Sequence record: OR525701.1
Source of the DNA: Escherichia phage vB-Eco-KMB38
Reading direction: 5' to 3' (one strand)
Length of the DNA stretch: 64,000 bases
In this document: positions 1 to 64,000 of the stretch, in pieces
How the letters are laid out: each line of letters opens with the position of its first letter
How positions within the stretch are numbered: the stretch's first letter is position 1
Position numbers and translations under genes: made by a program
The notes under the pieces: model-generated
Database searches by the model: none
Seen by the model: the letters and a program-made list of their open reading frames with translations, nothing else
Told to the model about the DNA's origin: nothing

Positions 1-898
1 AGAATTAAAGGACGTAATATTACGTCGTTTAGGCGCTCCTATTGTAAATGTTGAATTAACTACAGACCAAATTTATGATTGTATTTCACGAGCGTTAGAA
101 CTTTATGGTGAATACCATTTTGATGGGTTGAATAAAGGTTTCCATGTATTTTTTGTTGATGATGAAGAAAAATACCGTCACGGCGTATTTGATATGCGTG
201 GTTCTAACGTATTTGCCGTAACAAGAATTATAAGAACAAATGTTGGCTCTATTACTTCAATGGATGGTAATGCAACTTATCCATGGTTCACTGATTTCCT
301 TTTAGGAATGGCAGGTGTTTCAGGTGGTATGGGTAGTAATTGTGGTAAATTCTATGGACCGAACGCTTTTGGCGCTGACCTTGGGTATTATTCTCAATTA
401 GTATCTTATATGGGTATGCTTCAAGATATGATTGCTCCTCTTCCAGATTTTTGGTTTAACTCTGCAAATGAGCAATTAAAAGTAATGGGTAACTTTAGAC
501 AGAAAGATGTCATTATCGTTGAATCATATGTTCGCTCTTATATCGAGACCCATAAGATGGTAGGAAATACAGTAGGGTATGGACAGGTCGGTCCTCGTGA
601 TTCATGGTCTATTTCTGAGCGGTATGATAATCCAGATCATAATTTGGTCGGACGTCGAGTCGGTGAAGATCCTGCAACTAAACAAGGCGCATATAACAAC
701 CGCTGGGTTAAAGATTACGCGACTGCATTAGCTAAAGAGCTTAATGGACAAATTCTTGCTAAACATCAAGGTATGATGTTACCGGGTGGCGTCACTGTTG
801 ATGGTGTTCGATTAATCGAAGAAGCTCGATTAGAGAAAGAAGCTTTACGAGAAGAGTTATATTTACTAGACCCTCCTGCAGGTATTTTGGTAGGTTAA
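1..898 (+). CDS. 13: neck protein gp13 (5' end lies outside window)
   Basis: Open frame runs from the window edge (codon phase from nt 2) to the stop at 898; translation [20 protein letters not shown]... resembles T4 gp13 as recalled; sits directly upstream of gp14/gp15/terminase. Confidence 0.85.
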
Positions 899-899
899 T

Positions 900-1664
900 A
901 TGGCAACTTATGATAAAAATCTTTTCGCCAAGCTAGAAAATCGTGGTGGGTATTCTCAGACAAATGAGACCGAAATCCTAAATCCATTTGTCAATTTTAA
1001 TAACTATGAGAATAGTCAGACATTAGCCGATGTTCTAGTGGCAGAAAGCATACAGATGCGCGGTATTGAATGTTTTTATGTTCCACGTGAATATGTTGCT
1101 GTGGACCTTATCTTTGGTGAGGACCTTAAAAATAAATTTACTAAAGCATGGAAATTTGCTGCATATCTTAACTCTTTTGAAGGTTATGAAGGAGCGAAAT
1201 CGTTCTTCAGCAACTTCGGAATGCAAGTTCAAGACGAAGTTACATTATCTATTAACCCAGGTCTTTTCAAACACCAGGTCAACAATCAGGAGCCTAAGGA
1301 AGGTGATTTAATATACTTCCCAATGGATAACAGTTTGTTTGAGATTAACTGGGTTGAACCGTATGACCCATTCTATCAAGTAGGTAAAAATGCGATTCGT
1401 AAAATTACTGCAGGCAAGTTTATTTACTCTGGCGAAGAAATCAATCCGGTGCTTCAGAAAAATGAAGGTATCAATATACCTGAATTTAGTGACTTGGAAC
1501 TTAACCCTGTTAGAAATCTTGACGGTATCCATGACATTAATATCGATGAATATTCTGAAGTTGAGCAAATCAATTCAGAGGCAAGTGAATACGTTGAGCC
1601 GTATGTAGTAGTTAACAACCGTGGTAGACAAAATTCACCCTTTGATGACGGATTTATGAATTAA
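900..1664 (+). CDS. 14: neck protein gp14
   Basis: 254-aa ORF, T4 gp14-like length and position between 13 and 15. Confidence 0.85.
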
Positions 1665-1687
1665 TAAATAGATAAGATAAAGCAAAC

Positions 1688-1705
1688 ACCGGTCGAAAGG
1701 CCGGT
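1688..1705 (+). other. GNRA-tetraloop hairpin between genes 14 and 15
   Basis: accggtcGAAAggccggt immediately before the gene 15 RBS; no T-run. Confidence 0.5.
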
Positions 1706-1713
1706 TAGGAGAA

Positions 1714-2538
1714 ATGATGTTTGGCTATTTTTACAACTCGTCGTTCAGGCGATATATCACAATGATGGGCGATTTGTTTTCAAATATCCAAGTTAACCGT
1801 CAATTGTCTACAGGCAATAAATTAATTAGGGTTCCTATTACGTATGCATCTAAAGAGCACTTTATGATGAAACTTAATAAATGGACCTCTATAAACTCAC
1901 AAGAAGATGTGGCTAAAGTCGAAACTATTCTACCACGTATAAATCTCCAAATGGTAGATTTCGTTTATAACCCAACGTTTAAAACGAATATATTGAATAA
2001 CTCTCTTTTGAGTAAATCGACTAAGGATATTGTAGACCAATACAACCCATCACCAATTAAAATGATTTTTGAACTGAGCATCTTTACTCGTTATGAAGAT
2101 GATATGTTCCAAATCGTTGAGCAAATTATTCCATATTTTCAGCCGCATTTTAATACGACTATGATTGAGCAATATGGGCAGGATATTCCATTTGAAAGGG
2201 ATATTAAAGTCGTATGGATGGCAGCAGCAATGGATGAACAAATAGACGGTGATAATTTATCTCGTCGACGTTTAGAGTGGTCATTAACATTTGAAGTAAA
2301 TGGATGGATGTATCCTCCGGTAGGCGCAGCTGAAGGCCTTATTAAAACGACTTATCTTGATTTTCATGCTAATGAACGAGACCTTCAAACAGCCGCCAGT
2401 GTTTTTGAATCAGTTGATACAGAAATTAAACCGAGAGACGTTGAAGCACAAGATTGGAATGGCGAAGTTGAACAAACTTATACTCATGATATTCCAATCC
2501 CGACTCCACCAACCCCTCCTGGTCCTAGAAAACAATAA
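1714..2538 (+). CDS. 15: tail sheath stabilizer / tail completion protein gp15
   Basis: 274-aa ORF with AGGAG RBS; synteny and size as T4 gp15. Confidence 0.85.
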   Translation: MMFGYFYNSSFRRYITMMGDLFSNIQVNRQLSTGNKLIRVPITYASKEHFMMKLNKWTSINSQEDVAKVETILPRINLQMVDFVYNPTFKTNILNNSLLSKSTKDIVDQYNPSPIKMIFELSIFTRYEDDMFQIVEQIIPYFQPHFNTTMIEQYGQDIPFERDIKVVWMAAAMDEQIDGDNLSRRRLEWSLTFEVNGWMYPPVGAAEGLIKTTYLDFHANERDLQTAASVFESVDTEIKPRDVEAQDWNGEVEQTYTHDIPIPTPPTPPGPRKQ

Positions 2539-4864
<2,326 letters not shown>

Positions 4865-4891
4865 AAATAAAGCAAATTAAGAGGAATTAAA

Positions 4892-6874
4892 ATGGCACTT
4901 CTCTCTCCGGGCGTTGAGCTCAAAGAAACTACCGTACAGAGTACTGTAGTTAATAACTCCACTGGTACTGCTGCCCTGGCTGGAAAATTCCAATGGGGAC
5001 CTGCATTCCAGATTAAACAAATCACCGATGAAGTTGCGTTGGTTGATATGTTTGGTACTCCTAATACGGATACAGCAGATTATTTCATGTCTGCTATGAA
5101 CTTCCTTCAATATGGTAACGACCTTCGTGTTGTACGCGCAGTCGATCGTGATACTGCTAAGAACTCATCTCCTGTGGCAGGAAACATTAATTTTACTATT
5201 TCTTCGGCTGGCACCAACTATAGAGTCGGTGATAAAGTTGTAGTTAAATATTCTACAGATATTATCGAACCAGACGGTGAAGTTACTTCGGTTGATTCTG
5301 ACGGTAAAATTTTGAATATCTTTATTCCTTCAGGTAAAATTATCGCTAAAGCGAAAGAAATCGGCGAATATCCTGAATTAGGTTCAAACTGGACTGCCGA
5401 AATGTCTGGGTCTTCTTCTGGTCTGTCTGCAGTAATTACTATTGATTCTGTTGTAATGGATTCTGGTATTCTGTTGACTGAAGTTGAAACTTCAGAAGAA
5501 GCTATTACTTCTCTAACTTTCCAAGAATCTATTAAAAAATACGGTGTCCCGGGTGTAGTTGCTCTTTATCCTGGTGAACTTGGCGACCAGCTCGAAATTG
5601 AAATCGTATCTAAAGCAGACTATGACAAAGGTGCTTCGGCCCAGTTAAAAATTTATCCTGATGGTGGTACTCGTGCATCTACTGCTAAAGCAATCTTTGG
5701 GTATGGCCCGCAAACTGATGACCAATATGCAATTATCGTTCGTCGCAACGACGCGGTAGTCCAGAGCGTAGTTCTTTCTACTAAACGTGGTGAACGCGAT
5801 ATTTATGGTAGCAATATCTTCATTGATGATTTCTTTGCTAAAGGCGCAAGCAATTATATTTTCGCTACGGCACAAGGTTGGCCAAAAGGTTTCTCTGGCG
5901 TAATCAAACTGAATGGTGGCTTATCATCTAATGAAACGGTTGAAGCCGGTGATTTAATGGAAGCTTGGGATTTGTTTGCTGACCGTGAATCGGTTAATGC
6001 ACAGTTGTTTATTGCTGGTTCTTGTGCTGGTGAATCTTTAGAAGTTGCTTCTACAGTTCAGAAACATGTTGTAGCAATTGGTGATTCTCGTCAAGATTGC
6101 TTGGTTCTTTGCTCACCGCCACGTGCAACTATAGTCGGTATTCCTGTTAATCGTGCAGTTGATAATCTGGTTGATTGGCGTACAGCGTCAGGAACTTACA
6201 CTGATAATAACTTTAATATAAGTTCTACTTATGCTGCTATTGATGGTAACTATAAATATCAATATGACAAATATAACGATGTGAATCGTTGGGTTCCATT
6301 AGCTGCTGATATCGCCGGTCTTTGTGCTCGAACAGACAATATTTCTCAGCCTTGGATGTCTCCAGCCGGTTATAACCGTGGACAAATTCTTAACGTTATT
6401 AAGCTTGCAATTGAAACTCGTCAAGCACAGCGTGATCGTTTGTATCAAGAAGCTATTAACCCTGTTACTGGTACCGGTGGTGATGGATATGTTCTGTACG
6501 GTGATAAAACTGCCACTTCTGTTCCTTCGCCATTTGACCGTATTAACGTACGTCGTTTGTTTAACATGGTTAAAACGAACATTGGTTCAGCATCCAAATA
6601 TCGCCTATTTGAATTGAACAACGCATTTACCCGTTCGTCTTTCCGTACAGAGACTTCTCAATATCTACAGGGTATTAAAGCTCTCGGTGGTGTATATAAC
6701 TTTAAAGTTGTTTGTGATACTACCAATAACACCCCAGCAGTTATCGACCGTAATGAATTTGTAGCTACTTTCTACTTACAACCTGCCCGCTCGATAAATT
6801 ATATTACGTTGAACTTTGTAGCAACAGCAACTGGCGCTGATTTCGACGAACTGATTGGTGCTGTAGGTGGCTAA
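4892..6874 (+). CDS. 18: tail sheath protein gp18
   Basis: 660 aa, preceded by TATAAATA late promoter; size and synteny match T4 gp18. Confidence 0.93.
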   Translation: MALLSPGVELKETTVQSTVVNNSTGTAALAGKFQWGPAFQIKQITDEVALVDMFGTPNTDTADYFMSAMNFLQYGNDLRVVRAVDRDTAKNSSPVAGNINFTISSAGTNYRVGDKVVVKYSTDIIEPDGEVTSVDSDGKILNIFIPSGKIIAKAKEIGEYPELGSNWTAEMSGSSSGLSAVITIDSVVMDSGILLTEVETSEEAITSLTFQESIKKYGVPGVVALYPGELGDQLEIEIVSKADYDKGASAQLKIYPDGGTRASTAKAIFGYGPQTDDQYAIIVRRNDAVVQSVVLSTKRGERDIYGSNIFIDDFFAKGASNYIFATAQGWPKGFSGVIKLNGGLSSNETVEAGDLMEAWDLFADRESVNAQLFIAGSCAGESLEVASTVQKHVVAIGDSRQDCLVLCSPPRATIVGIPVNRAVDNLVDWRTASGTYTDNNFNISSTYAAIDGNYKYQYDKYNDVNRWVPLAADIAGLCARTDNISQPWMSPAGYNRGQILNVIKLAIETRQAQRDRLYQEAINPVTGTGGDGYVLYGDKTATSVPSPFDRINVRRLFNMVKTNIGSASKYRLFELNNAFTRSSFRTETSQYLQGIKALGGVYNFKVVCDTTNNTPAVIDRNEFVATFYLQPARSINYITLNFVATATGADFDELIGAVGG

Positions 6875-6887
6875 TAAGACGCCTGAT

Positions 6888-6905
6888 GGGCTATTTCGGT
6901 AGCCC
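6888..6905 (+). other. UUCG-tetraloop hairpin after gene 18
   Basis: gggctatTTCGgtagccc directly upstream of the gene 19 late promoter; no T-run. Confidence 0.5.
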
Positions 6906-6906
6906 A

Positions 6907-6914
6907 TATAAATA
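6907..6914 (+). promoter_or_regulatory. late promoter TATAAATA (gene 19)
   Basis: Exact TATAAATA in the 18-19 intergenic region, just after a UUCG hairpin. Confidence 0.7.
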
Positions 6915-6986
6915 TACTATATCGTTTAAAAATTAATTCTATGGGCATCCGGTTAATCCTAAGCCCATATTACTACAGAGGCTAAT

Positions 6987-7478
6987 ATGTTTGTAGATGA
7001 CGTAACTCGTGCCTTCGAATCTGGTGATTTCGCTCGCCCTAACCTGTTCGAAGTAGAAATCTCTTATCTTGGGCAAAACTTTAGCTTCCAGTGTCGTGCT
7101 ACTGCTCTTCCTGCTGCGATCGTTGAAAAGGTTCCTGTTTCTTATATGAACCGTAAAATTAACGTGGCCGGTGACCGTACATTCGATGATTGGACTATTA
7201 CAGTAATGAACGACGATGCTCATAGTATTCGTCAGAAATTCGTTGATTGGCAAGGTATTGCAGCAGGACAAGGTAATGAAATTACCGGTGGTAAACCTGC
7301 TGAATATAAAAAGTCTGCTATCGTTCGTCAATTTGCTCGTGATGCTAAAACGGTCACTAAAGAAGTTGAAATTGTTGGCTTGTGGCCTACTAACGTTGGT
7401 GAAGTATCTCTTGATTGGGATTCGAATAACGAGATTGAAACGTTCGAAGTAACTCTTGCTCTTGATTGGTGGGAATAA
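6987..7478 (+). CDS. 19: tail tube protein gp19
   Basis: 163 aa, late promoter upstream; synteny. Confidence 0.93.
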   Translation: MFVDDVTRAFESGDFARPNLFEVEISYLGQNFSFQCRATALPAAIVEKVPVSYMNRKINVAGDRTFDDWTITVMNDDAHSIRQKFVDWQGIAAGQGNEITGGKPAEYKKSAIVRQFARDAKTVTKEVEIVGLWPTNVGEVSLDWDSNNEIETFEVTLALDWWE

Positions 7479-7526
7479 TCTGGTTGGGGAGAAATCCCCA
7501 GCTTCCCGTGATGACGGAGAAGTCCA

Positions 7527-7534
7527 TATAAATA
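7527..7534 (+). promoter_or_regulatory. late promoter TATAAATA (gene 20)
   Basis: Exact TATAAATA 29 nt upstream of the gene 20 ATG. Confidence 0.75.
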
Positions 7535-7562
7535 TAACTATAATTCCCATTCGGAGAATACA

Positions 7563-9134
7563 ATGAAATTTAATATCTTAAGTTTGTTTGCTCCATGGGC
7601 AAAAATGGACGAACGTGATTACAAAGACCAAGAAAAAGAAAATTTAGAATCTATCACCACACCAAAATTAGACGACGGTGCTAAAGAATACGAAGTATCT
7701 GAAAATGAAGCACAGCAAACATATAATGCTATGTTTCAGAGAATGTTCGGTAGTCAAGAACCAGGGCTCAAATCAACACGTGAATTAATCGATACGTATC
7801 GAAATTTGATGACGAACTATGAAGTGGATAATGCAGTCTCTGAAATAGTTTCCGATGCTATCGTATATGAAGATGATACAGAAGTCGTTTCTATAAATTT
7901 AGACAACACAAAATTTAGTCCAAATATCAAATCAATGATGTTGGATGAATTTAACGAAGTGTTAAATCATTTATCTTTCCAACGTAAAGGTTCAGATCAT
8001 TTTAGACGTTGGTATGTGGATTCTCGAATTTTCTTCCATAAAATTATTGACCCTAAACGCCCTAAAGAAGGTATTAAAGAGCTTCGTCGTTTAGACCCAC
8101 GTCAAGTTCAATATGTCCGTGAAGTTATTACAACCACTGAAGCCGGTGTTAAAATAGTCAAGGGTTATAAAGAATATTTCATTTATGACACATCACACGA
8201 ATCTTATGCTTGTGATGGTCGCATATATGAAGCTGGCACAAAAATAAAAATCCCTAAAGCCGCGATTGTTTATGCCCATTCTGGTTTAGTTGATTGTTGT
8301 GGTAAAAATATCATTGGTTATTTGCATCGGGCTATTAAGCCGGCAAACCAATTAAAACTTCTTGAAGATGCCGTCGTAATTTATCGTATTACTCGTGCTC
8401 CTGATCGTCGTGTATGGTACGTTGATACAGGTAATATGCCTTCAAGAAAAGCAGCAGAACATATGCAACATGTTATGAATACGATGAAAAACCGTATTGC
8501 ATATGATGCTACTACAGGCAAGATTAAAAACCAGCAGCATATTATGTCGATGACCGAAGATTATTGGTTACAACGACGTGATGGTAAAGCAGTAACAGAA
8601 GTTGATACATTACCGGGTGCAGATAATACTGGAAATATGGAAGATGTACGTTGGTTCCGTAATGCGCTTTATATGGCTTTACGTATTCCTATTACCCGTA
8701 TTCCAAGCGACCAAGGTGGTATACAGTTTGATGCTGGTACTTCTATTACACGAGATGAATTGTCGTTTGGTAAATTTATTCGTGAGCTGCAACATAAATT
8801 TGAAGAGATATTCCTAGACCCGCTTAAAACTAATTTAATTCTTAAAGGAATTATTACAGAAGATGAGTGGAATGATGAAATAAATAATATTAAGATAAAA
8901 TTTCATCGGGATAGTTATTTCTCGGAATTAAAGGATGCTGAGATTCTGGAGCGTCGCATTAATATGCTTCAGATGGCCGAACCATTTATTGGTAAATATA
9001 TTTCTCACAGAACAGCTATGAAAGATATTCTTCAGATGTCTGACGAGGAAATTGAACAAGAGGCTAAGCAAATTGAAGAAGAGTCGAAAGAGGCTCGTTT
9101 CCAAGACCCCGACCAAGAACAAGAGGATTTTTAA
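7563..9134 (+). CDS. 20: portal vertex protein gp20
   Basis: 523 aa, late promoter upstream; synteny and size. Confidence 0.93.
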
Positions 9135-9364
9135 TGGACGATTTAATTCAAGCTATTAAATCAAACGACCTCGTTGCTACTCGAAAGTTTTTTGAAAGTG
9201 CAATGGCAGAAAAAACGGTTCGTTTGATTGAAGCGCGCAAAGCAGAAATCGCTTCTCAATTTTTGATTGAAGGCGAAGAACCTGAAGAAGAAAAGAAAGC
9301 TTCGGAAGACGACGCTGATGAAGGCGATGACGACGAAGACGAAGATGATGAGGACGATGAATAA
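9134..9364 (+). CDS. 67: prohead core protein gp67
   Basis: 76 aa with acidic C-terminal tail; ATG overlaps the gp20 stop. Confidence 0.8.
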
Positions 9365-9789
9365 TGTATCTTATCCCTGAATCTTATGAATTGGTACTCG
9401 AAAATGTCGAAGCACTTATTCCTGAAGCACAGGGCCGAATCGATGCATTGTCTTCTGCTCTCGATATTGACGATATAAATACTATTATCGAGAACATGCT
9501 TGAAACTGAAACGGATTTAGCTGTTGCAATGGCTTCCATTATTAATGAAGAACAGTTAAATGAGTTTATCGTTAAACATGTTTCTTCTCGTGGTGAAGTC
9601 ACCCGCACTAAAGACCGTAAAACTCGCGAACGTAACGCGTTCCAAACCACTGGTCTTTCTAAAGCAAAACGTAGACAAATCGCTCGTAAGGTCGTTAAAG
9701 CTAAAAAAGCTAACCCTTCAGGCCAAGTTAAAGGCTTGCGTAAGCGTAAAAAGGCTCTTAAACGTCGTAAAGCATTAGGATTAAGCTAA
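9364..9789 (+). CDS. 68: prohead core protein gp68
   Basis: 141 aa, translationally coupled between 67 and 21. Confidence 0.8.
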
Positions 9790-10430
9790 TGAATAAACCC
9801 GAGTTACTTATTGAAACTTGGGGTCAACCCGGTGAGATTATTGATGGCGTTCCAATGTTGGAATCTCATGATGGAAAAGATTCTGGCTTAAAACCAGGGC
9901 TTTATATAGAAGGTATTTTTCTTCAGGCAGAGGTTGTTAACCGAAATAAACGTTTATATCCTAAACGCGTTTTGGAAAAAGCAGTAAGTGACTATATTAA
10001 AGAACAAGTCGCAACCAAACAAGCCCTTGGAGAATTAAACCATCCACCTCGTGCAAATGTTGACCCTATGCAAGCCGCTATCATTATTGAAGATATGTGG
10101 TGGAAAGGAAACGATGTATATGGACGTGCTAGAATTATTGAAGGCGACCATGGTCCCGGCGATAAATTAGCTGCTAATATACGAGCTGGCTGGATTCCAG
10201 GTGTTTCCTCTCGTGGTCTTGGTTCTTTAACCGACACCAATAAAGGGTACCGTATCGTGAACGAAGGATTTAAATTAACCGTCGGCGTAGATGCCGTATG
10301 GGGACCTTCTGCTCCAGATGCTTGGGTTACTCCTAAACAAATATCAGAATCAGAAAATTCGGTGGAAACCACCAAAAACAGTGCTGATGAAGCATTTAAA
10401 GCTCTCGCAGAGAGTTTAAAAGCATTATAA
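9789..10430 (+). CDS. 21: prohead core protease gp21
   Basis: 213 aa; size and synteny match T4 gp21. Confidence 0.9.
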   Translation: MNKPELLIETWGQPGEIIDGVPMLESHDGKDSGLKPGLYIEGIFLQAEVVNRNKRLYPKRVLEKAVSDYIKEQVATKQALGELNHPPRANVDPMQAAIIIEDMWWKGNDVYGRARIIEGDHGPGDKLAANIRAGWIPGVSSRGLGSLTDTNKGYRIVNEGFKLTVGVDAVWGPSAPDAWVTPKQISESENSVETTKNSADEAFKALAESLKAL

Positions 10431-10433
10431 ATA
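10426..10433 (+). promoter_or_regulatory. late promoter TATAAATA (gene 22)
   Basis: Exact TATAAATA overlapping the gene 21 stop codon. Confidence 0.65.
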
Positions 10434-10463
10434 ATAATGTAATCTAAACCACAGGACACTAAA

Positions 10464-11276
10464 ATGATCAAAGAACAACTTTTGAAAGAAGCTCAGAATA
10501 TCGAGACTTCAGTTGCTCTTAATAGTGTTTTCGAATCAGTAGAACTGTCTCCGGACGTTAAAGCTAATTTCAGCACTGTATTCGAAGCCACCGTTAAGCA
10601 GGAAGCAGTCAAACTGGCTGAATCTCATATTAAAGCCATCGCCGAAAAAGCCGAAGAAGAAGTTGAAAAGGCTAAAGAAGATGCTGAAGAGAAAGCTGAT
10701 AAAAAATTGGCTGAACAAGCTTCTAAATTCCTAGACCATCTTGCAAAAGAATGGCTCGCAGAAAACCAAATCGCAGTTGATAAAGGCATTAAAGCTGATT
10801 TGTTCGAATCCATGCTTGGTGGTCTGAAAGAACTGTTTGTTGAACATAACGTTGTTGTTCCAGAAGAATCTGTAGATGTTGTAGCAGAAATGGAAGAAGA
10901 GCTGGCCGAACATAAAGAAGAAACCGCTCGTTTGTTCGAAGAAGTTGCCAAACGTGATGCATATATCAATTACGTTCAGCGTGAAACCGCTATTAATGAA
11001 AGCGTAAAAGACCTGACTGAATCTCAGAAAGAAAAAGTTATTGGCCTGGTTGAAGGTATGGATTATTCTGACGCATTTGGTACTAAGTTAACTGCTATTG
11101 TAGAAATGGTTAAAGGTTCTACTAAAGAAGAAGCCGCTATTACCGAAAGTATAAATACAGTTGACAATGACGCTGCCGGTCTTAATTTTGTTGCCGAAGC
11201 AGTTGACACTACCACAACTCAGGTAGAACAGAATTCTAATGTAAGTTTATATGCGAAAGTCGCATCTCGTTTCTAA
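10464..11276 (+). CDS. 22: prohead core scaffold protein gp22
   Basis: 270 aa, highly charged coiled-coil-like sequence; synteny. Confidence 0.9.
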   Translation: MIKEQLLKEAQNIETSVALNSVFESVELSPDVKANFSTVFEATVKQEAVKLAESHIKAIAEKAEEEVEKAKEDAEEKADKKLAEQASKFLDHLAKEWLAENQIAVDKGIKADLFESMLGGLKELFVEHNVVVPEESVDVVAEMEEELAEHKEETARLFEEVAKRDAYINYVQRETAINESVKDLTESQKEKVIGLVEGMDYSDAFGTKLTAIVEMVKGSTKEEAAITESINTVDNDAAGLNFVAEAVDTTTTQVEQNSNVSLYAKVASRF

Positions 11277-11293
11277 TTTAAAGGTTAACACAA

Positions 11294-12862
11294 ATGACTA
11301 CTATCAAAACTAAAGCTCAGCTCGTAGATAAATGGAAAGAACTGCTGGAAGGTGAAGGCCTGCCGGAAATCGCTAATAGCAAGCAGGCTATTATCGCTAA
11401 AATCTTCGAAAACCAGGAAAAAGATTTCGAAGTATCCCCTGAATATAAAGACGAGAAAATCGCTCAGGCATTTGGTTCTTTCTTGACCGAAGCTGAAATT
11501 GGTGGTGACCACGGTTATAATGCTCAGAACATCGCAGCAGGTCAAACCTCTGGTGCAGTAACCCAAATTGGGCCAGCAGTTATGGGTATGGTTCGTCGTG
11601 CTATTCCTAATCTGATCGCTTTTGATATTTGTGGTGTTCAGCCTATGAACAGCCCTACCGGTCAGGTATTTGCTCTCCGTGCAGTATATGGTAAAGACCC
11701 TATCGCTGCAGGCGCTAAAGAAGCTTTCCATCCGATGTATGCCCCAGACGCGATGTTCTCTGGTCAGGGTGCTGCTAAGAAATTCCCAGCTCTGGCTGCT
11801 GACACTACTACTGTTGTAGGTGATATCTATACTCACTTCTTCCAAGAAACTGGTACTGTATATCTGCAAGCTTCTGCTGTCGTAACACTTGATTCTAGTG
11901 CGACTGATGCAGCTAAATTAGATGCAGAAGTTAAGAAACAAATGGAAGCTGGTGCACTGGTAGAAATCGCTGAAGGTATGGCTACTTCTATCGCTGAACT
12001 TCAGGAAGGTTTCAACGGTTCTACCGATAACCCATGGAATGAAATGGGCTTCCGTATCGATAAACAAGTTATTGAAGCTAAATCTCGCCAGCTGAAAGCT
12101 GCTTACTCTATCGAATTAGCACAAGACCTCCGTGCAGTACACGGTATGGATGCTGATGCTGAACTGAGTGGTATTCTGGCTACAGAAATTATGCTAGAAA
12201 TCAACCGTGAAGTTGTTGATTGGATTAACTACTCTGCACAGGTTGGTAAATCTGGTATGACCCTGACTCCGGGTTCTAAAGCTGGTGTATTTGACTTCCA
12301 GGACCCGATTGATATCCGTGGTGCTCGTTGGGCCGGTGAAAGCTTTAAATCTCTGTTGTTCCAGATTGATAAAGAAGCAGTTGAAATTGCTCGTCAAACC
12401 GGTCGTGGTGAAGGTAACTTCATTATCGCTTCCCGTAACGTAGTTAACGTACTGGCTTCAGTTGATACTGGTATTTCTTACGCTGCACAGGGTCTGGCTT
12501 CTGGTTTTAATACCGACACTACTAAGTCTGTATTTGCCGGTGTACTTGGTGGTAAATACCGCGTATACATCGACCAGTATGCTAAACAGGATTACTTCAC
12601 CGTTGGTTACAAAGGCGCTAACGAAATGGATGCAGGTATTTACTATGCTCCTTACGTTGCACTTACCCCACTGCGTGGTTCCGATCCTAAGAACTTCCAG
12701 CCGGTAATGGGCTTTAAAACTCGTTACGGTATCGGTGTTAACCCGTTTGCTGAAAGTTCCCTGCAGGCTCCAGGTGCTCGCATCCAGTCCGGTATGCCGT
12801 CTATCCTGAACAGCCTTGGTAAGAACGCTTACTTCCGCCGTGTATATGTAAAAGGCATCTAA
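11294..12862 (+). CDS. 23: major capsid protein gp23
   Basis: 522 aa; size and synteny match T4 gp23; strong terminator follows. Confidence 0.95.
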   Translation: MTTIKTKAQLVDKWKELLEGEGLPEIANSKQAIIAKIFENQEKDFEVSPEYKDEKIAQAFGSFLTEAEIGGDHGYNAQNIAAGQTSGAVTQIGPAVMGMVRRAIPNLIAFDICGVQPMNSPTGQVFALRAVYGKDPIAAGAKEAFHPMYAPDAMFSGQGAAKKFPALAADTTTVVGDIYTHFFQETGTVYLQASAVVTLDSSATDAAKLDAEVKKQMEAGALVEIAEGMATSIAELQEGFNGSTDNPWNEMGFRIDKQVIEAKSRQLKAAYSIELAQDLRAVHGMDADAELSGILATEIMLEINREVVDWINYSAQVGKSGMTLTPGSKAGVFDFQDPIDIRGARWAGESFKSLLFQIDKEAVEIARQTGRGEGNFIIASRNVVNVLASVDTGISYAAQGLASGFNTDTTKSVFAGVLGGKYRVYIDQYAKQDYFTVGYKGANEMDAGIYYAPYVALTPLRGSDPKNFQPVMGFKTRYGIGVNPFAESSLQAPGARIQSGMPSILNSLGKNAYFRRVYVKGI

Positions 12863-12886
12863 TCTTAATTGATTAAATCTTATTTT

Positions 12887-12915
12887 GGGAGACTTCGGTC
12901 TCCCATTTTTGGTTT
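12887..12915 (+). terminator. rho-independent terminator after gene 23 (UUCG tetraloop)
   Basis: gggagacTTCGgtctccc followed by aTTTTTggTTTT. Confidence 0.8.
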
Positions 12916-13184
12916 TATTTCTGTGCAATTTCGATGTAAGTTTTCAAAATATTTTGCCAATTAGGCATACCTTCTTGGACATATGCTGGAGAACCGTCTT
13001 TGTTTTTGAATGATGCAAGTTTATCAGTGGCCCAATAACCTTTAGCTCGAGCTTCAGAATCAACTTTCATCCATACTTTGTTGAAGGCATTACCATTAAC
13101 TTTTGCACCATATTTTTCTACTAACTTAACGGCTTCAGTTTCCAGAACTTTTAAAGTATCTCGTAAGAAACGTGCTTTAGTCAT
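12915..13184 (-). CDS. hypothetical protein (89 aa), at the locus T4 uses for segD
   Basis: ATG with GAGGAG RBS 7 nt upstream; own early promoter at 13215-13244; no recognisable motif. Confidence 0.6.
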   Translation of the reverse strand: MTKARFLRDTLKVLETEAVKLVEKYGAKVNGNAFNKVWMKVDSEARAKGYWATDKLASFKNKDGSPAYVQEGMPNWQNILKTYIEIAQK

Positions 13185-13214
13185 TTTGTTTACTCCTCTG
13201 TAGTTGATAAGTCT

Positions 13215-13244
13215 ATAGTATCACATACCAAATACGTTGTAAAC
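13215..13244 (-). promoter_or_regulatory. early promoter (GTTTAC-N18-TACTAT) for the 89-aa ORF
   Basis: Minus strand GTTTACaacgtatttggtatgtgaTACTATagac upstream of the ATG at 13184. Confidence 0.65.
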
Positions 13245-13250
13245 AATCTT

Positions 13251-13258
13251 TATAAATA
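13251..13258 (+). promoter_or_regulatory. late promoter TATAAATA (gene 24)
   Basis: Exact TATAAATA 28 nt upstream of the gene 24 ATG. Confidence 0.75.
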
Positions 13259-13285
13259 ATCTATATCACATAAGGAAAAAATGCA

Positions 13286-14569
13286 ATGAGTAAAATCCAA
13301 AAATTATTGCGTGAATCTACAACGTCTACTAGCAACTCAATTGGTCGCCCAAATCTCGTTGCTTTGACTCGCGCTACGACTAAATTAATATATTCTGACA
13401 TTGTAGCAACACAAAGAACTAATCAACCTGTTGCTGCTTTTTATGGTATCAAATATCTTAACCCAGATAATGAATTCACATTTAAAACTGGTGCTACTTA
13501 TGCGGGTGAAGTTGGATATGTAGACCGAGAAAAAATTACTGAGCTCACAGAAGAATCAAAAGTCACACTAAATAAAGGTGATTTTTTCAAATATAATAAT
13601 ATCGTCTATAAAGTGTTAGAAGATACACCATTTGCAGATATTCAAGAAAGTGATCTAGAATTAGCTCTTCAGATTGCAGTCGTTCATTTAAAGGTACGGT
13701 TATTTTCAGATGCAGCGGTAACAAGCAAATTTGAAAGCTCCGATAGCGAAATTTCTGATGCAAGATTCCAGATTAATAAATGGCAAACTTCAGTCAAATC
13801 TCGTAAACTTAAAACCGGCCTCACGGTTGAATTAGCGCAAGATTTGGAAGCGAATGGATTTGATGCCCCTAACTTCTTAGAAGATTTGCTTGCTACTGAA
13901 ATGGCAGATGAAATTAATAAAGATATTCTTCAGTCTTTAATTACTGTATCGAAACGTTATAAAGTTACTGGAATTACTGACACTGGATTTATTGACTTGA
14001 GCTATGCATCCGCTCCAGAAGCAGGTCGTTCATTATATCGAATGGTGTGTGAAATGGTATCGCACATTCAAAAAGAGACAACTTATACTGCAACGTTTTG
14101 TGTAGCCTCAGCTCGTGCAGCTGCTATTCTTGCTGCTTCCGGTTGGTTAAAACATAAGCCAGAAGATGACAAGTATCTTTCACAAAATGCTTATGGATTC
14201 TTGGCAAATGGATTACCTCTTTACTGCGATACCAACAGCCCGTTAGATTATGTTATTGTGGGTGTTGTGGAAAATCTCGGTGAAAAAGAAATTGTAGGGT
14301 CCATCTTTTATGCTCCATACACTGAAGGAGTAGATTTAGATGACCCGGAACATGTTGGTGCATTTAAAGTTGTAGTTGATCCAGAAAGCTTGCAACCGTC
14401 TATCGGATTATTGGTTAGATATGCTTTATCAGCAAATCCTTACACAGTAGCAAAAGACGAAAAAGAAGCGAGAATAATTGATGGTGGGGACATGGATAAA
14501 ATGGCAGGACGTTCAGACTTGTCTGTTTTATTAGGTGTTAAACTACCAAAAATTATCATTGATGAATGA
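13286..14569 (+). CDS. 24: capsid vertex protein gp24
   Basis: 427 aa; late promoter at 13251-13258; synteny. Confidence 0.93.
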   Translation: MSKIQKLLRESTTSTSNSIGRPNLVALTRATTKLIYSDIVATQRTNQPVAAFYGIKYLNPDNEFTFKTGATYAGEVGYVDREKITELTEESKVTLNKGDFFKYNNIVYKVLEDTPFADIQESDLELALQIAVVHLKVRLFSDAAVTSKFESSDSEISDARFQINKWQTSVKSRKLKTGLTVELAQDLEANGFDAPNFLEDLLATEMADEINKDILQSLITVSKRYKVTGITDTGFIDLSYASAPEAGRSLYRMVCEMVSHIQKETTYTATFCVASARAAAILAASGWLKHKPEDDKYLSQNAYGFLANGLPLYCDTNSPLDYVIVGVVENLGEKEIVGSIFYAPYTEGVDLDDPEHVGAFKVVVDPESLQPSIGLLVRYALSANPYTVAKDEKEARIIDGGDMDKMAGRSDLSVLLGVKLPKIIIDE

Positions 14570-14600
14570 AAAAAAAAAGGGACCTTACGGTCCCTTTTTT
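14569..14600. terminator. bidirectional terminator between gene 24 and rnlB
   Basis: A9-gggaccttacggtccc-T6: hairpin flanked by an A-run and a T-run. Confidence 0.8.
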
Positions 14601-14602
14601 CG

Positions 14603-15601
14603 TTATGATACTAATTCAATCCATGCAGGACGCAGAACATCTTGCACCATTCGGACTAATTCTTTCTTAACAAGATTCGGATTATCAGATGATGCTAATA
14701 CAATACCTTCACGAGAAGTTTCTTCCAGAATATCTTGAACAGTCAGTCCCATCACTTTGCCAAAATCTTTTGGCGTTACAACCCCAATCTTAGAAATCAC
14801 ATTATTAACACGATTTAATGTAACATAACAAGCTAGAACATCAAGCAAGTTTTTGTCAATTTCGGTTAATGGAACCTGAGTTTTAACAGGTTTATCAGAC
14901 TTTTTCTTTTCACTGAATTTAGAGTTCTTGCACTTAATAGCTACACGAGTACCGTTTGGCAGCCATTTAGGGAAACAAGGCTTCAGAACATAACCTTCTG
15001 CAGTATTATTACCAATAACATTAGCATCAAATACACAATTATTTGCTTCGACAAGGTCTTCTGACGCAGTAGCATTATAAGCGGCTAAGACAGAATCAAG
15101 GTCGTTTGGAATCATGATAAGAGCATCAAATGTTCCGCGACCAAGCATCGGGGCCATTTTAAAACCGAATTCATTACAGAAATCTTGCATTTCATAATCG
15201 GTCAAATACGTATTATCACCACTTTCTGTATTGATAAGGATATCGAACACATAAAAATCTTTTTCACCGTAGTCAACACCTTTCTGGATTCCACCACCGG
15301 CGAATTCACCGAATACTTGATACGATACGGCTCGAGCTGTGTACATGAATTCCTGAACAGCTTTAATAGCTTTATCATACTTCTTGAGTACGATTTCATA
15401 ACCATAAAAATCTTCTGCTGGAAGAATAGGGCCTGTGCGCTTGGCGCATGTGACGTTGTCACGTTCAATTATTAACGAGAAGTTGGTCCCATGGATTTTC
15501 TCACGTGCTACCCAAACACCAGTAGTCAAACCATTAGTGTAGAGTTTTTCAATAAACTTAGAGTTGTAGTGGTTTTCAAGACTGCTGTATTTCTTAAACA
15601 T
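14603..15601 (-). CDS. rnlB: RNA ligase 2 (RnlB)
   Basis: 332 aa; N-terminus [13 protein letters not shown]... with ligase lysine motif EKIHGTN; matches T4 Rnl2 as recalled. Confidence 0.92.
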
Positions 15602-15692
15602 AAATCACCATTATAAATAATAATATCAAAATAATTAGCAGAGACTCTGTCTCCGACCGGATGTTTAATTTGAATGGATAGAACCTAGATTC

Positions 15693-15718
15693 ATTATACC
15701 ATCAAAAAATGTAAAGCA
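15693..15718 (-). promoter_or_regulatory. middle (MotA-box) promoter for rnlB
   Basis: Minus strand aTGCTTTAc-N12-TATAAT, between the 24.2 stop and the rnlB start. Confidence 0.6.
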
Positions 15719-15720
15719 TA

Positions 15721-15972
15721 TTAGAACTTGATTTCTATCCAATGACCATCACGCTGGTCGTGATTAATTTTATACTGAAAGCCATTATCACGTAACCACT
15801 GACCGACTTGCTCAGTGATAGTTAAATCATTCTTTGACGGGTAGTACGTGAATTGTGTCTGACCTTTGTCAGCAGCTTTCTCTGCCATCACAGAGAAGTT
15901 AGTAATAAAATCACTCAACAAATTAGCTTTAGTGGCCAGAGCCCTTTCTCTTAATTCCTGTGCAAAACTCAT
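15721..15972 (-). CDS. hypothetical protein (24.2-like)
   Basis: 83-aa ORF between rnlB and hoc, translationally coupled to the upstream ORF. Confidence 0.6.
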   Translation of the reverse strand: MSFAQELRERALATKANLLSDFITNFSVMAEKAADKGQTQFTYYPSKNDLTITEQVGQWLRDNGFQYKINHDQRDGHWIEIKF

Positions 15973-16175
15973 TTCTTCACCTTTTTGTTAATCAAACGTT
16001 TACGGTATACAACTTTTTCTTTTGCTTTAAACTTTGACCGAGCTGTCTCGGCTTTAGTCCATAGTAATCCAACTTCTTTAGGTTGTAAACCGATTTTTTG
16101 AGCAATTTCTACGAATGAAAATCCCGCCTCATGTAATGTATAAACTTCAACCTCAGTTCTCATAATCAATCTCAT
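15969..16175 (-). CDS. hypothetical protein with HTH-like segment (24.3-like)
   Basis: 68-aa basic protein; segment FSFVEIAQKIGLQPKEV resembles a helix-turn-helix. Confidence 0.55.
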   Translation of the reverse strand: MRLIMRTEVEVYTLHEAGFSFVEIAQKIGLQPKEVGLLWTKAETARSKFKAKEKVVYRKRLINKKVKK

Positions 16176-16224
16176 GTTATCGAGTTGGTGTCATTATATA
16201 CATCAATCTCAAGTCGTGTTTTTA

Positions 16225-16258
16225 TGCTTTAAAAACGAAGAAAGGGGCCGAAGCCCCT
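16225..16258 (-). terminator. terminator after hoc
   Basis: Minus strand aggggcTTCGgcccct followed by ttcttcgttttt. Confidence 0.65.
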
Positions 16259-16263
16259 TACGA

Positions 16264-17394
16264 TTATGGATATGTATAGATGATACCAGTTTCTAAAGCA
16301 GTTTTATGGATGATATATCCATTACGCGATTCTTGAACATCAACTTCTGGATAATCTTTCATCATCTTCTGGAGAGTGTAACGATGCAGGTAGTATTTAC
16401 TATCTGGGTCGTCAATTTTCCAATCTTTACCTTCTTCAGTCATTTTTTGGATTTCATCCATAACCCACCAACCGCACCAGATGTAAGCTGAAGTACGATG
16501 TGGAAGAGGATGAACATAAGGTAGTTCACCTTCTGGTTCCGGAGCAACTTTATCAGTTACCTGAACTTGACCCGTCGTTTTAACTGTTTTACTATCATAA
16601 TCGGTTGCAGTAACAACTGCAGTAACTTCAATAGTTTGACTTCCAACAGATGAGGTATCAACTGTATACACATTAGTCGATCCTTCTACAGGAGAAGAAT
16701 CTTTCTTCCATGAATAAGTAATTTGTGCCGATTCTGGTGCACCAGTCACATTAGCAGTAAATGTAGCCGAAGCATCTTGTTGAACACTAATAGAAGGAGG
16801 AGTCAATGTAACCTGTGGATTCATTGTCTTCTTATTAACAGTCAGTGATACTTCATTAGAAGTAACTTCTTTTGCATTATAATCATCAGCAGTTACTTGG
16901 GCTACGCATTTAATTCTTTTGACTCCATTTGTAGTTGGAGTATAGTTAAATGTAGAGTTAGTTTCTCCACTAATTTGAGAATCGTCAACATACCATTGAT
17001 ACGTAGCAGATGCACCTGATGGCTGCGAAGCCAAAGCAGCAGTAAATTTAACAGCTGTTCCAATTACTCCTGCTGGAGGACTATTGGGAGTTACGGCTAA
17101 TGTAGTCGTCTGGGTTTTGTTTTTGACTGTAATAGTTGTACTAATTTCAGCTGTTTCAGCTTCACTGTCAGGAACTGGATTTGTTGCAACTACTTTAATA
17201 GTTTTTTGTCCAGCAGGACCCTTTAATACATAACTAAAAGTTGCTGACGTTTCTTCCTGTGGAGCATCGTCTACAGTCCAAGCATATGTAATAGGTCCGT
17301 CTCCAGTTTGACCGCTGGGCGTAGCAGTAAACTGCTTAGTCTGATCTATAACTCCGGTAGGCGTTTTAGGAGTTATATCAACTGTAAAAGCCAT
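16264..17394 (-). CDS. hoc: highly immunogenic outer capsid protein Hoc (Ig-like domains)
   Basis: 376 aa; translation closely matches T4 Hoc as recalled, including C-terminal ...HKTALETGIIYTYP. Confidence 0.93.
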   Translation of the reverse strand: MAFTVDITPKTPTGVIDQTKQFTATPSGQTGDGPITYAWTVDDAPQEETSATFSYVLKGPAGQKTIKVVATNPVPDSEAETAEISTTITVKNKTQTTTLAVTPNSPPAGVIGTAVKFTAALASQPSGASATYQWYVDDSQISGETNSTFNYTPTTNGVKRIKCVAQVTADDYNAKEVTSNEVSLTVNKKTMNPQVTLTPPSISVQQDASATFTANVTGAPESAQITYSWKKDSSPVEGSTNVYTVDTSSVGSQTIEVTAVVTATDYDSKTVKTTGQVQVTDKVAPEPEGELPYVHPLPHRTSAYIWCGWWVMDEIQKMTEEGKDWKIDDPDSKYYLHRYTLQKMMKDYPEVDVQESRNGYIIHKTALETGIIYTYP

Positions 17395-17403
17395 AAGTTA
17401 TCC

Positions 17404-18072
17404 TTATTTTAATGTTACGAAAGAAGAATTACGAGTTTCGCGAATTAGAACTGATCCATCGCGATTAATATAATAAATTAAGCTAAATAATGTTTGGTGT
17501 GCCGACGCATGTTCAAAACTGGTTGGGCGAGATTTCCAATCAGGTGTTTCGGCTATCCATTGATAAATCCACCAAGGAACAGTAACATACCCTGGGCCTT
17601 TGCCTAATTTAATGAGTGTAGGACTAAAATTTTCAGGCAGAACAAATTTTACTTCTTTATTTACTTCTGGCTCAGGCTCTTTTTCAGATTCAACAACCTG
17701 AGTAATTGCTTCTTCAAATTTATCATGGTCGAATTCTATTTCTTGTTCGACAACTTCTAATACTTCAACTTGTTCTGCCGGAGAATCAAACAACAGAATA
17801 GCTTCTTCTTTAACTTCTTCGTTGGTGAAATTAACACCGTCCACATCATCTGCGGCAGTAATTAAATCGGTGATAGATAATCCATCAGTTTCAGGTAATG
17901 GTTCATTAGCCAGTGCGTTAAGAGCTTCTTCGATATCAATAACAATATTATCGAATGATTTTGTTTTCTTAACACTAATACCAAATTGTGCCGCATATTC
18001 AAACAGTTTAGCTTTGGCTTCCTTTTTATCAGAAAGAGCACGTAACTCTTCAATATAGTCTTTATCGATCAT
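17404..18072 (-). CDS. inh: prohead protease inhibitor Inh
   Basis: 222 aa ORF immediately downstream of hoc on the same strand; synteny with T4 inh. Confidence 0.8.
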   Translation of the reverse strand: MIDKDYIEELRALSDKKEAKAKLFEYAAQFGISVKKTKSFDNIVIDIEEALNALANEPLPETDGLSITDLITAADDVDGVNFTNEEVKEEAILLFDSPAEQVEVLEVVEQEIEFDHDKFEEAITQVVESEKEPEPEVNKEVKFVLPENFSPTLIKLGKGPGYVTVPWWIYQWIAETPDWKSRPTSFEHASAHQTLFSLIYYINRDGSVLIRETRNSSFVTLK

Positions 18073-18085
18073 GGTATTTCCTCAT

Positions 18086-18093
18086 TATAAATA
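18086..18093 (+). promoter_or_regulatory. late promoter TATAAATA upstream of the GIY-YIG HEG / uvsW
   Basis: Exact TATAAATA 29 nt upstream of the HEG ATG. Confidence 0.6.
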
Positions 18094-18121
18094 TAACTAT
18101 ATTTATTACATGGAAAAGAGT

Positions 18122-18853
18122 ATGTATCACTTTGTTTATGAGACCGTAAATTTAATTAATGGTAAAAAGTACATTGGCAAACATTCTACAGAAAATTTAA
18201 ATGATTCGTATCTAGGGTCAGGTGTTGCCTTAAATCGCGCTATCAAAAAATACGGAGAAGAATCATTTAAACGTTCAATAATTAAACAATTTGAAACTTC
18301 CGCTGAAGCTTTAGAATACGAAGCTCAGTTAGTAACAGAGGATTTGGTCAAATCTAACGAGTATTATAATATGCGCCAAGGCGGTGAAGGTGGAAGGTAT
18401 AAGTACACCGAAGCTGATAAGACTAAAATGTCTAATAGTGCTAAAGAACGAATAAAGAGGCTTGGTCATAATCTTTTAGGAAAACACAGATCGGAAGAAA
18501 CAAAAAGAAAACTATCTGAAACAAATAAACGTCGATACTCTGAAGACCCAACATGCCACGGGCGGTATGGTACAGGAAAGCCAAAGATTGATAAAATTAA
18601 AGGTCCTAAAAATCCTACAACTCTAAATAAAATTTGTGTTAACAACGGTAAAGAAAACAGATTTATATCAGCCGAGGACCCGATGCCTGAAGGATTTGTA
18701 AAAGGAATGGTCCAACTTAATAGAAAATCTAGAAAGGGCTGTGAAGTAAAACCTACGACCACCGGCAGAATATGGGTAAATAACGGGGCTATAAATAAAT
18801 TAGTAAATCCGTTATCCATCCCAGATGGATATGTTAAAGGCCGTTTAAGGTAA
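18122..18853 (+). mobile_element. free-standing GIY-YIG homing endonuclease (segE-like)
   Basis: N-terminal GIY-YIG-type motif YHFVYETVNLINGKKYIGKH...R...E; C-terminal repeated xNNGxxN DNA-binding motifs; located between inh and uvsW where T4 carries segE; start chosen at the ATG behind AAGAG (track ORF starts at 18071). Confidence 0.8.
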
Positions 18854-18858
18854 TTATT

Positions 18859-20373
18859 ATGACAGATATTAAAGTACATTTTCACGATTTTAGCCATGTA
18901 AGAATTGAATGCGACGAAAGCGTGTTCTATGAATTACGCGACTTTTTTAGCTTTGAAGCCGATGGGTACAAATTCAACCCGCGTTACAAATATGGGAACT
19001 GGGATGGTAGAATTCGACTTTTAGATTACAATCGTTTGTTACCATATGGGCTTGTAGGACAAATAAAAAAGTTCTGTAACAATATGAGTTATTCTGTATG
19101 GATTGACCCTAAAATCTTTGAGACCGAAGACCTTACCAGAGAAGATTTTGGCGCGTGGCTTTCTAAACAAGAAATTTATTCAGGCAACGCCAAAATCGAA
19201 CCACATTGGTATCAAAAAGATGCAGTATACGAAGGACTAGTTAATCGTCGTCGAATTTTAAACCTTCCAACATCGGCAGGTAAATCACTAATCCAAGCAC
19301 TTTTAGCTCGATATTATCTAGAGAACTATGAAGGTAAAATTCTCATTATCGTCCCTACAACAGCATTGACAACCCAGATGGCTAATGATTTTGTTGATTA
19401 TCGCTTGTTTAGTCATTCGATGATTAAGAAAATTGGCGGTGGTGCTGATAAAGCGGACAAATCTAAAAACGACGCTCCAATTATTGTTGGCACATGGCAA
19501 ACGGTAGTTAAGCAGCCTAAAGAATGGTTCTCTCAGTTCGGTATGATGATGAACGATGAATGCCACTTAGCTACAGGCAAAAGTATTTCTTCAATCATCT
19601 CAGGATTAAATAATTGCATGTTTAAATTCGGTTTATCTGGCTCATTAAGAGACGGAAAAGCCAATGTAATGCAGTACGTAGGTATGTTCGGCGAAATCTT
19701 CCGTCCTGTTAGCACATCTAAATTAATGGAAGACGGACAGGTAACTGAGCTTAAGATTAATAGTATTTTCCTTCGTTATCCGGACGAATTCGCCATTAAA
19801 TTAAAAGGTAAAACATACCAAGAAGAAGTTAAAATTATTACCGGACTAAAACGACGTACAAAGTGGATTGCTCAACTTTCAGTCAAATTAGCTAAGAAAG
19901 ACGAGAACGCATTTGTAATGTTTAAACATGTTACACATGGTAAAGAAATATTTGAAGCTATTAAAGAGCTTGGATACGAAAAAGTTTATTACGTATCAGG
20001 TGAAGTTGATACCGAAACACGTAACGCGCTTAAAGTCATGGCAGAAAATGGTAAAGGCATTATTATTGTCGCATCATATGGAGTATTCTCTACTGGTATT
20101 TCAGTCAAGAATCTTCATCATGTTATTTTTGCCCATGGTGTTAAATCAAAAATTATCGTACTTCAAACCGTAGGTCGCGTGCTTCGTAAGCATGGTTCTA
20201 AAGCTGTTGCTACAGTTTGGGATCTCATCGATGACGCAGGTGTAAAACCTAAATCATTAAATACTAAAAAGAAGTATACTCATCTTAATTACTTGTTAAA
20301 ACACGGTATTGATCGTATCCAACGTTACGCTGATGAGAAATTTAACTATGTAATGAAAACAATTAATTTATAA
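18859..20373 (+). CDS. uvsW: UvsW DNA/RNA helicase
   Basis: 504 aa; helicase motifs LPTSAGKS and DECH; synteny. Confidence 0.92.
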   Translation: MTDIKVHFHDFSHVRIECDESVFYELRDFFSFEADGYKFNPRYKYGNWDGRIRLLDYNRLLPYGLVGQIKKFCNNMSYSVWIDPKIFETEDLTREDFGAWLSKQEIYSGNAKIEPHWYQKDAVYEGLVNRRRILNLPTSAGKSLIQALLARYYLENYEGKILIIVPTTALTTQMANDFVDYRLFSHSMIKKIGGGADKADKSKNDAPIIVGTWQTVVKQPKEWFSQFGMMMNDECHLATGKSISSIISGLNNCMFKFGLSGSLRDGKANVMQYVGMFGEIFRPVSTSKLMEDGQVTELKINSIFLRYPDEFAIKLKGKTYQEEVKIITGLKRRTKWIAQLSVKLAKKDENAFVMFKHVTHGKEIFEAIKELGYEKVYYVSGEVDTETRNALKVMAENGKGIIIVASYGVFSTGISVKNLHHVIFAHGVKSKIIVLQTVGRVLRKHGSKAVATVWDLIDDAGVKPKSLNTKKKYTHLNYLLKHGIDRIQRYADEKFNYVMKTINL

Positions 20374-20387
20374 GGGCTTCGGCCCTT
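20372..20387 (+). other. UUCG-tetraloop hairpin between uvsW and uvsW.1
   Basis: aagggcTTCGgccctt immediately before the uvsW.1 RBS; no T-run. Confidence 0.5.
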
Positions 20388-20398
20388 AGGAGATAAAA

Positions 20399-20632
20399 AT
20401 GGTACTTGAATTTAAACAATTTTTATACGAAGCATCTATTGACGAATTCATGGGTAAAATTGCTAGTTGTCATACCTTAGAAGGGCTTGAAGAATTGGAA
20501 GCTTATTATAAGAAACGTATAAAAGAAACGGAATTAAAAGATACAGATGATATTTCTGTCAGGGATGCCTTAGCAGGTAAGCGTGCCGAACTTGAAGGCG
20601 ACGATGATGAGGATGAGGAAGAAGACTTTTAA
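20399..20632 (+). CDS. uvsW.1: UvsW.1 small acidic protein
   Basis: 77 aa with acidic tail, directly after uvsW. Confidence 0.75.
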   Translation: MVLEFKQFLYEASIDEFMGKIASCHTLEGLEELEAYYKKRIKETELKDTDDISVRDALAGKRAELEGDDDEDEEEDF

Positions 20633-20639
20633 TTAAAAA

Positions 20640-20670
20640 AGGCCCGACCTTTTTGGAAGGGCCAAAAACC
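20640..20670 (-). terminator. putative terminator after the uvsY.-2-like ORF
   Basis: Minus strand ggccc...gggcc hairpin followed by TTTTTT; stem is short and loop long. Confidence 0.4.
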
Positions 20671-20688
20671 ATAGGCAAAAAGGTAACA

Positions 20689-20856
20689 CTATAGTAAAAG
20701 TTGGGTTTCGTTCAATTGCTCTTCTGAACTTTCTGAAACCGGCAATTGTTGGACATAATTATAACAAGGGCCAGGATGTGCCGGACCTTTGTCTGTTTCA
20801 ACAACCAATGCAGAATCGATTGGAGTTTTACAGACAACACAAATCTTATCTGACAT
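20689..20856 (-). CDS. hypothetical small Cys-containing protein (uvsY.-2-like)
   Basis: 55-aa ORF below the track threshold; AGGAGG RBS; translation MSDKICVVCKTPIDS...; terminator-like hairpin downstream. Confidence 0.5.
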   Translation of the reverse strand: MSDKICVVCKTPIDSALVVETDKGPAHPGPCYNYVQQLPVSESSEEQLNETQLLL

Positions 20857-20888
20857 GATTGCCTCCTAAGTTGAAATTACATATCTAT

Positions 20889-21113
20889 TTATACCACTCG
20901 CATGCACATATCGATACCCATATCTTTTGTATAAAAATACTCGTCGATGTACCCGGCAAACTTCCCTTTAATATAAAGGACGTCTTCGCCACAAGGATGG
21001 TCTGCCAGGATACGAATATCCTGACGACGTAGACGATACTTTTCCATTAAGAATTTAATTTCAGTTTCAAATTCTTCATCATTATTAAAGGCATCTTCAA
21101 TTGAATAGCGCAT
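20889..21113 (-). CDS. hypothetical protein (uvsY.-1-like)
   Basis: 74 aa; ATG overlaps the uvsY stop. Confidence 0.65.
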   Translation of the reverse strand: MRYSIEDAFNNDEEFETEIKFLMEKYRLRRQDIRILADHPCGEDVLYIKGKFAGYIDEYFYTKDMGIDMCMRVV

Positions 21114-21526
21114 TATTGCCCCGCTTCAAATTCTCGCATATCCTGGATATGTTTAAGTGCAAAACTACGAGACTTAACTGCGTCAAGTGCACCACTACAG
21201 AACTCAAGTAAAATTCCCCAGTATTGTAAAGTAGTCTCTATTTTAAGCACATCTTTATCTGCGGCCAAGACAGTTTTCATTTCAGATTTCTCGTATCGGT
21301 CCATACTGAATTCATCACCATCACCTCGTCCCGAGTAGTAGTCTAATCTTGCTTTTAGAGCAGTTTTCTTCTGAGTCTCTATACGCAACATTTCTTTACG
21401 AATAAATGAGTGCTTACGTAGCCATTTGCTGTATAACTTAACATTATTCGCCGTCTCATATTGCAACTTTGTCGTATCAATAGCTAAGTCTGCGTCTAAC
21501 TCTTCCTGTAAATCTTCCAGCTTCAT
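21113..21526 (-). CDS. uvsY: recombination mediator UvsY
   Basis: 137 aa from internal ATG (MKLEDLQEEL...); matches T4 UvsY as recalled; the track ORF is extended 27 codons upstream through the promoter. Confidence 0.9.
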   Translation of the reverse strand: MKLEDLQEELDADLAIDTTKLQYETANNVKLYSKWLRKHSFIRKEMLRIETQKKTALKARLDYYSGRGDGDEFSMDRYEKSEMKTVLAADKDVLKIETTLQYWGILLEFCSGALDAVKSRSFALKHIQDMREFEAGQ

Positions 21527-21544
21527 AATATTCTCTCTTTTAAC

Positions 21545-21606
21545 TAATAATCTCCCGGCTGTATCGGAAGGACCTAAAACCATTATACATAGGTTGCCTT
21601 GAAGCA
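21545..21606 (-). promoter_or_regulatory. middle (MotA-box) promoter for uvsY
   Basis: Minus strand aaTGCTTCAaggcaacctatgTATAAT upstream of the uvsY ATG at 21526. Confidence 0.6.
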
Positions 21607-22005
21607 TTACACTCTATTGCTTGATGCTAACTGAAGTTTGATCTGTTCGATATCATCAGGGTTATCTACGACCGAAAATCTAATCTCTACTATAACCGTA
21701 TAGTCGTCATATACTGGCGTTACACTTACAGAAAGTTTGTCGATGCGTGGCTCATAGTTACGGACGGCTGCCTGGATATTACGCTCAATCGTATCAGCTG
21801 TAAGCGGTGTCATGTTCTCGAAAAGTTCGTCGACCAAATCGCATCCAAATTCAGGGTCGAAGGGGCGTGAGCCTTTTCTAGTTGTCACTATGCCAAGAAG
21901 ACTATTTTTAATAGAACGAAGTCCTACAGAACGAGCAACGTCCTTGTTCCAATCCATACGCATTTCTGGGTCGATATCTGAATAAAGTTTATTGATATTA
22001 GACAT
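21607..22005 (-). CDS. 25: baseplate wedge protein gp25
   Basis: 132 aa, same as T4 gp25; synteny. Confidence 0.9.
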   Translation of the reverse strand: MSNINKLYSDIDPEMRMDWNKDVARSVGLRSIKNSLLGIVTTRKGSRPFDPEFGCDLVDELFENMTPLTADTIERNIQAAVRNYEPRIDKLSVSVTPVYDDYTVIVEIRFSVVDNPDDIEQIKLQLASSNRV

Positions 22006-22631
22006 TATAATAACTCAAAGAATTCTTTGAGGCCTCGTATTGTGTGAACGTGTGACGCCCCACATTTGGGACATTTAATAGGGGTTGCCAGATAAATTGA
22101 TGGCGATACCAAAAGATTTTTAATATTGATCATGTCATCTTCTGTTATAAGGCCGTAAAGGTCGTTTATTTCTGCTTCAGTTAAATCTTCAACAGGGATG
22201 GACTCTCCATTAACAAAAACAGCCTCAATACATGAAGCAATCATTAATGCGATATTTTTATCATCAAATAATTTAGGTTGACGGAACTTAATTTTAATAC
22301 CGCTGAACGAATACCAGGGATCGGCCTGTTCATCTAATTGAGTGTGCAATAAATTCATATAGACTTGAAATGAATGCCCACAGGAACAATTCCAGGTGTG
22401 TTCTTGATTCACTTCACCTAACGAATGTGCCCACAGATTTACCAACAATAGCTCGGCTTCTTGTTTAGTCAAGTTTTTAGCATTAGAGCAATTAGTGATA
22501 ATATTGTTCACTGCTGATTCAATAGTACCGGTAGCCCGCGCACCTATGAGTCCTAAATATTCTTTTAAAGTAAAGGCTCTACAATTCACTTCTTTATCGC
22601 CTAAACGTACGGTAAACGTATATTTGTACAT
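22005..22631 (-). CDS. 26: baseplate hub protein gp26
   Basis: 208 aa; synteny; late promoter upstream. Confidence 0.88.
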   Translation of the reverse strand: MYKYTFTVRLGDKEVNCRAFTLKEYLGLIGARATGTIESAVNNIITNCSNAKNLTKQEAELLLVNLWAHSLGEVNQEHTWNCSCGHSFQVYMNLLHTQLDEQADPWYSFSGIKIKFRQPKLFDDKNIALMIASCIEAVFVNGESIPVEDLTEAEINDLYGLITEDDMINIKNLLVSPSIYLATPIKCPKCGASHVHTIRGLKEFFELL

Positions 22632-22649
22632 GTTAACTCCTTTATTGTG

Positions 22650-22661
22650 TATTTATAAATA
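22650..22661. promoter_or_regulatory. bidirectional late promoter palindrome TATTTATAAATA (genes 26/25 on minus, gene 51 on plus)
   Basis: The 12-mer contains TATAAATA on both strands, between divergent starts at 22631 and 22679. Confidence 0.7.
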
Positions 22662-22678
22662 ATAGAAAAGGAGTAATT

Positions 22679-23431
22679 ATGGCTAATATAATTCGTTGTA
22701 AATTACCGGATGGTGTTCATCGTTTTAAGCCGTTCACTGTGGCGGATTATAGAGACTTTTTACTAGTTAGAAATGATATCGAACATCGTTCGCCGCAAGA
22801 ACAAAAAGAAATAATTGCCGATTTGATTGATGATTATTTTGGCGAGTACCCTAAAACATGGCAACCATTTATATTCCTGCAAGTTTTTGCAGGCTCTATA
22901 GGCAAAACAAAAGTTCCCGTTATTTTCACTTGCCCTAAATGCTCTAAAGAAAAAACTGCACCATTTGAGATATATCAAAAAGAACTAGTCGAACCTGAAC
23001 TTGATGTTGCTGGTATAAAAATACGTTTTTCTTTCCCTGAAAAGTTTTATGACAATAAAGCATTAATGATAAGTGAAAACATAAAAGAAATATATTATAA
23101 TGATGAATGGTACCCATGGAATGATTTGACTGAAGAGAACCAAATCCAAGTAATAGAAGCAATAGACATTGACTCGCTCGAGAAGGTTATTGCTTCTATG
23201 AATCCTATTAATTTGACCCTTAGATTAGGTTGTTGTGAACGTCATGTTAAAACATATACTGATATCTTAGAGGTTTTTAAATTGTTAGTTAACCCTGATG
23301 AGATTTTTACATTCTATCAGATAAACCATTCACTAGTAAAGAGTCAATACACATTGGATTCTATTATGCAAATGATTCCTGTTGAACGTGGTATTGCTTT
23401 AACATTAGTAGAAAAGGACCATAAAAAATGA
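22679..23431 (+). CDS. 51: baseplate hub assembly catalyst gp51
   Basis: 250 aa; divergent from gene 26 across a shared late-promoter palindrome. Confidence 0.88.
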
Positions 23432-24600
23432 CAGTATTCCAACGTCCAGGATATCCTAACTTAAGCGTTAAATTATACCAAGATTATTCGGCTTGGCAAG
23501 AAAATAGATACGTTGAACTCGCAGCAACAATAACAACTTTAACCATGCGAGATTCGCTATATGGAAGAAATGAAGGGATTCTTCAATTTTATGACACTAA
23601 AAACATCCACACTAAAATGGATGGTAGACAGATAGTCCAAATCTCTGTTTCAAATTCAAACACACCTCTCCAAGTTAGAACTCGAATTTACGGATGTAGA
23701 CATTATTCTGTGTCTGTGGACTCAAAAGGTGACAATATTATTGCAATTGAGCTTGGAACAATACATTCTATAGAGAACCTTAAATTTGGGCGACCATTCT
23801 TCCCAGACGCAGGAGAATCTATACGCGAAATGTTAGGTGTCATATATAAAGACCGTACATTAATTACTCCGCCAATAAACACTATTAATGCTTATGTTCC
23901 TGATATTCCTTGGACAAGCACATTTGATGATTATTTGGCATATGTCAGAGAATTAGGACTTGCTACAGCGAGTGATAAGTTCGTATTCGTATGGCAAGAT
24001 ATTTTAGGCGTAAACATGATTGACTACGATACTCTTATTGGTCAGGAAGGCATTAAGATGATTGTAGGCGAGCCAAATACCGTAGGTCAGTATATTCAAG
24101 AGCTTGAGTATCCATTGGTATGGGATTTCACCTGGATGACTAAAGCTAACCAATTTACAAGAGACCCTATTAAAAACGCCACGATATTCGCCCATTCATT
24201 TTTAGATACATCTATTCCGGTTATTGTTACAGGCGATGGTGATAATGCTATTGTTGTGTCAAGATCTGGTGGATATTCCGAAATGACTTATCGTAATGGA
24301 TTTGAAGAAGCAAGTCGTCTTCAGACAATGGCTCAATATGACGGATATGCTAAATGCACTACTACAGGTAATTTTAACATAACGCCTGCTACTAAAATTA
24401 TATTTGTTGACCAAAAGAACCAATTCAAATCTGAATTTTACGTAGATGAAGTTATTCATGAGTTATCAAATAACAACTCACAAACTCATCTATACATGTT
24501 TACCAACTCAATGGTGTTAGAACCTGTTAACCCAGTTAAGGTTAAAAATGAACTTAAATCTGATTCTACCTCTAAAGAAAATAATTCTACCACAGTCTAA
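23428..24600 (+). CDS. 27: baseplate hub protein gp27
   Basis: 390 aa; synteny. Confidence 0.9.
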
Positions 24601-25081
24601 TAAAAAGATAATGATTCCCAAATTAGGGCTCAAACATTATAATCTTTTAAAGGACGTTAAAGGTCCTGACGAAAACATGAAAATCTTAGCCGATTCTATT
24701 TGTAAAAATATGAGTCCCGCAGATTTTGATTTTGCATGTCTACACATATTGGAATTTAATAACAAACTTAAGTCTGAAGTTGAAAAAGATGGATTCACTT
24801 ATAAACTAGATGACGTCTATGTATGCCAACGAACAGAATTCCAATTTCAAGGTAATACTTTTTATTTTAGACCCCCAGGCAAATTTGAACAATTCGCTAC
24901 AATCAGTGAAATGTTATCAAATTGCTTAATAAAAGTTAATGACGAAGAGAAAGAAATTTCTTTCCTTGAGATGCCTGCTTTTGTAATCAAATGGGCAGAA
25001 GACCTTTCGACAACCATTGCTATTCCGGGCCCCAATGGCCCTATTAAGGGTATAGCAGAAATTATTGGATTGCTTGAATGA
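24548..25081 (+). CDS. 28: baseplate hub distal protein gp28
   Basis: 177 aa; overlaps the gp27 3' end as in T4. Confidence 0.85.
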
Positions 25082-26850
25082 AACCTGAAGAAATGAAATC
25101 CATGCGTAGAAATAAGGTCATTGCCGATAATAAACCACAAAAAGTAGCTGCAACAGCAGCTACCGATTCATTAGAAGCATTGAATAACATTTCATCAAAA
25201 CTAGACGATGTCCAAGCCGCGTCTGAACTCACATCACAAAGTGTAGAAGATAAAGGCAATAGAATTATTGAATCAATTGGAGACTTAAAGAATTCGACAG
25301 ATAATACTGCTGAAGGCACAGAGCTTATCGCAGAAGTTATTGAAAAACAAACTGAAGTCACTAAAAGTATAAACGAAGTTTCTAGTGCAATAAGCTCTAA
25401 GTTAGACCGATTAGCTACATTGTTAGAGCAAAAATTACAAACATCTACCGCTATTCAAAATACAGGAGGCACCTCTCTTGAAGTAATTGAGAACGCTATA
25501 CCTGTTAAAGTGGTTGAGAATGAAACTTCTGATGAGTTGTTTAAAGCATTACCTACACCTGAAAAGATTGATAATAAGCCGGACGAAGATTTCTTCCCAG
25601 CCCCTGTTCAAGAAAGTGCTAATTCTACTTCTGATTCTAAAGGCGGAATTAGCTTTAAATTGAGCGATAAAATTGCAATGCTCACCAAAACAGTTCAAAC
25701 CGGGTTTAATAAATCAATATCAATTTCAGACAGAATTGCTGGAATGCTTTTCAAATACACTATAACAGCTGCTATTGAAGCCGCAAAAATGGCCGCACTT
25801 ATTCTTGGTATTGTTATCGGTATTGATTTATTGATAGTCCATTTCAAATATTGGACAGACAAGTTCACTTCTGCCTGGGATTTATTTGATGAAAACTTTA
25901 CTAAATTCTCCGATGAAGCTCAAGAGTGGGGTAAATTCTTAAGTGATATATTCACTTCTATTGACTCGATAAAACAATTGTGGGAAGCTGGAGACTGGGG
26001 TGGTTTAACCGTTGCTATTGTCAAAGGTGTAGGAACAGCATTAATGAACTTAGGTGAACTAATTCAATTAGGAATGGCTAAACTCTCCGCGTCTATATTG
26101 CGTGCTATAGGTTTTGGTGATACCGCGGACGAAATAGAAGGACGTGCTTTAGAAGGATTCCAAGAAACTACTGGGAACAAATTAAAGAAAGAAGACCAAG
26201 AGAAAGTCGCTAAATATCAAATGAAGCGTGACGACGGGGAATTAGGAACCGTTTCTAAAGGTCTTGATATGTTACAACGCGGCAAAACATTCGTTACTAA
26301 CTGGGTTCGTGGTAATGACAATAAAGAAGAGTTTAGTACAAGTGATGAGCGTGCTGCGGAATCAGCAAAATTAAAAGAGTTACCTGAAGAGGAACGTAAA
26401 GAGGCATATATAAAAGCTAATGAAACTCGTGCGGCACTGGTTAGATTTGAGGATTATATCGATAAAATCGATATGTCTAATCCGGAAAATGCTAAAAACG
26501 TCGAGAAGTCTTATGCTGATTTAAGTAAACTTATTAAAGACCCTGAACTTAATAAAACTCCTGTTGTTAAAAAGGAAATAGATGCTAGATTTGAAAAGCT
26601 AAATAATAAAATGGCTGAAGCCAAAAAGGCTCAGACAACAGTTAAGCCTGAATCTTCGTCTAAATCTCCGGAAGCAAAACAAGTTCAGTCAATAGAGAAA
26701 GGACGTGCTTCTGAATCTAAACAACAGCAACCGGTAGCGGCGATTAGTAACACAAATAATGTCGTCAAAAAGAATACCGTAGTCCAGAATATGACCCCTG
26801 TAACAAGTACAACGGCTCCTGGAATTTTCCATGCCACCGGTGTTAATTAA
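25078..26850 (+). CDS. 29: tail length determinator / baseplate hub protein gp29
   Basis: 590 aa, same as T4 gp29; synteny. Confidence 0.9.
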   Translation: MKPEEMKSMRRNKVIADNKPQKVAATAATDSLEALNNISSKLDDVQAASELTSQSVEDKGNRIIESIGDLKNSTDNTAEGTELIAEVIEKQTEVTKSINEVSSAISSKLDRLATLLEQKLQTSTAIQNTGGTSLEVIENAIPVKVVENETSDELFKALPTPEKIDNKPDEDFFPAPVQESANSTSDSKGGISFKLSDKIAMLTKTVQTGFNKSISISDRIAGMLFKYTITAAIEAAKMAALILGIVIGIDLLIVHFKYWTDKFTSAWDLFDENFTKFSDEAQEWGKFLSDIFTSIDSIKQLWEAGDWGGLTVAIVKGVGTALMNLGELIQLGMAKLSASILRAIGFGDTADEIEGRALEGFQETTGNKLKKEDQEKVAKYQMKRDDGELGTVSKGLDMLQRGKTFVTNWVRGNDNKEEFSTSDERAAESAKLKELPEEERKEAYIKANETRAALVRFEDYIDKIDMSNPENAKNVEKSYADLSKLIKDPELNKTPVVKKEIDARFEKLNNKMAEAKKAQTTVKPESSSKSPEAKQVQSIEKGRASESKQQQPVAAISNTNNVVKKNTVVQNMTPVTSTTAPGIFHATGVN

Positions 26851-26858
26851 GGATTATT

Positions 26859-27968
26859 ATGATTAGTGTAAAAGAAATAGTAGTAGATGCAAAGGATTTA
26901 AATAAAGCAATCCCAGTCTCAGAAAGTGCTGGGCAAAGCACTAAAACCGAAACAACTACTAAAACTTATGTTGCTCAATTTCCTACAGGAAGAGCAGCCG
27001 GAAATGACTCCACAGGAGACTTCCAGGTAACAGACCTTTATAAGAATGGATTATTATTTACCGCGTACAATATGTCTGCACGCGATTCAGGATCCCTCAG
27101 GAATTTACGTCCTGCATACGCCGGGACTTCATCCAATGGTATCATATCAGATTTAACTGATAATGTGAAAGATGCAGTGACTAAATTCTCAAATGGATTG
27201 CTTCCTGCTGGAGCTAATAAATCTACCATAAATAAAACTCCTGTTGCCAATATCCTGTTGCCACGTTCCAAATCTGACGTTGATACAACTTCACATCGTT
27301 TTAATGATATCGGTGATAGTCTTATTACTAAAGGTGGAGGTACTGCTACGGGTGTTTTAAGTAACATTGCTTCTACTGCAGTCTTTGGTGCATTAGATTC
27401 TATTACCCAGGGGCTTATGGCTGATAATAACGAACAGATTTATACGACTTCTCGTAGTATGTATGGTGGTGCCGAGAACCGTACTAAAGTCTTTACATGG
27501 GATTTAACTCCACGTTCAACTGAAGACCTTATGGCTATTATAAACATTTACCAGTATTTTAACTATTTCTCATATGGTGAGACCGGTAAATCACAGTACG
27601 CCCAAGAGATTAAAAGTTATTTAGACGAATGGTACCGTTCAACGTTTATTGAGCCTATGACCCCAGACGATGCTGTAAAAAATAAGACATTGTTTGAAAA
27701 GATTACTGCGTCATTAACAAACGTATTAGTTGTAAGCAACCCTACGATTTGGATGGTTAAAAACTTTGGACACACATCTAAATTTGACGGGTTAACTGAT
27801 GTATTTGGCCCATGTCAAATTCAAAGCGTACGTTTTGATAAAACTCCAAATGGACAATTTAATGGTCTTGCTGTTGCTCCTAACTTACCGTCAACATTTA
27901 CGTTAGAGGTAACAATGCGAGAAATTATTACATTAAACCGTTCTTCACTTTATGCGGGGACTTTCTAA
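26859..27968 (+). CDS. 48: baseplate tail-tube junction protein gp48
   Basis: 369 aa; synteny. Confidence 0.88.
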   Translation: MISVKEIVVDAKDLNKAIPVSESAGQSTKTETTTKTYVAQFPTGRAAGNDSTGDFQVTDLYKNGLLFTAYNMSARDSGSLRNLRPAYAGTSSNGIISDLTDNVKDAVTKFSNGLLPAGANKSTINKTPVANILLPRSKSDVDTTSHRFNDIGDSLITKGGGTATGVLSNIASTAVFGALDSITQGLMADNNEQIYTTSRSMYGGAENRTKVFTWDLTPRSTEDLMAIINIYQYFNYFSYGETGKSQYAQEIKSYLDEWYRSTFIEPMTPDDAVKNKTLFEKITASLTNVLVVSNPTIWMVKNFGHTSKFDGLTDVFGPCQIQSVRFDKTPNGQFNGLAVAPNLPSTFTLEVTMREIITLNRSSLYAGTF

Positions 27969-28930
27969 TGTACTCTTTAGAAGAATTTAATAACCAAGCT
28001 ATAAATGCAGATTTCCAACGAAACAATATGTTTAGTTGTGTATTTGCTACTACACCGTCGACTAAATCATCTTCACTAATTTCGTCAATTGGTAGTTTTG
28101 CTTATAATAACTTAGGGTTGGATTCAGATTGGCTAGGATTGACTCAAGGTGATATCAATCAGGGCGTTACAACCCTGATTACAGCAGGAACACAGAAATT
28201 AATTCGAAAATCAGGTGTAAGTAAATATCTGATTGGAGCAATGAGTCAACGTACGGTACAAAGCTTGTTAGGTGAGTTCACAGTAGGAGCTTATCTGATA
28301 GACTTCTTCAATATGGCATATAATAATACAGGTTTAATGATTTATTCTGTAAAAATGCCTGAGAACCGATTATCTTATGAAACGGATTTCAACTATAACT
28401 CACCGAACATCCGAATTACCGGTCGAGAAATGGACCCGTTAGTAATAAGCTTTAGAATGGATTCCGAAGCATCCAACTTTAGAGCAATGCAGGACTGGGT
28501 AAACTCAGTCCAAGACCCTGTAACAGGTCTTCGCGCTTTACCACAAGACGTCGAAGCAGATATTCAGGTTAATTTACATGCACGAAATGGTTTACCGCAT
28601 ACCGCTGTCATGTTCACCGGATGTATTCCTGTTAGTGTCTCTTCTCCTGAGTTAACGTATGATGGTGATAATCAGATAACAGTTTTTGACGTAACATTTG
28701 CTTATCGCGTTATGCAATCAGGTGCTGTAAATAGACAGGCTGCTTTAGAGTGGTTGGAATCAGGACTTATTAGTAGTGTTTCAGGAATGTTTGGAAATAA
28801 TCAGAATGATTCTGGTCTAGGAAGTGCAGTATCAAGACTTTCTAGATTAGGTGGGACCGCCGGAGGTGTGTCTAATATAAACACATTGACAGGTGTGGTG
28901 AATTCTACATCAAGAGTTTTAGGACTATAA
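27968..28930 (+). CDS. 54: baseplate tail-tube initiator gp54
   Basis: 320 aa; synteny; bidirectional terminator follows. Confidence 0.88.
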   Translation: MYSLEEFNNQAINADFQRNNMFSCVFATTPSTKSSSLISSIGSFAYNNLGLDSDWLGLTQGDINQGVTTLITAGTQKLIRKSGVSKYLIGAMSQRTVQSLLGEFTVGAYLIDFFNMAYNNTGLMIYSVKMPENRLSYETDFNYNSPNIRITGREMDPLVISFRMDSEASNFRAMQDWVNSVQDPVTGLRALPQDVEADIQVNLHARNGLPHTAVMFTGCIPVSVSSPELTYDGDNQITVFDVTFAYRVMQSGAVNRQAALEWLESGLISSVSGMFGNNQNDSGLGSAVSRLSRLGGTAGGVSNINTLTGVVNSTSRVLGL

Positions 28931-28962
28931 GAAAAAGGGAGACGTTGTCTCCCTTTAGGGGT
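28931..28962. terminator. bidirectional terminator between gene 54 and the alt-downstream ORF
   Basis: gggagacgttgtctccc flanked by AAAAA and TTT. Confidence 0.7.
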
Positions 28963-29256
28963 TTATTTACGGAATGAAAGGAATGCTGGTGCTCGGAATG
29001 GAGTATCATCTTTAGAGTATTTAACTAATACGACCATTGGTACCTCTGTTTCTAAATGTCCTGTCAATACACCGATAAAAATTTGATCAGTGTGCTCAGG
29101 GTCACGAAAGTTTTTAAGAGGTTCCATAGCAATATGGAATGCACCTGGGAATACTCGATTCAATTCGTCAATCACAGCTTCGTTAAAAACATCATCCGCT
29201 GGGATAACATCTTCAACTACTAGTTCTTGACCATTAAAGCGAAGCATAGATTTCAT
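28963..29256 (-). CDS. hypothetical protein (alt-downstream ORF)
   Basis: 97 aa from ATG behind GAGGAAAA; early promoter at 29286-29315; track ORF is extended through the promoter. Confidence 0.55.
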   Translation of the reverse strand: MKSMLRFNGQELVVEDVIPADDVFNEAVIDELNRVFPGAFHIAMEPLKNFRDPEHTDQIFIGVLTGHLETEVPMVVLVKYSKDDTPFRAPAFLSFRK

Positions 29257-29285
29257 AACGTTTTCCTCATGTTGTTGATAGGATG

Positions 29286-29315
29286 ATAGTATCACACATC
29301 CATGTGTTTGTAAAC
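29286..29315 (-). promoter_or_regulatory. early promoter
   Basis: Minus strand GTTTACaaacacatggatgtgtgaTACTAT followed by the conserved leader caacaacatgaggaaaa and ATG. Confidence 0.65.
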
Positions 29316-31402
29316 TATCCTTGGAAAAATTTAAACGGAACTGATTCTAAATCCATTAAAGATGCTAACAATTCCAAACCTTTAGGTGCACTAGTTTTTT
29401 CTACAAATGAGGAGAACGATACCAGCTCATCAGATTCGATTTCACCCGTCATAGCGACCACCTCGCCTGTTTCCATGAGAACATCACCATCGTAAATGAC
29501 AGCTTCATCTAACTGGTCTGAAGACATGACTTCAGCTTGAATAAATTTAAGGTTGGATTCTAAACCTGCACCAGTGTCAGATGACGCATCTGTAATTTTA
29601 TTTATCTGCAAGAGAATGCCTCTAGGCAAAATAATTTCTTGCTCATTAGGGTGATTACTCAACTGTCCTGGATAAATCACGTTAACTTTATGGGCGCCAT
29701 CAATAGCCCATCCAACGTTAACACGGATTTGTTCTGGCGCATGCATAGCTGTTCTTACTTGACTAGGAGAAATAGTAACACCTTCGTCATTATTGTCAAT
29801 GTTAAGCTCTTTGCGAACTTCTTCAGGAGCAAGTCCAAGGGCAACGTTCTCTTTAAACCCACCGAAAATAATAGGAGCTAGTGAAGTGGAAACATAGTTT
29901 CTGAAGTAGAATACCTTATTTTTAACCATTGCTTCGTAAATAGGCATTCTGATAGACTGAGCTCTATATAACGTTAGACCTTCAGGTAAACGATCTCCAT
30001 TTAAAAACGCCGAATCAAGACCATCAATAGCGCGTTTAACTTCATCTTCATCTGCAACATCGTAAAAATCTGGTTTATAACGACCTAACAACATATTATT
30101 GATATCTGTATATGCAGAAGAGGCATATTCACGAATAGCTCGTTTTTCAGCAACAGAGTATTGTTTAGGGTCACGATTCATTGTTATATTAAAGGTGCCT
30201 CTAGCTGATTCTCGTGCATAAGTATACATCACATTAGACAAGAACGCTGATTTACGTTGTTTCCAAGTTCTTTCAGATACTTCAGCTAAAACGTCGTCAG
30301 GCAGTTGGAAATTATCACGTCTAAAATCTTCAAACCATTCGTCTTTAATAGAGTCTGCAATTTCATTTGCAGCTTCAACAAAAGCAGCTAATGCTTTAAC
30401 AGATGTTGTTTTTTCGGTTTTAATTTTCTTAGCAAACTTTTCTAAAGTCGGCTTAATAACACTACCATAAGAAACTTCATCGGCAAATTTAAAGGATTCA
30501 TCAATACGATTATAAATCTTATTTTCGATATCAGCAACTAAAGTGCCTTTTGCTGTGGACGATGCTTGGGCTAGTACGATTTCATATGCTTCAGGAAGTA
30601 ATTCGGCTGTAGCCGGGCCACTAACTTCTTTAGCAGAATTTTCGTATTTCTGGAATAACTCACCTTCTTGACGGTCAGCTTCTAAAGATTGACTTGCTGC
30701 AATAGCACGACGAGAAATTTTAGTGCGAGCAATAACAGGCTTATCTTTACGTTTTTCTTCTACCGCGGCAATAGAACCAGCGATAGCCGTTTCTTTGGTG
30801 ACCTTTTCACCGGTCTTTTTACTCACATAAACTTCGCCAACATCAGAATCTACTTTCGTGTACAACTCTGTGTTAATGTTAGGGATGCCTTTAATATCTT
30901 CAATGTTGGCATTTTTACGAACCATCATCACATAGGTGTGTTTACCTGTGAATTGATACATTGCCGACAATACTTTAAAACGACCACCGGTTTTAGTAGA
31001 AACTAAACGAGCAAGAAGAGTTTGAAGCTGCTGTCCACGTCCTTTCAATTTCTTGGTAGGGAATCTGAACAGAACCGCATCCATACGAAGAGCTTTAACC
31101 TGTTCATATACTGTATTGAAAATGGTGTTGATTGCATCAATAGGAGCAGGACCAAGGCCGTTTTTCAATTCAGCGAGATTACCCTTTTCAGACAGACTCA
31201 TAATAACAACATGGGCATATTTGTCGCCAAGTTTAACTTGTTTTACAGCATCGCCTTCAGAAAGGTAAGAGAATAAGCGAACTACGATGTTTGTATCGAT
31301 ATCACCAATTTTCCAGACTTGTGGAACTTTAGCTTTAGGGTTCAAATTGACGACAGGAAGACTGCCTTCAGATTCAAACACTTCATTTAATTGTTCAGAC
31401 AT
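29315..31402 (-). CDS. alt: Alt ADP-ribosyltransferase (packaged, modifies host RNA polymerase)
   Basis: 695 aa; resembles T4 Alt as recalled (e.g. ...VFYFRNYVSTSL...); synteny next to gene 30. Confidence 0.88.
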   Translation of the reverse strand: MSEQLNEVFESEGSLPVVNLNPKAKVPQVWKIGDIDTNIVVRLFSYLSEGDAVKQVKLGDKYAHVVIMSLSEKGNLAELKNGLGPAPIDAINTIFNTVYEQVKALRMDAVLFRFPTKKLKGRGQQLQTLLARLVSTKTGGRFKVLSAMYQFTGKHTYVMMVRKNANIEDIKGIPNINTELYTKVDSDVGEVYVSKKTGEKVTKETAIAGSIAAVEEKRKDKPVIARTKISRRAIAASQSLEADRQEGELFQKYENSAKEVSGPATAELLPEAYEIVLAQASSTAKGTLVADIENKIYNRIDESFKFADEVSYGSVIKPTLEKFAKKIKTEKTTSVKALAAFVEAANEIADSIKDEWFEDFRRDNFQLPDDVLAEVSERTWKQRKSAFLSNVMYTYARESARGTFNITMNRDPKQYSVAEKRAIREYASSAYTDINNMLLGRYKPDFYDVADEDEVKRAIDGLDSAFLNGDRLPEGLTLYRAQSIRMPIYEAMVKNKVFYFRNYVSTSLAPIIFGGFKENVALGLAPEEVRKELNIDNNDEGVTISPSQVRTAMHAPEQIRVNVGWAIDGAHKVNVIYPGQLSNHPNEQEIILPRGILLQINKITDASSDTGAGLESNLKFIQAEVMSSDQLDEAVIYDGDVLMETGEVVAMTGEIESDELVSFSSFVEKTSAPKGLELLASLMDLESVPFKFFQG

Positions 31403-31422
31403 AGTGTTTTCCTTTTAGTAAT

Positions 31423-31440
31423 AATTTATATTTATGCCAA
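31423..31440 (-). promoter_or_regulatory. late-promoter-like element upstream of alt
   Basis: Minus strand reads cATAAATATAAATT, a 7/8 match to TATAAATA, ~20 nt upstream of the alt ATG and just after a UUCG terminator. Confidence 0.4.
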
Positions 31441-31441
31441 A

Positions 31442-31459
31442 AAGAGCCCGAAGGCTCTT
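31442..31459 (-). terminator. UUCG hairpin terminator upstream of the alt late promoter
   Basis: Minus strand aagagccTTCGggctctt followed by TTTT. Confidence 0.6.
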
Positions 31460-31646
31460 AATCCACAATCGGGAGCAAAGTACGATAAACTTCAAAATTA
31501 GGGCCTTTTTCATACCCATCAACGTTATCTACGAAAACCCGATACGAATTTTCATTAGGAAAATCTAATATAATCTGAGAGCAAGAGGTGGAAACATCTC
31601 CACCATCCTTCTTAGCTACAATAACTGTTTCTAAATAAGCTTTCAT
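31458..31646 (-). CDS. hypothetical protein (62 aa)
   Basis: ATG overlaps the ligase stop (TAATG); followed by a UUCG hairpin terminator. Confidence 0.5.
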   Translation of the reverse strand: MKAYLETVIVAKKDGGDVSTSCSQIILDFPNENSYRVFVDNVDGYEKGPNFEVYRTLLPIVD

Positions 31647-33139
31647 TATAAACCTGTCTGGGACCACGGTCCAAATACATCTTCAAACGAATCCGCTTCT
31701 GTTTTATCAAAACGGAACCCTTTAATAATTGGAAGGAAAATACCTACAGTACCTTCACGGCCTTTAGAATGAACCCAACCATTACATTCACAATCAGCGA
31801 TACGTCCAATTAATTTACCTTCACGAGCTTCGGCCATTAATCGTTCACGGTCTAAATCATGACGCTCGTCTAAAGGAATAAGAACCTTTACACCGTCAAC
31901 TGTTTTATGAGTTGTATCTTTAAAACCTGAACCACAATCGGTTGTAATACGACGACAACGTGATACGAGTTCGACACCACCTAATTTGTTAGGGACTTTA
32001 GAGTGTTCATAGTATCCTACAACTTCTAAAGCGATATCAATAACTTCTTTAAATTTAATTAAATTCTTAGAGCGTTTGTTTTCCCAATATGAATCACGGT
32101 TTTTAAGGATAATACCTTCAAGACCTTGGTCAACATATTTTTTATAAACCACTTTAGCTTCGTCAAGATTACGAACTAACTGATTTTCAATTGGCTCAAT
32201 TCGCTTAAAGCCTTCAGCCATATTTTCAAGAGCAGCAAAACGAACATCGTATTTCTGACCTTTAATTTTGCCGTCAGAATAGACTTCATCTAAAGGAACA
32301 TAGTCCCAGGCTTGAAGAACCATACCTTCCGCTTCTTTAGGAGAAATAGTCCCTTGAAGAGATTTATTTGCTAAACCGTTTGAAGTGCTACGGTCTGCAA
32401 CTTGTACTTCTTCGGATTCTTCATTATCACCAAATAAGAACGACAGGTCATTTCCTGAGCTCACAGCCTTTTTAATATCAAATGAATGATAAACTAATTC
32501 ACCGTCGATTAAAACCCCATTAGGGTGTCTTTCACGAGCTTCTTTAGTCATTTCCATTAGTTCATCCGCTAATAGAGTAAGACCGTGGTATTCGTTACCG
32601 GCACGAGAAAAGAATTGAACACCATCATCGCGAACTTCAGCGAAACAACGAGCACCATCGGCTTTTAATTGAGCAAATGCGGGCCATTTAATATTTTTAG
32701 TAATCAATTTCTCGTCATATGCAGATGCTAACATCTGTGGCTGCAATTGAATAAGTCCAGGCCACACCTTATTCGCGATAGACACTGAAGCACCTACTTC
32801 AAGGTCGCGCATCATTACACGACGAAGGACTTCTACATCATCAGGTTTACCATCAGCGATATAACCCATGAGCTCTTTAATTGCCGCATTACCGGTGAGT
32901 TTACGAGTGGCTAATGTGAACTCAATAAAATCCAACATGTCATCTAATTCAAGAAGACCATATGCTTGAGACCTTTCACCTGGTCCTGGCCATTTCTTAA
33001 TATAATACTGGATACCACGTGCATATGTTAAACGATACACACGTTCAAGTAATTTGTTGTCCTTATTTTTCTTAAGGATTTCTTGTTTTGTTTTAGTAGA
33101 ACCGATCGCAGCTATTTGGTTTAAAATATCTAAAATCAT
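31646..33139 (-). CDS. 30: ATP-dependent DNA ligase gp30
   Basis: 497 aa; MILDILNQIAAIGSTK..., motif KADGARC; closely matches T4 DNA ligase as recalled. Confidence 0.95.
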   Translation of the reverse strand: MILDILNQIAAIGSTKTKQEILKKNKDNKLLERVYRLTYARGIQYYIKKWPGPGERSQAYGLLELDDMLDFIEFTLATRKLTGNAAIKELMGYIADGKPDDVEVLRRVMMRDLEVGASVSIANKVWPGLIQLQPQMLASAYDEKLITKNIKWPAFAQLKADGARCFAEVRDDGVQFFSRAGNEYHGLTLLADELMEMTKEARERHPNGVLIDGELVYHSFDIKKAVSSGNDLSFLFGDNEESEEVQVADRSTSNGLANKSLQGTISPKEAEGMVLQAWDYVPLDEVYSDGKIKGQKYDVRFAALENMAEGFKRIEPIENQLVRNLDEAKVVYKKYVDQGLEGIILKNRDSYWENKRSKNLIKFKEVIDIALEVVGYYEHSKVPNKLGGVELVSRCRRITTDCGSGFKDTTHKTVDGVKVLIPLDERHDLDRERLMAEAREGKLIGRIADCECNGWVHSKGREGTVGIFLPIIKGFRFDKTEADSFEDVFGPWSQTGL

Positions 33140-33405
33140 TTGATGTCCTCGATTTTGGTTACGGTTCTATTATAAGCCACTTCATCTAGAAGCGATTTCA
33201 GCGTTTTCTGATAAGTGGTAATCCGTTTACCGAGTCCTTCAACGTAGTATTCTGAAATGTAGATGAACCCTTGTTCAACACACTCTTTAAATATTTCTGC
33301 GTCTTTTACTGAACGAAACAATGGCCAGTCTCGAAAGAACATGTTAACGTGACCGTAGTCACGCGTTGTGTTTTTACCATCTGTAATATCATGAACTACA
33401 AACAT
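33136..33405 (-). CDS. hypothetical protein (30.1-like)
   Basis: 89-aa ORF coupled to the ligase gene. Confidence 0.6.
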   Translation of the reverse strand: MFVVHDITDGKNTTRDYGHVNMFFRDWPLFRSVKDAEIFKECVEQGFIYISEYYVEGLGKRITTYQKTLKSLLDEVAYNRTVTKIEDIK

Positions 33406-33414
33406 AAGTATCCC

Positions 33415-34230
33415 TTAACAATTTATAGACCAAGTCCATTTAGACGAATCTAAAGGAAAGTTTTGAATCGTCCACCATGGCCGCATATCAGTTGGTCCTG
33501 GGGTTCGCCAGGTATACGGATTCGACGGACCACCAATTTGATTAGGCCATGCACCTGGACTTGTTGCACCAGATTCTTTAAGCAAATCCGCCAATCGTTT
33601 TAAAAGGTCTTCACGATCTGAATCTGAATTATGCTCGGGTGGAACCAAACGAGATTCAATATCATCCCACGTGTGTACACGTTGTGCAGTGCGAGGAATA
33701 TCATCACGTTCACCACGAGCCAACCAATAAATCGGTACATTAAGAATTTCTGCCGCATGGTCACAATGATGAGCTAAATCGTCAATGTAACAAATCACGT
33801 TATATTTTGTTTTAGCTAGTTCGAATAATTGTTCCTTTGAAGAATCATGACCACACATCATTACTTCAGAGAAAGCGCCAGGGAACAAAGCGTTCAAATT
33901 AAATTGTCTATTCAATCGAGCATCAATTGAATCACCTAGCGCCGTCACGGCTACAAAATTATAGTCTTCTTTTAGTTTATTGATAACTCGAAGAGCATCC
34001 GAATAAGGCGCTAAGTAACGAATAAAATCAGAGCGATTATATTTTTCTATTAATTGTTTACCGAGGTTATCATCGGTATTGAATAGTTTACCAGGAGAAA
34101 TAAATTTTTCGTCCTGAATCATTTTTAAAATATGTTCTAATGGAAGATTATATTTTTGGGCAAAATAAGGAAGTCCAGATTGCCAGCTTAAACATACACC
34201 ATCAATATCAGTCAAAATAGTAGGCTTCAT
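33415..34230 (-). CDS. HAD-superfamily phosphatase-like protein (30.2-like)
   Basis: 271 aa; N-terminal motif ILTDIDGV (HAD motif I, DxDG). Confidence 0.7.
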   Translation of the reverse strand: MKPTILTDIDGVCLSWQSGLPYFAQKYNLPLEHILKMIQDEKFISPGKLFNTDDNLGKQLIEKYNRSDFIRYLAPYSDALRVINKLKEDYNFVAVTALGDSIDARLNRQFNLNALFPGAFSEVMMCGHDSSKEQLFELAKTKYNVICYIDDLAHHCDHAAEILNVPIYWLARGERDDIPRTAQRVHTWDDIESRLVPPEHNSDSDREDLLKRLADLLKESGATSPGAWPNQIGGPSNPYTWRTPGPTDMRPWWTIQNFPLDSSKWTWSINC

Positions 34231-34694
34231 AAAGAGTCTCTTAATAGGTTTAACACATCAATAAATTCAGCTTCGGTTAATATTGTATCATCTTTTGTTA
34301 GGTGGCTGGCCATGCTGTGCTTCAAAATTTTTCCTTTCGAAGCCTGTAATGCATCACGAAACCCCTTGTTTTGGATCGCTGCTTCAAAATATGCATTTGT
34401 GTATAATTCTTTCCACGCTTCAGAGTATCTTGAAAATGGAACTCCTAACCAGAAGAGAGTCCCATGGTCCTGAGCTCTTGCATAAGACCTTCCTGCTTGC
34501 TGTGCAGCCAATCCAGACAACCCAAATATACGTCTTTGTTGTTCAACATTTTTCACCTTACATCCTTGGAGAAATCCTTCAAGACCTCCGAATTGAATAC
34601 CATCCATAACAAAAGGCCATTGAGCAAAGTTACTTAATGCACATGACGGCCATCTAAAATTGCTTCTAATCTCTAACTCAGACATCTTTAACAC
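34227..34694 (-). CDS. NADAR-family protein (YbiA/DUF1768-like; 30.3-like)
   Basis: 155 aa; motifs LSNFAQWPF...DG and EGFLQGCK parallel E. coli YbiA FSNFAAWPI and EHYFQAQK. Confidence 0.7.
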   Translation of the reverse strand: MLKMSELEIRSNFRWPSCALSNFAQWPFVMDGIQFGGLEGFLQGCKVKNVEQQRRIFGLSGLAAQQAGRSYARAQDHGTLFWLGVPFSRYSEAWKELYTNAYFEAAIQNKGFRDALQASKGKILKHSMASHLTKDDTILTEAEFIDVLNLLRDSL

Positions 34695-34890
34695 TTATAA
34701 TTTCAACATCAGCCCAATGTCCATAAGCCGGTAGACGGTCTTCAATAGATAAACCACCGTCATTTTTAAGCATTTTAATTGTCTTGATATATGGTTCATC
34801 TTGTGGATGAATAGGCGAGCAGTCAGTCACACGATAAGTAACTTCGACCATTTCTGTACCTAACAATTTCTGAATTAATTTCTTTAACAT
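34678..34890 (-). CDS. hypothetical protein
   Basis: 70-aa ORF with GAGGA RBS. Confidence 0.55.
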   Translation of the reverse strand: MLKKLIQKLLGTEMVEVTYRVTDCSPIHPQDEPYIKTIKMLKNDGGLSIEDRLPAYGHWADVEIISVKDV

Positions 34891-34891
34891 A

Positions 34892-35086
34892 TTATCCTCG
34901 CTTTAAAGATTTGATTACAGACAGTTCACCACCCATGCGAACGTCTTCAGTTCCATCGACCCATAGGACGGTGTAGGCTTCTTTAATAGTAGAATTACCT
35001 AATTTAAAAGCAGGTAAAACCTTTGAAATCATACCAGGAATACCTATACCTTTTAACTGAACGGTTTGTGATAAGAATAGTTGCAT
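34892..35086 (-). CDS. hypothetical protein
   Basis: 64-aa ORF with GAGG RBS. Confidence 0.5.
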   Translation of the reverse strand: MQLFLSQTVQLKGIGIPGMISKVLPAFKLGNSTIKEAYTVLWVDGTEDVRMGGELSVIKSLKRG

Positions 35087-35373
35087 TAGAACCTCATCTG
35101 AAAGCCGTGCGATTTAACATTACCGCCATAAATGTCAGAGGTATTGACTTCACGTGCGGCGCTAGGGTCGATGTTAATATCATGGCTGAGCTTAGTGATT
35201 GCTAAGGTATCACGACCGTTAACAGTACGGAATTCTACCGGGCACACGACATCAGCATAAGCCTTAATGGATTCACGAGTAGGTTGTTTGTCGACAGGAA
35301 CGTCTTTACCCGCTTTAGAGAAAACAACTTCACAGAAATTTTTACGAGTATCAAAATAAGTGGTCATAAACAT
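35086..35373 (-). CDS. hypothetical protein
   Basis: 96 aa from ATG (MFMTTYF...) behind GAGGAAAA; track ORF is extended through the upstream hairpin. Confidence 0.55.
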   Translation of the reverse strand: MFMTTYFDTRKNFCEVVFSKAGKDVPVDKQPTRESIKAYADVVCPVEFRTVNGRDTLAITKLSHDINIDPSAAREVNTSDIYGGNVKSHGFQMRF

Positions 35374-35414
35374 AATATTTTCCTCAAAGGAGGCCGAAGC
35401 CTCCATTTTTAAGA

Positions 35415-35780
35415 TTAGATATCAAATTCGTTAAGAACTACATCAAAGATTGCTTCGAGATGTTCAGGTTTAGCTCGGTTACTCAGGATATGACGAATCC
35501 AAGTTTTAACCAGAAGTTTACGATTAACACCATTCCAGCAAGGATGAGTACCTAAATCACGCTGACGGAAATCATCATCTAATGCAATTTTAAAATTTGA
35601 ACCTTCCATCGTGATTGAAACCGTGATACCATTTTCAAATCGCATATAAACGTAATTAGGAGTCATGCACTGTTCGATTTCACAAACTGTACCGTTTTCG
35701 TGTTTCCATAAGCAAATAACTTCAGAAGAACCAGCAATACCGTTAGAAACATATTTGCGTTCGAAGTTGATGTAGTTCAT
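35415..35780 (-). CDS. hypothetical protein
   Basis: 121 aa; GGAGA RBS; own early promoter. Confidence 0.6.
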   Translation of the reverse strand: MNYINFERKYVSNGIAGSSEVICLWKHENGTVCEIEQCMTPNYVYMRFENGITVSITMEGSNFKIALDDDFRQRDLGTHPCWNGVNRKLLVKTWIRHILSNRAKPEHLEAIFDVVLNEFDI

Positions 35781-35821
35781 TTTATTCTCCAGATGTTTAA
35801 GTTGTTTATTGGTACAGGTCT

Positions 35822-35850
35822 ATAATAACATAACCTGTACCAAAGTAAAC
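35822..35850 (-). promoter_or_regulatory. early promoter with inverted repeat around -10
   Basis: Minus strand GTTTACtttggtacaggttatgtTATTATagacctgtacca; ggtacaggt/acctgtacc palindrome flanks the -10. Confidence 0.6.
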
Positions 35851-35854
35851 TGTT

Positions 35855-36223
35855 TTATGCAACTTTAATCCAATTGTCTAAATTTAAAACACCTTTGGCT
35901 TTCATTTTTTCGATCAGGTTATCTGCTGTAATGCGTCCATTTTGATACCATGTAACATCTTCAGAGTAACCAGTTTCTTCGTCAACATATGTTTCTGAAC
36001 GAATTTTACCGGTAATAATAGTTTTTAATTCGTATGTGTCACCTGTGAAAAAGTTTGCTAACACAATTTTCCAAGAGAAATCATCAGAAGGACCTTCAGG
36101 GGTCATACAACTTACGATCTCAAATTGCTCTTTGTATAACATCCACTGGAATTCTTTAATTTCGATAGCTTTATAACCGTCGTGGTCTTTACATTTGATG
36201 TATGAGTTCAGATTGATTTTCAT
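35855..36223 (-). CDS. hypothetical protein
   Basis: 122 aa; GGAGAACAAA-ATG; own early promoter. Confidence 0.6.
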   Translation of the reverse strand: MKINLNSYIKCKDHDGYKAIEIKEFQWMLYKEQFEIVSCMTPEGPSDDFSWKIVLANFFTGDTYELKTIITGKIRSETYVDEETGYSEDVTWYQNGRITADNLIEKMKAKGVLNLDNWIKVA

Positions 36224-36265
36224 TTTGTTCTCCAGGTTGTTTTATTGATTAGGTGGTACAAGTCT

Positions 36266-36294
36266 ATAGTAACACATCCTACAGGAGAGTAAAC
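36266..36294 (-). promoter_or_regulatory. early promoter
   Basis: Minus strand GTTTACtctcctgtaggatgtgtTACTAT, upstream of the ORF starting at 36223. Confidence 0.65.
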
Positions 36295-36320
36295 ATCTTT
36301 TTAAACTTTTTCTGCCCTAA

Positions 36321-36348
36321 ACGCACAAAAGGGAGACCGAAGTCTCCC
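36321..36348 (-). terminator. terminator after the 59-aa basic ORF
   Basis: Minus strand gggagacTTCGgtctccc followed by TTTTGTGCGTTT. Confidence 0.7.
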
Positions 36349-36353
36349 TAAAA

Positions 36354-36533
36354 TTATGCAACAACCTTTCCAAAACGAGAAGCATCATCTCGAAGAACTG
36401 CACGTGCTCTGCGCATGATCTTCTCAACGGTTTGATTAATACGAGAGTTCGACCCACGCTTGTATCCAGCGCGTTTAGAGGTACCATCAACTTTCTTTTC
36501 AACTGCTTTCTTTGCTTTAGCTTGTTTTGCCAT
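36354..36533 (-). CDS. hypothetical small basic protein (59 aa)
   Basis: Translation MAKQAKAKKAVEKKVDGTSKRAGYKRGSNSRIN...; AAAGAG RBS; UUCG terminator directly downstream; preferred over the overlapping TTG-start track ORF 36317-36502. Confidence 0.55.
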   Translation of the reverse strand: MAKQAKAKKAVEKKVDGTSKRAGYKRGSNSRINQTVEKIMRRARAVLRDDASRFGKVVA

Positions 36534-36844
36534 TATAAATTCTCTTTAAATGAAAATGCAGGACTTATTGACATTGCCTGCGCAAGCCCTCAAGGGGAAC
36601 ATAGGTTTTGAATATTTACCGACAGGATAACCATAAACCCGTCATCATACTTATAACTCTTATCTGTTGCACACCGTTAGCTTAAAGGTTCCGGGTTCGA
36701 TTTCTCGAGGATAAGATATATACTGATGGATATATAGGCCTTGAGGCGTACTCCCGATCGGCCATCACCTCGGGGTAGCATGCACTTGCCGCTATAAGAA
36801 TAACATTCAAGAGGTACACCGTAAAAATTGCCGGGGCGATACTT

Positions 36845-36871
36845 CAAAAACATATCGATTCGTAAATCGAT
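36845..36871 (-). terminator. terminator after rIII
   Basis: Minus strand atcgatttacgaatcgat hairpin followed by atgTTTTT. Confidence 0.6.
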
Positions 36872-36900
36872 AATCAGACAATTTCGACGGCTCCTCGATT

Positions 36901-37149
36901 TTACTTCAGGGTAATAACAAAATGACGAACTGCTTTACGTGCGGCAGAAGCCAGAGGCTTAGCATATTTCAATTCATCTTTAGCTTCCAGTTCAGCAGCC
37001 AGAGTAGCCTGAGCAGGATTCAGATGTTTGAAATATCGCAGGATTTCCAGTGCTTCGGCTTCAACATCAATTGACGCACCGTAGTTTTCGTGACCGTTAT
37101 TCCATGCGTTGCGTTGCAGTTCAAGAGCGTGTTGTAATTGTTTAATCAT
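36901..37149 (-). CDS. rIII: rIII lysis-inhibition accessory protein
   Basis: 82 aa, same length as T4 rIII; position adjacent to gene 31. Confidence 0.8.
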   Translation of the reverse strand: MIKQLQHALELQRNAWNNGHENYGASIDVEAEALEILRYFKHLNPAQATLAAELEAKDELKYAKPLASAARKAVRHFVITLK

Positions 37150-37273
37150 TTTAAATTCTCAATTCGAGATAATATTTAGTAGCCACGTTCGTCTGAATTT
37201 CACCTTCTTTCGACAGGTCTCTCAGTTGTAGGCTACCGCTTAGAAGAGTGTTCTCTTCATATAGTTATTTATA

Positions 37274-37606
37274 TCACTTATAAAGACACGGAATAGCTTT
37301 ATAGTGGCATGTTACGAATTTCTGTTTAATTTCTTTAGGTTGCTTAAGACCTAAAGCCACAAATGGATGTGGAACATTTCGAATTTGTCCAACTGGTAGT
37401 GGAGTCAAATCACCGACTTCAACAAAACCTTCAGGAACATCAGGACCTACAGAATGAACTACACATAGTTCAGGAACTTCACCTTGAACACGTTTGCCAA
37501 TCACGAGTCCTGATTCGGTAACTTCTTCATCACCAGCTTGAGCGGGTTCAGAAACCAGAATGACATATTCACCAACAGCACGAATTGGGAGTTGTACTTC
37601 AGACAT
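37274..37606 (-). CDS. 31: co-chaperonin gp31 (GroES-like)
   Basis: 110 aa; MotA-box middle promoter upstream; size and synteny. Confidence 0.88.
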
Positions 37607-37627
37607 CTTATTTCCTTGTTGTTTGAC

Positions 37628-37660
37628 GATAGATTAATAATACCATACTATTCGTAAAGC
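37628..37660 (-). promoter_or_regulatory. middle (MotA-box) promoter for gene 31
   Basis: Minus strand aTGCTTTAcgaatagtatggTATTAT upstream of the gene 31 ATG at 37606. Confidence 0.55.
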
Positions 37661-37663
37661 ATA

Positions 37664-37960
37664 TTACATAAGAAGCAAACGTTCTACCGGAGTACCATCA
37701 ACCGAAATTACCTTATCAAGGCGGAAAGAACGCCACTGACCTAACTCGGTATCGAATGCTCGAACTGATTCACGAGGTTCATAACGAACTTCTGTTGCCG
37801 GATTGTTATTTTCATATTTGACTTCAAGTTCATCGCGGGAGGCAAACATCGTACGAACATCACCGTTAGCCTTTTCAAATACAACACAATGAACGCCTAC
37901 AGACAGAATAGTTTTAATACGTTCACGAAGAACCATAGTTTCTTGTTCAGTTAAAATCAT
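37664..37960 (-). CDS. hypothetical protein (31.1-like)
   Basis: 98 aa from ATG overlapping the cd stop (TAATATG); the track ORF starts at an upstream GTG. Confidence 0.6.
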   Translation of the reverse strand: MILTEQETMVLRERIKTILSVGVHCVVFEKANGDVRTMFASRDELEVKYENNNPATEVRYEPRESVRAFDTELGQWRSFRLDKVISVDGTPVERLLLM

Positions 37961-37961
37961 A

Positions 37962-38543
37962 TTATTCACCACAAAAGTTTCGGATTTGTTCCCAATTCAG
38001 AGAACGAAGATTATTACGAGAGTACTGAATTACTTCAATACCAGCTTGTTTTAGAATGTCGGCCCAATTTTCAGGAGATCTGTCATATAATTCTGCGTAT
38101 ACAACCTTTTTAATACCTGACTGCGTGATAGCTTTAGTGCAATCAGGGCATGGAGAAAGCGTAGTATATAACGTAGCACCTTCAATAGAATTACCTTTAC
38201 GAGCTGCAAACAAAATTGCATTCAGTTCCGCATGGATTTCGTTATTAGCAGACCATGCACTATGAGCGGCCCGATGTTCTTTAGCCAAAACAAAATTATC
38301 TGCCCGTCCAAATGCTGTAGTGCCTTCTTTATGTCCAGCAACGATGACTGGGATTGGTTTATTCTTCAACCAACCATTTTCAGATGCATGTTCACAACAG
38401 TTAACACCGCCTGAAGGAGAGCCATTATATCCAGTAGAGATAATGCGTCCATCTTTTTCAATGACGGCACCAACTTTCCATGAACAACATTTTGATTCTT
38501 GAGAAATCAAATAAGCAATTTGAAGATATGTGCTAGCTTTCAT
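37962..38543 (-). CDS. cd: dCMP deaminase
   Basis: 193 aa; zinc-binding motifs CCEHA and PCPDC; same length as T4 Cd. Confidence 0.92.
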   Translation of the reverse strand: MKASTYLQIAYLISQESKCCSWKVGAVIEKDGRIISTGYNGSPSGGVNCCEHASENGWLKNKPIPVIVAGHKEGTTAFGRADNFVLAKEHRAAHSAWSANNEIHAELNAILFAARKGNSIEGATLYTTLSPCPDCTKAITQSGIKKVVYAELYDRSPENWADILKQAGIEVIQYSRNNLRSLNWEQIRNFCGE

Positions 38544-39535
38544 TATTGAACCTTATTAATATAAGTTAACAGCTCTTTAGTTTGTTCCCAACTGATGCAC
38601 GCATCGGTAATGGAAACGCCATATGACATATTATCAGAAATTTTTTGATTTCCTTCATGTAGGAATGATTCTATCATAATTCCTTTGACCAAATCATTAG
38701 CTGCTAAATTTTTACCAATACCAATTTGATTACTATAATGCCCATCAGCGTTTGCATGGCTACAGTCAACCATTACATAATGATTCAGACCTACTGCCCT
38801 TGCTTTGTTAGAAGCTTCTTGAATATCAGAAGAATGATAGTTCGGGCCGTTGGTCCCGCCACGCAATACGATATGCGTATTCTGATTACCTTCAGCTTCA
38901 ACAATGCCTACAGTACCATCGACGTCCATACCCATATACCGATGAGGCCAGGAGGCACTATACATCGCGTCTGTAGCTACTTTAATAGAACCATTGGTTG
39001 CGTTCTTGAAGCCTACGCACATCGGTAGACCTGAAGCAATTTCACGATGTGTCTGACTTTCAGTCGTACGGGCGCCAATAGCAACCCATGAGAAAATACC
39101 AGAAAGATACTTAATCGTGAATGGGTCCAATACTTCAGTTGCTAATGGAAGTCCCATACGTAGAAGTTTACGACACAATGTTCGTGCAACTATAAGACCG
39201 TGGTTCATATCAAAACTTCCGTCAAGATATGGATCATTTACAAGACCTTTCCAACCTACGGTAGTTCGAGGCTTTTCAAAATAAACGCGCATCACTAACA
39301 GAACATTAGGAAGACGAGTTTGAAGTTCAGCCAGACGTTTGCCGTATTCAACAGCAGCAATAGGGTCATGAATTGAACAAGGACCTACAACAATAAGTTT
39401 GCGTGGGTCTTCACCGTTCATAATCGAATTAACTTGTTCGCGATGAGAAGCCACTTGTGATGCGTAAGCTTCCGACAAAGGAATAATCTCAGCCAGTTCT
39501 TTTGGAGAAATAAGTTTTCCGACGATAGGTAACAT
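38543..39535 (-). CDS. 3-deoxy-D-arabino-heptulosonate-7-phosphate (DAHP) synthase, AroG/AroF class I-like
   Basis: 330 aa; aligns along its length with E. coli AroG as recalled: GPCSIHD, KPRTTVGWKGL, GARTTESQ, DCSHAN, ESFLHEGNQ, SITDACISWE; TAAGGA RBS; stop overlaps the cd start. Confidence 0.85.
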   Translation of the reverse strand: MLPIVGKLISPKELAEIIPLSEAYASQVASHREQVNSIMNGEDPRKLIVVGPCSIHDPIAAVEYGKRLAELQTRLPNVLLVMRVYFEKPRTTVGWKGLVNDPYLDGSFDMNHGLIVARTLCRKLLRMGLPLATEVLDPFTIKYLSGIFSWVAIGARTTESQTHREIASGLPMCVGFKNATNGSIKVATDAMYSASWPHRYMGMDVDGTVGIVEAEGNQNTHIVLRGGTNGPNYHSSDIQEASNKARAVGLNHYVMVDCSHANADGHYSNQIGIGKNLAANDLVKGIMIESFLHEGNQKISDNMSYGVSITDACISWEQTKELLTYINKVQ

Positions 39536-39655
39536 AACAATCCTTAGGAGATATAAACAGATTCTGATTCAACAATACCTTTAACCGGATTAGACAGGCT
39601 AAGTTGGTAGTGCTCAGATTTATGACCATTCTCGATAGTAATGAGATAGCTCTCA

Positions 39656-39892
39656 TTATAGTGTTCCATATACTCGAGTTGCTTCAACAAGACCATCACT
39701 GCCTAATTTAAGATTAGTAATTTGGTCACCATCTTTAGGATTAACGATTATGAGAAAAGAACGTGGAGATTCTTGAATAACTCGTAATGTTGCATCCTGG
39801 AAACGTTCAGACACTTTATTGATGAGTGCTTGAGCAAATTCTTTTACTTTAATCTGAAATTCGTGTACTGTAATTGGGGTTTCACTTAGCAT
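39656..39892 (-). CDS. hypothetical protein
   Basis: 78 aa; GAGGAAA RBS; early promoter upstream. Confidence 0.6.
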   Translation of the reverse strand: MLSETPITVHEFQIKVKEFAQALINKVSERFQDATLRVIQESPRSFLIIVNPKDGDQITNLKLGSDGLVEATRVYGTL

Positions 39893-39921
39893 TTCGATTT
39901 CCTCATTGTGTTGGTAGAGTT

Positions 39922-39951
39922 ATAGTATCACAACTCCACCATGTTGTAAAC
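39922..39951 (-). promoter_or_regulatory. early promoter driving the cd-proximal operon including the DAHP synthase gene
   Basis: Minus strand GTTTACaacatggtggagttgtgaTACTAT followed by caacacaatgaggaaa and ATG at 39892. Confidence 0.65.
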
Positions 39952-40227
39952 TTAAATTGCAAAACATTTAATTTCTTGTGAATCGAAATCAACTTCGCAC
40001 TGAATTACTAGTTCAGCATCAAGTCCAAACACAACAATCACGTGAGCCGAGCTGGGCAACAGTGTAACAGACACAGAATCCACTTGGTCAGGCACCAGCG
40101 TATTCAAAACGTAGAGTAGTTCAGAGTGGATCTTAAGCTCGGTAGCCGTGTCCAGCTTATCAAAGAAATGATTTGCGATAATCTGACTAAAAACGACCTT
40201 TACAATTTCAGAATATTTAGGGAACAT
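39952..40227 (-). CDS. hypothetical protein
   Basis: 91 aa; GAGGT RBS. Confidence 0.55.
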   Translation of the reverse strand: MFPKYSEIVKVVFSQIIANHFFDKLDTATELKIHSELLYVLNTLVPDQVDSVSVTLLPSSAHVIVVFGLDAELVIQCEVDFDSQEIKCFAI

Positions 40228-40234
40228 AATTACC

Positions 40235-40459
40235 TCAGTGTACAGTATTTACTTTAACTCGAACAACAAATTGCTCGGTCGGTTCGCCTACAGGAACAAA
40301 CTCTACATGATATTCGCCTTTGTAACGAGTATTCAGGTCGTTACGAATTTCGGTAAGCTTGTTGATTAATGTAGAACTCATATTAAGTCCCACTAGTTTA
40401 CGAAGCATTTTGTATGCTTCATCTTCGATTTCACGATGTTTATCGTACATAGTTTTCAT
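40235..40459 (-). CDS. hypothetical protein
   Basis: 74-aa ORF; weak RBS; start uncertain (alternative ATG at 40450). Confidence 0.5.
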   Translation of the reverse strand: MKTMYDKHREIEDEAYKMLRKLVGLNMSSTLINKLTEIRNDLNTRYKGEYHVEFVPVGEPTEQFVVRVKVNTVH

Positions 40460-40630
40460 TTAACCATTCAATTGCCTGGTCGACGTTATCAAATATACCA
40501 CCGTCCAAACGTTCTTCATGCTCATAGTCCAGCACATCAATACCGAACTGTCCATTTACTAAAGGCCAGGCTACAAACAAATATTCTTTATGCTGTTCGA
40601 TGGCCTCAATCACTTCATATAATCGTTTCA

Positions 40631-40631
<1 letters not shown>
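40440..40631 (-). CDS. hypothetical protein
   Basis: 63 aa; GGTGA RBS; overlaps the pseT stop. Confidence 0.5.
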
Positions 40632-41717
<1,086 letters not shown>

Positions 41718-41718
<1 letters not shown>

Positions 41719-42017
41719 TATTTTATTCCTAAGAAAGTTTCAAGAATACGAATGTTATGCTCGCGGCGGTCTTTATTAATTTCAGCAACGTTTTTATTAA
41801 TTGACGTACTTCTAACGTTTGAAGAAATAAATTTAATCATATGACTTTTGAGTTGTTGCAAATCCAACCCCTTTTCTTTAGCAGCTTTACGAAGAGCTTT
41901 ACCTGCTTCATCTAGGGCCTTTGCTGCATCTTTATCATAGTTGCCAAGTGACATTCCACGGCAGATATCAATATACTCATCAGACCGTTTGATGTAATTC
42001 TCTAGTAATGTTTTCAT
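41718..42017 (-). CDS. hypothetical protein
   Basis: 99 aa; GAGGAAA RBS; own early promoter at 42046-42075. Confidence 0.6.
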
Positions 42018-42045
42018 TTAGATTTCCTCAATTATCCATAGGAGC

Positions 42046-42075
42046 ATTATACTCTGCTCCTGAGAGTTTGTAAAC
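42046..42075 (-). promoter_or_regulatory. early promoter with -10 inside an inverted repeat
   Basis: Minus strand GTTTACaaactctcaggagcagagTATAATgctcc; ggagca/tgctcc flank the -10. Confidence 0.6.
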
Positions 42076-42299
42076 TATTTTACTAAAGATTCAATATACT
42101 CATGAAGAGCTTTAGTCGCTACTGCCCACTTATTCTGATATTCATTTTTCAGATTAGCACGAGACTGAACTAACAAGCGGTCATTAGTCGGAGACAAAGA
42201 TTCTAATCGTTGAATCTGGCGCCCATAAATCATAGCTGCCATTTCAGATTCATAGATAAGCCCTTTAATGTATTCATGTTGTTCTTTAGTCATTGGCAT
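42075..42299 (-). CDS. hypothetical protein
   Basis: 74 aa; AGAGGA RBS. Confidence 0.55.
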   Translation of the reverse strand: MPMTKEQHEYIKGLIYESEMAAMIYGRQIQRLESLSPTNDRLLVQSRANLKNEYQNKWAVATKALHEYIESLVK

Positions 42300-42580
42300 T
42301 TTTCCTCTTTTAAACCACTACGATAATAACATATCATAGTCTTCTGGTCATGTACATATCTTTTTACGTCGTTTAACCAGATACGAAATTCTTGAGAGTC
42401 TTCAAATGGCATTCCAACCCATGGATTACCATCAATAACCTTTACTTGCCATTTCTGGTTATATTCAACAATAGATTCAGGCCATGACGGATGTAAAGTT
42501 TCTTTAGGGCTTAAGGGCACATCCTGGGCACATCCAGCCAAAATGCCAATAGATAATACAACTGCGGTTAATTTAATCAT
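42290..42580 (-). CDS. outer-membrane spanin lipoprotein (o-spanin, pseT.2-like)
   Basis: 96 aa; N-terminal signal with lipobox LAGC (MIKLTAVVLSIGILAGCAQD); directly downstream of the i-spanin with a 4-nt overlap. Confidence 0.75.
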   Translation of the reverse strand: MIKLTAVVLSIGILAGCAQDVPLSPKETLHPSWPESIVEYNQKWQVKVIDGNPWVGMPFEDSQEFRIWLNDVKRYVHDQKTMICYYRSGLKEEKCQ

Positions 42581-42933
42581 TCTGAGAGCTTCCTGAGGTC
42601 TTCTGCAAAGGAATCGAAGGACCTGTTGATTTGTTTTTCGACCAATCCCGGTTTACTTGCCACCACATTCTTCTTCTTCGAATCCTTACGGAGCTTTTCA
42701 TTTTCGGCCTTAAGTTGGTCAACTAAAACACGGTTCTTATAGGTCATTTCTTCGATTGACTGATATTGAGCTTTGAAGTCGTCTAATACTTTAGCATTGT
42801 TTTTAGCGGTCTTTTTAACAGAAGCTAATTCAGTATTCAACGAATCAACTTTGTTGTTTAAGACAACTATTGTTACCGTAGAAACTAGAGCAAAAGCTGC
42901 TACTATAGCATAAATCGGATTTACTTTAAGCAT
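42577..42933 (-). CDS. inner-membrane spanin (i-spanin, pseT.3-like)
   Basis: 118 aa; N-terminal TM helix (IYAIVAAFALVSTVTIVVL) followed by a charged coiled-coil-like region. Confidence 0.75.
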   Translation of the reverse strand: MLKVNPIYAIVAAFALVSTVTIVVLNNKVDSLNTELASVKKTAKNNAKVLDDFKAQYQSIEEMTYKNRVLVDQLKAENEKLRKDSKKKNVVASKPGLVEKQINRSFDSFAEDLRKLSE

Positions 42934-43421
42934 GTTTTAATAATCTCAATGATTTCATCTCGGGATAATCCATTGATAAGAACGATTTTCAAACCATCAC
43001 ACTGGATTTTGTACGATTCAAACAATACACACAACTCTTCTGCTGTATGATATGGACTTGAAATTCCGAGGCGGTTGAATTTGTCGGTAAGAGGGTCGCA
43101 AATAATGTAGAATTTTATACCTGCGATATGTACGTTTGGTTGACTAATATTAATGAACACATTAGCGTCGTATTTAGTCAAATTGTTTTGAAGAAATTCT
43201 ACCATGGCATTAACTGCTTCCGGCATTGCTTCACGTTTCTCTTCAGCGTATCGGGTGGAATACTCTTTTTGTTTTACTTTCTTTTTAAGATTTTTGGCCA
43301 GTGTAACACGTAGGTCAGTAAGATAACCAACTGGACGTCCTTTCTTAAAGACCCGGATTCCGTCAGTTGTATCTCCAAAAGCGGTTACGACCATATCGTT
43401 AGTAATCAATTGCATATTCAT
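42921..43421 (-). CDS. alc: Alc (blocks transcription of cytosine-containing DNA)
   Basis: 167 aa from ATG (MNMQLITND...) behind GAGGAGAAAA; early promoter upstream; same length as T4 Alc; track ORF is over-extended. Confidence 0.75.
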   Translation of the reverse strand: MNMQLITNDMVVTAFGDTTDGIRVFKKGRPVGYLTDLRVTLAKNLKKKVKQKEYSTRYAEEKREAMPEAVNAMVEFLQNNLTKYDANVFINISQPNVHIAGIKFYIICDPLTDKFNRLGISSPYHTAEELCVLFESYKIQCDGLKIVLINGLSRDEIIEIIKTCLK

Positions 43422-43451
43422 AATTTTCTCCTCGTGTTGTTGATAAAAGCC

Positions 43452-43481
43452 ATAGTAACACCTTCCTTGGTGTTTGTAAAC
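43452..43481 (-). promoter_or_regulatory. early promoter for alc
   Basis: Minus strand GTTTACaaacaccaaggaaggtgtTACTAT then caacaacacgaggagaaaatt-ATG. Confidence 0.65.
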
Positions 43482-43483
43482 CA

Positions 43484-44617
<1,134 letters not shown>

Positions 44618-44634
44618 TCAGTTAGTTTTTTTAA

Positions 44635-44664
44635 ATTGTACCACAATCCTTGTGGTGTGTAAAC
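44635..44664 (-). promoter_or_regulatory. early promoter for rnlA
   Basis: Minus strand GTTTACacaccacaaggattgtggTACAAT upstream of the rnlA ATG at 44608. Confidence 0.6.
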
Positions 44665-45074
44665 TACTTTTTCTTATGTTGGATATTCCAAGGCGGGTTG
44701 AACTTTTTGATAAAAAGTGGTTCTTCAAGGTCCATTGTTGCGATGGTCATTGAACCAAGTTCGTTGGTGACTGAAAGATCAAAACATTGGCGGGCCCAGA
44801 ATTCAACCTTTTTGCCTTGCATTAAGGCATCCAAAATCATAAGTGATTTTCTTGAATCTGAAGTCTGGTCTTTTCGATTTATGGCTGTTCGATAATAGTT
44901 AATGCGTTTCTTTAAATTCTTGGTTTTACCAATATACACAAGTTCGTCATCTATAGCAATAGCGTATATGACATTTTTCTTATTAGGGACATCAACTGTT
45001 TTAATTGTTGCATCTTCTAATAGCTCCAATTCTGTATATTTAATAAAGGAATATTCGGCGGCGATATCTTTCAT
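44664..45074 (-). CDS. denA: endonuclease II (GIY-YIG family)
   Basis: 136 aa; MKDIAAEYSFIKYTELEL...VIYAIAIDDELVYIGKTKNLKKRINYY matches T4 DenA as recalled. Confidence 0.92.
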   Translation of the reverse strand: MKDIAAEYSFIKYTELELLEDATIKTVDVPNKKNVIYAIAIDDELVYIGKTKNLKKRINYYRTAINRKDQTSDSRKSLMILDALMQGKKVEFWARQCFDLSVTNELGSMTIATMDLEEPLFIKKFNPPWNIQHKKK

Positions 45075-45100
45075 AATAAAGTGGGACCGAAGTCCCGTCC

Positions 45101-46279
45101 TTAGAAATATTTTTTGTATGAATTGATTACATTTTGGTCTACATCATTATCAATTTGTGCGACAAGATAAGAACTGATTTCAACTTCCTGAGGAGCTGCT
45201 TGAACTAAATCAGAGTTCAGATATTCACGAATCCAAGGATACGGATGTTTGGTCGGAGCATCAGTGATTGGGCATGGCAAACCACACTGTTTCATACGAG
45301 ACACAGTCAAGTAATCAACAAAAGCACACATACTCTGCGTATTGATACCTGGACATGTACCGTCTTTAAAGAGGTGTGCAGCCCATTCCTTCTCTTGTCT
45401 ATTTACTTCCATAAAAATGTCAACTGCTTCTTGTTCACATTCTTTAGCAATTTGAACCCACTCATCACCATCAGTACCAGATTGAAGTTGACGGATAATG
45501 TACTGAGTACCCTTGAGGTGGAGTTGTTCGTCACGAGCAATGAACTTCATAATCTTTGCATTACCTTCCATAATTTCCATATTTTTATGGAAGTTGAAAG
45601 TACATGCAAATGATACGTAAAAACGAATAGCTTCTAAGGCGTTGATAACATGCAAACAGAGATAAAGAGACTTCATTAAATCACGCTTAGCAGCGGCTTC
45701 TTGCTTAATAGCACGTTCTAATTGAAGGTCTGCACCAATTGACGCTTTGGCTAGTTCCGTGAATTCTTTCTGGTTTTCCCAATGACGAGTCTTGACTAGA
45801 ACATCATCGTAATATTTACCTATTGATTCAGCTCGTTTCATGATTGCTTCGTCTAATACAATCTCATCAAATACTTTGGATGGATCGGTATAAAGATTTC
45901 GCATGATATGAGTATATGAACGACTGTGAATAGTTTCACTGAAAGTCCATGTAGCAACCCATGTATCTAATGAAGGGTCTGAAAGCAATGACATAAGTAC
46001 CGCAGATGGTGCCCTGCCTTGGATAGAATCTAATAATGATTGATACTTAAGGTTGTTTGTAAAGATGTCCTGTTGGAACTGAGGAAGCTTATTGAACTGC
46101 GCAGAGTCCAACATCAAGTTTACCTCTTCAGGGCGCCAGAAAAATGACAATTGCTTTTCGGTCAAATCTTCAAAAACTTTATGGCGTTGAATATCATAAC
46201 GCGCAATACCAAGTCCAGAACCAAAGAACATCGGTTCGTTCAAAACATCGACTTGTTGTGTATTAAAAACTGTACTCAT
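45101..46279 (-). CDS. nrdB: ribonucleotide reductase small subunit NrdB (intronless)
   Basis: 392-aa continuous ORF; di-iron ligand motifs; no intron or HEG interruption. Confidence 0.92.
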   Translation of the reverse strand: MSTVFNTQQVDVLNEPMFFGSGLGIARYDIQRHKVFEDLTEKQLSFFWRPEEVNLMLDSAQFNKLPQFQQDIFTNNLKYQSLLDSIQGRAPSAVLMSLLSDPSLDTWVATWTFSETIHSRSYTHIMRNLYTDPSKVFDEIVLDEAIMKRAESIGKYYDDVLVKTRHWENQKEFTELAKASIGADLQLERAIKQEAAAKRDLMKSLYLCLHVINALEAIRFYVSFACTFNFHKNMEIMEGNAKIMKFIARDEQLHLKGTQYIIRQLQSGTDGDEWVQIAKECEQEAVDIFMEVNRQEKEWAAHLFKDGTCPGINTQSMCAFVDYLTVSRMKQCGLPCPITDAPTKHPYPWIREYLNSDLVQAAPQEVEISSYLVAQIDNDVDQNVINSYKKYF

Positions 46280-46333
46280 TATATTTTCTCACTTAGTTTT
46301 AACTCATCCATGAGTAAATTATAATCAAAAGTC

Positions 46334-48589
46334 TTAAAGCTTACAAGCAGAACAATCTTCAGCTTTAGGTGTTTCTAATTCATAGTCATCTGTACCTGAC
46401 CCATCACGAGTGTTATGATAGTAGAGGTTTTTTCCGCCAAAGTACCAGAAGTAAAGCAGATCGTCAAGCATTACTGACATTGGCACTTTACCTTTCTCAA
46501 ATACCGCAGGGTCATAGTAAGTATTAGCAGAAGCAGATTGGCACACCCATTTCAACATGATAGCAACTTGGGTCAAATAAGGTTTATTACCTTTCTTAGC
46601 AAGTTTCCACGCGTAGTCGTAAAGACTCATGTTATGTTCGATATTAGGAACAACCTGTCGGAAGTTGCCTTCTTTAGATTCTTTAATACTTACTGGACCG
46701 CGCGGGGGCTCAATCCCATTTGTAGAGTTCGATACTTGACTGCTTGACTCACAAGGCATGAGTGCAGACAACGTTGAGTTACGAATTCCATGTTCTTTGA
46801 GTTCAGCTCGAAGTTCTTCCCAGTTACAGACGTAGTTCGGGGCTGCGATTTGGTCAATCTTTTTATTGTACCAGTCGATAGGTAATTCGCCTCTAGACCA
46901 TTTAGTGTCTGAATAATACTCACAAGGTCCTTTTTCTTTGGCGAGTTTGATTGAAGCTTTGATAAGGCCATATTGCAATCTCTCAAACAATTCATGAGTC
47001 AAATCGTTAGCATCTTCATATGAAGCAAAGTTAGAAGCTAACCATGCAGCATAGTTCGTCACACCAACGCCGAGGTTTCGACGCTTTTTAGCTTTTAAAG
47101 CTTCTGGAACCGGATAATCTTGATAGTCTAACAGGTTATCAAGTGCACGTACTTGTACTTCAGCAAGTTCATTAATTTTATCTTGGTCTTGCCAATCAAA
47201 TTTATCTAATACAAAAGCAGATAACGTGCATAAACCAATTTCAGCATCAGGACCATTCACATCATTAGTTGGAATAGCGATTTCACAACATAAGTTACTC
47301 TGACGAATTGGAGCTTTTTCACGAATAAACGGAGTGTAGTTATTCGTGTTATCAACAAACTGTGGATAAATTCGAGCAGTACCAGAACGTTCAGTCATGA
47401 ACAATTCAAAGAGTTCTAGTGCTTTGATTCTTTTCTTTCTGATTGTTGGGTCTTTTTCAGCTTTCTCATAAAGCTCACGGAATTTATCTTGATCTTCAAA
47501 GAACGAGTAGTATAGTTCGCCTGACATTTCGTGAGGGCTAAATAAAGTAATATAATCATTTTTACCAAGGCGTTCCATCATAAGGTCATTAATCTGAATT
47601 CCGTAGTCCATATGTCGAATACGGTTTTCATCCACGCCTTTGTTATTTTTCAGAACTAATAGGTTCTCTACTTCTAAGTGCCACATCGGATAATACGCTG
47701 TAGCAGCACCGCCACGAATACCACCTTGAGAACAAGATTTTACTGCAGTTTGGAAATGTTTCCAGAATGGAATAACACCCGTATGTCGAACTTCACCCAT
47801 ACCGATCTTAGAACCTTCTGCACGAAGCATGCCAACGTTGATACCGATACCAGCTCGTTTAGAAATATATTCAATAATTGATGCTGAAGTTTTGTTAATA
47901 GATTTTAACGAATCACCGGCTTCAATAACTACACAACTAGAGAACTGGCGAGTCGGAGTACGAGCACCTGCCATAATTGGGGTTGGCAATGAAACTTGAT
48001 GAGTAGAAACAGCATCATAAAAACGAATAATATGTTTCAAACGGTCATGAGTTTCGTCTTGATGTAAGGCCATACCAATAGCCATGATAGCAAACTGGGG
48101 AGTTTCATAAATCTTACCAGTTGTTTTATCTTTAACCAGGTATTTTTCTTTAAGCTGCATAGCACCAGCATAAGTCAGGTCAAAATCTCGCTCATGTTTA
48201 ATCCGAGAATCAAGATAAATGATTTCTTCTGCAGAATATCTAGACAACAACTCAGGATCGTATTTGCCTTCATTAACACAGTAAGAAATATGGTCGATAA
48301 AAGCAGGTGGTTCAAACTGCCCATATACATCTTTACGAAGTGCAAACATTAATCCTTTAGCAGCAACATATTGATAATCAGGTTCTTCGACAGAAATCGA
48401 GTTAGCTGCAACTTTAATACAAATCTTCTGAATATCTTTGGTGCTCATCCCATCGACAAGATGGGTCTTAATTTCTTCATACAATTCATACGGGTCGATT
48501 TGTGTTCCTTCACATTGCCAAGTTAAGACTTGAATAATTTTCTGTGCATCAAAATTTTGGGATACACCACTGCTCTTAGTTACTTGCAT
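46334..48589 (-). CDS. nrdA: ribonucleotide reductase large subunit NrdA
   Basis: 751 aa; class Ia RNR; C-terminal CxxC redox pair (...DCSACKL). Confidence 0.93.
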   Translation of the reverse strand: MQVTKSSGVSQNFDAQKIIQVLTWQCEGTQIDPYELYEEIKTHLVDGMSTKDIQKICIKVAANSISVEEPDYQYVAAKGLMFALRKDVYGQFEPPAFIDHISYCVNEGKYDPELLSRYSAEEIIYLDSRIKHERDFDLTYAGAMQLKEKYLVKDKTTGKIYETPQFAIMAIGMALHQDETHDRLKHIIRFYDAVSTHQVSLPTPIMAGARTPTRQFSSCVVIEAGDSLKSINKTSASIIEYISKRAGIGINVGMLRAEGSKIGMGEVRHTGVIPFWKHFQTAVKSCSQGGIRGGAATAYYPMWHLEVENLLVLKNNKGVDENRIRHMDYGIQINDLMMERLGKNDYITLFSPHEMSGELYYSFFEDQDKFRELYEKAEKDPTIRKKRIKALELFELFMTERSGTARIYPQFVDNTNNYTPFIREKAPIRQSNLCCEIAIPTNDVNGPDAEIGLCTLSAFVLDKFDWQDQDKINELAEVQVRALDNLLDYQDYPVPEALKAKKRRNLGVGVTNYAAWLASNFASYEDANDLTHELFERLQYGLIKASIKLAKEKGPCEYYSDTKWSRGELPIDWYNKKIDQIAAPNYVCNWEELRAELKEHGIRNSTLSALMPCESSSQVSNSTNGIEPPRGPVSIKESKEGNFRQVVPNIEHNMSLYDYAWKLAKKGNKPYLTQVAIMLKWVCQSASANTYYDPAVFEKGKVPMSVMLDDLLYFWYFGGKNLYYHNTRDGSGTDDYELETPKAEDCSACKL

Positions 48590-48676
48590 ATATTCCTCAG
48601 TATAGGTTGATAGACATTACTCCAAACGGGATAGTATTTATCCCGTTAATTTATTATACACTTTTAAACTGAAGCG

Positions 48677-48931
48677 TTAATTATTCTTAGCAATAATTTC
48701 TTTGTATTCTTTAGGAGTCAAGACTGTGATATCAAAATAAACCAATGGTTCTTTTTCCATACCGTAACCACCACAAAATTCACGATATTCATAAATTCGT
48801 TCGTGTGAATGGCAAATGAATCGTTCACCTTTAACTGTGATTTCACTATTTGGTGAAGGGATATCTAGTTCGGTAGGATTTTTCATTTCAAAAATTGTGG
48901 TGCCATATGAATTAATAAAACGTAAAATCAT
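48677..48931 (-). CDS. hypothetical protein
   Basis: 84-aa ORF coupled to the td stop. Confidence 0.55.
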   Translation of the reverse strand: MILRFINSYGTTIFEMKNPTELDIPSPNSEITVKGERFICHSHERIYEYREFCGGYGMEKEPLVYFDITVLTPKEYKEIIAKNN

Positions 48932-48932
48932 T

Positions 48933-49793
48933 TTATACCGCCATTTTAGCTTTGATAGCTGGATGTGATTCGTAATTTTTAAGAACGAAATCAGAATGTG
49001 TCATTGTTCCAGTAACCCAGTCCATTTGGATTTTTGTAGGCCAATTCTCAAAATTACTAGGCCAATTAATTTCAAGAGAACATAACTCTTTAGGTTCACG
49101 ACGAAGAACTTCTTTGCATTGTTCTACATGATTGCTGTAGATATGCGTGTTGCCGCCTGAGAACACTAAATCACCTGGGATAAGATTACACATCTTCGCT
49201 ACAATATGCGTCAAGGCAGCGTACGAGGCAATGTTGAATGGCAGGCCCAAGAAAACATCTACACTGCGTTGATACCATTGTAAATCAAGGTGACCATTAC
49301 GCACATTAAATTGATAGAACATATGACAAGGAGGAAGAGCCATTTGGTCAATTTCTGCAGGGTTCCATGCAGAAACTATTTGTCGACGATCATTAGGAAG
49401 AGCTTTAATACGGTCAATAGTTTTGACCAATTGGTCTACACCACCAAAATCACGCCATTGCTTACCGTAAATAGGACCAAGTTCACCACTATGATAACCA
49501 AGGTCTTTTGCCTGATTTTCATAGTTGTCGTCCCAAATAGTTTTGCCTTCAATTAGACTACCATGAGTACGAATACGCAAATCATTAACATTGGTAGAAC
49601 CAGACATGAACCACAGTAGTTCGGCAATACAAGCTTTCCATGCTAATTTCTTAGTTGTTACTGCAGGGAATCCTTTAGTCAGGTCCCAACGTAATTTAGT
49701 TCCGAACAGGGCAATAGTGCCGATACCTGTACGGTCATCTGTTTCGTAGCCGTTTTCAAGGATATTTTTAATTAAATCTTGGTATTGTTTCAT
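48933..49793 (-). CDS. td: thymidylate synthase (intronless)
   Basis: 286 aa, same as T4 Td; continuous ORF with no intron; active-site region ...ALPPCHMFYQF... Confidence 0.93.
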   Translation of the reverse strand: MKQYQDLIKNILENGYETDDRTGIGTIALFGTKLRWDLTKGFPAVTTKKLAWKACIAELLWFMSGSTNVNDLRIRTHGSLIEGKTIWDDNYENQAKDLGYHSGELGPIYGKQWRDFGGVDQLVKTIDRIKALPNDRRQIVSAWNPAEIDQMALPPCHMFYQFNVRNGHLDLQWYQRSVDVFLGLPFNIASYAALTHIVAKMCNLIPGDLVFSGGNTHIYSNHVEQCKEVLRREPKELCSLEINWPSNFENWPTKIQMDWVTGTMTHSDFVLKNYESHPAIKAKMAV

Positions 49794-49806
49794 TTAGCAC
49801 CTATAA

Positions 49807-50764
<958 letters not shown>

Positions 50765-51007
50765 TCAAAACCCCTTTTCAATAAACCATTCAGTGGCTTT
50801 ATTAGCGTCAAAGAAAACTTCTTCATATGTCTTTTCTTTGTTTTCAAAAACTGTCACACAAACACGTTGACATTCTCCACAGTATTCTTCTGACATACTC
50901 AAAGCGTCAGAAAACATTTCATTAAATTCACTTAAATCGGGATTATGCAATGCGTTAAAAATTGCATAATCGAATTCGTCATTCATAAATTCAAATACAA
51001 AAATCAT
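50765..51007 (-). CDS. hypothetical protein (frd.1-like)
   Basis: 80 aa from ATG behind GAGGAAAAATAAT; track ORF is extended upstream. Confidence 0.55.
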   Translation of the reverse strand: MIFVFEFMNDEFDYAIFNALHNPDLSEFNEMFSDALSMSEEYCGECQRVCVTVFENKEKTYEEVFFDANKATEWFIEKGF

Positions 51008-51018
51008 ATTATTTTTCC

Positions 51019-51261
51019 TCAAACAGACTTTTTCACAATTTTCCAATCAGCTTTAAACGATTCAACATCAGAGTGGTGAATCCAGAATCCTGCACTTTCA
51101 CCATCTTCATAGAGTGGACATCCATCGCATTCATCTTCCCAACCCATATCGCGTAAAAGATGTTCAGCTTTTTCAACAAGTTCAGCGTCTTTACCGACGA
51201 TGTTGAAGTACCATTTACCTCTAACTTCAGAATCTTTGATGCTCTGACGTTGCAATCTCAT
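51019..51261 (-). CDS. hypothetical protein (frd.2-like)
   Basis: 80 aa from ATG behind AAGGAGA; the track ORF uses an upstream GTG. Confidence 0.55.
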   Translation of the reverse strand: MRLQRQSIKDSEVRGKWYFNIVGKDAELVEKAEHLLRDMGWEDECDGCPLYEDGESAGFWIHHSDVESFKADWKIVKKSV

Positions 51262-51322
51262 TTTATTCTCCTTCACTTTTATTTGATAGGGCTACTATAA
51301 CATAGCCCTATCTTATTATAAA

Positions 51323-51709
51323 CTACTTTTTAAAAGTTTTTTGCAAAAGTTCGATGATTTCGTCGACGTTGGTTTCATCTACGATACAATGGATTTTTGT
51401 TACACCTAAAGTTATACCTTCGTTAGTAGGTTGAGGCTTTTCTAAAGTTACCTCAGTAAAGTATTTGAATTCTTCAGAGTAAATCTCAAAATACGTCTCA
51501 AGTGGGCCACCAGCCGTGTATTCAGTGCCATCTTCCATAGTTACACGTACCACACAATCACCAGCACAATCATCACTTTCCATTTCATCTACAACAAAAC
51601 TAGGTCCGTGCTTCTCTATTAAATTTAGCATCATTACATTGCAACGGCACTCGTTAGCAAAGTCATTTTTAAATAAAGGGTTAATGATATAAGATTTTCC
51701 GATTTCCAT
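51323..51709 (-). CDS. hypothetical protein (frd.3-like)
   Basis: 128 aa; early promoter and GAGGAAA RBS upstream. Confidence 0.6.
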   Translation of the reverse strand: MEIGKSYIINPLFKNDFANECRCNVMMLNLIEKHGPSFVVDEMESDDCAGDCVVRVTMEDGTEYTAGGPLETYFEIYSEEFKYFTEVTLEKPQPTNEGITLGVTKIHCIVDETNVDEIIELLQKTFKK

Positions 51710-51738
51710 TTTGATTTCCTCATGTTGTTGATAGGTCT

Positions 51739-51767
51739 ATACTAACACATCTATGGAAGAAGTAAAC
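51739..51767 (-). promoter_or_regulatory. early promoter
   Basis: Minus strand GTTTACttcttccatagatgtgtTAGTAT then caacaacatgaggaaatcaaa-ATG at 51709. Confidence 0.65.
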
Positions 51768-51789
51768 AACTTTTTCGGTAATTTACAGA

Positions 51790-51816
51790 TACTCAAAAGG
51801 GAGACCGAAGTCTCCC
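51790..51816 (-). terminator. terminator after gene 32
   Basis: Minus strand gggagacTTCGgtctccc followed by TTTTGAG. Confidence 0.75.
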
Positions 51817-51822
51817 AATTTA

Positions 51823-52725
51823 TTATAGACCAGCTAACAGGTCATCGAGGTCGCCATCATCAGAGGATGAGGTAGAGCTCATGAAGTCATCTTCAGTTTT
51901 TGCAGAACTAAAGGCTTCCATGTCTTTATCAAAATCGTCAAGGTCAGAAGCAACTTTATCTGCAACAGAAGCTGCTGCGGCTGCTGCACCACCAAGAGCG
52001 GCGGTACCAAGAACCTTAGCGAAAGATTCATTTAATTTTTCAAAGGATTTGAACTGGTCTTTAGCCGTCAAAGTAGTAAGGTCTACCATCTGGTCATACA
52101 GTTCTTTCTGGAATGCTTCGTCATTAATACGAGGAATTTCAGATTGACCCAAGAATTTAGATTCGTCATAGTTGCTAAAACCTGAAACCTGCTTAGCTTT
52201 CAGAACAAAGTTAGCACCTTCAAACGGACAAGTAACGTCAACTGGAGTTTCACCCATTTCGGTATCAACAGCAATCATTGCATTGATTTTGTCCCAAATC
52301 TTTTTACCGAAACGATATTTAAATACTTTACCTTCGTTATCTGGAGCTTGAGGGTCTTTAACAACCAGAATATTAGCCCAATAAGAAGTTTTACGTTTCA
52401 GTTGAGAATATTCAGCTTTGTTGGTATTGTACAGGTCATTTTTACTAATGTACTGACATACAGGACAAGAGTCATAATCACCATGTGTAGAAGAGCAATT
52501 TTCAATATACCATTTACCATTTTTCTTGAAACCGTGGTTAACAAGAATTGCAAATGGTAGTGCATCATCAGTTTTTGCTGGCAAGAAACGAATTACCGCT
52601 TGACCATTACCGGATGCATCTAGCTTCAGCTTCCATTCGCCTTTATCTTCTGAAGAGAAACCTTTGTTACCGTTCAGTTTAGCCATTTGAGCAGCGAGGT
52701 CAGCAGTAGATTTACGTTTAAACAT
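51823..52725 (-). CDS. 32: single-stranded DNA-binding protein gp32
   Basis: 300 aa; [36 protein letters not shown]... closely matches T4 gp32 as recalled; acidic C-terminus. Confidence 0.96.
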
Positions 52726-52841
52726 TATATTTACCTTTATTTAGATTATTTAATTTATTTACAGTTGGTTGCTACGACACTTATACCTCGTAGCTGGTAT
52801 GATTTATTTATAAAGTAATTTTAACACACAAGAAATAAAGC
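52726..52841 (-). promoter_or_regulatory. gene 32 leader: hairpin plus AU-rich repeats (candidate translational operator), MotA-like box and TATAAATA
   Basis: Minus strand has aaGCTTTAT-N12-TAAAAT, TATAAATA (plus 52805-52812), hairpin gctacgag...tcgtagc, then a UAAAU-rich unstructured stretch before the ATG. Confidence 0.45.
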
Positions 52842-53495
52842 TTAATACTTACATGATTTTATTGTTTCTATGAACAATTTCTTAGCAGCATTTCCATCGA
52901 TTTGAAGTATTTTTCGATATGCCTTTAATTTGGTAGAATAATTTTGCCAGACTAAATTGTCAGTAAGTTCATCATGCTTATCTATAATATTCAAGAATGA
53001 ATCCAACAACAAGAAGGTTTCAAACGAAATTATATTGCTTTGTAGCAATTTAAATATGTAGCTCGACTGAACTTTATTATTATAATCAAATATCTCTTGA
53101 AGCGCACTAACTTCCACTTTCTTACTGAAATAGTAGATGTTACGTACATCTTCAGCAAACGTCTCCTTGGCTTGTTTGAGACGTCCAATATATTCCCTAT
53201 AGAAAACTAATGCATCAGCGTCTGAGATCTCACCAATCCATGCATCTTGGTTAGCAACTAAGTTACTTATGAATATCAAGGTGAGTTCCTTCAATTTATA
53301 TTTCTCTGCTAGTTTTTCAAAGAAATATTTATCTCGGCGTTTTTGATACGCATTATCCGAAACACGCATGCACCAGTTATATTTGATTACGTCATACCGA
53401 CCATTAAAATGTTGTTTGCACATCAAGTATAGTTTGTATACCGATTTTCCATTAATATAACGTTCTCCGTCAGGAGGCATGCGTATTTTAATCAT
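52842..53495 (-). CDS. 59: helicase loader gp59
   Basis: 217 aa, same as T4 gp59; close match as recalled. Confidence 0.93.
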   Translation of the reverse strand: MIKIRMPPDGERYINGKSVYKLYLMCKQHFNGRYDVIKYNWCMRVSDNAYQKRRDKYFFEKLAEKYKLKELTLIFISNLVANQDAWIGEISDADALVFYREYIGRLKQAKETFAEDVRNIYYFSKKVEVSALQEIFDYNNKVQSSYIFKLLQSNIISFETFLLLDSFLNIIDKHDELTDNLVWQNYSTKLKAYRKILQIDGNAAKKLFIETIKSCKY

Positions 53496-53830
53496 AATAA
53501 GAAATCTAACGTATTAGTTTTTTCACCACGAGCAACTGATGGGCGAAGCATGTTTTCGTCAATTGCTTCGCTTGTAATTTTTTCAACAATTCCTGTAGGA
53601 ATAAATTTAGCAAATTGTGTTTCTGGAATAGAATTTTCTTCCAAGAAAGCAGTTGTTGCTTCTAAATAAGTCATACCAAATTGCTCAACCATGGATTCGA
53701 TAATGAATCCGTTTTCTTGACGGTCAAGCAATTTAGCGATATCATCTTTATCATGTTTTACTGCTAATTCTTGTTCAGATAAACCGGTCTCATCAACCGG
53801 TTTAATATCACTTAGTGAAAACTGTGTCAT
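53492..53830 (-). CDS. 33: late transcription co-activator gp33
   Basis: 112 aa, same as T4 gp33. Confidence 0.9.
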   Translation of the reverse strand: MTQFSLSDIKPVDETGLSEQELAVKHDKDDIAKLLDRQENGFIIESMVEQFGMTYLEATTAFLEENSIPETQFAKFIPTGIVEKITSEAIDENMLRPSVARGEKTNTLDFLL

Positions 53831-54077
53831 AAAGCTCGACTACCTCTTCGTTTTCAGCTTCAAATTGGTCACGAGCATCTTTATGATAAAGAGCTAACAA
53901 ACGATTAAACATTTTTCCATCAACGCCAAGCTCTTCTTTAGCACGAGTACGAATGTCTTTAATCAGTTCATTATAACCAGAAATTTTAAGTTTGTTATCG
54001 GAAGCTTCCTTGACTAGTTTAGCCAGTTCTTCACCATGCACATCTTGATTAAATTCAACTGCTTCTTTCTTAGCCAT
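53808..54077 (-). CDS. dsbA: dsDNA-binding protein DsbA
   Basis: 89 aa from ATG (MAKKEAVEF...), matching T4 DsbA length; the track ORF starts 6 codons upstream. Confidence 0.85.
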   Translation of the reverse strand: MAKKEAVEFNQDVHGEELAKLVKEASDNKLKISGYNELIKDIRTRAKEELGVDGKMFNRLLALYHKDARDQFEAENEEVVELYDTVFTK

Positions 54078-54084
54078 GTTTACC

Positions 54085-55002
54085 TCAGAATTCATTAATT
54101 ACACTTGTTAATTTAGAAAGACCGGATTTTACAAAGTATGAATAAATCTTGCCTTTAGGTTGTGGTTTATATGAGTTATAATACTCTATAATGGTTGAAG
54201 CAATATTATCAGGGATATAATCAAAATCAATGAGAACCAAATTTTCTTGATACCGTTTATATTCTTCTGCACTTAATAATACTTCAGCTTGAGAACGGTC
54301 ATTGGCAATTGCTTCAATAATTGATGTTTTCATGCTTGGAGTTCGTTCACCATCAACTCTGGTAAACCAGAAGTCGCCACGAACTCGAACAGATGCAACG
54401 CCATCTTTACGGTCGCCTTTAAGAATTTTAGTCATGCAATCAATTTCAGCAGAACCGTTCTTAATTTTAACCCATTTTTTCTGTGGTGGTGACCACTGTT
54501 TAACGTTAGGATATTTGTGTAATTGTGTAAAGTCACCATCTGATGCAACAATACATACCTTATGACCAGCTAATGACAAATATTTAGTTAATACACCGAT
54601 ATGGTCATCCGCTTCATATTTGTCAATATCCATTACAACGTATGGCATGTATTTCTTAATCTCATCAACAACTTGACGGAGTGCAGTAAAATATCCTTCC
54701 CAATCCCACTTTGAAGCTTCACGATCAGTTTTACGATTTTTCTTGTAATAGTAAGCAAAGTCACGTCGCCAATAACCTGAAGTAGCATTATCCATACACA
54801 ATACAAATTTTGTATAGCCTTGCTTACGGAACATCACTACGTTTTTACGAATTGAATTCAAGATTACATGGCGAACCATCGGAACAGTAATTTTATCGCC
54901 GTCTTCAAAGTTGTTTAATGCGGCTGCCAATGCAATGTTACTAAAGTCGGCAAGTGCAATACCTTCTTTGTAATCTTCATCCAACATCATTTCTAAATCC
55001 AT
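54085..55002 (-). CDS. rnh: RNase H (5'-3' exonuclease / flap endonuclease)
   Basis: 305 aa; MDLEMMLDEDYKEG... matches T4 RNase H as recalled. Confidence 0.93.
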   Translation of the reverse strand: MDLEMMLDEDYKEGIALADFSNIALAAALNNFEDGDKITVPMVRHVILNSIRKNVVMFRKQGYTKFVLCMDNATSGYWRRDFAYYYKKNRKTDREASKWDWEGYFTALRQVVDEIKKYMPYVVMDIDKYEADDHIGVLTKYLSLAGHKVCIVASDGDFTQLHKYPNVKQWSPPQKKWVKIKNGSAEIDCMTKILKGDRKDGVASVRVRGDFWFTRVDGERTPSMKTSIIEAIANDRSQAEVLLSAEEYKRYQENLVLIDFDYIPDNIASTIIEYYNSYKPQPKGKIYSYFVKSGLSKLTSVINEF

Positions 55003-55035
55003 ATGAACCTCTTGTTCAGTTAGTCAACTTAGACC

Positions 55036-55065
55036 ATAGTAACATACTAGTTCGAAAGCGTAAAT
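55036..55065 (-). promoter_or_regulatory. early promoter for rnh
   Basis: Minus strand ATTTACgctttcgaactagtatgtTACTAT upstream of the rnh ATG at 55002. Confidence 0.55.
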
Positions 55066-55080
55066 AGTCTTTTACTCATT

Positions 55081-55088
55081 TATAAATA
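55081..55088 (+). promoter_or_regulatory. late promoter TATAAATA (gene 34)
   Basis: Exact TATAAATA 35 nt upstream of the gene 34 ATG. Confidence 0.75.
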
Positions 55089-55122
55089 GTAAAATAGAAC
55101 ACATAATGATAAGAGGACTACC

Positions 55123-58100
55123 ATGGTTGACATCAAACGTAAGTTCAGGGCCGAAGATGGTCTTGACGCAGGCGGTGATAAGATAGTTAACGTTGCGCTT
55201 GCTGACCGCACAGTTGGCACCGATGGCGTGAACGTTGACTTTTTGGTGCAAGAAAACACCGTACAGAATTATGACGATACGCGCGCGTATACAAAAGATT
55301 TTATTGTTCTTTATGATAATCGTTTTTATCAAGCTTTAAACGATATTCCAGCTCCGGCAGGCCCTTTCTCTTTGGCTAAATGGAAGGCAACTCGTACAGA
55401 TGCAGAATGGATTACAGTTCAAGGCGGAGATTTCCAATTATCAGTAGGTAACTCTATTGCGGTTGATACTTCAGCTGGCACTGATATTAATTTCACTTTG
55501 CCTCAAAATCCTTTAGATGGCGATACAGTTATTTTGTCTGATATTGGTGGTAGAGTAGGCTATGTAAAAGTTCAAATTACTGCAGAGGCTCAAAGTATTG
55601 TAAACTTTAGAGGACAACAGGTTCGTTCAGTTTTAATGACGCACCCAAAATCTAAAATGGTCTTCATTTTTAGCAACCGCCTATGGCAAATGTATGTTTC
55701 TGATTACGAACGTAATGCAGTCACAGTAACTCCTGCTAAGCCATATCAGGCGCAACCTAATGATTTTATCATTCGACGTTTTACATCAGCCGCTCCTATT
55801 AATATTACATTGCCTCGTAATGCTAATAATGGCGATATTATTAATTTAGTGGATTTAGACAAATTAAACCCATTATATCACACAATTGTCAAAACTTACG
55901 ATGAAACAACTTCTATACGAGAAGCTGGTGTTCATGTAGCAGAAGGACGTAATACTGCGGAAGCATTCTTTGTTTATGATTCTGCCAATAGTTTATGGCG
56001 TGTTTGGGAAGGTGACCAGAAATCTCGTTTACGTATAGTTCGTAATGATACTGATTTACGCCCTAATGAAGAAGTTCTTGTTTTTGGAACTAATAATGAT
56101 ACAATCTCGACGGTAAATCTTACTTTGCCTACAGATATTTTGTCTGGCGATACTGTTAAAATATCGTTGAATTATATGCGTAAAGGGCAAACTGTAAAAA
56201 TTAAAGCTGCTGAAGGCGATACAATTGCTAGCAGTATTTCTTTATTACAGTTCCCAAAACGTTCGGAGTATCCACCTGATGCACAATGGGTTTCTGTTAG
56301 TGAGTTGGAATTTAATGGTGATACTTCGTATGTACCTGTACTTGAGTTAGCTTATATAGAAGATTATTCATCTGAAACAAAATATTGGGTAGTTCAACAA
56401 AACACCGTAACCGTCGAACGAGTCGATGCATCGAGCAATACCACTCGAGCTCGTTTAGGTGTTATTGCTCTTGCTTCTCAAGCGCAAGCAAATGTCGATT
56501 TAGAAAATGCTCCTGGTAAAGAACTGGCTATTACTCCGGAAACATTAGCAAATCGTACAGCAACTGAAACTCGTCGTGGTATTGCTCGTATTGCAACAAC
56601 TGCACAAGTTAACCAGAATACCGATTTTGCATTCCAAGACGACTTGATTATTTCTCCTAAGAAATTGAACGAACGTACAGCAACTGAAACCCGTAGAGGT
56701 GTTGCTGAAGTTGCAACTCAGGCTGAAACTAATGCCGGAACAGATGATACCACTATTATTACTCCTAAGAAATTGGATGCCCGTCAAGGTTCTGAAGTTT
56801 TATCTGGTATTGTAAAATACACATCTACGACTGGTACTACAGCTGCTACTATTCGTGGTAATGCTGGGACTAACGTTTATAACAAAGCCGTAGATAATTT
56901 AACTATTTCTCCAAAGGCTCTTGACCAGTATAAAGCTACCCCTACTCAGCAGGGTGCAGTAATTCTTGCTATTGAAAGTGAAGTTATCGCTGGCGAATCA
57001 CAAGCCGGTTGGGCTAATGCTGTAGTGACCCCTGAAACTCTGCATAAGAAAACTTCTACTGATGGACGTATTGGTTTAATTGAAATTGCTACGCAAGCAG
57101 AAACTAACACTGGAACTGATTATACTAGAGCAGTAACGCCTAAGACGTTAAATGATAGGAAAGCTACGGAAGGATTATCTGGCATAGCCGAAATTGCTAC
57201 GCAAGTTGAATTTGATACTGGAACTGACGATACTCGTATCTCGACTCCACTGAAAATTAAAACTCATTTTGATTCTTCTGACCGTACCAGTGTTAATTCT
57301 GATTCCGGACTTATTGAAGAAGGAACCTTGTGGAACCATTATACTCTTGATATTTCTAAAGCAAATGAAACACAACGTGGTACACTTCGCGTAGCGACCC
57401 AGGCAGAATCTAATGCAGGAACTTTAGATGATGTTCTTATTACTCCTAAAAAGCTTTTAGGGACTAAGTCCACTGAAACGTCTGAAGGCGTAATTAAGGT
57501 TGCTACTCAGGCTGAAACTGTAACAGGAACTTCTGCTAATACTGCTGTATCACCTAAGAATTTAAAATGGATTGTTCAATCAGAACCATCATGGACTGCT
57601 ACTACGGCGATTCGTGGATTCGTTAAAACTTCATCCGGTTCTATTACATTCGTTGGTAATGATACGGTTGGTTCAACACAATCTTTAGAATCATATGAGA
57701 AAAATAGCTATGCGGTATCACCATATGAATTAAACCGTGTACTTGCTAACTACTTACCGTTGAAAGCTAAAGCAGCTGATAGTAATTTGTTAGATGGTCT
57801 AGATTCTCTTCAGTTCATCCGTAGAGACATCGACCAGACGGTTAATGGTTCTTTAAGTCTTACTAAACAGACCAACCTGAGTGCTCCTTTAGTATCTACA
57901 AGCACTGCTTCTTTTGGTTCCGAAGCATCTGTTACTCGTAGATTAACTCTTAACGATTCTAGCGGTTCCGAAATAGTTTTCACTAAAGGAACCCAATCTC
58001 TTAGTAATAAAGAGAATTTCGTTGTTAGAGCATGGGGTAATAGCGCTACAGATGGTGCCCGCGATACAGTATTTGAAGCGGGTGACGAAACAGGATACCA

Positions 58101-58956
58101 TTTCTATTCTCAGCGCGCTGCTGATAATAGAGTATCATTTAATATTAATGGAACACTTTATTCAACAGGTATTGTTTCTACAAATGGATTAAATGTTACA
58201 GGTGTTTCTACCTTTACAGGGCCTATTAGTGCTACAGGCGAAATTGTTTCTAGTTCTCCTATTGCATTCAGAGCTATTAATGGTAACTATGGTGTTATGC
58301 TTTATAATGCTGGTAACAGTTCTTATATTGCATTAACTAACTCAGGTGACCAGACCGGGACGTTTAATAACTTACGCCCTATCACGATTAACAACGCCAC
58401 AGGCTTAGTTCGTCTTGACAATGGTGTTCAAATCACGAGTGGTGCAACAATAACTACTGGTGGGTTAACTGTAAATAACAGAATTATTTCTAACGGCGTT
58501 AAAACTGCTACTGTTTATACCGATAAACCAACAGCTTCTACTGTAGGTTTTTGGTCTATTGACATTAACGATTCTGCTGTATATAGCCAATTCCCTGGAT
58601 ACTGGACGCGTGATAACAAAGGTAACCGTGACCAAGAAATTAAATATCCTGGTACTTTGACTCAATTCGGCAATAGCTTAGATTCGCTTTATCAGGATTG
58701 GATTTGTTATCCTACAGGTGCAAATGGCGGTAGCATTCGATATACTCGTACCTGGCAGAAAAATAAAGATGCTTGGACTTCATTTGCAATGGTATTTGAT
58801 AGTGGCAACCCACCTTCACCTAGCGATGTCGGTGCTATCCCATCTGATAATGCTGTTATTGGAAACCTTACTATTCGAGACTTCTTACAATTAGGAAATG
58901 TGAGAATTGTTCCAGACCCGGTTAACAAAACAGTTAAATTTATATGGGTTGAATAA
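55123..58956 (+). CDS. 34: long tail fiber proximal subunit gp34
   Basis: 1277 aa; late promoter at 55081-55088; internal ~40-aa repeats; synteny. Confidence 0.92.
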   Translation: MVDIKRKFRAEDGLDAGGDKIVNVALADRTVGTDGVNVDFLVQENTVQNYDDTRAYTKDFIVLYDNRFYQALNDIPAPAGPFSLAKWKATRTDAEWITVQGGDFQLSVGNSIAVDTSAGTDINFTLPQNPLDGDTVILSDIGGRVGYVKVQITAEAQSIVNFRGQQVRSVLMTHPKSKMVFIFSNRLWQMYVSDYERNAVTVTPAKPYQAQPNDFIIRRFTSAAPINITLPRNANNGDIINLVDLDKLNPLYHTIVKTYDETTSIREAGVHVAEGRNTAEAFFVYDSANSLWRVWEGDQKSRLRIVRNDTDLRPNEEVLVFGTNNDTISTVNLTLPTDILSGDTVKISLNYMRKGQTVKIKAAEGDTIASSISLLQFPKRSEYPPDAQWVSVSELEFNGDTSYVPVLELAYIEDYSSETKYWVVQQNTVTVERVDASSNTTRARLGVIALASQAQANVDLENAPGKELAITPETLANRTATETRRGIARIATTAQVNQNTDFAFQDDLIISPKKLNERTATETRRGVAEVATQAETNAGTDDTTIITPKKLDARQGSEVLSGIVKYTSTTGTTAATIRGNAGTNVYNKAVDNLTISPKALDQYKATPTQQGAVILAIESEVIAGESQAGWANAVVTPETLHKKTSTDGRIGLIEIATQAETNTGTDYTRAVTPKTLNDRKATEGLSGIAEIATQVEFDTGTDDTRISTPLKIKTHFDSSDRTSVNSDSGLIEEGTLWNHYTLDISKANETQRGTLRVATQAESNAGTLDDVLITPKKLLGTKSTETSEGVIKVATQAETVTGTSANTAVSPKNLKWIVQSEPSWTATTAIRGFVKTSSGSITFVGNDTVGSTQSLESYEKNSYAVSPYELNRVLANYLPLKAKAADSNLLDGLDSLQFIRRDIDQTVNGSLSLTKQTNLSAPLVSTSTASFGSEASVTRRLTLNDSSGSEIVFTKGTQSLSNKENFVVRAWGNSATDGARDTVFEAGDETGYHFYSQRAADNRVSFNINGTLYSTGIVSTNGLNVTGVSTFTGPISATGEIVSSSPIAFRAINGNYGVMLYNAGNSSYIALTNSGDQTGTFNNLRPITINNATGLVRLDNGVQITSGATITTGGLTVNNRIISNGVKTATVYTDKPTASTVGFWSIDINDSAVYSQFPGYWTRDNKGNRDQEIKYPGTLTQFGNSLDSLYQDWICYPTGANGGSIRYTRTWQKNKDAWTSFAMVFDSGNPPSPSDVGAIPSDNAVIGNLTIRDFLQLGNVRIVPDPVNKTVKFIWVE
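56530..57560 (+). repeat. internal in-frame repeats in gp34 (~40-aa tail-fiber repeat units)
   Basis: Recurrent peptide units TATETRRGIARIAT / TATETRRGVAEVATQAETNAGTDD / RGTLRVATQAESNAGT / EGVIKVATQAETVTGT; 17-mer CGTACAGCAACTGAAAC at 56554 and 56674. Confidence 0.6.
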
Positions 58957-58964
58957 GAGGTTAT

Positions 58965-60089
58965 ATGGAAAAATTTATGGCAAGGTTTGGACAGGGATAC
59001 GTCCAAACGCCGTTTTTATCGGAAAGCAATTCAGTTAGATTTAAGCTAAGTATAGCGGGTTCATGCCCGCTTTCAACAACTAATCCATATATTTTGTTCC
59101 AAAACGAGCCTTTAGGGTTGCAGTCTTTTGGTATTGGACTAAATGTTAGGGTGATAAATCCGGAAAATGGAACTATAGTTGATAGTAAATTATACAATTT
59201 TGCGCCTACAAATAATGCAACTTCAGCTGCATTTATTTCGTTTGTTAATACATACGCAGATAATTTCATTTTCGCATTTATTTCTAATAACAAATTTAAT
59301 TTGCCACCAGAAATAATTGAATGGTTTAAAGCTGCTGGGAGTTCAGTTATACCGTCAATTGAAGTTGCTAGTCTTGTTGATATTTCATATTCAGCGTTTT
59401 ATGTTTCAGGTAAAAATACTATTGCATTAGAACACATAAAATACAGTAATAAGAAAACAATTTCTGATTACGCAACTCCATTAGATATTGTATATGACTC
59501 TATTGCTGATATAGGTGCTACCGGCTATCCTAGACGTACATATGAAGCTCTAGAAACGTTTTTATCTCCTGTTGGAGGAACTAACAATGAAATAAAAAGG
59601 ATGCCTACATCATCCCTTGTTACTCCTATCGCAAACTATGGATTAAAGCCTACAGATTTTCTTTATTTGAAATTTCAATTAATGGCTGATGAAGAATTAT
59701 TAGAGGAAGGAACCACAAGACTTTCAATTCGTTTCTTTAAGTCTCCATCTAGCTCTCCTATATCATCTAAAGATATAAACTTTGATGGAACTGCCGGGGA
59801 GTGGAAGCTATATGAAGAATACGTTGAAATACCAGCTGAAGCTGATGGCTTTACAGTATATTGTTACCGTACGGCCTCAGTCGGTCAAGGTGGACTAAGA
59901 AATGTTATTTTCACTGAAGTATCATGTAACGGAAGTATAGCAAAACCCGCCGAGTTTGGTATAAACGGTATTCGTGCTAATTACATTGATGAATCATTAA
60001 CCGGTAATGATATAATGGACTTGCCTACTCAGTTATCTAACGACACAGGTAAGGTATTTGGGCAGGAATTTAAAGAGTACACAGAATAA
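58965..60089 (+). CDS. 35: long tail fiber hinge protein gp35
   Basis: 374 aa; synteny; terminator follows. Confidence 0.88.
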   Translation: MEKFMARFGQGYVQTPFLSESNSVRFKLSIAGSCPLSTTNPYILFQNEPLGLQSFGIGLNVRVINPENGTIVDSKLYNFAPTNNATSAAFISFVNTYADNFIFAFISNNKFNLPPEIIEWFKAAGSSVIPSIEVASLVDISYSAFYVSGKNTIALEHIKYSNKKTISDYATPLDIVYDSIADIGATGYPRRTYEALETFLSPVGGTNNEIKRMPTSSLVTPIANYGLKPTDFLYLKFQLMADEELLEEGTTRLSIRFFKSPSSSPISSKDINFDGTAGEWKLYEEYVEIPAEADGFTVYCYRTASVGQGGLRNVIFTEVSCNGSIAKPAEFGINGIRANYIDESLTGNDIMDLPTQLSNDTGKVFGQEFKEYTE

Positions 60090-60090
60090 A

Positions 60091-60110
60091 GGAGACTTCG
60101 GTCTCCTTTT
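60091..60110 (+). terminator. terminator after gene 35
   Basis: ggagacTTCGgtctcc followed by TTTT. Confidence 0.75.
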
Positions 60111-60114
60111 CGCG

Positions 60115-60122
60115 TATAAATA
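60115..60122 (+). promoter_or_regulatory. late promoter TATAAATA (gene 36)
   Basis: Exact TATAAATA after the gene 35 terminator, 27 nt upstream of the gene 36 ATG. Confidence 0.75.
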
Positions 60123-60148
60123 CTTTAATATTAATAAGGAGACACGAA

Positions 60149-60805
60149 ATGGCCGATTTAAAAGCCGGAAGTACAGTTGGTGGTTCCGTCATATGGCATC
60201 AAGGCAATTTTCCTTTAATGCCAGCTGGCGATGACATCCTATATAAAACATTTAAATTATACACCGAATATAACAAGCCAAAAGCGGCTGATAACGATTT
60301 CGTATCTAAAGCAAATGGCGGGACATATCTCAAAAAGGTAATCTTTAACGAAGGTATTGCAGTCAAAACAGCAGATGACCAAACGAATGGTATTTTTTCT
60401 GGTGGTGGTGACGCCGCGACATTCGACCAAACAAACATGGATATTGTTTCGTGGTATGGTGTTGGGTTTAAATCATCTCAAGGTACAGGTGAAAGAACTG
60501 TTGTAATTGATACTCGCACCGGTAATATAAGTTCTAAAGGCGTTATTGAAGCATCTCAATTCAGAGCCACAACGTTAGCACCTTTAAATAATTACGACCT
60601 TACTCGCAAAGATTATGTTGATAGTCAAATAAATACAGTTAATGCTAATGCAAACAGTCGTGTACTCCGTTCAGGAGATACGATGACCGGCGCGCTAACA
60701 GCCCCAAACTTTTTCTCACAGAATCCTGCATCTCAACCCTCGCATGTTCCACGATTTGACCAAATTGTTATTAAGGATTCTGTTCAAGATTTCGGCTATT
60801 ATTAA
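60149..60805 (+). CDS. 36: long tail fiber distal subunit connector gp36
   Basis: 218 aa; late promoter at 60115-60122; synteny. Confidence 0.88.
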
Positions 60806-60813
60806 GAGGACTT

Positions 60814-63800
60814 ATGGCTACTTTAAAACAAATACAATTTAAAAGAAGCAAAACTGCAGGAGCACGTCCTGCCGCTTCAGTATTAGCCGAAGGTGAATTG
60901 GCTATAAACTTAAAAGACCGTGTACTTTTTACTAAAGATGACCAAGGAAATATTATTGATCTGGGTTTTGCTAAAGGTGGTAGTATTGACGGGAATGTTA
61001 TTCATACAGGCAATTATAACCAAACTGGCGATTATACTTTAAATGGCGAATGTTATTCATACAGGCAATTATAACCAAACTGGCGATTATACTTTAAATG
61101 GCACCTTCACTCAAATTGGCGATTTCAATCTCAAGGGTATTGCTCGCGTAACTCGTGATATTATTGCTGCGGGTCAGATAATGACCCATGGTGGCGAACT
61201 TATTACAAAAAGTTCAGGTACAGCACATGTTCGTTTTCATGATTTAGCTGACCGTGAACGTGGAATCATTTTTTCTCCTGCTAATGATGGATTAACTACA
61301 CAAGTTCTTAATATTAGAGTTCAAGATTACAAAGCTGGTTCAGAAAGCACTTTCGCTTTTAATGGAAATGGTTTGTTTTCTTCACCAGAAGTTTTTGGGT
61401 GGAAATCTGTATCAACTCCGGTAATTTATACCAATAAAGTTATCACCAATAAAAAAGTTAAAGATGATTATGACATCTATTCGATGGCAGACAATGTCCC
61501 ATTGTCTGAAAGCACTACTGCTATTAATCATCTACGTGTCATGCGCAATGCAGTCGGTTCTGGTATTTTCCATGAAGTTAAAGATAATGATGGAATAACT
61601 TGGTATAGTGGAGATGGATTAGATGCTTATCTTTGGTCATTTACCTGGAGCGGCGGAATTAAATCAAGTCACTCAATTTCTATCGGTTTAACACCCGGTA
61701 ATAAAGATTATTCAATATTAGGACCATCTAGCATTGCTTTAGGAGATAATGACACCGGGTTTAAATGGCATCAGGATGGATATTTTTTTACGGTAAACAA
61801 CGGTACAAAAACTTTCCTTTCTGGTCCGGCGGAAACCACTAGCCTTAGAAAAATGGTTATGGGTTATTCTGTAAATGGTACTGATTTGACTACTCCTCCA
61901 ACTGAAAACTATGCTCTTGCTACTGTTGTGACATATCACGATAATAACGCGTTTGGAGATGGTCAGACTCTTTTGGGATATTATCAAGGCGGTAACTATC
62001 ATCATTATTTCCGCGGCAAGGGTACCACAAACATTAATACTCATGGCGGTTTGTTAGTTACTCCAGGTAATATTGATGTTGTTGGCGGTTCGGTTAATAT
62101 CGATGGTAGAAATAATGCTTCTACGCTGATGTTTAGAGGTAACACGACCGGAGCTAGTTCAGTTGATAATATGACAATTTCCGTGTGGGGTAACACGTTT
62201 ACTAATCCTAGTGTAGGTAATCGTAAAAACGTCATGGAAATTTCTGATGCAACTAGTTGGATGAGCTATATTCAAAGACTTACTACTGGTGAAGTAGAAA
62301 TGAACGTTAACGGTTCATTTGAATCATCTGGTGTTACTGCTGGAAATAGAGGAGTTCACACAACAGGCGAAATTTCATCTGGAGCAGTGAATGCTCTTCG
62401 TATTTGGAATGCAGATTATGGAGTCATTTTTAGACGTTCGGAAGGTAGTCTTCATATTATTCCAACTGCTTATGGCGAAGGCAAAGATGGCGATATCGGT
62501 CCACTTCGTCCGTTTAGTATGTCTTTAGATACAGGTAAGGTCGTTATTCCTGACCTAGATTTGAGTCATACAACTTTTGCTGAAAATGGTTTTATTAAAT
62601 TCGGTGGGCATGGTGCTGGTGCCGGTGGTTATGATATTCAATACGGCCAAGCAGCTCCTGTTTTCCAAGAAATTGATGATGACGCGGTAAGTAAATATTA
62701 TCCTATTGTTAAGCAGAAATTCTTACAAGGAAAAGCTGTTTGGTCTTTAGGTACTGAAATTAATTCCGGGACTTTTGTTTTACACCATCTTAAAGAAGAC
62801 GGGACCGGTGGTCATACCTCAAGATTTAATGCTGATGGTACAGTTAATTTCCCTGATAATGTCCTGGTTGGCGGTGGTGAAGCTGCTATTGCTCGAAATG
62901 GTAATATTTTCTCTGATATTTGGAAAGTATTTACATCTGCAGGCGACGTAACTAATATTCGCGATGCAATAGCTACTCGTGTTTCTAAAGAAGGCGACAA
63001 GATGACTGGCACTCTTTGGATTAATAAAGATGCTGCTGGAATAGTTCTTAATCCTCCTTTGGCCAGTGATTCATCATTTATTCGTTCTGATACGGCCGGG
63101 GCCAATAATTGGTATATTGGTAAAGGCGGTGCCGACAATGGTCTAGGTTTTTACAGTTATGTTACACAAGGCGGTGTATACATAACAACTAACGGTGAAA
63201 TATCGCTTTCTCCTCAAGGCCAAGGAACATTTAATTTTAATAGAGACCGCCTCCATATAAACGGTACACAATGGACCGCACACCAGGGTGGTGGTTGGGG
63301 AAATCAATGGAATCAAGAAGCACCGGTATTTGTAGATTTTGGTAATGTTGGTAATGATAGTTATTATCCTATTATTAAAGGAAAATCCGGTATTACTAAT
63401 GAAGGATACATATCTGGTGTAGATTTTGGTATGCGACGCATTACTAATACATGGGCACAAGGTATTATTCGTGTAGGTAATCAGGAAAACGGTTACGACC
63501 CACAAGCTGTATATGAATTCCATCATAACGGTACTTTTTATGCTCCAAGCTTACTTAAGAGCAGTAGAGTATCAGCTGGTGGTGGTGACCCTGCATGGGG
63601 CGGGCCGTGTATTGTACTTGGAGATAACGATACCGGTTTGCTTTGGGAAGCAGACGGTATTTTCAACGCATATGCAAACGGCCAAGGTGTGTTTAGTTTT
63701 AGACCTGGTTTAGCTCAGACATTCGGTGATGTTAACTTCCACTGTAATGCAGGTATGTATGTTCGTGATAACATTGATGTTAACGACGTTTATATTCGTT

Positions 63801-64000
63801 CTGATATTCGTTGTAAGTCGGAAATTAAGCTTATTAAGAACGCTCAAGAGAAATCTAAACTATTGGGCGGTTATACTTATCTGCTTAAAAACTCTGTTAC
63901 AGACGAAGTTAAACCGTCCGCAGGTTTAATTGCTCAGGAAGTTCAAGAAGTATTACCTGAACTTGTTTCTGAAGATAAAGAGACCGGACTGCTTCGTTTG
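60814..64000 (+). pseudogene. 37: long tail fiber distal subunit gp37, interrupted by a frameshifting 55-bp tandem duplication; 3' end lies outside window
   Basis: N-terminus [36 protein letters not shown]... matches T4 gp37 as recalled; frame stops at 61072-61074 after the duplicated copy; the +1 frame from 61103 is open to the window end and finishes with an S74-type chaperone-domain motif (SDIRCKSEIKLIKNAQEK...GLIAQEVQEVLPELVS). Confidence 0.7.
60993..61102 (+). repeat. perfect 55-bp tandem direct duplication (2 copies) inside gene 37
   Basis: 60993-61047 and 61048-61102 are both GAATGTTATTCATACAGGCAATTATAACCAAACTGGCGATTATACTTTAAATGGC. Confidence 0.95.

What the first reader, a model, noticed from the sequence alone, without database searches (positions are those of the whole stretch)
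12915..13184. Promoter-equipped 89-aa ORF between capsid genes 23 and 24, at the locus T4 uses for segD
A minus-strand ORF sits inside the plus-strand late structural block. It has a strong RBS (GAGGAG) and its own canonical early promoter (13215-13244), placed back to back with the gene 24 late promoter. T4 carries the homing endonuclease segD here; this protein has no GIY-YIG or other motif I can recognise. An early-expressed small protein inserted at a known mobile-element hotspot is a typical place to find anti-defense or host-takeover factors.
Basis: partly seen in the sequence, partly recalled or inferred. Interest (0 to 1): 0.5.

Follow-up and report, generated by a model that had tools for sequence, protein, structure and literature searches.

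The report
Small early accessory gene between capsid genes
This is a real, conserved, already-annotated small gene of unknown function (RB69ORF188c/189c, PHROG 6003) with its own host-type early promoter, sitting between the two capsid genes of an RB69-like phage in a slot that other T-even phages leave empty or fill with the SegD homing endonuclease.

Summary
The window is a Mosigvirus (RB69-like T-even phage).

The gene is real:
- It sits at the same junction in about 240 Mosig-, Dhaka- and Gaprivervirus genomes, down to 30% identity.
- It is under purifying selection (dN/dS 0.04-0.14).
- The promoter hexamers and their exact 17-nt spacing are kept while the spacer sequence diverges.

Distant homologs lie in non-structural regions of Vequintavirinae and roughly 48-kb Klebsiella-phage-like contigs. 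In the two 48-kb-type loci scanned, each follows a terminator and has its own sigma-70 promoter.

The slot is a true hotspot. It is empty in T2, holds segD in T4, and holds this ORF plus a segD-like gene in tandem in 38 Dhakaviruses.

It is not new. It is annotated as a hypothetical protein, and Nolan et al. (2006) predicted this promoter in RB69.

Function is unknown. The protein is basic (pI 9.6) and soluble, and is confidently modelled as three helices plus a beta-hairpin. No sequence or structure search found a characterised relative. An early host-directed binding factor is the likeliest role, but this is untested.

The parts
12915..13184 (-). Coding sequence of an 89-aa basic protein (pI 9.6). 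It is the intact form of RB69ORF188c plus 189c and belongs to PHROG 6003.
   Evidence: ORF list. phrog_6003 E=3.4e-45 over the full length. Syntenic homologs in JS10, VR20 and 04086. dN/dS 0.04-0.14. AF2 pLDDT 95.
13193..13198 (-). Shine-Dalgarno sequence GAGGAG, 8 nt upstream of the ATG.
   Evidence: Read directly from the sequence. A GGAG-type element lies at a similar position in the homologous loci.
13215..13223 (-). -10 hexamer TACTAT (13220-13215), preceded by a TGn extended -10 (TG at 13223-13222).
   Evidence: Consensus scan. TA(C/T)TAT or CATAAT is conserved in 7 diverged genomes with 81% pairwise identity.
13238..13244 (-). -35 element GTTTACA, the T4-type early promoter hexamer GTTTAC.
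   Evidence: Consensus scan. 96% pairwise identity and an exact 17-nt spacer in all genomes, against 39% spacer identity. Matches RB69 Pe:109605 predicted by Nolan 2006.
13251..13258 (+). Late promoter TATAAATA of gene 24, divergent from and adjacent to the early promoter.
   Evidence: Read directly from the sequence. Invariant in alignment A6. RB69 Pl:109573 in Nolan 2006.
12886..12915 (+). Intrinsic terminator of gene 23: an 8-bp GC-rich stem with a TTCG loop, then a T-run. It abuts the stop codon of the small ORF. On the minus strand the same hairpin is followed by AAAATAAG, so it has no U-tract.
   Evidence: Terminator scan. Annotated as a terminator in PhAPEC2. Listed as '23-><-RB69ORF188c' on the + strand only in Nolan 2006.
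11294..12862 (+). Gene 23 (major capsid protein), the left flank of the slot.
   Evidence: ORF list and annotation of the 99.7%-identical PhAPEC2 region.
13286..14569 (+). Gene 24 (capsid vertex protein), the right flank of the slot.
   Evidence: ORF list and annotation of PhAPEC2.

Best explanation
This is a genuine, non-essential accessory gene. Host RNA polymerase most likely transcribes it early in infection from its own sigma-70/T4-early-type promoter, antisense to the late capsid operon. The product is a small, soluble, basic protein: a three-helix bundle with a beta-hairpin and a conserved NGN..N loop. It has no catalytic motif. The most likely mode of action is stoichiometric binding of a host macromolecule, either an acidic protein or a nucleic acid, as a host-takeover or counter-defence factor. 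Shown here: the gene is real, it is under selection, the promoter architecture is conserved, the gene moves alone between unrelated phages, and the fold is modelled confidently. Inferred only: early timing, binding as the mode of action, and the host as the target.
For: Synteny at the 23/24 junction in three genera, down to 30-38% amino-acid identity. Purifying selection: pS is saturated at 0.7-0.8 while pN is 0.14-0.24, giving dN/dS 0.04-0.14. Promoter footprint: -35 at 96% identity, -10 at 81%, spacer exactly 17 nt but only 39% identical. The same promoter was predicted independently in RB69 at 29.9 bits. The T2-type empty junction lacks the promoter, so the promoter belongs to the insert. 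Homologs in Vequintavirinae lie within arrays of small ORFs. Homologs in two roughly 48-kb-type contigs each follow a terminator and carry a 10/12 sigma-70 promoter. No neighbouring gene is shared across these contexts. All 25 family members are basic (pI 8.0-9.9, all but one above 9.1) and hydrophilic. The AF2 model has pLDDT 95 with five concordant models. The frameshifted copies in RB69 and mogra show the gene is dispensable for propagation in the laboratory.
Confidence: 0.5

Rival explanations
1. The protein works in inter-phage or selfish-element conflict rather than against the host. Examples would be superinfection exclusion, or a functional link with the SegD homing endonuclease that shares its slot, such as modulating or tolerating cleavage at the 23/24 junction.
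For: 38 Dhakavirus records carry the ORF and a segD-like GIY-YIG gene in tandem on the same strand behind the same promoter. T4 has segD behind a similar promoter-like element. The SegD target is unknown (PMC2988022).
Against: Most carriers have no segD: all Mosigvirus copies seen, plus JS10 and VR20. The Vequintavirinae and 48-kb-phage homologs have no adjacent homing endonuclease. No conserved partner gene exists.
Confidence: 0.12
2. The unit regulates the phage's own genes. Either the basic protein binds phage DNA or RNA, or the early transcript reads through the U-tract-less hairpin and acts as antisense RNA against gene 23.
For: Basic charge across the family. No minus-strand intrinsic terminator was found between the ORF and gene 23. 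The promoter points into the capsid operon.
Against: Strong selection acts on the protein sequence itself. Homologs in other phages are not next to capsid genes. VR20 has a proper terminator in the ORF direction, so read-through is not a conserved feature. T2-type phages do without the whole unit.
Confidence: 0.12
3. It is a capsid-assembly accessory protein, placed there because it serves gp23 or gp24.
For: Only its position between genes 23 and 24.
Against: It lies on the opposite strand behind an early-type promoter, with no TATAAATA late promoter of its own. Homologs elsewhere sit in replication or early-type regions. It is absent from T4 and T2, which build the same capsid. It is frameshifted in the viable RB69 reference.
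Confidence: 0.04
4. It is a chance or decaying ORF with no function.
For: It is frameshifted in the RB69 and mogra records and truncated in a few others.
Against: About 240 phage records hold it, and nearly all the copies inspected are intact. dN/dS is far below 1. Residues are conserved across three phage lineages. The fold is predicted with confidence.
Confidence: 0.02

Closest known systems
RB69ORF188c / RB69ORF189c (NP_861878, NP_861879) and PHROG 6003
   Same: It is the same gene. RB69 is 97% identical at the DNA level across the locus. The PHROG match covers the full length with E=3.4e-45. The RB69 early promoter Pe:109605, late promoter Pl:109573 and the gene 23 terminator were already predicted.
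   Different: The RB69 reference has a +1 and a -1 frameshift that split the gene into 41-aa and 29-aa fragments. The window and most Mosigvirus genomes carry the intact 89-aa form. No function is recorded for the family.
T4 segD (free-standing GIY-YIG homing endonuclease gene)
   Same: Same slot between genes 23 and 24, same antisense orientation, and a similar upstream element: (G/A)TTTACA-N17-TA(C/T)TAT next to the gene 24 late promoter. In 38 Dhakaviruses a segD-like gene lies directly downstream of this ORF.
   Different: There is no sequence or domain relationship. The ORF is 89 aa with no GIY-YIG motif, against 223 aa for SegD. The ORF shows no hallmark of a nuclease or of self-mobility.
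Small early accessory proteins of T-even phages, as a kind (own knowledge, not compared here: Arn, Dmd; from papers found here: TifA, PMC10853763, and Emp/Gp94 of Mosigvirus AV110); also phage morons
   Same: It is small and non-essential, has a patchy distribution, is driven by a host-polymerase promoter, and sits in a variable slot. It is preceded by its own promoter in three unrelated phage backgrounds.
   Different: No member of this family matched any characterised protein in the Pfam, NCBIfam, PADLOC, PDB or BFVD searches. It is basic rather than acidic, which argues against a DNA-mimic mechanism. Its location inside the late structural block is unusual for T-even early genes.

Membership tests
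PHROG 6003 (unknown function) | Full-length match to the family profile | tested here: met
   E=3.4e-45, residues 1-89 against profile positions 1-90 of 90.
GIY-YIG homing endonuclease (SegD-like) | GIY-YIG catalytic domain and roughly 220-aa size | tested here: not met
   No Pfam GIY-YIG hit at E<=1. The ORF is 89 aa. True SegD homologs in the same slot are separate ORFs.
T4-type early (sigma-70) promoter | -35 GTTTAC, roughly 17-nt spacer, -10 TAnnnT, placed upstream of an ORF in the correct orientation | tested here: met
   GTTTACA-17-TACTAT with TGn. Conserved across 7 genomes with a variable spacer. HMM score 29.9 in RB69 (Nolan 2006).
T4-type early (sigma-70) promoter | Transcription start observed early in infection | not testable with these tools
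   No RNA data for any Mosig-, Dhaka- or Gaprivervirus were found.
Phage moron / autonomous accessory cassette | Own promoter and own terminator, present or absent between otherwise collinear genomes | tested here: inconclusive
   Own promoter and presence/absence polymorphism are met. The window has no U-tract terminator in the ORF direction, although VR20 has one.
DNA-mimic anti-restriction proteins (Ocr/Arn/ArdA type) | Strongly acidic surface that mimics DNA | tested here: not met
   pI 9.6 and net charge +5.5. All 25 family members have pI 8.0-9.9, all but one above 9.1.
Known defence or counter-defence proteins with solved structures or PADLOC models | Sequence or fold similarity | tested here: not met
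Pfam DUF4859 | Score above the gathering threshold | tested here: not met
   17.9 bits against a cut-off of 22.6. Only 3 of 25 family members hit it.

The most novel reading that the evidence does not exclude
The ORF is the founding member of an uncharacterised, horizontally mobile family of early phage proteins, with a fold that matches nothing solved. The family is shared by T-even-like, rV5-like and roughly 48-kb Klebsiella-type phages. Under this reading it neutralises a conserved enterobacterial target, a defence system or an essential host factor, through its conserved loop motif (N30-G31-N32, N35).
Probability: 0.35. Interest if true: 0.55.

Novelty: already known. Interest (0 to 1): 0.3.

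Why it matters
As it stands, this is one more annotated hypothetical early ORF of a T-even-type phage, and its promoter was predicted in 2006. Its value is as a well-defined candidate for testing. It is a single gene with its own conserved promoter, under purifying selection, and moved alone between three unrelated groups of virulent enterobacterial phages. It has a confident structure model and natural frameshifted copies (RB69, mogra). It fell outside a recent Mosigvirus early-protein screen because candidates were chosen by similarity to T4 early proteins and no Tequatrovirus homolog was found. The junction also gives a clean natural series for studying SegD homing, whose target is still unknown: empty, ORF, ORF plus segD, and segD alone.

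Tried and rejected
Searches for a characterised relative all failed:
- Pfam gave only a sub-threshold DUF4859 hit, and only 3 of 25 members matched it.
- NCBIfam and PADLOC gave nothing usable.
- PDB sequence profiles gave nothing significant.
- Foldseek against BFVD returned only a family member.
- The afdb50 library was unavailable.
- The exhaustive HMM search of 1.84 billion representatives found 7 proteins. Six are family members or fragments of them.

The seventh hit (P0013, 655 aa) carries five repeats that I recognise, from my own knowledge and not from a test, as cytochrome-b5-like. It matches only residues 40-70. I judge it a local coincidence inflated by repetition.

Other ideas rejected:
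- Paralogs in the window: none.
- A conserved partner gene across contexts: none.
- An Rfam RNA family: nothing reached a gathering score.

Literature checks also found nothing: accession numbers and ORF names, peptide strings and the PHROG id, and the supplements of two anti-defence discovery papers. Megablast of locus L011 against the phage collection found no match.

Full report
**Identity of the window and check of the observation**

The region 12700-13400 is 100% identical to Escherichia phages PTK and AlbertHofmann. It is 99.4-99.7% identical to PhAPEC2, JS09, HX01 and other Mosigvirus (RB69-like T-even) genomes. The ORF list confirms an 89-aa ATG-initiated ORF at 12915-13184 on the minus strand. 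It lies between gp23 (11294-12862, +) and gp24 (13286-14569, +).

Reading the minus strand gives, in order:
- GTTTACA at 13244-13238
- a 17-nt spacer
- TG at 13223-13222
- TACTAT at 13220-13215
- GAGGAG at 13198-13193
- the ATG at 13184

The consensus scan reports the same promoter. The gene 24 late promoter TATAAATA is at 13251-13258 on the plus strand, a few bases from the -35. The gene 23 terminator hairpin (12886-12905, plus a T-run) abuts the stop codon of the ORF.

**Is it a real gene?**

Yes. tblastn finds the protein in 239 phage records. About 120 are Mosigvirus copies at 90% identity or more. About 119 are copies at 30-38% identity. The JS10 and 04086 (Dhakavirus) and VR20 (Gaprivervirus) copies were inspected. 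In all three the homolog occupies the same position and orientation between genes 23 and 24.

Metagenomic T4-like contigs supply intermediates at 62-71% identity in the same context.

Nei-Gojobori counts show synonymous differences saturated (pS 0.69-0.81) while non-synonymous differences stay at 0.14-0.24. This gives dN/dS of 0.12 (window vs P0004), 0.14 (window vs P0006), 0.035 (P0004 vs P0005) and 0.10 (JS10 vs 04086).

**The promoter**

One consensus match proves nothing: the scan found 3 sites against 4.4 expected by chance. The comparative evidence is strong, though. In seven diverged genomes, every one has (G)T(T/G)TACA, exactly 17 nt, then TA(C/T)TAT or CATAAT. Mean pairwise identity is 96% for the -35, 81% for the -10, and only 39% for the spacer.

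Nolan et al. 2006 (PMC1524935, Additional files 3, 5 and 6) had already predicted three features in RB69. These are an early promoter on the minus strand at 109555-109605 (HMM score 29.9), a late promoter at 109573 (+), and the terminator '23-><-RB69ORF188c'.

The T2-type junction goes straight from TATAAATA to the terminator hairpin and has no such promoter. The promoter therefore belongs to the insert, not to the capsid-gene scaffold.

No canonical late promoter (TATAAATA) precedes the ORF on its own strand. By eye I also saw no MotA-box-like TGCTT motif there, but I did not run a pattern search for it.

Early timing is inferred from promoter type. No transcript data for any Mosig-, Dhaka- or Gaprivervirus were found.

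**Prior annotation**

The gene is annotated as a hypothetical protein throughout. PhAPEC2 notes it as similar to RB69ORF188c. It matches PHROG 6003 (unknown function) over its full length at E=3.4e-45.

In the RB69 reference the gene is split into ORF188c (41 aa) and ORF189c (29 aa) by a +1 and a -1 frameshift within a short divergent patch. Phage mogra is also split, and a few records are truncated. These are either sequencing errors or real inactivation. In either case, viable isolates are recorded without an intact copy, so the gene is dispensable in the laboratory.

**The slot is a hotspot**

T4 has segD (GIY-YIG) between genes 23 and 24 on the minus strand. Only 53 records carry that full arrangement. 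The Tequatrovirus rows listed (T2, RB9, RB33, AR1 and others) have an empty junction, which I read directly only in T2. In T2 the intergenic stretch between genes 23 and 24 is 83 bp.

In Dhakavirus phage 04086 I found an unannotated 223-aa ORF directly downstream of the small ORF and on the same strand. It is 57% identical to T4 SegD (E=9e-86) and is inserted between the last codons of the small ORF and the terminator. Thirty-eight records share this tandem arrangement, and several annotate the second gene as a homing endonuclease.

So the slot has four states:
- empty
- promoter plus ORF
- promoter plus ORF plus segD
- promoter-like element plus segD (T4)

T4's segD is preceded by ATTTACA-N17-TATTAT next to the same TATTTATA. 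The 2010 review states that no segD-specific promoter could be identified (PMC2988022).

**Spread beyond T-even phages**

Profile searches give a small family of about 30 clusters of 83-93 aa. Members occur in three other settings:
- Vequintavirinae (Acinetobacter phage ABPH49 and metagenomic relatives), inside long arrays of small same-strand ORFs.
- A 46-50-kb contig related to Klebsiella and Kluyvera phages (vB_KsaM-C1, MEW1, IME346), directly after the DNA primase gene. The related phage vB_KsaM-C1 has an unrelated small ORF at that position.
- A 33-kb contig with a GpJ-type tail-tip gene and a helicase gene. I did not compare this contig with the phage collection.

In the last two contexts the gene follows a terminator and has its own 10/12 sigma-70 promoter. 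No neighbouring gene is shared between contexts. The gene therefore moves alone and tends to bring or acquire a host-polymerase promoter.

**The protein**

Invariant residues across 25 members are M1, K3, F6, G31, N32, N35 and Q70. L14 and N30 are nearly invariant. Every member is hydrophilic and basic: pI is 8.0-9.9, with all but one above 9.1. The window protein has pI 9.62 and net charge +5.5.

With the 25-sequence alignment, AlphaFold2 gives mean pLDDT 95 and pTM 0.81, and all five models score 93.8 or higher. The elements are helix 3-25, helix 31-48, beta-hairpin 52-60/66-70 and helix 76-88. From the order of these elements alone, the NGN loop should lie at the same end of the bundle as the hairpin tip. 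I could not check coordinates.

I saw no catalytic motif. The basic charge is the opposite of what DNA-mimic anti-restriction proteins show.

**Interpretation**

The best-supported reading has several parts:
- It is an autonomous accessory unit expressed early by host RNA polymerase.
- It encodes a small binding protein aimed at a host protein or nucleic acid, for takeover or counter-defence.
- It is non-essential.
- It is exchanged horizontally among virulent enterobacterial phages.

Only the gene's reality, its selection, its promoter architecture and its mobility are shown here. The function is inference.

Four rivals remain, given with my confidence in each:
- a role in phage-phage or homing-endonuclease conflict, suggested by the tandem with segD (0.12)
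- self-regulation by the protein or by antisense read-through into gene 23, since the window's hairpin lacks a U-tract on the minus strand (0.12)
- a capsid accessory role, supported by position only and contradicted by strand, promoter class and the distribution of homologs (0.04)
- a non-functional ORF, contradicted by dN/dS (0.02)

**Novelty and score**

The feature is already in the databases and its promoter was predicted in 2006, so I rate it already known. Function is uncharacterised. No paper in the searchable library mentions the gene, its accessions, its peptide strings or its PHROG id. Two anti-defence discovery studies do not list it in their supplements. The 2026 AV110 Mosigvirus early-protein screen chose candidates by similarity to T4 early proteins, and no Tequatrovirus homolog of this ORF was found, so it fell outside that screen.

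It is a sound but ordinary candidate. Interest is 0.3.

Noticed in passing
L004 2771-3442 (+) (Escherichia phage 04086, OR842557.1); also 38 records: An unannotated 223-aa SegD-like GIY-YIG homing endonuclease gene (57% identical to T4 SegD, E=9e-86) lies directly downstream of the small ORF and on the same strand. It is inserted at the last codons of the ORF, whose C-terminus changes from KIA to KAE. Thirty-eight Dhakavirus records share this ORF-plus-segD tandem.
   Followed up: yes
L025 about 2760-2800 (-) (T4, upstream of segD): T4 segD is preceded by ATTTACA-N17-TATTAT with a TGn extended -10, next to the gene 24 late promoter. This is the same layout as the small ORF's promoter. The 2010 review (PMC2988022) states that no segD-specific promoter could be found.
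   Followed up: partly
L015 4292-4532 (-) (RB69 NC_004928, 109291-109531); L020 201-469 (phage mogra): The RB69 reference copy has a +1 and a -1 frameshift within a short divergent patch, which splits the gene into ORF188c and ORF189c. Phage mogra is also split into two ORFs. These are either sequencing errors or natural inactivation.
   Followed up: partly
L026 262-346 (phage T2, MH751506.1): The T2-type 23/24 junction is empty. The 83-bp stretch between the two genes holds the gene 24 late promoter followed directly by the gene 23 terminator hairpin, with no early promoter. The other Tequatrovirus rows listed show the same coverage pattern.
   Followed up: yes
L002 1-2399; L003 1-2394; L007 1337-3901: Gene 24 (capsid vertex protein) is tandemly duplicated in Dhakavirus JS10, Gaprivervirus VR20 and a 173-kb metagenomic T4-like contig. 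The window has a single copy.
   Followed up: no
P0013 (655 aa, metagenomic): A protein with five repeats that look cytochrome-b5-like (my recognition of the sequence, not tested) matches residues 40-70 of the family profile (WxT[DE]KLAxYxxKxxxPAY[IV]) at E=9.6e-6. This is probably a repeat-inflated local coincidence.
   Followed up: partly
P0006 (L007 4001-4273): JGI names this 90-aa family member 'NADPH-dependent curcumin reductase CurA'. Given its size and its position between capsid genes, this is evidently a mis-annotation.
   Followed up: no
L004 3502-5061 (-) (phage 04086): The record annotates gp23 as only 3502-4611 and adds a 'hypothetical protein' at 4633-5046 on the opposite strand. 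The full 519-aa gp23 ORF (3502-5061) is intact, so this is an annotation artefact.
   Followed up: partly
L006 3869-3943; L009 4905-4967: In two non-T-even contigs the family member is preceded by an intrinsic terminator and then a 10/12 sigma-70 promoter. In L009 it sits directly after the primase gene, where the related phage vB_KsaM-C1 has an unrelated small ORF.
   Followed up: yes

Follow-up and report, generated by a model that had tools for sequence, protein, structure and literature searches.

The window analysed here is a stretch of 64,000 nucleotides (64 kb) from Escherichia phage vB-Eco-KMB38 (OR525701.1), an RB69-like phage. In this region its DNA matches Escherichia phage PTK at 100% identity and RB69, of the genus Mosigvirus, at 99.2%. 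Between two divergent open reading frames of this window lies a 12-bp perfect palindrome, TATTTATAAATA. Both flanking ORFs match the PHROG baseplate-hub family, and the neighbouring ORFs match a gp25-type wedge subunit, UvsY and hub proteins (27 and 28 in RB69). The preliminary description had taken the two flanking ORFs for the divergent genes 26 (minus strand) and 51 (plus strand), and this assignment is right, since their orthologs are annotated under those names in the RB69 record. The features of the locus are as follows, the transcription starts being placed by a position rule rather than mapped.

22005–22631, minus strand: gene 26, baseplate hub subunit (PF12322)
22629–22681, both strands: extended quasi-palindrome around the 12-mer, from start codon to start codon
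22637–22642, minus strand: Shine-Dalgarno sequence AAGGAG of gene 26
22643–22645, minus strand: predicted transcription start of the gene 26-25 operon (by the position rule)
22650–22657, minus strand: P26 late-promoter box TATAAATA, taken as −13 to −6, ending 18 nt before the gene 26 ATG
22650–22661, both strands: 12-bp perfect palindrome TATTTATAAATA, made up of two overlapping late-promoter boxes
22654–22661, plus strand: P51 late-promoter box TATAAATA, taken as −13 to −6, ending 17 nt before the gene 51 ATG
22667, plus strand: predicted transcription start (A, six nucleotides past the box) of the gene 51 operon, by the position rule
22668–22673, plus strand: Shine-Dalgarno sequence AAGGAG of gene 51
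22679–23431, plus strand: gene 51, baseplate hub assembly protein (PF12322), a paralog of gp26

The 12-mer occurs once in the 64-kb window, where 0.03 copies are expected, and at least one copy was found in 3 of 100 dinucleotide-preserving shuffles of the window. It takes the central place in the 47-bp spacer between the two genes, at 18 nt from the ATG of gene 26 and 17 nt from that of gene 51. The late-promoter octamer was found on both strands, as had been claimed from the first inspection of the sequence: TATAAATA reads at 22654–22661 on the plus strand and at 22657–22650 on the minus strand, and the two boxes have 4 bp in common, the self-complementary TATA at 22654–22657.

A late promoter of T4 consists of an 8-bp box at −13 to −6 together with an A/T-rich stretch and has no −35 element. 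At P26 and P51, no upstream element, whether at −35 or elsewhere, is conserved across 15 lineages, and both boxes lie directly upstream of virion structural (baseplate) genes, as expected of late promoters. Each box is also close to a strong Shine-Dalgarno sequence. The segments that follow the boxes are A/T-rich on both sides, with five A/T positions out of six after the P51 box (ATAGAA on the plus strand) and a weaker four out of six after the P26 box (CACAAT on the minus strand). Position 22644, which is exactly +6 for P26, is a T in the minus strand, with A at 22643 and at 22645. Because of this T and the less A/T-rich CACAAT, P26 may be weaker than P51, or its start may be shifted by one nucleotide. 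Among the TATAAATA sites of the window, no other late box stands upstream of gene 26. A sigma-70-type promoter in the spacer was also considered and rejected, as the region 22300–23000 contains three promoter-like matches against 2.5 expected.

The octamer itself is enriched in the window, with 18 copies against 7.8 expected, a number reached in none of 100 shuffles. Other TATAAATA sites stand 26–34 nt before large ORFs, and judged by sequence the placement of P26 and P51 is typical, although their predicted leaders are the shortest. The sequences upstream of these other sites are mutually unrelated. The tetranucleotide TATT, which has a probability of about 0.009 per site, precedes none of the 16 other sites; we therefore rejected the idea that TATT generally extends late promoters upstream, and its absence there indicates that the palindrome is specific to the 26/51 junction.

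We took 26/51 loci from IMG/VR and from phages of other genera in GenBank and obtained 25 distinct spacers. The exact 12-mer is kept in 21 of them, as it is in one more locus that is cut at a contig end and comes on top of these 21. The distance from the 12-mer to the start codon ranges in these relatives from 17 to 33 nt on the gene 26 side and from 15 to 24 nt on the gene 51 side. Conservation of the element is unusually strong, since the exact 12-mer survives even where gp51 is only 39% identical, the lowest value at which it persists (Cronobacter Muldoonvirus). Across 15 clearly different lineages, all 12 palindrome positions are invariant, whereas agreement at the four flanking positions on either side never exceeds 7 of 15. 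An A stands at the sixth base past the box, read on the box's own strand, in 14 of the 15 lineages on the gene 51 side and in 12 of the 15 on the gene 26 side, which fits what the sequence of predicted start sites should look like. Of the outer parts of the palindrome, TATT is needed for the minus-strand promoter alone and AATA for the plus-strand promoter alone. As both outer halves are conserved and each serves one promoter only, we argue that both promoters are used, and from their sequence both appear to be under selection.

Several loci carry variants of the element. In one of them (L015, approximately 1465–1480), the sequence reads CATTTATAAATA and the minus-strand box is TATAAATG; a Krischvirus locus (L040, approximately 1165–1180) has the 13-mer TATTTTATAAATA, and Aeromonas phages (L041 and L043, approximately 1170–1185) have the 10-mer palindrome TATTTAAATA. 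The palindrome is absent in Slopekvirus-like phages and POP12, where genes 51-26-25 are co-oriented, which ties the element to the divergent arrangement. In Klebsiella phage Earwig (L044) and Pectobacterium phage POP12 (L045), the genes follow the order 48-54-51-26-25 on one strand (positions 1–2900 of both loci), and neither phage has a palindromic late box upstream of gene 51. In Earwig, a G+C-rich hairpin followed by T's lies just before gene 51.

The promoter pair is correct but already known, having a reported experimental precedent in T4 and a prediction in RB69. The overlapping divergent late promoters of the T4 base plate gene cluster were reportedly mapped by Scarlato and colleagues in 1989, and a related reference is Gruidl et al. 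1991 (Virology 184:359). The T4 P26/P51 pair is the same as the one described here in that it lies centrally between orthologous divergent genes and has the identical 12-mer with its 4-bp box overlap, and the 12-mer is 17 nt from the gene 51 ATG in both phages. The two differ in the length of the spacer (50 bp in T4 and 47 bp here), in the distance on the gene 26 side (21 and 18 nt) and in the sequence outside the 12-mer, and the coding flanks are about 72% identical. In T4 (L003), where the 12-mer occupies 2951–2962, oriF(uvsY) is annotated at 1822, at a distance of approximately 1.1 kb.

For RB69, additional file 5 of Nolan et al. 2006 (PMC1524935) lists the predicted late promoters Pl:118620(+) at 118620–118662 with a score of 12.7 and Pl:118672(-) at 118630–118672 with a score of 11.2. 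These are the same pair as P51 and P26 because the 12-mer lies at RB69 118641–118652. The RB69 site is thus the same element in a genome 99.2% identical in this region, and the entries in the Nolan listing are predictions only. Neither the overlap nor the palindrome of the RB69 pair is discussed in the consulted parts of Nolan et al. 2006 (PMC1524935). The table from the same source (PMC1524935) includes similar overlapping pairs for RB49 and Aeh1. It also includes a second close pair on opposite strands of RB69, Pl:80613(+)/Pl:80684(-), at 80613–80684 of the record and outside our window, the boxes of which, as far as the table goes, appear to face each other rather than to stand back to back. 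In the GenBank record of the Tequatrovirus fPS-65, both octamers are annotated as predicted late promoters. A bioRxiv dRNA-seq study (10.1101/2024.04.04.588121) gives 150 T4 start sites. Our full-text literature search for overlapping or divergent late promoters and for TATTTATAAATA returned nothing relevant.

A comparison can also be drawn with bacteria, in which bidirectional promoters are said to result from a symmetric −10 element, as reportedly described by Warman and colleagues in 2021. In those cases as well, two opposite-strand promoters have part of an A/T-rich −10-type element in common. Unlike those promoters, the pair described here has an 8-bp gp55 box, a 4-bp overlap and predicted starts about 23 bp apart, and by analogy with T4 its activation would depend on a sliding clamp and not on sigma-70.

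Taking these observations together, we consider it very probable that the 12-mer consists of two gp55-dependent late promoters of the T4 type, standing back to back and having their first four bases in common. Such a promoter function is suggested by homology to T4 and by conservation. In the mechanism we propose, polymerase carrying the phage sigma-like factor gp55 would open the DNA in either orientation. In the plus direction, transcription would start at about 22667 and give a 12-nt leader mRNA for genes 51-27-28 and onward, and in the minus direction it would start at about 22643–22645 and give a leader mRNA of 12–14 nt for genes 26-25. In the cryo-EM structures of the late-promoter complex at P23, the bubble extends from −12 to +2, and gp55 reads the non-template bases −12, −9 and −8, which are flipped out. 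On the upstream side, gp33 touches the duplex and the gp45 clamp surrounds the DNA. Transferred to the present locus, P51 would be read at the plus-strand bases 22655, 22658 and 22659 with a bubble at 22655–22668, and P26 at the minus-strand bases 22656, 22653 and 22652 with a bubble at 22656–22643.

One polymerase would presumably exclude the other, each initiation taking a single direction, and simultaneous occupancy is very unlikely because the upstream contacts of each complex would cover the whole of the other promoter. From T4 biochemistry, P26 and P51 would be activated by oppositely oriented gp45 clamps, since activation needs a clamp of the right orientation. The genes for gp55, gp33, and the gp45 clamp and its loader are absent from the 64-kb window; RB69 encodes gp55, gp45 and gp44/62. 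The preliminary description had proposed that a single element could coordinate late expression of both operons. The two-way function in this proposal is supported by conservation, whereas the single element is better described as two promoters that share 4 bp and are probably never co-occupied. As P26 and P51 probably cannot be occupied together, "share and compete" would be more exact than "coordinate".

Three other explanations of the palindrome have to be weighed against this promoter pair. It is improbable that only P51 works, with the minus-strand octamer being a by-product and gene 26 being transcribed from elsewhere. The slightly poorer context on the minus strand, with CACAAT after the box and T at the exact +6 position, would agree with such a one-sided promoter, and so would the lower score of P26 in the Nolan HMM (11.2 against 12.7 for P51). 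However, TATT at 22650–22653 would be irrelevant to P51 and yet is invariant in 15 of 15 lineages, in contrast to the freely varying four bases next to it, and the same tetranucleotide stands upstream of no other TATAAATA in the window. Gene 26 is also left without another upstream late box, and the sigma-70-like matches at 22300–23000 remain at chance level. In T4, both transcripts have reportedly been mapped.

We see equally little probability in the palindrome being kept mainly as the site of a dimeric DNA-binding protein, such as a DsbA-like regulator, that gates both operons. Such a protein would be well served by the perfect dyad symmetry, and DsbA of T4 has been reported at A/T-rich sites overlapping two late promoters (Geiduschek review). 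On the other hand, two consensus octamers overlapping on TATA fully account for the palindrome, and DsbA has a low, micromolar affinity and a non-essential gene (Geiduschek review). The variants bear on this question as well: the half-sites of the Krischvirus 13-mer and the Aeromonas 10-mer are spaced differently, yet both strands still carry a sequence resembling the late box, and promoters therefore fit better than an operator with fixed spacing. A site for a dimeric protein could nevertheless hold in addition to the promoter function. That the palindrome is a functionless product of chance in A/T-rich DNA has next to no probability, even though 62% of the genome is A+T and the window contains 20 perfect 12-nt palindromes. 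Only 0.03 copies of this particular sequence, TATTTATAAATA, would be expected, and the 12-mer occupies the very middle of a divergent spacer and does not vary between genera whose flanking bases have drifted, so that the conservation data effectively refute a chance origin.

The overlapping promoter pair lies at the centre of a wider symmetry. The arms of the extended quasi-palindrome, 22629–22643 and 22667–22681, are 15 nt long and 80% complementary, and they include the Shine-Dalgarno sequences and the start codons of both genes. An alignment of gp26 with gp51 gives 25% identity across about 200 residues (E = 2e-10), and each protein matches the full length of PF12322, so that two paralogs are arranged as a mirror image about the palindrome. 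From the sequence, this arrangement points to an ancient duplication, either inverted from the outset or in tandem with a later inversion.

RNA read through the spacer from either strand is predicted to form a hairpin that pairs the Shine-Dalgarno sequence and the AUG (−13.0 kcal/mol, z = −3.0, and −8.9 kcal/mol, z = −2.5), and similar folds pairing the Shine-Dalgarno sequence are predicted in most relatives. According to the folding model, the late transcripts would begin within the loop of this hairpin. The T4 gene e and I-TevI likewise have a late start within a potential, inhibitory stem-loop, the 5' arm of which would pair with the Shine-Dalgarno sequence in read-through RNA. Unlike in those two genes, the pairing at the 26/51 junction follows automatically from the divergent Shine-Dalgarno sequences, and the read-through RNA is hypothetical. 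A hairpin sequestering the Shine-Dalgarno sequence was accordingly rejected as a separately evolved element, and we count it as a side observation only.

As a discovery, the promoter pair carries little weight, being a textbook feature of the T4 baseplate-hub cluster confirmed in an RB69-type genome. It could, however, be a small natural system in which to study the choice of direction by a clamp-activated polymerase at a symmetric promoter, and likewise a possible effect of nick or fork polarity on the output of two assembly operons. More speculatively, and with the odds clearly against it, the 12-mer might be the frozen axis of an ancient inverted duplication of a cassette composed of late promoter, Shine-Dalgarno sequence and PF12322 gene, and perhaps also a switch that senses the nicked strand. 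The frozen axis is suggested by gp26 and gp51 being paralogs in mirror image. Such a switch would sense the nicked strand because each direction needs the opposite orientation of the gp45 clamp, and the split of late transcription between 26-25 and 51-27-28 would then follow the nicked strand and hence the direction of the fork. In T4, the nearness of oriF(uvsY) could bias the clamp orientation that reaches the promoter pair.

Two further observations concern TATAAATA sites elsewhere in the window. A consensus late box at 20886–20893 on the minus strand lies 29 nt upstream of a 55-aa ORF at 20689–20856, which is uvsY.-2 in RB69, and probably matches Pl:116810(-) of Nolan et al. This box would place a small, cysteine-containing protein with no known function under a late promoter. 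Five TATAAATA sites fall within ORFs on the same strand, at 6251, 9474, 11150, 18086 and 18790 on the plus strand. The site at 18790 stands 61 nt before a 504-aa ORF and that at 11150 stands 136 nt before a 522-aa ORF, and some of the five may act as internal late promoters of genes that lie further downstream.

Follow-up and report, generated by a model that had tools for sequence, protein, structure and literature searches.

The single small ORF between gene 54 and alt of Escherichia phage vB-Eco-KMB38 is a predicted ortholog of T4 alt.-3

In phage T4 (NC_000866), the gene order is 54, alt.-3, alt.-2, alt.-1, alt, alt.1, 30; three small ORFs thus lie between gene 54 and alt, and the statement of an earlier note on the DNA studied here that T4 has several such ORFs is correct. 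A remark in the GenBank record itself describes alt.-1 and alt.-2 as the beginning of alt, duplicated long ago. T4 alt.-3 is uncharacterized, and a deletion mutant is viable (Vassallo et al. 2024, PMC11618068); that study is the only experimental work on Alt.-3 that we found. The wild-type T4 protein neither triggers nor blocks the CmdTAC defense; protection of the antitoxin CmdA from ClpP-dependent degradation was seen only with escape mutants whose Alt.-3 is lengthened at the C terminus, to 110 or 117 aa (PMC11618068). T4 alt.-3 belongs to the early RNA and early protein classes, and T4 proteomics detected the Alt.-3 and Alt.1 proteins but not Alt.-1 and Alt.-2 (PMC9697503 supplement).

The stretch of DNA analyzed here (the window) comprises 64,000 nucleotides of phage vB-Eco-KMB38 (OR525701.1). 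At positions 28800 to 31750, the sequence has 100% identity to Escherichia phages PTK and AlbertHofmann (BASEL Bas47, genus Mosigvirus), which identifies the window as a Mosigvirus (RB69-like T-even phage). The same positions are found at 95 to 99% identity in ~148 further records, all of which share the annotated layout. The single-ORF layout is nothing unusual: ~150 deposited genomes have it in their annotation, mostly with both small ORFs labeled "hypothetical protein." The locus is a standard Tevenvirinae module, ligase(30)-alt.1-alt-alt.-3, which ends at a hairpin common with gene 54 and has the following features:

27968 to 28930, plus strand: gene 54 (baseplate tail-tube initiator), a 320-aa ORF; phrog_45 tail tube, E 1.2e-68
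28934 to 28956, not assigned to one strand: putative hairpin terminator common to the 54 and alt.-3 units, with a 10-bp stem (AAAGGGAGAC/GTCTCCCTTT), then TTCTT
28963 to 29256, minus strand: 97-aa ORF, predicted ortholog of T4 alt.-3 (DUF5498); 294 nt, with ATG at 29256-29254 and TAA at 28965-28963
29263 to 29268, minus strand: Shine-Dalgarno sequence GAGGAA for alt.-3, 6 nt before the ATG, read from the sequence
29286 to 29315, minus strand: early-type sigma-70 promoter motif for alt.-3, with GTTTACA as −35, a 17-nt spacer, and TGATACTAT as extended −10
29315 to 31402, minus strand: alt, sole copy, Alt-like ADP-ribosyltransferase of 695 aa; phrog_802, E 1.9e-261
31423 to 31436, minus strand: late-promoter-like CATAAATA / TATAAATT, ~20 nt 5′ of the alt start codon, read from the sequence
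31442 to 31459, minus strand: hairpin (7-bp stem, UUCG loop) that overlaps the stop codon of alt.1, read from the sequence
31458 to 31646, minus strand: 62-aa ORF, predicted ortholog of T4 alt.1, with 61 to 63% identity to T4 Alt.1
31646 to 33139, minus strand: gene 30, ATP-dependent DNA ligase; phrog_114, E 3e-154

Gene 54, labeled baseplate tail tube initiator in AlbertHofmann (identical to the window here), is the convergent neighbor of the minus-strand ligase-alt unit, and gene 30 is labeled DNA ligase in the phages that are identical to the window at the locus. The predicted product of alt matches PF03496 (ADPrib_exo_Tox; E 6.5e-28, 97.8 bits versus a cutoff of 23.4). Window Alt shows 41 to 45% identity to T4 Alt and is less conserved than its neighbors Alt.-3 (52%) and Alt.1 (61%). 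Our joint reading, which we hold to be highly probable, is that of a standard module with orthologs of alt.-3 and alt.1 and of extra T4 ORFs that derive from a decayed alt paralog; no observation speaks against these identities or this history. The binder-type function that this reading includes for the small protein downstream of alt is held with low confidence.

The earlier note described one 97-aa ORF between gene 54 and alt, and both its coordinates and its length were exact. It is the only ORF that fits there: its stop codon is 32 bp from that of gene 54, a space occupied by the hairpin, and the 58 bp between the alt stop codon and its ATG leave no room for a further hidden gene. A program-made ORF list gives 110 aa for the same frame, from a GTG at 29295 (the 62-aa ORF is likewise GTG-extended, to 69 aa, although here, too, it is the ATG start that the homologs share). 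Judged from the sequence, the ATG is the supported start over this GTG, because the homologs all begin with MKS.., because GAGGAA lies upstream of the ATG, and because the GTG is upstream of the promoter −10. The ..TGAGGAA.. sequence is kept in most of the 10 phages compared, with variants in four Karamvirus and Marfavirus phages.

The 97-aa ORF appears to be a real gene and the Mosigvirus ortholog of T4 alt.-3. T4 Alt.-3 (96 aa) aligns with it end to end at 52% identity with one 1-residue gap, and its residues 1 to 97 cover positions 1 to 96 of the 96-position Pfam profile PF17602 (DUF5498) with 87.9 bits versus a cutoff of 27; it also matches phrog_1739 (E 1.9e-39). All eight residues that are invariant in the family alignment (M1, R6, E11, F24, F50, G66, F92, and F95) are present, as are the conserved termini, MKS..R..G.E.VVE and AF..FRK. 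A tblastn search with the 97-aa protein found a full-length counterpart at the same position in 835 phage records. In the window, as in the other phages compared, the Alt.-3 family gene closes the ligase-alt unit and runs toward gene 54.

From the presence of a single ORF, the earlier note had proposed that the accessory gene content next to the packaged ADP-ribosyltransferase differs from that of T4. This stands insofar as there is one ORF instead of three but is otherwise misleading: the retained ORF appears to be alt.-3 itself, the 62-aa ORF alt.1, and the two missing ORFs fragments of a decayed second alt paralog. That the single ORF is instead a different accessory gene, a lineage-specific replacement bringing novel cargo beside the ADP-ribosyltransferase, strikes us as very improbable. 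Such a replacement would account for a 54-alt interval with fewer ORFs than in T4 and for an identity to T4 Alt.-3 of only 52%; this value nevertheless exceeds the 41% found for Alt itself, the alignment is collinear over its full length with both termini conserved, the DUF5498 score is far above the cutoff, and position, strand, promoter, and terminator all match those of T4 alt.-3. It is scarcely credible that the T4 gene content is present here with alt.-1 and alt.-2 hidden by frameshifts (the situation that the earlier note had named as contradicting its proposal) or by missed ORF calls. We found nothing in favor of this: the spacer is only 58 bp and holds no alt.-1- or alt.-2-like sequence, and when T4 Alt.-1 and Alt.-2 were compared by tblastn with all 64 kb of the window, they matched only the 5′ end of alt itself. 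This confinement of the matches to alt argues that the window is truly without alt.-1 and alt.-2, as opposed to bearing a frameshifted annotation of them.

The number of small ORFs in T4 can be traced to a second copy of alt. T4 Alt.-1 (61 aa) corresponds to T4 Alt residues 1 to 62 at 56% identity, and Alt.-2 (67 aa) to residues 63 to 117 at 62%. Many Tequatroviruses (RB14, RB27, and T2-like phages) carry two tandem full-length alt paralogs; in RB14 and RB27 the two genes encode 697 and 685 aa, are 3 nt apart, and are followed by alt.-3. The second paralog, of 685 aa, is annotated "alt.-2" and occupies positions 6001 to 8058 of each extracted locus. When joined, T4 Alt.-1 and Alt.-2 are 86 to 87% identical to the N terminus of this RB27/RB14 protein. 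Comparison of the T4 and RB27 DNAs revealed that T4 lacks RB27 locus positions 6349 to 8038, ~1.69 kb inside the second paralog; the T4 remnant, at 2566 to 2951 of the T4 locus, consists of the 5′ 347 nt of the paralog plus its last ~40 nt, which T4 alt.-2 reads in another frame as its own 3′ end. Among the records of the phage collection, 402 keep the 1.69-kb segment and 91 have the contiguous T4-type junction; the paralog is thus intact in ~400 Tequatrovirus records and internally deleted in T4 and ~90 relatives. In the T4 lineage, the second paralog would have been hit by the ~1.69-kb internal deletion and by a disrupting mutation, giving rise to two short ORFs. On the strength of the paralog match, the deletion, and the T4 proteomics, the "several small alt.-x ORFs" of T4 would comprise alt.-3 and two pseudogene fragments of a second alt paralog, alt.-1 and alt.-2, which do not appear to be independent genes. 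In the window phage, tblastn against the whole 64-kb window yielded no alt-like match beyond alt itself.

We sampled six phages of four other genera: EcS1 (Kagamiyamavirus); PS49, CkP1, and Pet-CM3-4 (Karamvirus); EI (Marfavirus); and SEA1 (Gelderlandvirus). All six have one alt, one alt.-3, and a convergent gene 54. Among the Tevenvirinae genera sampled, the window layout is therefore the commonest and T4 the exception: in Mosigviruses, as in the other genera, a single alt goes with a single small ORF downstream. Klebsiella phage EI has no alt.1 ORF, with a 60-nt ligase-alt gap (locus positions 1734 to 1795), and has kept alt.-3.

By presence and absence, the single-alt state is common and probably older, and the tandem paralog looks like a Tequatrovirus feature. 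The converse, a Mosigvirus ancestor with the tandem paralog and a clean later loss of that paralog (such as recombination of the two copies would cause), which would make the single copy secondary, seems unlikely to us. Since the paralogs are 3 nt apart in RB27, unequal recombination could indeed delete one copy without leaving a scar, and the second paralog is so divergent (31 to 41%) that it falls outside the other Alts, on a long branch of a midpoint-rooted NJ tree, which could mean that it is old. A long branch, however, may simply result from rapid change once the gene had been duplicated; over its first 117 aa, the paralog is closest to Tequatrovirus Alt (58 to 59%); and with one alt in six of six phages of four other genera as well as in the window, several independent clean losses would be needed. 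With an identity of only 31 to 41% to every other Alt, the adjacent copy included, the second paralog is either old or changing rapidly, and it may differ from Alt in target specificity.

The earlier note also credited the 97-aa ORF with its own early promoter, and this claim gained support. A promoter scan returned TTTACA-17-TACTAT with TG at 29314 to 29286 (9 of 12 matches). The sequence right after the alt stop codon is GTTTACAAACACATGGATGTGTGATACTAT, and the −35 of the motif overlaps that stop codon. GTTTACA-N17-TGnTAyWAT occurs at the same place in all 10 phages examined, which represent 6 genera (the window, T4, RB14, RB27, and the six others); in T4, the motif falls inside the alt.-2 fragment, at its 3′ end. 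GTTTAC with an extended −10 is the signature of T4 early promoters. Given this conservation and the early expression of the T4 ortholog at both the RNA and the protein level, an own early promoter of alt.-3 is well supported, and we predict that it functions in the window phage.

From this putative promoter, alt.-3 would be made early and independently of alt, which bears a late-type motif. In nine of nine phages compared, TATAAATA or CATAAATA is found at the same place upstream of alt; the former is the T4 late promoter consensus. A late-type motif in this position fits the view of Alt as a packaged protein made late. The T-run of the 28934-28956 hairpin is better on the minus strand, and a GC-rich hairpin is found at the same position in T4, RB27, EcS1, PS49, EI, CkP1, and SEA1. 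The hairpin at the alt.1 stop codon is likewise present in nine of nine phages, with a TTCG loop in eight and a variant in EI; it falls below the T-run rule of our terminator scan.

At the other end of alt, a separate 62-aa ORF was indeed present at 31458-31646, between ligase and alt, where the earlier note had placed it. It matches PF24647 (Phage_blade) with 100.9 bits versus a cutoff of 27 and phrog_1976 with E 4.4e-32, and, with its similarity to T4 Alt.1, is taken as the ortholog of T4 alt.1. Its ATG overlaps the ligase stop codon (TAATG), as that of T4 alt.1 does, and the overlap predicts that alt.1 is translationally coupled to the ligase gene.

Homology searches gave no clue to what the 97-aa protein does. 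Of 1.84 billion representatives scanned exhaustively with HMMER, 13 proved to be Alt.-3 family members, all of 44 to 111 aa, and a word-indexed homolog search returned one near-identical cluster only; the small number and short length of the HMMER members mean that there are no distant annotated relatives to lend a function. No NCBIfam model matched either small ORF, a sequence search of PDB chains gave no match for either (best E 1.6 and 1.9), and a literature search on DUF5498 or the phage blade protein found nothing. AlphaFold2 predicts a single domain (pLDDT 95.3, pTM 0.82) with the order beta-beta-alpha-beta-alpha-beta-beta. Foldseek comparison of this model with the PDB found no solved-structure neighbor (best E 0.25), and a BFVD fold search returned only uncharacterized proteins of T4-like phages. 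With a calculated pI of 4.9, the protein is acidic. It is small, has a single predicted domain, shows no catalytic signatures, is predicted to be made early, and has a dispensable counterpart in T4. Our best guess, offered with low confidence, is that it binds a host or phage protein in a nonenzymatic way and acts as a dispensable accessory factor in host takeover or counterdefense.

The extreme C terminus of the Alt.-3 family, AFxxFRK-COOH, is strictly conserved, and in the model residues 87 to 96 form the predicted last beta-strand. Read-through of the TAA of the window alt.-3 would add ..TPKGRQRLPFSYSPKTLDVEF.. to this end. We considered whether AFxxFRK could be a free ClpX-docking tail, such as the XB peptide of SspB, and rejected this idea: residues 87 to 96 are predicted to lie inside the sheet, as its last strand, and the residue pattern differs from that of the XB peptide. 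The T4 gain-of-function escape mutants extend exactly the AFxxFRK end of Alt.-3 (PMC11618068). A role of Alt.-3 as the CmdTAC trigger or as a natural inhibitor of CmdTAC was likewise rejected, since the wild-type protein has neither effect and the deletion mutant does not escape (PMC11618068). Tevenvirinae phages of the BASEL collection are mostly CmdTAC sensitive, the only exceptions being Bas35 and Bas38 (PMC11618068); a Bas47-like phage with the window alt.-3 is therefore presumably sensitive as well.

Two bolder proposals concern the neighborhood of Alt.-3 and its escape mutants. In the first, Alt.-3 would be a partner of Alt (for instance, its chaperone, its inhibitor or immunity factor, or a helper in its packaging), which would explain its fixed place downstream: in all phages examined, including EI, which lacks alt.1, alt.-3 lies ~60 nt beyond alt or the second paralog. 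We find this quite unlikely, because the genes around the locus keep their order across T4-like genomes, such that adjacency says little, and because the two genes seem to be timed apart, alt.-3 having an early promoter motif and an early protein (in T4) and alt a late-type motif. In the second, Alt.-3 (DUF5498) would be a structurally new class of early effector that touches ClpXP-dependent proteolysis or Alt. The 13-member family, its universal retention beside alt in Tevenvirinae, a confidently predicted fold without a solved neighbor, and the inhibition of ClpP-dependent antitoxin degradation upon C-terminal extension lead to this proposal, which we judge decidedly unlikely. If it were true that wild-type Alt.-3 binds a protease or adaptor, the window ortholog would provide a handle on a new phage-encoded modulator of proteolysis. 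Alt.-3 may conceivably be linked to Alt or to host proteolysis, but such a link is unsupported, and we retain the tentative view of a nonenzymatic binding protein.

The result in itself matters little; it corrects an artifact of comparison that arises when T4 is used as the reference. T4 is atypical in still bearing parts of a second alt, so that the apparent lack of alt.-x ORFs elsewhere among T-even phages is no sign of different cargo. We suggest that T4 annotations list alt.-1 and alt.-2 as probable pseudogene fragments and that Mosigvirus annotations replace "hypothetical protein" by the names alt.-3 (97-aa ORF) and alt.1 (62-aa ORF). The Alt.-3 family emerges as conserved, expressed early (in T4), and confidently predicted in its fold, for which we found no structural relatives.

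Compared gene by gene with the described systems, the window 62-aa ORF shows no notable difference from T4 alt.1 (NP_049812, UniProt P39496): both have 62 aa, an overlap with ligase, and then a UUCG hairpin and a late-type motif before alt. T4 alt.-1 (NP_049810) and alt.-2 (NP_049809) occupy the 54-alt interval in T4 and are absent from the window, as is the tandem paralog that fills the slot between alt and alt.-3 in RB14 and RB27. The 97-aa ORF resembles T4 alt.-3 (NP_049808, UniProt P39493) in strand, in its place between alt and 54, in length (97 versus 96 aa), and in having an early-type promoter motif, a Shine-Dalgarno sequence, a downstream hairpin, and an acidic pI. It differs in its immediate neighbor, adjoining alt directly, whereas T4 alt.-3 follows the alt.-2 fragment and RB14/RB27 alt.-3 follows the second alt paralog; sequence divergence is the only other difference between the window ORF and T4 alt.-3.

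Follow-up and report, generated by a model that had tools for sequence, protein, structure and literature searches.

A 155-codon open reading frame in a T4-like coliphage genome raises two questions: whether its product removes ADP-ribose from phage DNA as a means of counter-defence, and whether the genes around it take part in this activity. The window, that is, the whole stretch of 64,000 nucleotides of Escherichia phage vB-Eco-KMB38 that was analyzed (sequence record OR525701.1), had previously been interpreted from its letters and open reading frames. This sequence-only reading assigned the product to the NADAR family and associated it with a neighboring HAD-like phosphatase and with the ADP-ribosyltransferase Alt. 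We find that the gene is almost certainly the orthologue of adfN (T4 gene 30.3) in a Mosigvirus-type T4-like coliphage, encoding a bare NADAR core of 152 residues, and that neither the HAD protein nor Alt has a supported functional link to it.

Gene and start codon

The frame runs on the minus strand from a GTG at 34694 to the stop codon at 34227. The features of the locus are:

34227..34685, minus strand: adfN (T4 gene 30.3 orthologue), predicted orphan NADAR-family DNA ADP-ribosylglycohydrolase, 152 aa
34686..34694, minus strand: extra codons GTG-TTA-AAG, where the sequence-only reading began; probably outside the AdfN coding sequence, on the T4 and Bas47 annotations and the E36/K43 numbering
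34678..34890, minus strand: gene 30.4, upstream, 70 aa, PHROG 2042; its TGA stop and the adfN ATG share an overlap of 8 nt (ATGTCTGA)
33415..34230, minus strand: gene 30.2, downstream, 271 aa; HAD-superfamily hydrolase domain and tail (motifs, AF2 model and Foldseek)

The region 33000-35500 is 100% identical at the DNA level to Escherichia phage AlbertHofmann (Bas47) and to phage PTK, both T4-like and Mosigvirus-type. In T4 and in Bas47 the annotated start is the in-frame ATG at 34685, which gives a 152-residue protein. Numbering from this ATG places the published catalytic residues E36 and K43 on the EGFLQGCK motif, whereas numbering from the GTG does not. Since the annotations and the residue numbering both fit the ATG, the GTG start is probably three codons too long, and adfN most likely starts at ATG 34685. 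The proposed 34227-34694 frame is genuine, but its GTG start and 155-residue length probably give way to the shorter version. A chance reading frame is contradicted by the match to the Pfam family PF08010 (Phage_30_3; E=2.7e-69 and 231.7 bits, the cut-off being 36), which begins at AdfN residue 11 and covers profile positions 1-138 of 138, and by the presence of a homologue in 1510 phage records, 730 of which carry a T4-type allele (identity of at least 60%). Compared with T4 30.3, 32 of the 152 codons differ synonymously and five non-synonymously. The internal ORF 30.3' annotated in T4 is not conserved in the adfN gene of the window.

Family and active site

The protein belongs to the gp30.3/AdfN(T4) subfamily of the NADAR superfamily, an assignment traced to de Souza & Aravind as that work is cited in PMC11543638 and PMC11125620. 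PF08010, the family profile, the homologues and the structure model all agree with the NADAR call. The route to canonical NADAR proteins is, however, indirect. Used alone, the window AdfN matched neither PF08719 (NADAR) nor any NCBIfam model, nor any PDB sequence at E≤10. PF08719 was matched by 21 of the 57 family members (best E=1.5e-7), and the gp30.3 family profile matched Escherichia coli YbiA (2B3W; E=0.0047), the sole PDB sequence that it reaches, exactly across the two motifs quoted in the sequence-only reading. At the sequence level, the link from AdfN to canonical NADAR/YbiA is therefore transitive only, via homologues and the family profile. The profile check against NADAR/DUF1768 proposed earlier succeeds through PF08010 and these 21 homologues, but not directly. 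Taken literally it would mislead by giving a false negative, because the window protein misses the PF08719 profile, and since single-sequence searches gave nothing useful, the assignment needed both the family profile and the structure model. The AF2 model of AdfN (pLDDT 92.8) has the NADAR fold, an alpha-helical core with small flanking sheets, and Foldseek returned NADAR structures only, with YbiA as the best match (E=1.1e-4, TMq 0.70).

Both quoted motifs are present, and the active-site features are:

34611..34637, minus strand: LSNFAQWPF, NADAR N-terminal motif, residues 17-25 (invariance in homologues and YbiA alignment)
34557..34580, minus strand: EGFLQGCK, residues 36-43, with the catalytic Glu36 and the phosphate-binding Lys43 (conservation, YbiA alignment and T4 mutants)
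34317..34319, minus strand: His123, third active-site position, invariant in 58 homologues and following the last beta-strand of the model (E120-122)
34233..34274, minus strand: C-terminal alpha-helix, residues 138-151 (model helix H138-151 and DNA alignment)

The first motif aligns with FSNFAAWPI of YbiA, and residues A16-L17-S18-N19-F20 and F25 are invariant in the 58 homologues. Across the 58 sequences, E36, G37, F38 and Q40 of the second motif never vary, and K43 is kept in at least 90%; E36 and K43 align with E48 and K55 of YbiA. Equivalent Glu/Lys pairs are E43/K50 in PnNADAR, E88/K95 in the E. coli C7 protein and E36/K43 in T4 (PMC11825919, PMC11543638), and the substitutions E36A and K43A weaken T4 AdfN (PMC11825919). 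At the third active-site position, YbiA-type proteins have Glu and DarG1-type proteins Asp, and phage gp30.3 NADARs have His (PMC11125620, PMC11543638).

AdfN aligns with T4 gp30.3 along its full 152 residues without a gap, at 97% identity. The five substitutions between the window and T4 (H74R, E89P, I120V, M125I and H128G) leave the conserved catalytic positions untouched. In the DNA alignment the C-terminus of the window gene is intact as in T4, and the RB69-type frameshift is absent.

Probable role against DarTG1, and the neighboring genes

The earlier suggestion that the protein removes ADP-ribose from guanine in DNA, and thereby counteracts host defence, has been demonstrated for the 97%-identical T4 AdfN (PMC11825919, PMC11125620). 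AdfN(T4) strips ADP-ribose from DarT1-modified DNA in vitro (PMC11825919), and gp30.3 is necessary and sufficient for DarTG1 resistance (PMC11825919, PMC11125620). T4 and T2 become sensitive to DarTG1 when adfN is deleted, and RB69 is rescued when the gene is expressed ectopically (PMC11825919). When T4 transposon insertions were screened on DarTG1, 30.3 had a log2FC of -7.25 (adjusted p 0), and the gene was dispensable on hosts without DarTG1 (10.1101/2025.11.20.689424). Thymine, offered earlier as a second possible substrate, has to be dropped: T4 gp30.3 hydrolyses G-ADPr and leaves T-ADPr intact (PMC11125620). A DarTG2 host would consequently show nothing, as thymine-ADPr is not a substrate of AdfN.

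Judged by its sequence, the window allele would do the same as T4 AdfN, including conferring DarTG1 resistance. In an infected DarTG1 host, the DarT1 toxin would ADP-ribosylate guanine of the phage DNA and block replication. AdfN would bind the ADP-ribose, with Glu36 directed to the distal ribose, Lys43 to the phosphates and His123 at the third catalytic position, and would hydrolyse the N-glycosidic bond to guanine, leaving unmodified DNA on which replication could resume. The enzyme would act as a phage-made, orphan DarG1-like antitoxin that leaves thymine-ADPr, the product of DarT2, untouched. Phages Bas35-Bas47 are all DarTG1-resistant, and Bas47 has an inactive, RB69-like AdfA (PMC11825919). 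Because this closest relative carries an inactive AdfA allele, the window phage is predicted to be DarTG1-resistant through adfN alone.

The function of AdfN is already published biology, its enzymology dating from 2024 and its counter-defence role from 2025, and the window gene adds no new biology to it. What follows concerns annotation: the 'hypothetical protein' can be given a name in the window phage and in most of the 1510 homologue-bearing records, AdfN being appropriate for the ~730 T4-type alleles and gp30.3-family NADAR for the remoter homologues.

T4 AdfN neither rescues uninfected cells from DarT1 toxicity nor replaces DarG1 in them (PMC11125620), and it rescues non-T-even phages only weakly (PMC11825919). 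From these two limits it follows that the in vivo mechanism is incomplete, and that a T-even factor or context is required.

A broader nucleic-acid activity, in which AdfN would also de-ADP-ribosylate guanine of RNA (tRNA or mRNA) modified by other host ART defences, is unlikely to be part of its role. All NADAR families, that of T4 phage included, reportedly take ADP-ribose off guanine in both RNA and DNA (PMC12945103). In four distant phages, a gp30.3 homologue also lies inside or beside a tRNA gene cluster. However, accessory genes of T4-like phages generally accumulate in the tRNA regions, and the position of these homologues is therefore weak evidence. DarTG1 is the only conditional phenotype known, and no in vivo RNA phenotype was reported.

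AdfN as a DNA enzyme directed at DarTG1 remains our preferred reading. The gene lies within a tightly packed, same-strand block from 30.7 to 30. Promoter scanning (19 sites versus 19.7 in shuffled controls) and terminator scanning (3 versus 4.9) were both uninformative, with no more sites than in shuffled sequences; from 30.7 to gene 30 the minus strand had no terminator-like site. Gene packing and overlaps suggest that the block is co-transcribed. No Shine–Dalgarno-like sequence was found ahead of the adfN ATG. Because the TGA of 30.4 overlaps this ATG by 8 nt, translation of adfN is probably coupled to that of the upstream gene.

The only genes with significant effects in the T4 DarTG1 screen were 30.3 and 30.4 (log2FC -1.79, adjusted p 0.014, for the latter), and insertions further upstream, in 30.6 and 30.7, were neutral (10.1101/2025.11.20.689424). 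The 30.4 effect can be explained by polarity alone, given that 30.4 overlaps adfN and that adfN has no Shine–Dalgarno sequence of its own. We consider it quite improbable that gp30.4 is, beyond a coupling leader, the T-even factor on which the full activity of AdfN(T4) depends. It occurs in 721 phage records, close to the 730 of T4-type AdfN, and was not found accompanying distant gp30.3 homologues. Two further observations speak against such a role: T4 and the window phage share only 45.6% identity in gp30.4, compared with 97% in AdfN, and T4 AdfN is fully functional in RB69, a phage whose gp30.4 is closer to that of the window than to that of T4.

Downstream, the identification of 33415-34230 as HAD-like holds, with all four HAD motifs in the sequence and a HAD fold in the model. 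In gp30.2 the HAD domain spans residues 1 to ~195 and is followed by a disordered, hypervariable Trp/Pro-rich tail. Across 54 sequences, residues D8, D10, G11 and K132 are invariant, and T96, D150 and D151 each show conservation of 90% or more. The AF2 model has a pLDDT of 85, with at least 88 in every 10-residue block across residues 1-200. Foldseek gave 102 PDB matches at E≤0.001, and the best 50 of these 102 are all HAD-family or HAD-scaffold structures. The best target-normalised TM-scores were obtained for the 5'(3')-deoxyribonucleotidase-like 3BWV, 4MUM and 4YIH (TMt 0.65-0.69). Sequence similarity to 5'(3')-deoxyribonucleotidase is weak (E 0.4-0.75), and the match to Pfam HAD_2 (E=0.028) falls under the cut-off. 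The protein is predicted to be an active HAD enzyme with a Rossmann-like core and a cap.

It could be supposed that AdfN and gp30.2, perhaps together with Alt, form an ADP-ribose processing module in which the HAD enzyme dephosphorylates the product, or that gp30.2 is itself the T-even factor that potentiates AdfN. The 30.2 ATG overlaps the adfN stop (ATGA) in both the window and T4, gp30.2 is predicted to be active and deoxyribonucleotidase-like, and AdfN(T4) does require a further T-even factor. Nevertheless, this is very improbable. T4 insertions in 30.2 were neutral on DarTG1 (71 sites, log2FC -0.12, p 0.61; 10.1101/2025.11.20.689424), and most of the distant relatives examined lack the adjacency of the two genes, a pairing that is not kept beyond the gene 30-31 block of some T4-like phages. 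In profile searches of 12 distant loci, gp30.2 was near gp30.3 at only two outside the T-even group: directly next to it in an Acinetobacter phage and a short distance away in a Klebsiella phage. No gp30.2 homologue was found within 4 kb of gp30.3 in Aeromonas 44RR2.8t, Salmonella Melville, Vibrio D484, Escherichia E26, Ralstonia RSP15 or Yersinia phiR1-RT, and two large phage-like contigs from metagenomes had none within 6 kb. We therefore rejected gp30.2 as an obligate partner of AdfN.

Alt fares no better. The earlier reading placed it about 3 kb away, and a 695-aa ORF (29315-31402) with an ADP-ribosyltransferase domain (PF03496, E=6.5e-28), called Alt in Bas47, is indeed separated from the 3' end of adfN by 2.8 kb. 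However, T4 alt insertions were neutral on DarTG1 (log2FC -0.01; 10.1101/2025.11.20.689424), and Alt was rejected as a member of the same system as AdfN. Its chemistry also differs, since Alt ADP-ribosylates proteins.

Finally, a YbiA-like metabolic N-glycosidase, removing reactive intermediates of the riboflavin pathway or other small-molecule ribosides rather than acting in DNA repair or counter-defence, is scarcely credible: YbiA is the top structural match and the one PDB sequence within reach of the family profile, and NADARs do serve purposes other than G-ADPr removal, riboflavin synthesis among them (PMC12945103), but the last-strand Glu that defines YbiA is replaced by an invariant His, and the T4 orthologue acts on ADP-ribosylated DNA, has a strong and specific DarTG1 phenotype and is dispensable where the host lacks DarTG1.

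Comparison with known systems

T4 AdfN, the anti-DarT factor NADAR described by Johannesman et al. 2025 (PMC11825919), shares with the window protein its start, E36/K43/H123 and the intact C-terminal helix, and the T4 gene order 30.4, 30.3, 30.2, 30.1, 30 is that of the window. T4 is, however, a Tequatrovirus, whereas the genome of the window phage is that of a Mosigvirus close to RB69 and Bas47, and the neighbors have drifted much further from their T4 counterparts than AdfN has (gp30.4, 45.6% by tblastn; gp30.2, 71% by BLASTP). RB69 belongs to the phage lineage closest to the window and has gp30.3 at the same locus, but as a truncated, poorly active allele. One extra T leads to a premature TGA and the loss of the last helix; in the DNA alignment it occurs in RB69 only and is absent from the window. 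The truncation correlated with DarTG1 sensitivity, and the C-terminal helix is needed for full activity (PMC11825919).

Identity to AdfN is lower, at 14-20%, for E. coli YbiA (2B3W) and for the NADAR of P. nicotianae (8BAU), each of which carries Glu as the third catalytic residue. YbiA functions in metabolism, and removal of cytidine-ADPr is a further activity of the YbiA and NADAR families, one not attributed to the phage NADAR (PMC12945103). DarG1, the DarT1-linked NADAR (BC4488 type; G. lovleyi 8BAT and E. coli C7), differs in that the window AdfN is an orphan with no adjacent DarT1, has no N-terminal extension and carries His123 in place of Asp. Its flanking genes, 30.4 and 30.2, encode no ART domain, the nearest being that of Alt, 2.8 kb away. 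For these reasons, the window AdfN was rejected as the DarG1 of a DarTG1 operon. [quoted passage not shown]

The adfN locus

The open reading frame that an earlier, sequence-only reading had claimed at 34227-34694 is real, with its start corrected by three codons. An in-frame ATG at 34685 lies three codons inside the GTG-started frame and is the annotated start of both T4 gene 30.3 (NP_049816, 459 nt) and bas47_0037 of Escherichia phage AlbertHofmann/Bas47 (459 nt); only from this ATG do the published catalytic residues E36 and K43 land on EGFLQGCK. As these annotations and the residue numbering favour ATG 34685, we place adfN (gene 30.3, encoding AdfN or gp30.3) at 34227-34685. Both motifs quoted in that reading are present, and the ADP-ribosyltransferase gene alt, said to lie about 3 kb away, is 2.8 kb from adfN.

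Features of the adfN region
GTG 34694 to TGA 34227, minus strand: reading frame as first proposed, 155 codons
34227-34685, minus strand: adfN, 152 aa, ATG start
34611-34637, minus strand: LSNFAQWPF motif (translation)
34557-34580, minus strand: EGFLQGCK motif (translation)
34678-34890, minus strand: gene 30.4, upstream of adfN; its TGA stop overlaps the adfN ATG by 8 nt (ATGTCTGA)
33415-34230, minus strand: gene 30.2, downstream of adfN; its ATG overlaps the 30.3 stop (ATGA)
29315-31402: Alt, 695-aa ORF, from PF03496 and the Bas47 annotation

Genes 30.7 to 30 all lie close together on one strand, either overlapping or separated by a few bases; a scan between them found no terminator-like site on that strand, and a consensus promoter scan gave no excess over shuffled controls. 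From this packing, the proposed co-transcription of adfN with the HAD gene 30.2, and with the ligase gene, is plausible as a prediction. No Shine-Dalgarno-like sequence was found before the 30.3 ATG, and from this and the 8-nt overlap we infer that adfN translation is coupled to 30.4. T4 is also annotated with an internal out-of-frame ORF, 30.3' (75 aa; NC_000866 128402-128629), the counterpart of which occupies 34322-34549 on the minus strand, in the +1 frame within adfN. This frame is interrupted by a stop after 34 codons in the window and in RB69, which makes it unlikely that 30.3' is a genuine gene.

Phage PTK (MW512264) and Bas47 (MZ501047, genus Mosigvirus) both match the segment 33000-35500 at 100% identity; in the flanks, identity to PTK is 99.4-99.8%, and on the right-hand side that to Bas47 is 99.1%. 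Gene order in the window matches the T4 alt-30-31-cd region. At the T4 cd.1/cd.2 position, adjoining the dCMP deaminase gene, lies an auxiliary metabolic gene for the entry step of the shikimate pathway (38543-39535, minus strand); its 330-aa product belongs to the DAHP synthase family (PF00793, E=1e-74) and is annotated as 'putative aldolase' in Bas47. In the ~370 bases between 30.9 and rIII (36534-36900), Bas47 has no annotated gene and the window shows just short ORFs.

Family assignment of AdfN

AdfN matched Pfam PF08010 (Phage_30_3) across the whole profile (E=2.7e-69) and PHROG 652. The NADAR profile itself, PF08719, was not matched by the single sequence, nor were NCBIfam or PDB sequences; the link to it was made transitively, through 21 of 57 family members (best E=1.5e-7). 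A search of a large protein collection yielded 103 homologues, down to ~35% identity, some carrying the JGI label YbiA/DUF1768. P13, A16-L17-S18-N19-F20, F25, E36-G37-F38, Q40, H123 and T134-x-L136-T137 are invariant in a 58-sequence alignment, and K43 almost so. The family profile matched E. coli YbiA (2B3W; E=0.0047), aligning LSNF with FSNF and E36/Q40/K43 with E48/Q52/K55. An AlphaFold2 model built from the homologue alignment (pLDDT 92.8, pTM 0.88) had as its sole credible Foldseek matches in the PDB YbiA, a Phytophthora NADAR with ADP-ribose (8BAU) and a Geobacter DarG1-type NADAR (8BAT). Since sequence, conserved catalytic residues and predicted fold agree, the NADAR assignment proposed from the motifs stands. 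H123, at the third catalytic position, is the His described in the literature as characteristic of phage (gp30.3) NADARs, whereas the YbiA type has Glu and the DarG1 type Asp there.

Family members were also found on two very large phage-like metagenomic contigs (308 kb, ENA, and 82 kb; each at 6001-6468, 38-39% identity), indicating that the family reaches well past Straboviridae; their neighbours are many family-less ORFs, with Thg1-like, NUDIX and PRPP-synthetase genes among them. In four distant phages the homologue lies in or beside a tRNA gene cluster, away from the ligase gene.

NADAR homologues at tRNA gene clusters (coordinates of the examined locus)
4001-4450: Aeromonas 44RR2.8t.2
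4004-4447: Salmonella Melville
3995-4513: Ralstonia RSP15
~4001-4453: Yersinia phiR1-RT (annotated too short, 4136-4453; ORF and profile match start near 4001)

This position may be a mere accessory-gene hot spot; the T4 phage NADAR is reported to act on G-ADPr in RNA as well (PMC12945103).

Anti-DarTG1 activity and the neighbouring genes

T-even resistance to DarTG1, a defence whose toxin DarT1 ADP-ribosylates guanine in phage DNA, was mapped to gene 30.3, renamed adfN (Johannesman et al., Nat Commun 2025, PMC11825919). Upon its deletion T4 and T2 no longer plaqued on DarTG1 cells, E36A and K43A weakened T4 AdfN, and the purified enzyme stripped ADP-ribose from DarT1-modified DNA; DarTG2 was not countered (PMC11825919). 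Independently, T4 gp30.3 hydrolysed guanosine-ADPr and not thymidine-ADPr in vitro (PMC11125620). Every NADAR tested, T4 phage NADAR included, hydrolysed G-ADPr, and a summary table lists the removal of C-ADPr for the NADAR and YbiA families but not for phage NADAR (PMC12945103).

In uninfected cells T4 AdfN fails to neutralise DarT1, and it is of little help to T5 or Bas25 (PMC11125620, PMC11825919); DNA modification was ruled out as the cause, and a T-even factor was proposed (PMC11825919). In a T4 transposon screen on DarTG1 only two genes were significant, 30.3 (log2FC -7.25, adjusted p 0) and, more weakly, 30.4 (log2FC -1.79, adjusted p 0.014), with insertions in 30.6 and 30.7 neutral (10.1101/2025.11.20.689424). 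The simplest reading of the 30.4 depletion is polarity via translational coupling to adfN. That gp30.4 is itself functional, as a candidate for the T-even factor needed by AdfN, seems quite improbable: it occurs in 721 phage records, similar to the 730 with a T4-type AdfN allele (at least 60% identity), but no homologue was found beside distant gp30.3 genes, and the low identity of its T4 and window versions, 45.6% where AdfN has 97%, disfavours a specific partnership.

For gp30.2 (271 aa), the label HAD phosphatase is a reasonable prediction. Of its motif residues, D8, D10, G11 and K132 do not vary among 54 homologues from many T4-like phages, in which T96, D150 and D151 are at least 90% conserved. 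The structure model is confident across residues 1-200, and the best 50 of its 102 Foldseek matches in the PDB (E<=0.001) are all HAD-family or HAD-scaffold; the best target-normalised scores among these 50, and a weak sequence match, point to 5'(3')-deoxyribonucleotidase-like proteins. The C-terminal ~70 residues (33415-33630) are Trp/Pro-rich (e.g. PYTWRTPGPTDMRPWWTIQNFPLDSSKWTWSINC), predicted to be disordered (pLDDT <50) and hypervariable, wholly different among related phages, whereas the HAD domain is conserved.

At twelve more distant loci examined for linkage, a gp30.2 homologue adjoins gp30.3 in an Acinetobacter phage and is close by in a Klebsiella phage; none was found within 4 kb in Aeromonas 44RR2.8t, Salmonella Melville, Vibrio D484, Escherichia E26, Ralstonia RSP15 or Yersinia phiR1-RT, or within 6 kb in the two metagenomic contigs. 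T4 insertions in 30.2 (71 sites, log2FC -0.12) and alt (log2FC -0.01) were neutral on DarTG1 (10.1101/2025.11.20.689424). A functional unit of AdfN with gp30.2 or Alt is not supported, given the patchy linkage of gp30.2 and the neutral insertions in both genes; the adjacency is local synteny, and it is by coincidence that the genes behind the suggested richness in ADP-ribose biochemistry map close together.

The allele of this phage and its relatives

AdfN is 97% identical to T4 gp30.3 (147/152 residues, gap-free), and the codon differences from T4, 32 synonymous and 5 non-synonymous, show purifying selection. The main proposal of the sequence-only reading, a NADAR that undoes guanine ADP-ribosylation, is supported: the activity was demonstrated experimentally for this orthologue and would apply here, as would the counter-defence role, given the resistance of Bas47, sequence-identical over this region. 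adfN is thus a counter-defence gene already known. Bas35-Bas47 were all DarTG1-resistant when tested, and Bas46 and Bas47 carry an inactive RB69-like allele (R164) of AdfA (PMC11825919); it is therefore presumably AdfN that counters DarTG1 in this lineage. In contrast, RB69, the closest classical relative, is DarTG1-sensitive, which is attributed to the truncation of its gp30.3 by one extra T, seen in the alignment and absent from adfN of the window; expression of adfN restored RB69 (PMC11825919).

What the first reader, a model, noticed from the sequence alone, without database searches (positions are those of the whole stretch)
36534..36900. Unusually long (~370 nt) structured non-coding gap between rIII and the next downstream gene
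Intergenic spacers elsewhere in this window are mostly under 60 nt. This gap has no convincing ORF with an RBS and no canonical early promoter. It does contain a terminator hairpin right after rIII, several further stem-loops (for example ctcgagg...ccttgag enclosing an AT-palindromic hairpin at 36703-36746) and the palindromes CCGATCGG and GCATGC. It may encode a small RNA or regulatory leader for the 59-aa basic protein downstream, or be the remnant of a deleted gene.
Basis: seen in the sequence. Interest (0 to 1): 0.45.

Follow-up and report, generated by a model that had tools for sequence, protein, structure and literature searches.

The report
New folded RNA downstream of rIII
The long gap after the phage lysis-inhibition gene rIII holds a previously undescribed, intricately folded 143-base RNA that is conserved in hundreds of T4-like phages yet missing from T4, T2, T6 and RB69, which probably explains why nobody has studied it.

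Summary
The 367-nt gap (36534-36900) is real, non-coding and far longer than the window's median intergenic distance of about 9 nt. It is not a deletion scar. On the gene-sense (-) strand, 36795->36653 encodes a 143-nt RNA. A closing stem opens into a linker-free four-way junction. Two arms are joined by a 6-bp kissing-loop helix, and the third arm carries a three-way sub-junction. Across 24 distinct copies, 49 pairs are 99.0% paired and 27 covary; shifted-register controls give 30-41% pairing and 4-6 covarying pairs. Unpaired junction bases are more conserved than the stems. There is no tRNA, Rfam, E. coli genome, plasmid or bacterial-genome match. The internal ORF is broken by stops in 10 of 24 copies. 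The element is a discrete cassette. It occurs in 407 phage records from at least eight genera, always between rIII and 30.9, at two different insertion sites. It is cleanly absent from T4, T2, T6 and RB69. The rest of the gap holds a weak terminator-like hairpin, a degenerate early-promoter remnant, a conserved H-type pseudoknot that T4 also has, and the 30.9 leader. Function is unknown. The best guess is an autonomous binding RNA (aptamer, decoy or scaffold) co-transcribed with rIII.

The parts
36901..37149 (-). rIII (lysis-inhibition accessory protein), the upstream gene. The RNA always lies downstream of it on the same strand.
   Evidence: ORF; PHROG 1457, E = 2e-43; annotated rIII in relatives.
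36884..36898 (-). Mini-hairpin UCGA-GGAGCCG-UCGA with GGAG exposed in the loop. It is a possible RegB endonuclease site; this is inference only.
   Evidence: Sequence. Conserved in T4-type phages, the L081 genome (probably JS98), RB69 and T2. RegB substrate rule from PMC3014915.
36845..36873 (-). AU-rich 8-bp hairpin with a UACG (UNCG) tetraloop followed by GUUUUUG. It looks like a weak terminator for rIII and matches the stem-loop half of a degraded PeSL.
   Evidence: Fold energy -6.5 kcal/mol. The stem covaries between the window (AUCGAUU/AAUCGAU) and T4-type phages (AAUGAUU/AAUCAUU) in A8. The terminator scan missed it because the stem has too few G-C pairs.
36797..36825 (-). Degenerate early-promoter-like sequence TTTACG-N17-TATTCT directly upstream of the core. 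It misses the T4/PST PeSL consensus TTTACW-N17-TAYWAT at two positions.
   Evidence: consensus from PMC4122927. A start site here would remove the 5' strand of P1, which covaries, so this is probably not the RNA's promoter.
36653..36795 (-). Core structured RNA, 143 nt. P1 (36795-36791 / 36657-36653) closes a linker-free four-way junction. First arm: P2 (36790-88 / 36739-37), an invariant internal loop (AAGUGCAU / CUCAAG) and P3 (36779-68 / 36761-46). Second arm: P4 (36736-30 / 36723-17). Third arm: P5 (36716-10 / 36664-58), carrying P6 (36708-36697, GAAA loop), P7 (36696-92 / 36676-71, with the 15-nt loop GAACCUUUAAGCUAA) and J7/5 GCAACA.
   Evidence: MAFFT alignment plus RNAalifold. Pair counts: 49 pairs, 99.0% paired, 27 covarying, every helix with at least one covarying pair. 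Covariance-model hit of 183.8 bits. Coordinates.
36762..36767 (-). P3 terminal loop UGAUGG, the 5' half of the 6-bp kissing-loop helix.
   Evidence: 100% Watson-Crick pairing in all copies. Three of six pairs covary (CG/UA; GC/AU/UA; GC/AU).
36724..36729 (-). P4 terminal loop CCAUCA, the 3' half of the kissing-loop helix.
36604..36648 (-). 'Module 2', a conserved candidate H-type pseudoknot. S1 is AUGAC.GG / CC.GUCGU. S2 is GGUU / AACC and reaches 9 bp in relatives. L3 is A-rich. It is present in T4, T2 and RB69 as well, and lies 5' or 3' of the core depending on the phage.
   Evidence: A7: 78.9% paired against 33-49% for slid controls. Pairs 11/33, 12/32 and 22/51 are 100% paired with covariation. 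Unique in the window.
36581..36603 (-). 'Module 3', UAUGUUCCCCUUGAGGGCUUGCG. This small hairpin motif is nearly invariant in every relative aligned, including RB9. Its role is unknown.
   Evidence: Invariant columns in A1 and A8. Unique in the window.
36548..36581 (-). Variable hairpin (GCAGG...CCUGC) followed by AUUUUCAUUU, forming the leader of 30.9. The stem differs and covaries between lineages.
   Evidence: -6.9 kcal/mol.
36354..36547 (-). Shine-Dalgarno region plus gp30.9 (59 aa, basic, function unknown), the downstream gene.
   Evidence: PHROG 1427. No Pfam, PDB or NCBIfam match.
36326..36352 (-). Strong intrinsic terminator GGGAGAC-UUCG-GUCUCCC plus a U-run right after 30.9. It is the probable end of the transcription unit that contains the RNA.
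   Evidence: Sequence. Aligned as a terminator hairpin in weak Rfam hits.

Best explanation
The gap carries a self-contained RNA gene cassette. It is a 143-nt RNA transcribed in the sense of rIII and 30.9 that folds into a compact tertiary structure: a four-way junction, a 6-bp kissing-loop helix between two arms, and a three-way sub-junction. It has no canonical promoter of its own. It lies after a weak hairpin, so it is most likely made as part of the rIII(-30.9) transcript, which ends at the strong terminator after 30.9. It either stays as an autonomous domain of that transcript or is cut out of it. Because the junction and loop bases are near-invariant while the stems covary, it most likely works through its shape, binding a protein or small ligand as an aptamer, decoy or scaffold. 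Antisense pairing is unlikely. Its all-or-none distribution among close relatives, its two insertion sites and its high cross-genus conservation are what one expects of an accessory module exchanged by recombination at small intergenic motifs (PeSL-type shuffling). Shown: the RNA structure, its strand, its non-coding nature, its cassette behaviour and its distribution. Inferred: co-transcription with rIII, action as a binding RNA, and the accessory role.
For: Structure: a structure-blind MAFFT alignment of 11 copies gives 45 pairs, 97.4% paired, 20 covarying. With 24 distinct copies and the kissing helix it is 49 pairs, 99.0% paired, 27 covarying, against 30-41% and 4-6 for slid controls and 0/500 shuffles. 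The kissing helix is 100% Watson-Crick with 3 covarying pairs. Strand: 99.0% paired on the sense strand against 94.8% on the antisense strand, with 49 G.U cells. Non-coding: the ORF is broken in 10 of 24 copies. Shape-based function: 34 of 45 unpaired columns are at least 95% conserved, against 50 of 98 paired columns. Selection: core nucleotide identity is 77-92% against 62-84% for rIII and 30.9 in 8 of 9 comparisons. Cassette behaviour: the boundaries fall at or within a few bases of P1. Site 1 holds the core, nothing, or a different roughly 50-nt hairpin. Site 2 holds the core or nothing. Not tied to 30.9: spacing and module order vary, and T4, T2, T6 and RB69 lack the core but keep the 30.9 leader. 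No own promoter. In Moon, Cronus and L107 the core starts about 8-10 nt after the rIII stop. Distribution: 407 phage records with one copy each and 20 of 46 rIII loci. Shuffling mechanism precedent: PMC4122927.
Against: There is no expression data, and the 5' and 3' ends are unknown. Single-sequence folding is not significantly stable (z = -1.45). No partner, ligand or phenotype is known. The family is narrow, being confined to enterobacterial T4-like phages, so part of the conservation could reflect recent horizontal transfer. Only 24 distinct, phylogenetically related sequences support the statistics. The strict synteny between rIII and 30.9, and the constant proximity to the module-2 pseudoknot, would also fit a cis-acting role.
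Confidence: 0.5

Rival explanations
1. The element is a cis-regulatory leader or riboswitch. The core would be an aptamer that senses a metabolite or protein and controls transcription read-through or translation of 30.9 and the genes beyond.
For: It is always upstream of 30.9 on the same strand. Its conservation pattern is aptamer-like, with invariant junctions and covarying stems. Its multi-way junction with a kissing loop recalls the lysine and purine riboswitches (recalled from general knowledge, not tested). Hairpins with U-runs lie downstream.
Against: No Rfam riboswitch model matches. The distance to the 30.9 start varies from about 50 to 165 nt, with different intervening modules. The pseudoknot lies before or after the core depending on the phage. 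No expression platform overlapping P1 is conserved. T4, T2, T6 and RB69 retain the same 30.9 leader without the core.
Confidence: 0.2
2. The element acts in cis on the transcript. It could be a processive antiterminator that binds RNA polymerase, a Rho-blocking element, or a decay barrier that stabilises rIII and downstream mRNA.
For: It lies just after a weak terminator-like hairpin and before further hairpins. It is embedded in a polycistronic unit with no promoter of its own. In some genera it starts about 8-10 nt after the rIII stop codon, like a 3'-UTR element.
Against: A simple hairpin is enough for exonuclease protection, so the elaborate fold and invariant junction bases are not explained. 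It is dispensable in many close relatives. No similarity to any curated Rfam family was found.
Confidence: 0.13
3. The element is a new self-cleaving ribozyme that processes the rIII-30.9 transcript.
For: It is a compact multi-helix fold with invariant unpaired nucleotides. Small ribozymes are common in phage and mobile contexts (general knowledge).
Against: There is no match to hammerhead, twister, twister-sister, pistol, hatchet, HDV or hairpin models in Rfam. No cleavage-site signature could be identified. Catalysis cannot be tested here.
Confidence: 0.1
4. The region is a non-functional remnant, a small protein gene, or a DNA-level or plus-strand element.
For: ORFs of 58 and 45 aa overlap the region, and some public records annotate 34-44-aa CDSs over it. 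The + strand contains a GGTTCGATT string that resembles a tRNA T-loop.
Against: The ORF is interrupted in 10 of 24 copies, and the window and the Klebsiella copy differ by 1 synonymous and 5 non-synonymous changes (and my reading). ARAGORN finds no tRNA, and the T-loop-like string is not conserved. G.U pairs favour the - strand. 27 compensatory pairs are incompatible with a decaying remnant.
Confidence: 0.04

Closest known systems
T4 stable RNAs rnaC (species 1, 139 nt) and rnaD (species 2, 119 nt)
   Same: They are phage-encoded structured non-coding RNAs of about 120-140 nt in T-even-type phages, with no known function. They are made as part of longer transcripts.
   Different: They lie in the tRNA cluster. 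rnaC has a tRNA-like GGTTCGAATCC T-arm sequence. The covariance model of the present RNA does not hit them. T4 has rnaC and rnaD but lacks this RNA.
Riboswitch aptamers built on multi-way junctions with loop-loop kissing (lysine riboswitch L2-L3, purine riboswitch L2-L3)
   Same: They share a closing P1, a junction, two side-by-side arms locked by a kissing helix, invariant junction nucleotides and covarying stems.
   Different: There is no sequence or covariance-model similarity. No conserved expression platform or fixed distance to a regulated gene exists. The ligand is unknown. The comparison is architectural and rests on recall, not on a test.
PeSL (promoter-early stem-loop) mobile regulatory cassettes of T4-like phages (Arbiol 2010; Comeau 2014, PMC4122927)
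   Same: They are small intergenic motifs at which cassettes are inserted, deleted or swapped between close relatives. The 5' part of this gap (hairpin, AT-rich stretch, TTTACG...TATTCT) looks like a degraded PeSL, and the core sits where a PeSL-flanked ORF cassette would sit.
   Different: The core is not a promoter or terminator and is not repeated in the genome (one copy per genome). The cargo here is an RNA, not an ORF. The promoter halves miss the consensus.
T-even gene 32 mRNA leader pseudoknot
   Same: This comparison applies to module 2 only. Both are H-type pseudoknots in the leader region of a T-even early or middle transcript.
   Different: The locus and sequence differ, and there is no evidence for gp32 binding. 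Module 2 lies upstream of 30.9 and is unannotated.
Orphan structured RNA classes found by comparative genomics (for example raiA, ROOL and GOLLD, some of them phage-associated)
   Same: They were also discovered by covariation, have complex folds and had no known function at discovery.
   Different: This RNA is much smaller than ROOL or GOLLD and is unrelated in sequence. It is restricted to T4-like enterobacterial phages.

Membership tests
tRNA / tRNA-like gene | Cloverleaf with a conserved T-loop and D-loop, detectable by ARAGORN or the Rfam tRNA model | tested here: not met
   ARAGORN found 0 genes in the window. No Rfam tRNA hit. The + strand GGTTCGATT string is GGTCCGATT in most relatives.
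Any curated Rfam 15 family (4227 models, including riboswitches, small ribozymes and phage RNAs) | Covariance-model score at gathering threshold, or at least a consistent sub-threshold hit | tested here: not met
   No gathering-level hit in the window. No hit on the core at E <= 10, nor at E <= 1 in five divergent copies.
T4 rnaC / rnaD stable RNAs | Homology to the T4 species 1 or 2 RNAs, and location in the tRNA cluster | tested here: not met
   Model R1 finds nothing in the T4 tRNA/rnaC/rnaD region L030. The sequences are dissimilar. The locus is different.
Structured RNA (generic) | Base pairs maintained by compensatory substitutions beyond the level of controls, on one strand | tested here: met
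   27 of 49 pairs covary, 99.0% are paired, slid controls give 30-41%, and 0 of 500 shuffles reach the observed values. The same result comes from a structure-blind alignment. Sense 99.0% against antisense 94.8%.
Kissing-loop tertiary interaction | Watson-Crick complementarity between two hairpin loops, kept by covariation | tested here: met
   Six pairs, 100% paired in 24 copies, three covarying pairs, slid controls mostly 17-48% (updated). The covariance model used for the alignment did not include these pairs.
Riboswitch | Aptamer in the 5' UTR with an adjoining expression platform that overlaps the aptamer and controls the downstream gene | tested here: inconclusive
   The conservation pattern is aptamer-like. 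However, the spacing, module order and intervening elements before 30.9 vary, and the 30.9 leader exists without the core.
Riboswitch | Specific ligand binding | not testable with these tools
   Requires in-line probing or ITC.
Self-cleaving ribozyme | Site-specific self-scission | not testable with these tools
   Only negative Rfam matches to known classes are available.
PeSL (promoter-early stem-loop), applied to the 5' part of the gap | Stem-loop immediately upstream of a TTTACW-N17-TAYWAT promoter, followed by a Shine-Dalgarno sequence and start codon; dispersed copies in the genome | tested here: not met
   The stem-loop is present. The promoter halves are TTTACG and TATTCT, missing the consensus, and no exact consensus lies in the gap. 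No ORF follows. It is best described as a degraded PeSL in the sense of PMC4122927.
H-type pseudoknot (module 2) | Two helices in which the loop of S1 forms S2 with downstream sequence, both supported by covariation | tested here: met
   78.9% paired against 33-49% for slid controls. Covariation score 0.32 against 0.05-0.15. Three pairs are 100% paired with double changes. Support is moderate and the outer pairs are variable.
Intrinsic terminator (hairpin after rIII) | Stable G+C-rich stem followed by a U-tract | tested here: inconclusive
   There is an AU-rich 8-bp stem with a UNCG loop and a U5 run, at -6.5 kcal/mol. It is not called by the scan, which needs at least 3 G-C pairs. It is probably leaky.
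Small protein-coding gene | Open frame conserved, with substitutions biased to synonymous sites | tested here: not met
   The frame is truncated to 7 aa or fewer in 10 of 24 copies.

The most novel reading that the evidence does not exclude
The 143-nt RNA founds a new functional RNA class in T-even-type phages. It would be either a ligand-sensing or ligand-sequestering aptamer, for example a decoy or sponge for a host defence factor or signal, or a new small ribozyme. It would be carried as a mobile RNA-only cassette that phages gain and lose like an accessory anti-defence gene.
Probability: 0.3. Interest if true: 0.9.

Novelty: categorically new. Interest (0 to 1): 0.72.

Why it matters
T4-like phages are the most intensively studied viruses of bacteria. 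[quoted passage not shown] Here is an RNA with the hallmarks of a functional tertiary fold. It is present in hundreds of sequenced relatives, including Klebsiella, Shigella, Yersinia and E. coli phages and the K-12-infecting BASEL phage Bas47. It is invisible to standard annotation, and several public records place spurious 34-44-aa ORFs over it. Its absence from T4, T2, T6 and RB69 explains why it was overlooked and provides natural minus controls. Its presence/absence pattern and cassette-like exchange suggest an accessory role that could affect host range or defence evasion. If it turns out to be an aptamer, decoy or ribozyme, it would be a new RNA class with a ready genetic system. The novelty rating means a new RNA family with no relative in Rfam or in the literature searched. 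Whether its mechanism is also new cannot yet be said.

Tried and rejected
1. tRNA or tRNA-like gene: ARAGORN was negative and the T-loop-like string is not conserved.
2. Known RNA family: Rfam at gathering and E-value thresholds, on the window and on five divergent copies, gave nothing.
3. Relocated copy of T4 rnaC or rnaD: the covariance model was negative on the T4 tRNA region.
4. Protein-coding ORF: the frame is broken in 10 of 24 copies.
5. Plus-strand RNA or a DNA palindrome: G.U asymmetry favours the - strand and + strand folding is unremarkable.
6. Host RNA mimic or host-derived sequence: there was no blastn match in 5,426 E. coli genomes or 72,556 plasmids, and no exact 19-nt core match in 185,579 species genomes.
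7. Wider distribution: looser patterns in IMG/VR returned 38 extra loci that the covariance model rejects as chance hits. The metagenome scan gave 14 true hits, all close copies scoring 180-190 bits, several on phage-sized contigs; their flanking genes were not checked.
8. Modules 2 and 3 as dispersed PeSL repeats: both are unique in the window.
9. Own early promoter: the consensus is absent from the gap. The promoter-like sequences upstream of the core would start transcription inside P1, which conflicts with the covariation in P1.
11. gp30.9 as a recognisable RNA-binding partner: no Pfam, NCBIfam or PDB similarity was found.
12. Prior description: full-text searches found nothing for this locus. 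The 2023 survey of viral structured RNAs (PMC10690425) does not mention T4-like phages in its text, and its supplements are not held, so an anonymous listing there cannot be excluded.

Full report
**Locus.** The window is a T4-like phage, 99.9% identical over this region to Escherichia phage PTK and 99.6% identical to BASEL phage AlbertHofmann/Bas47. Genes here run on the - strand in the order cd, 31, rIII (37149->36901), a gap, gp30.9 (36533->36354), then 30.8. The gap is exactly 36534-36900, 367 nt. By a crude gene call the median intergenic distance in the window is 9 nt, and only one non-coding stretch is longer. The T4/PST early-promoter consensus TTTACW-N17-TAYWAT (PMC4122927) occurs 8 times in the window against 0.28 expected, but not in the gap.

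**First screens.** ARAGORN found no tRNA. Rfam found nothing at gathering threshold in the window, and nothing on the gap at E <= 10. Single-sequence folding is unremarkable, with z = -1.45 on the - strand and +0.04 on the + strand. Thermodynamics alone would therefore have dismissed the region.

**Comparative signal.** BLAST against 50,697 phage records showed that gap positions ~122-258 (window ~36655-36791) are 93-95% identical in Klebsiella, Enterobacter and Edwardsiella phages of other genera. The rest of the gap is not conserved in this way. The long rIII-30.9 gap is itself conserved in position, at 245-332 nt. Aligning the gaps revealed a core of roughly 140 nt. It is present in the window and in the Klebsiella phage phi1_146043, PEi20, CIP9 and Cronus, and it is completely absent from T4-type RB9. 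The core alone hits 407 records, one copy each. The records examined belong to Kanagawavirus, Roskildevirus, Muldoonvirus, Kagamiyamavirus, Karamvirus, Moonvirus, Marfavirus and the window's own lineage.

**Secondary structure.** A structure-blind MAFFT alignment of 11 divergent copies was folded with RNAalifold on the - strand. It gave 45 pairs, 20 of them with compensatory double changes. Pair counting gave 97.4% of cells paired. Registers slid by 1-3 columns gave 30-42% paired and 0-5 covarying pairs, and 0 of 500 shuffles reached the observed values.

**Kissing loop.** An all-against-all column scan exposed a loop-loop interaction. The 6-nt P3 loop pairs with the 6-nt P4 loop, as UGAUGG/CCAUCA in the window, CGAUGG/CCAUCG in most copies, CAAUGA/UCAUUG in Cronus, EcS1 and L100, and CUAUGG/CCAUAG in Muldoon. 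This helix is 100% Watson-Crick in every copy and 3 of its 6 pairs covary. The covariance model used to align the copies did not contain these pairs, so it could not bias them.

**Final statistics.** The most divergent copy, L100, adds compensatory changes in P2 and P7. With it, the model has 49 pairs in 8 helices, 99.0% paired, 27 covarying pairs, and every helix has at least one covarying pair. The same pairs read on the opposite strand give 94.8%, because 49 cells are G.U. The RNA strand is therefore the gene-sense strand.

**Not coding.** The 34-aa frame that some public records annotate is truncated to 7 aa or fewer in 10 of 24 copies.

**Anatomy in the window.**
- P1 (36795-91 / 36657-53) closes a four-way junction with no linker nucleotides.
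- Arm 1 is P2, then an invariant internal loop (AAGUGCAU / CUCAAG), then P3.
- Arm 3 is P5, which carries P6 (usually with a GNRA loop, though not always), P7 (with a 15-nt conserved loop) and the invariant J7/5 sequence GCAACA.

Unpaired columns are more conserved than paired ones: 34 of 45 against 50 of 98 are at least 95% conserved. This pattern is typical of RNAs that act through tertiary contacts or a binding pocket. Those bases belong to other helices, and the pairing fails in Cronus and EK29.

**Distribution and cassette behaviour.**
- The invariant 19-nt core pattern is absent from one genome each of 185,579 bacterial and archaeal species.
- The core has no blastn match in complete E. 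coli genomes or in plasmids.
- In IMG/VR, pattern scans plus the covariance model find it on 19 contigs of 93-178 kb. 38 further pattern hits are rejected as chance.
- The metagenome scan gave 14 true hits, all near-identical to known copies and several on contigs of 165-174 kb. Their flanking genes were not examined.
- Of 46 rIII neighbourhoods, 20 carry the element. It is always on the rIII strand and starts from about 8 nt to about 120 nt after the stop codon.
- T4, T2, T6 and RB69 all lack it.
- The core is 77-92% identical in nucleotide sequence to the window's copy where rIII and 30.9 are 62-84% identical. EcS1 is the exception.
- Whole-gap alignments show boundaries at or within a few bases of P1, and two insertion sites. 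At site 2, between the pseudoknot and module 3, they carry the core (the Klebsiella-type contig L089, PEi20, Muldoon) or nothing (L086, L101).

This is cassette-like gain, loss and replacement. It fits the modular shuffling at small intergenic promoter/stem-loop motifs (PeSLs) described for T4-like phages (PMC4122927).

**The rest of the gap (coordinates).**
- 36898-36884: a mini-hairpin with GGAG exposed in its loop. It could be a RegB site; this is inference from PMC3014915.
- 36873-36845: an AU-rich hairpin with a UACG loop and a U-run, at -6.5 kcal/mol. Its stem covaries between the window and T4. It is a weak, probably leaky terminator.
- 36825-36797: TTTACG-N17-TATTCT, a degenerate early-promoter remnant. 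Together with the hairpin it looks like a degraded PeSL.
- 36648-36604: 'module 2', a candidate H-type pseudoknot with 78.9% of cells paired against 33-49% for slid controls, and three pairs fully paired with covariation. It is present in T4, T2 and RB69 too. It lies 3' of the core in the window, Moon, EcS1 and Cronus, and 5' of it in L089, PEi20 and Muldoon.
- 36603-36581: 'module 3', nearly invariant in every relative aligned.
- 36581-36548: a lineage-specific hairpin plus a U-rich tract, followed by the 30.9 ribosome-binding site.
- 36352-36326: a strong UUCG-loop terminator right after 30.9, which probably ends the transcription unit.

Modules 2 and 3 occur only once in the window.

**Mechanism.** The following points are shown: a selected, tertiary-folded RNA on the sense strand; non-coding status; cassette-like presence/absence; independence from the exact 30.9 leader context. 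The following are inferred. The RNA is transcribed from upstream promoters through rIII, because there is no promoter consensus in the gap, because the core starts ~8-10 nt after the rIII stop in three genera, and because the promoter-like sequences nearby would start transcription inside P1, which covaries. It acts through its shape as a binding RNA, either released or as an autonomous domain. It is an accessory function.

My estimates are:
- about 0.95 that it is a genuine functional structured RNA;
- about 0.5 for the autonomous binding-RNA reading;
- 0.2 for a riboswitch or leader of 30.9;
- about 0.13 for a cis-acting transcription or decay element;
- about 0.1 for a self-cleaving ribozyme;
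- 0.04 or less for a remnant, a peptide gene or a DNA-level element.

**Comparison with known systems.** The RNA is not a member of any Rfam family, not a tRNA, and not related to T4 rnaC or rnaD. Architecturally it resembles junction-plus-kissing-loop aptamers such as the lysine and purine riboswitches. That resemblance is recalled from general knowledge and was not tested. Its genomic behaviour resembles PeSL-flanked cassettes, except that the cargo is an RNA. Literature searches found no description of an RNA at this locus. The 2010 T4 review notes that no riboswitch or trans-acting RNA had been characterised in T4 and anticipates candidates from related genomes. A 2023 survey of more than 10,000 viral RNA motifs may list it anonymously, but this could not be checked.

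**Verdict.** The element is a new RNA family of unknown function in a model phage group, with natural carriers and non-carriers available for experiments.

Noticed in passing
window 36604-36648 (- strand); also T4 L031/L074, RB69 L136:10425-10470, T2 L137: A conserved ~45-nt candidate H-type pseudoknot ('module 2') lies upstream of 30.9. It is present even in T4, T2 and RB69 and is unannotated. S2 covaries, for example GUUGGUU/AACCAAC, UUAGUAGUU/AACUACUAA and UUGUGAG/CUCACAA. It lies either 5' or 3' of the core RNA depending on the phage.
   Followed up: yes
window 36581-36603 (- strand): The 'module 3' motif UGUNCCCYUYGAGGGCUUGCG is nearly invariant in all relatives aligned. In some phages (CC31-like L088, L093, L116, EcS1) a copy sits right after the rIII stop codon instead. 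Its function is unknown.
   Followed up: partly
L136 (RB69) ~10455-10510; L137 (T2) ~8465-8515; L073, L083, L072: At the exact site where the window has the 143-nt RNA, RB69, T2 and others carry a different ~50-nt hairpin cassette (ACUAUCACGCGUCAGAAAAAGGUUAUCUGUCUAAGUCGUGGUUGG). The site therefore has three alleles: empty, small hairpin, or large RNA.
   Followed up: partly
L074/L031 (T4) just after the rIII stop; L089, L104, L100 just upstream of the core: There is a conserved promoter-like module GGTGAnnnGCTACCnnAGTGCnnnCTAnAAAT, with a MotA-box-like TTTGCTACC and a TAAAAT/TAGAAA -10. Its position moves between lineages. It was not tested as a middle promoter.
   Followed up: no
window 36884-36898 (- strand): A mini-hairpin UCGA-GGAGCCG-UCGA displays GGAG in its loop 3 nt after the rIII stop. 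It is conserved in T4, T2, RB69 and L081 (probably JS98). It could be a RegB cleavage site that separates rIII mRNA from downstream RNA.
   Followed up: no
PP889492 CDS0050 (L002:1523-1627); COW86c_228 (L007:605-739): Public phage records annotate spurious 34-44-aa 'hypothetical proteins' over the RNA. The frame is not conserved, so these are probably mis-annotations.
   Followed up: partly
window 61075-61738, 62529-62811, 24799-25077, 53831-54084: These are other unusually long ORF-free stretches in the window by crude gene calling. None has an Rfam gathering-level hit. They were not examined further.
   Followed up: no
window 13215-13243, 16061-16089, 29286-29314, 39922-39950, 42046-42074, 43452-43480, 44635-44663 (all -), 60928-60956 (+): There are eight exact matches to the T4/PST early-promoter consensus TTTACW-N17-TAYWAT, against 0.28 expected by chance. 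Most share the -10 sequence GATACTAT or similar. The nearest one upstream of the rIII unit is at 39950.
   Followed up: no
window 36326-36352 (- strand): A canonical UUCG-tetraloop intrinsic terminator (GGGAGAC-UUCG-GUCUCCC-UUUU) lies immediately after 30.9. It produced weak Rfam hits to the terminator parts of unrelated sRNA families, and the simple terminator scan missed it.
   Followed up: partly
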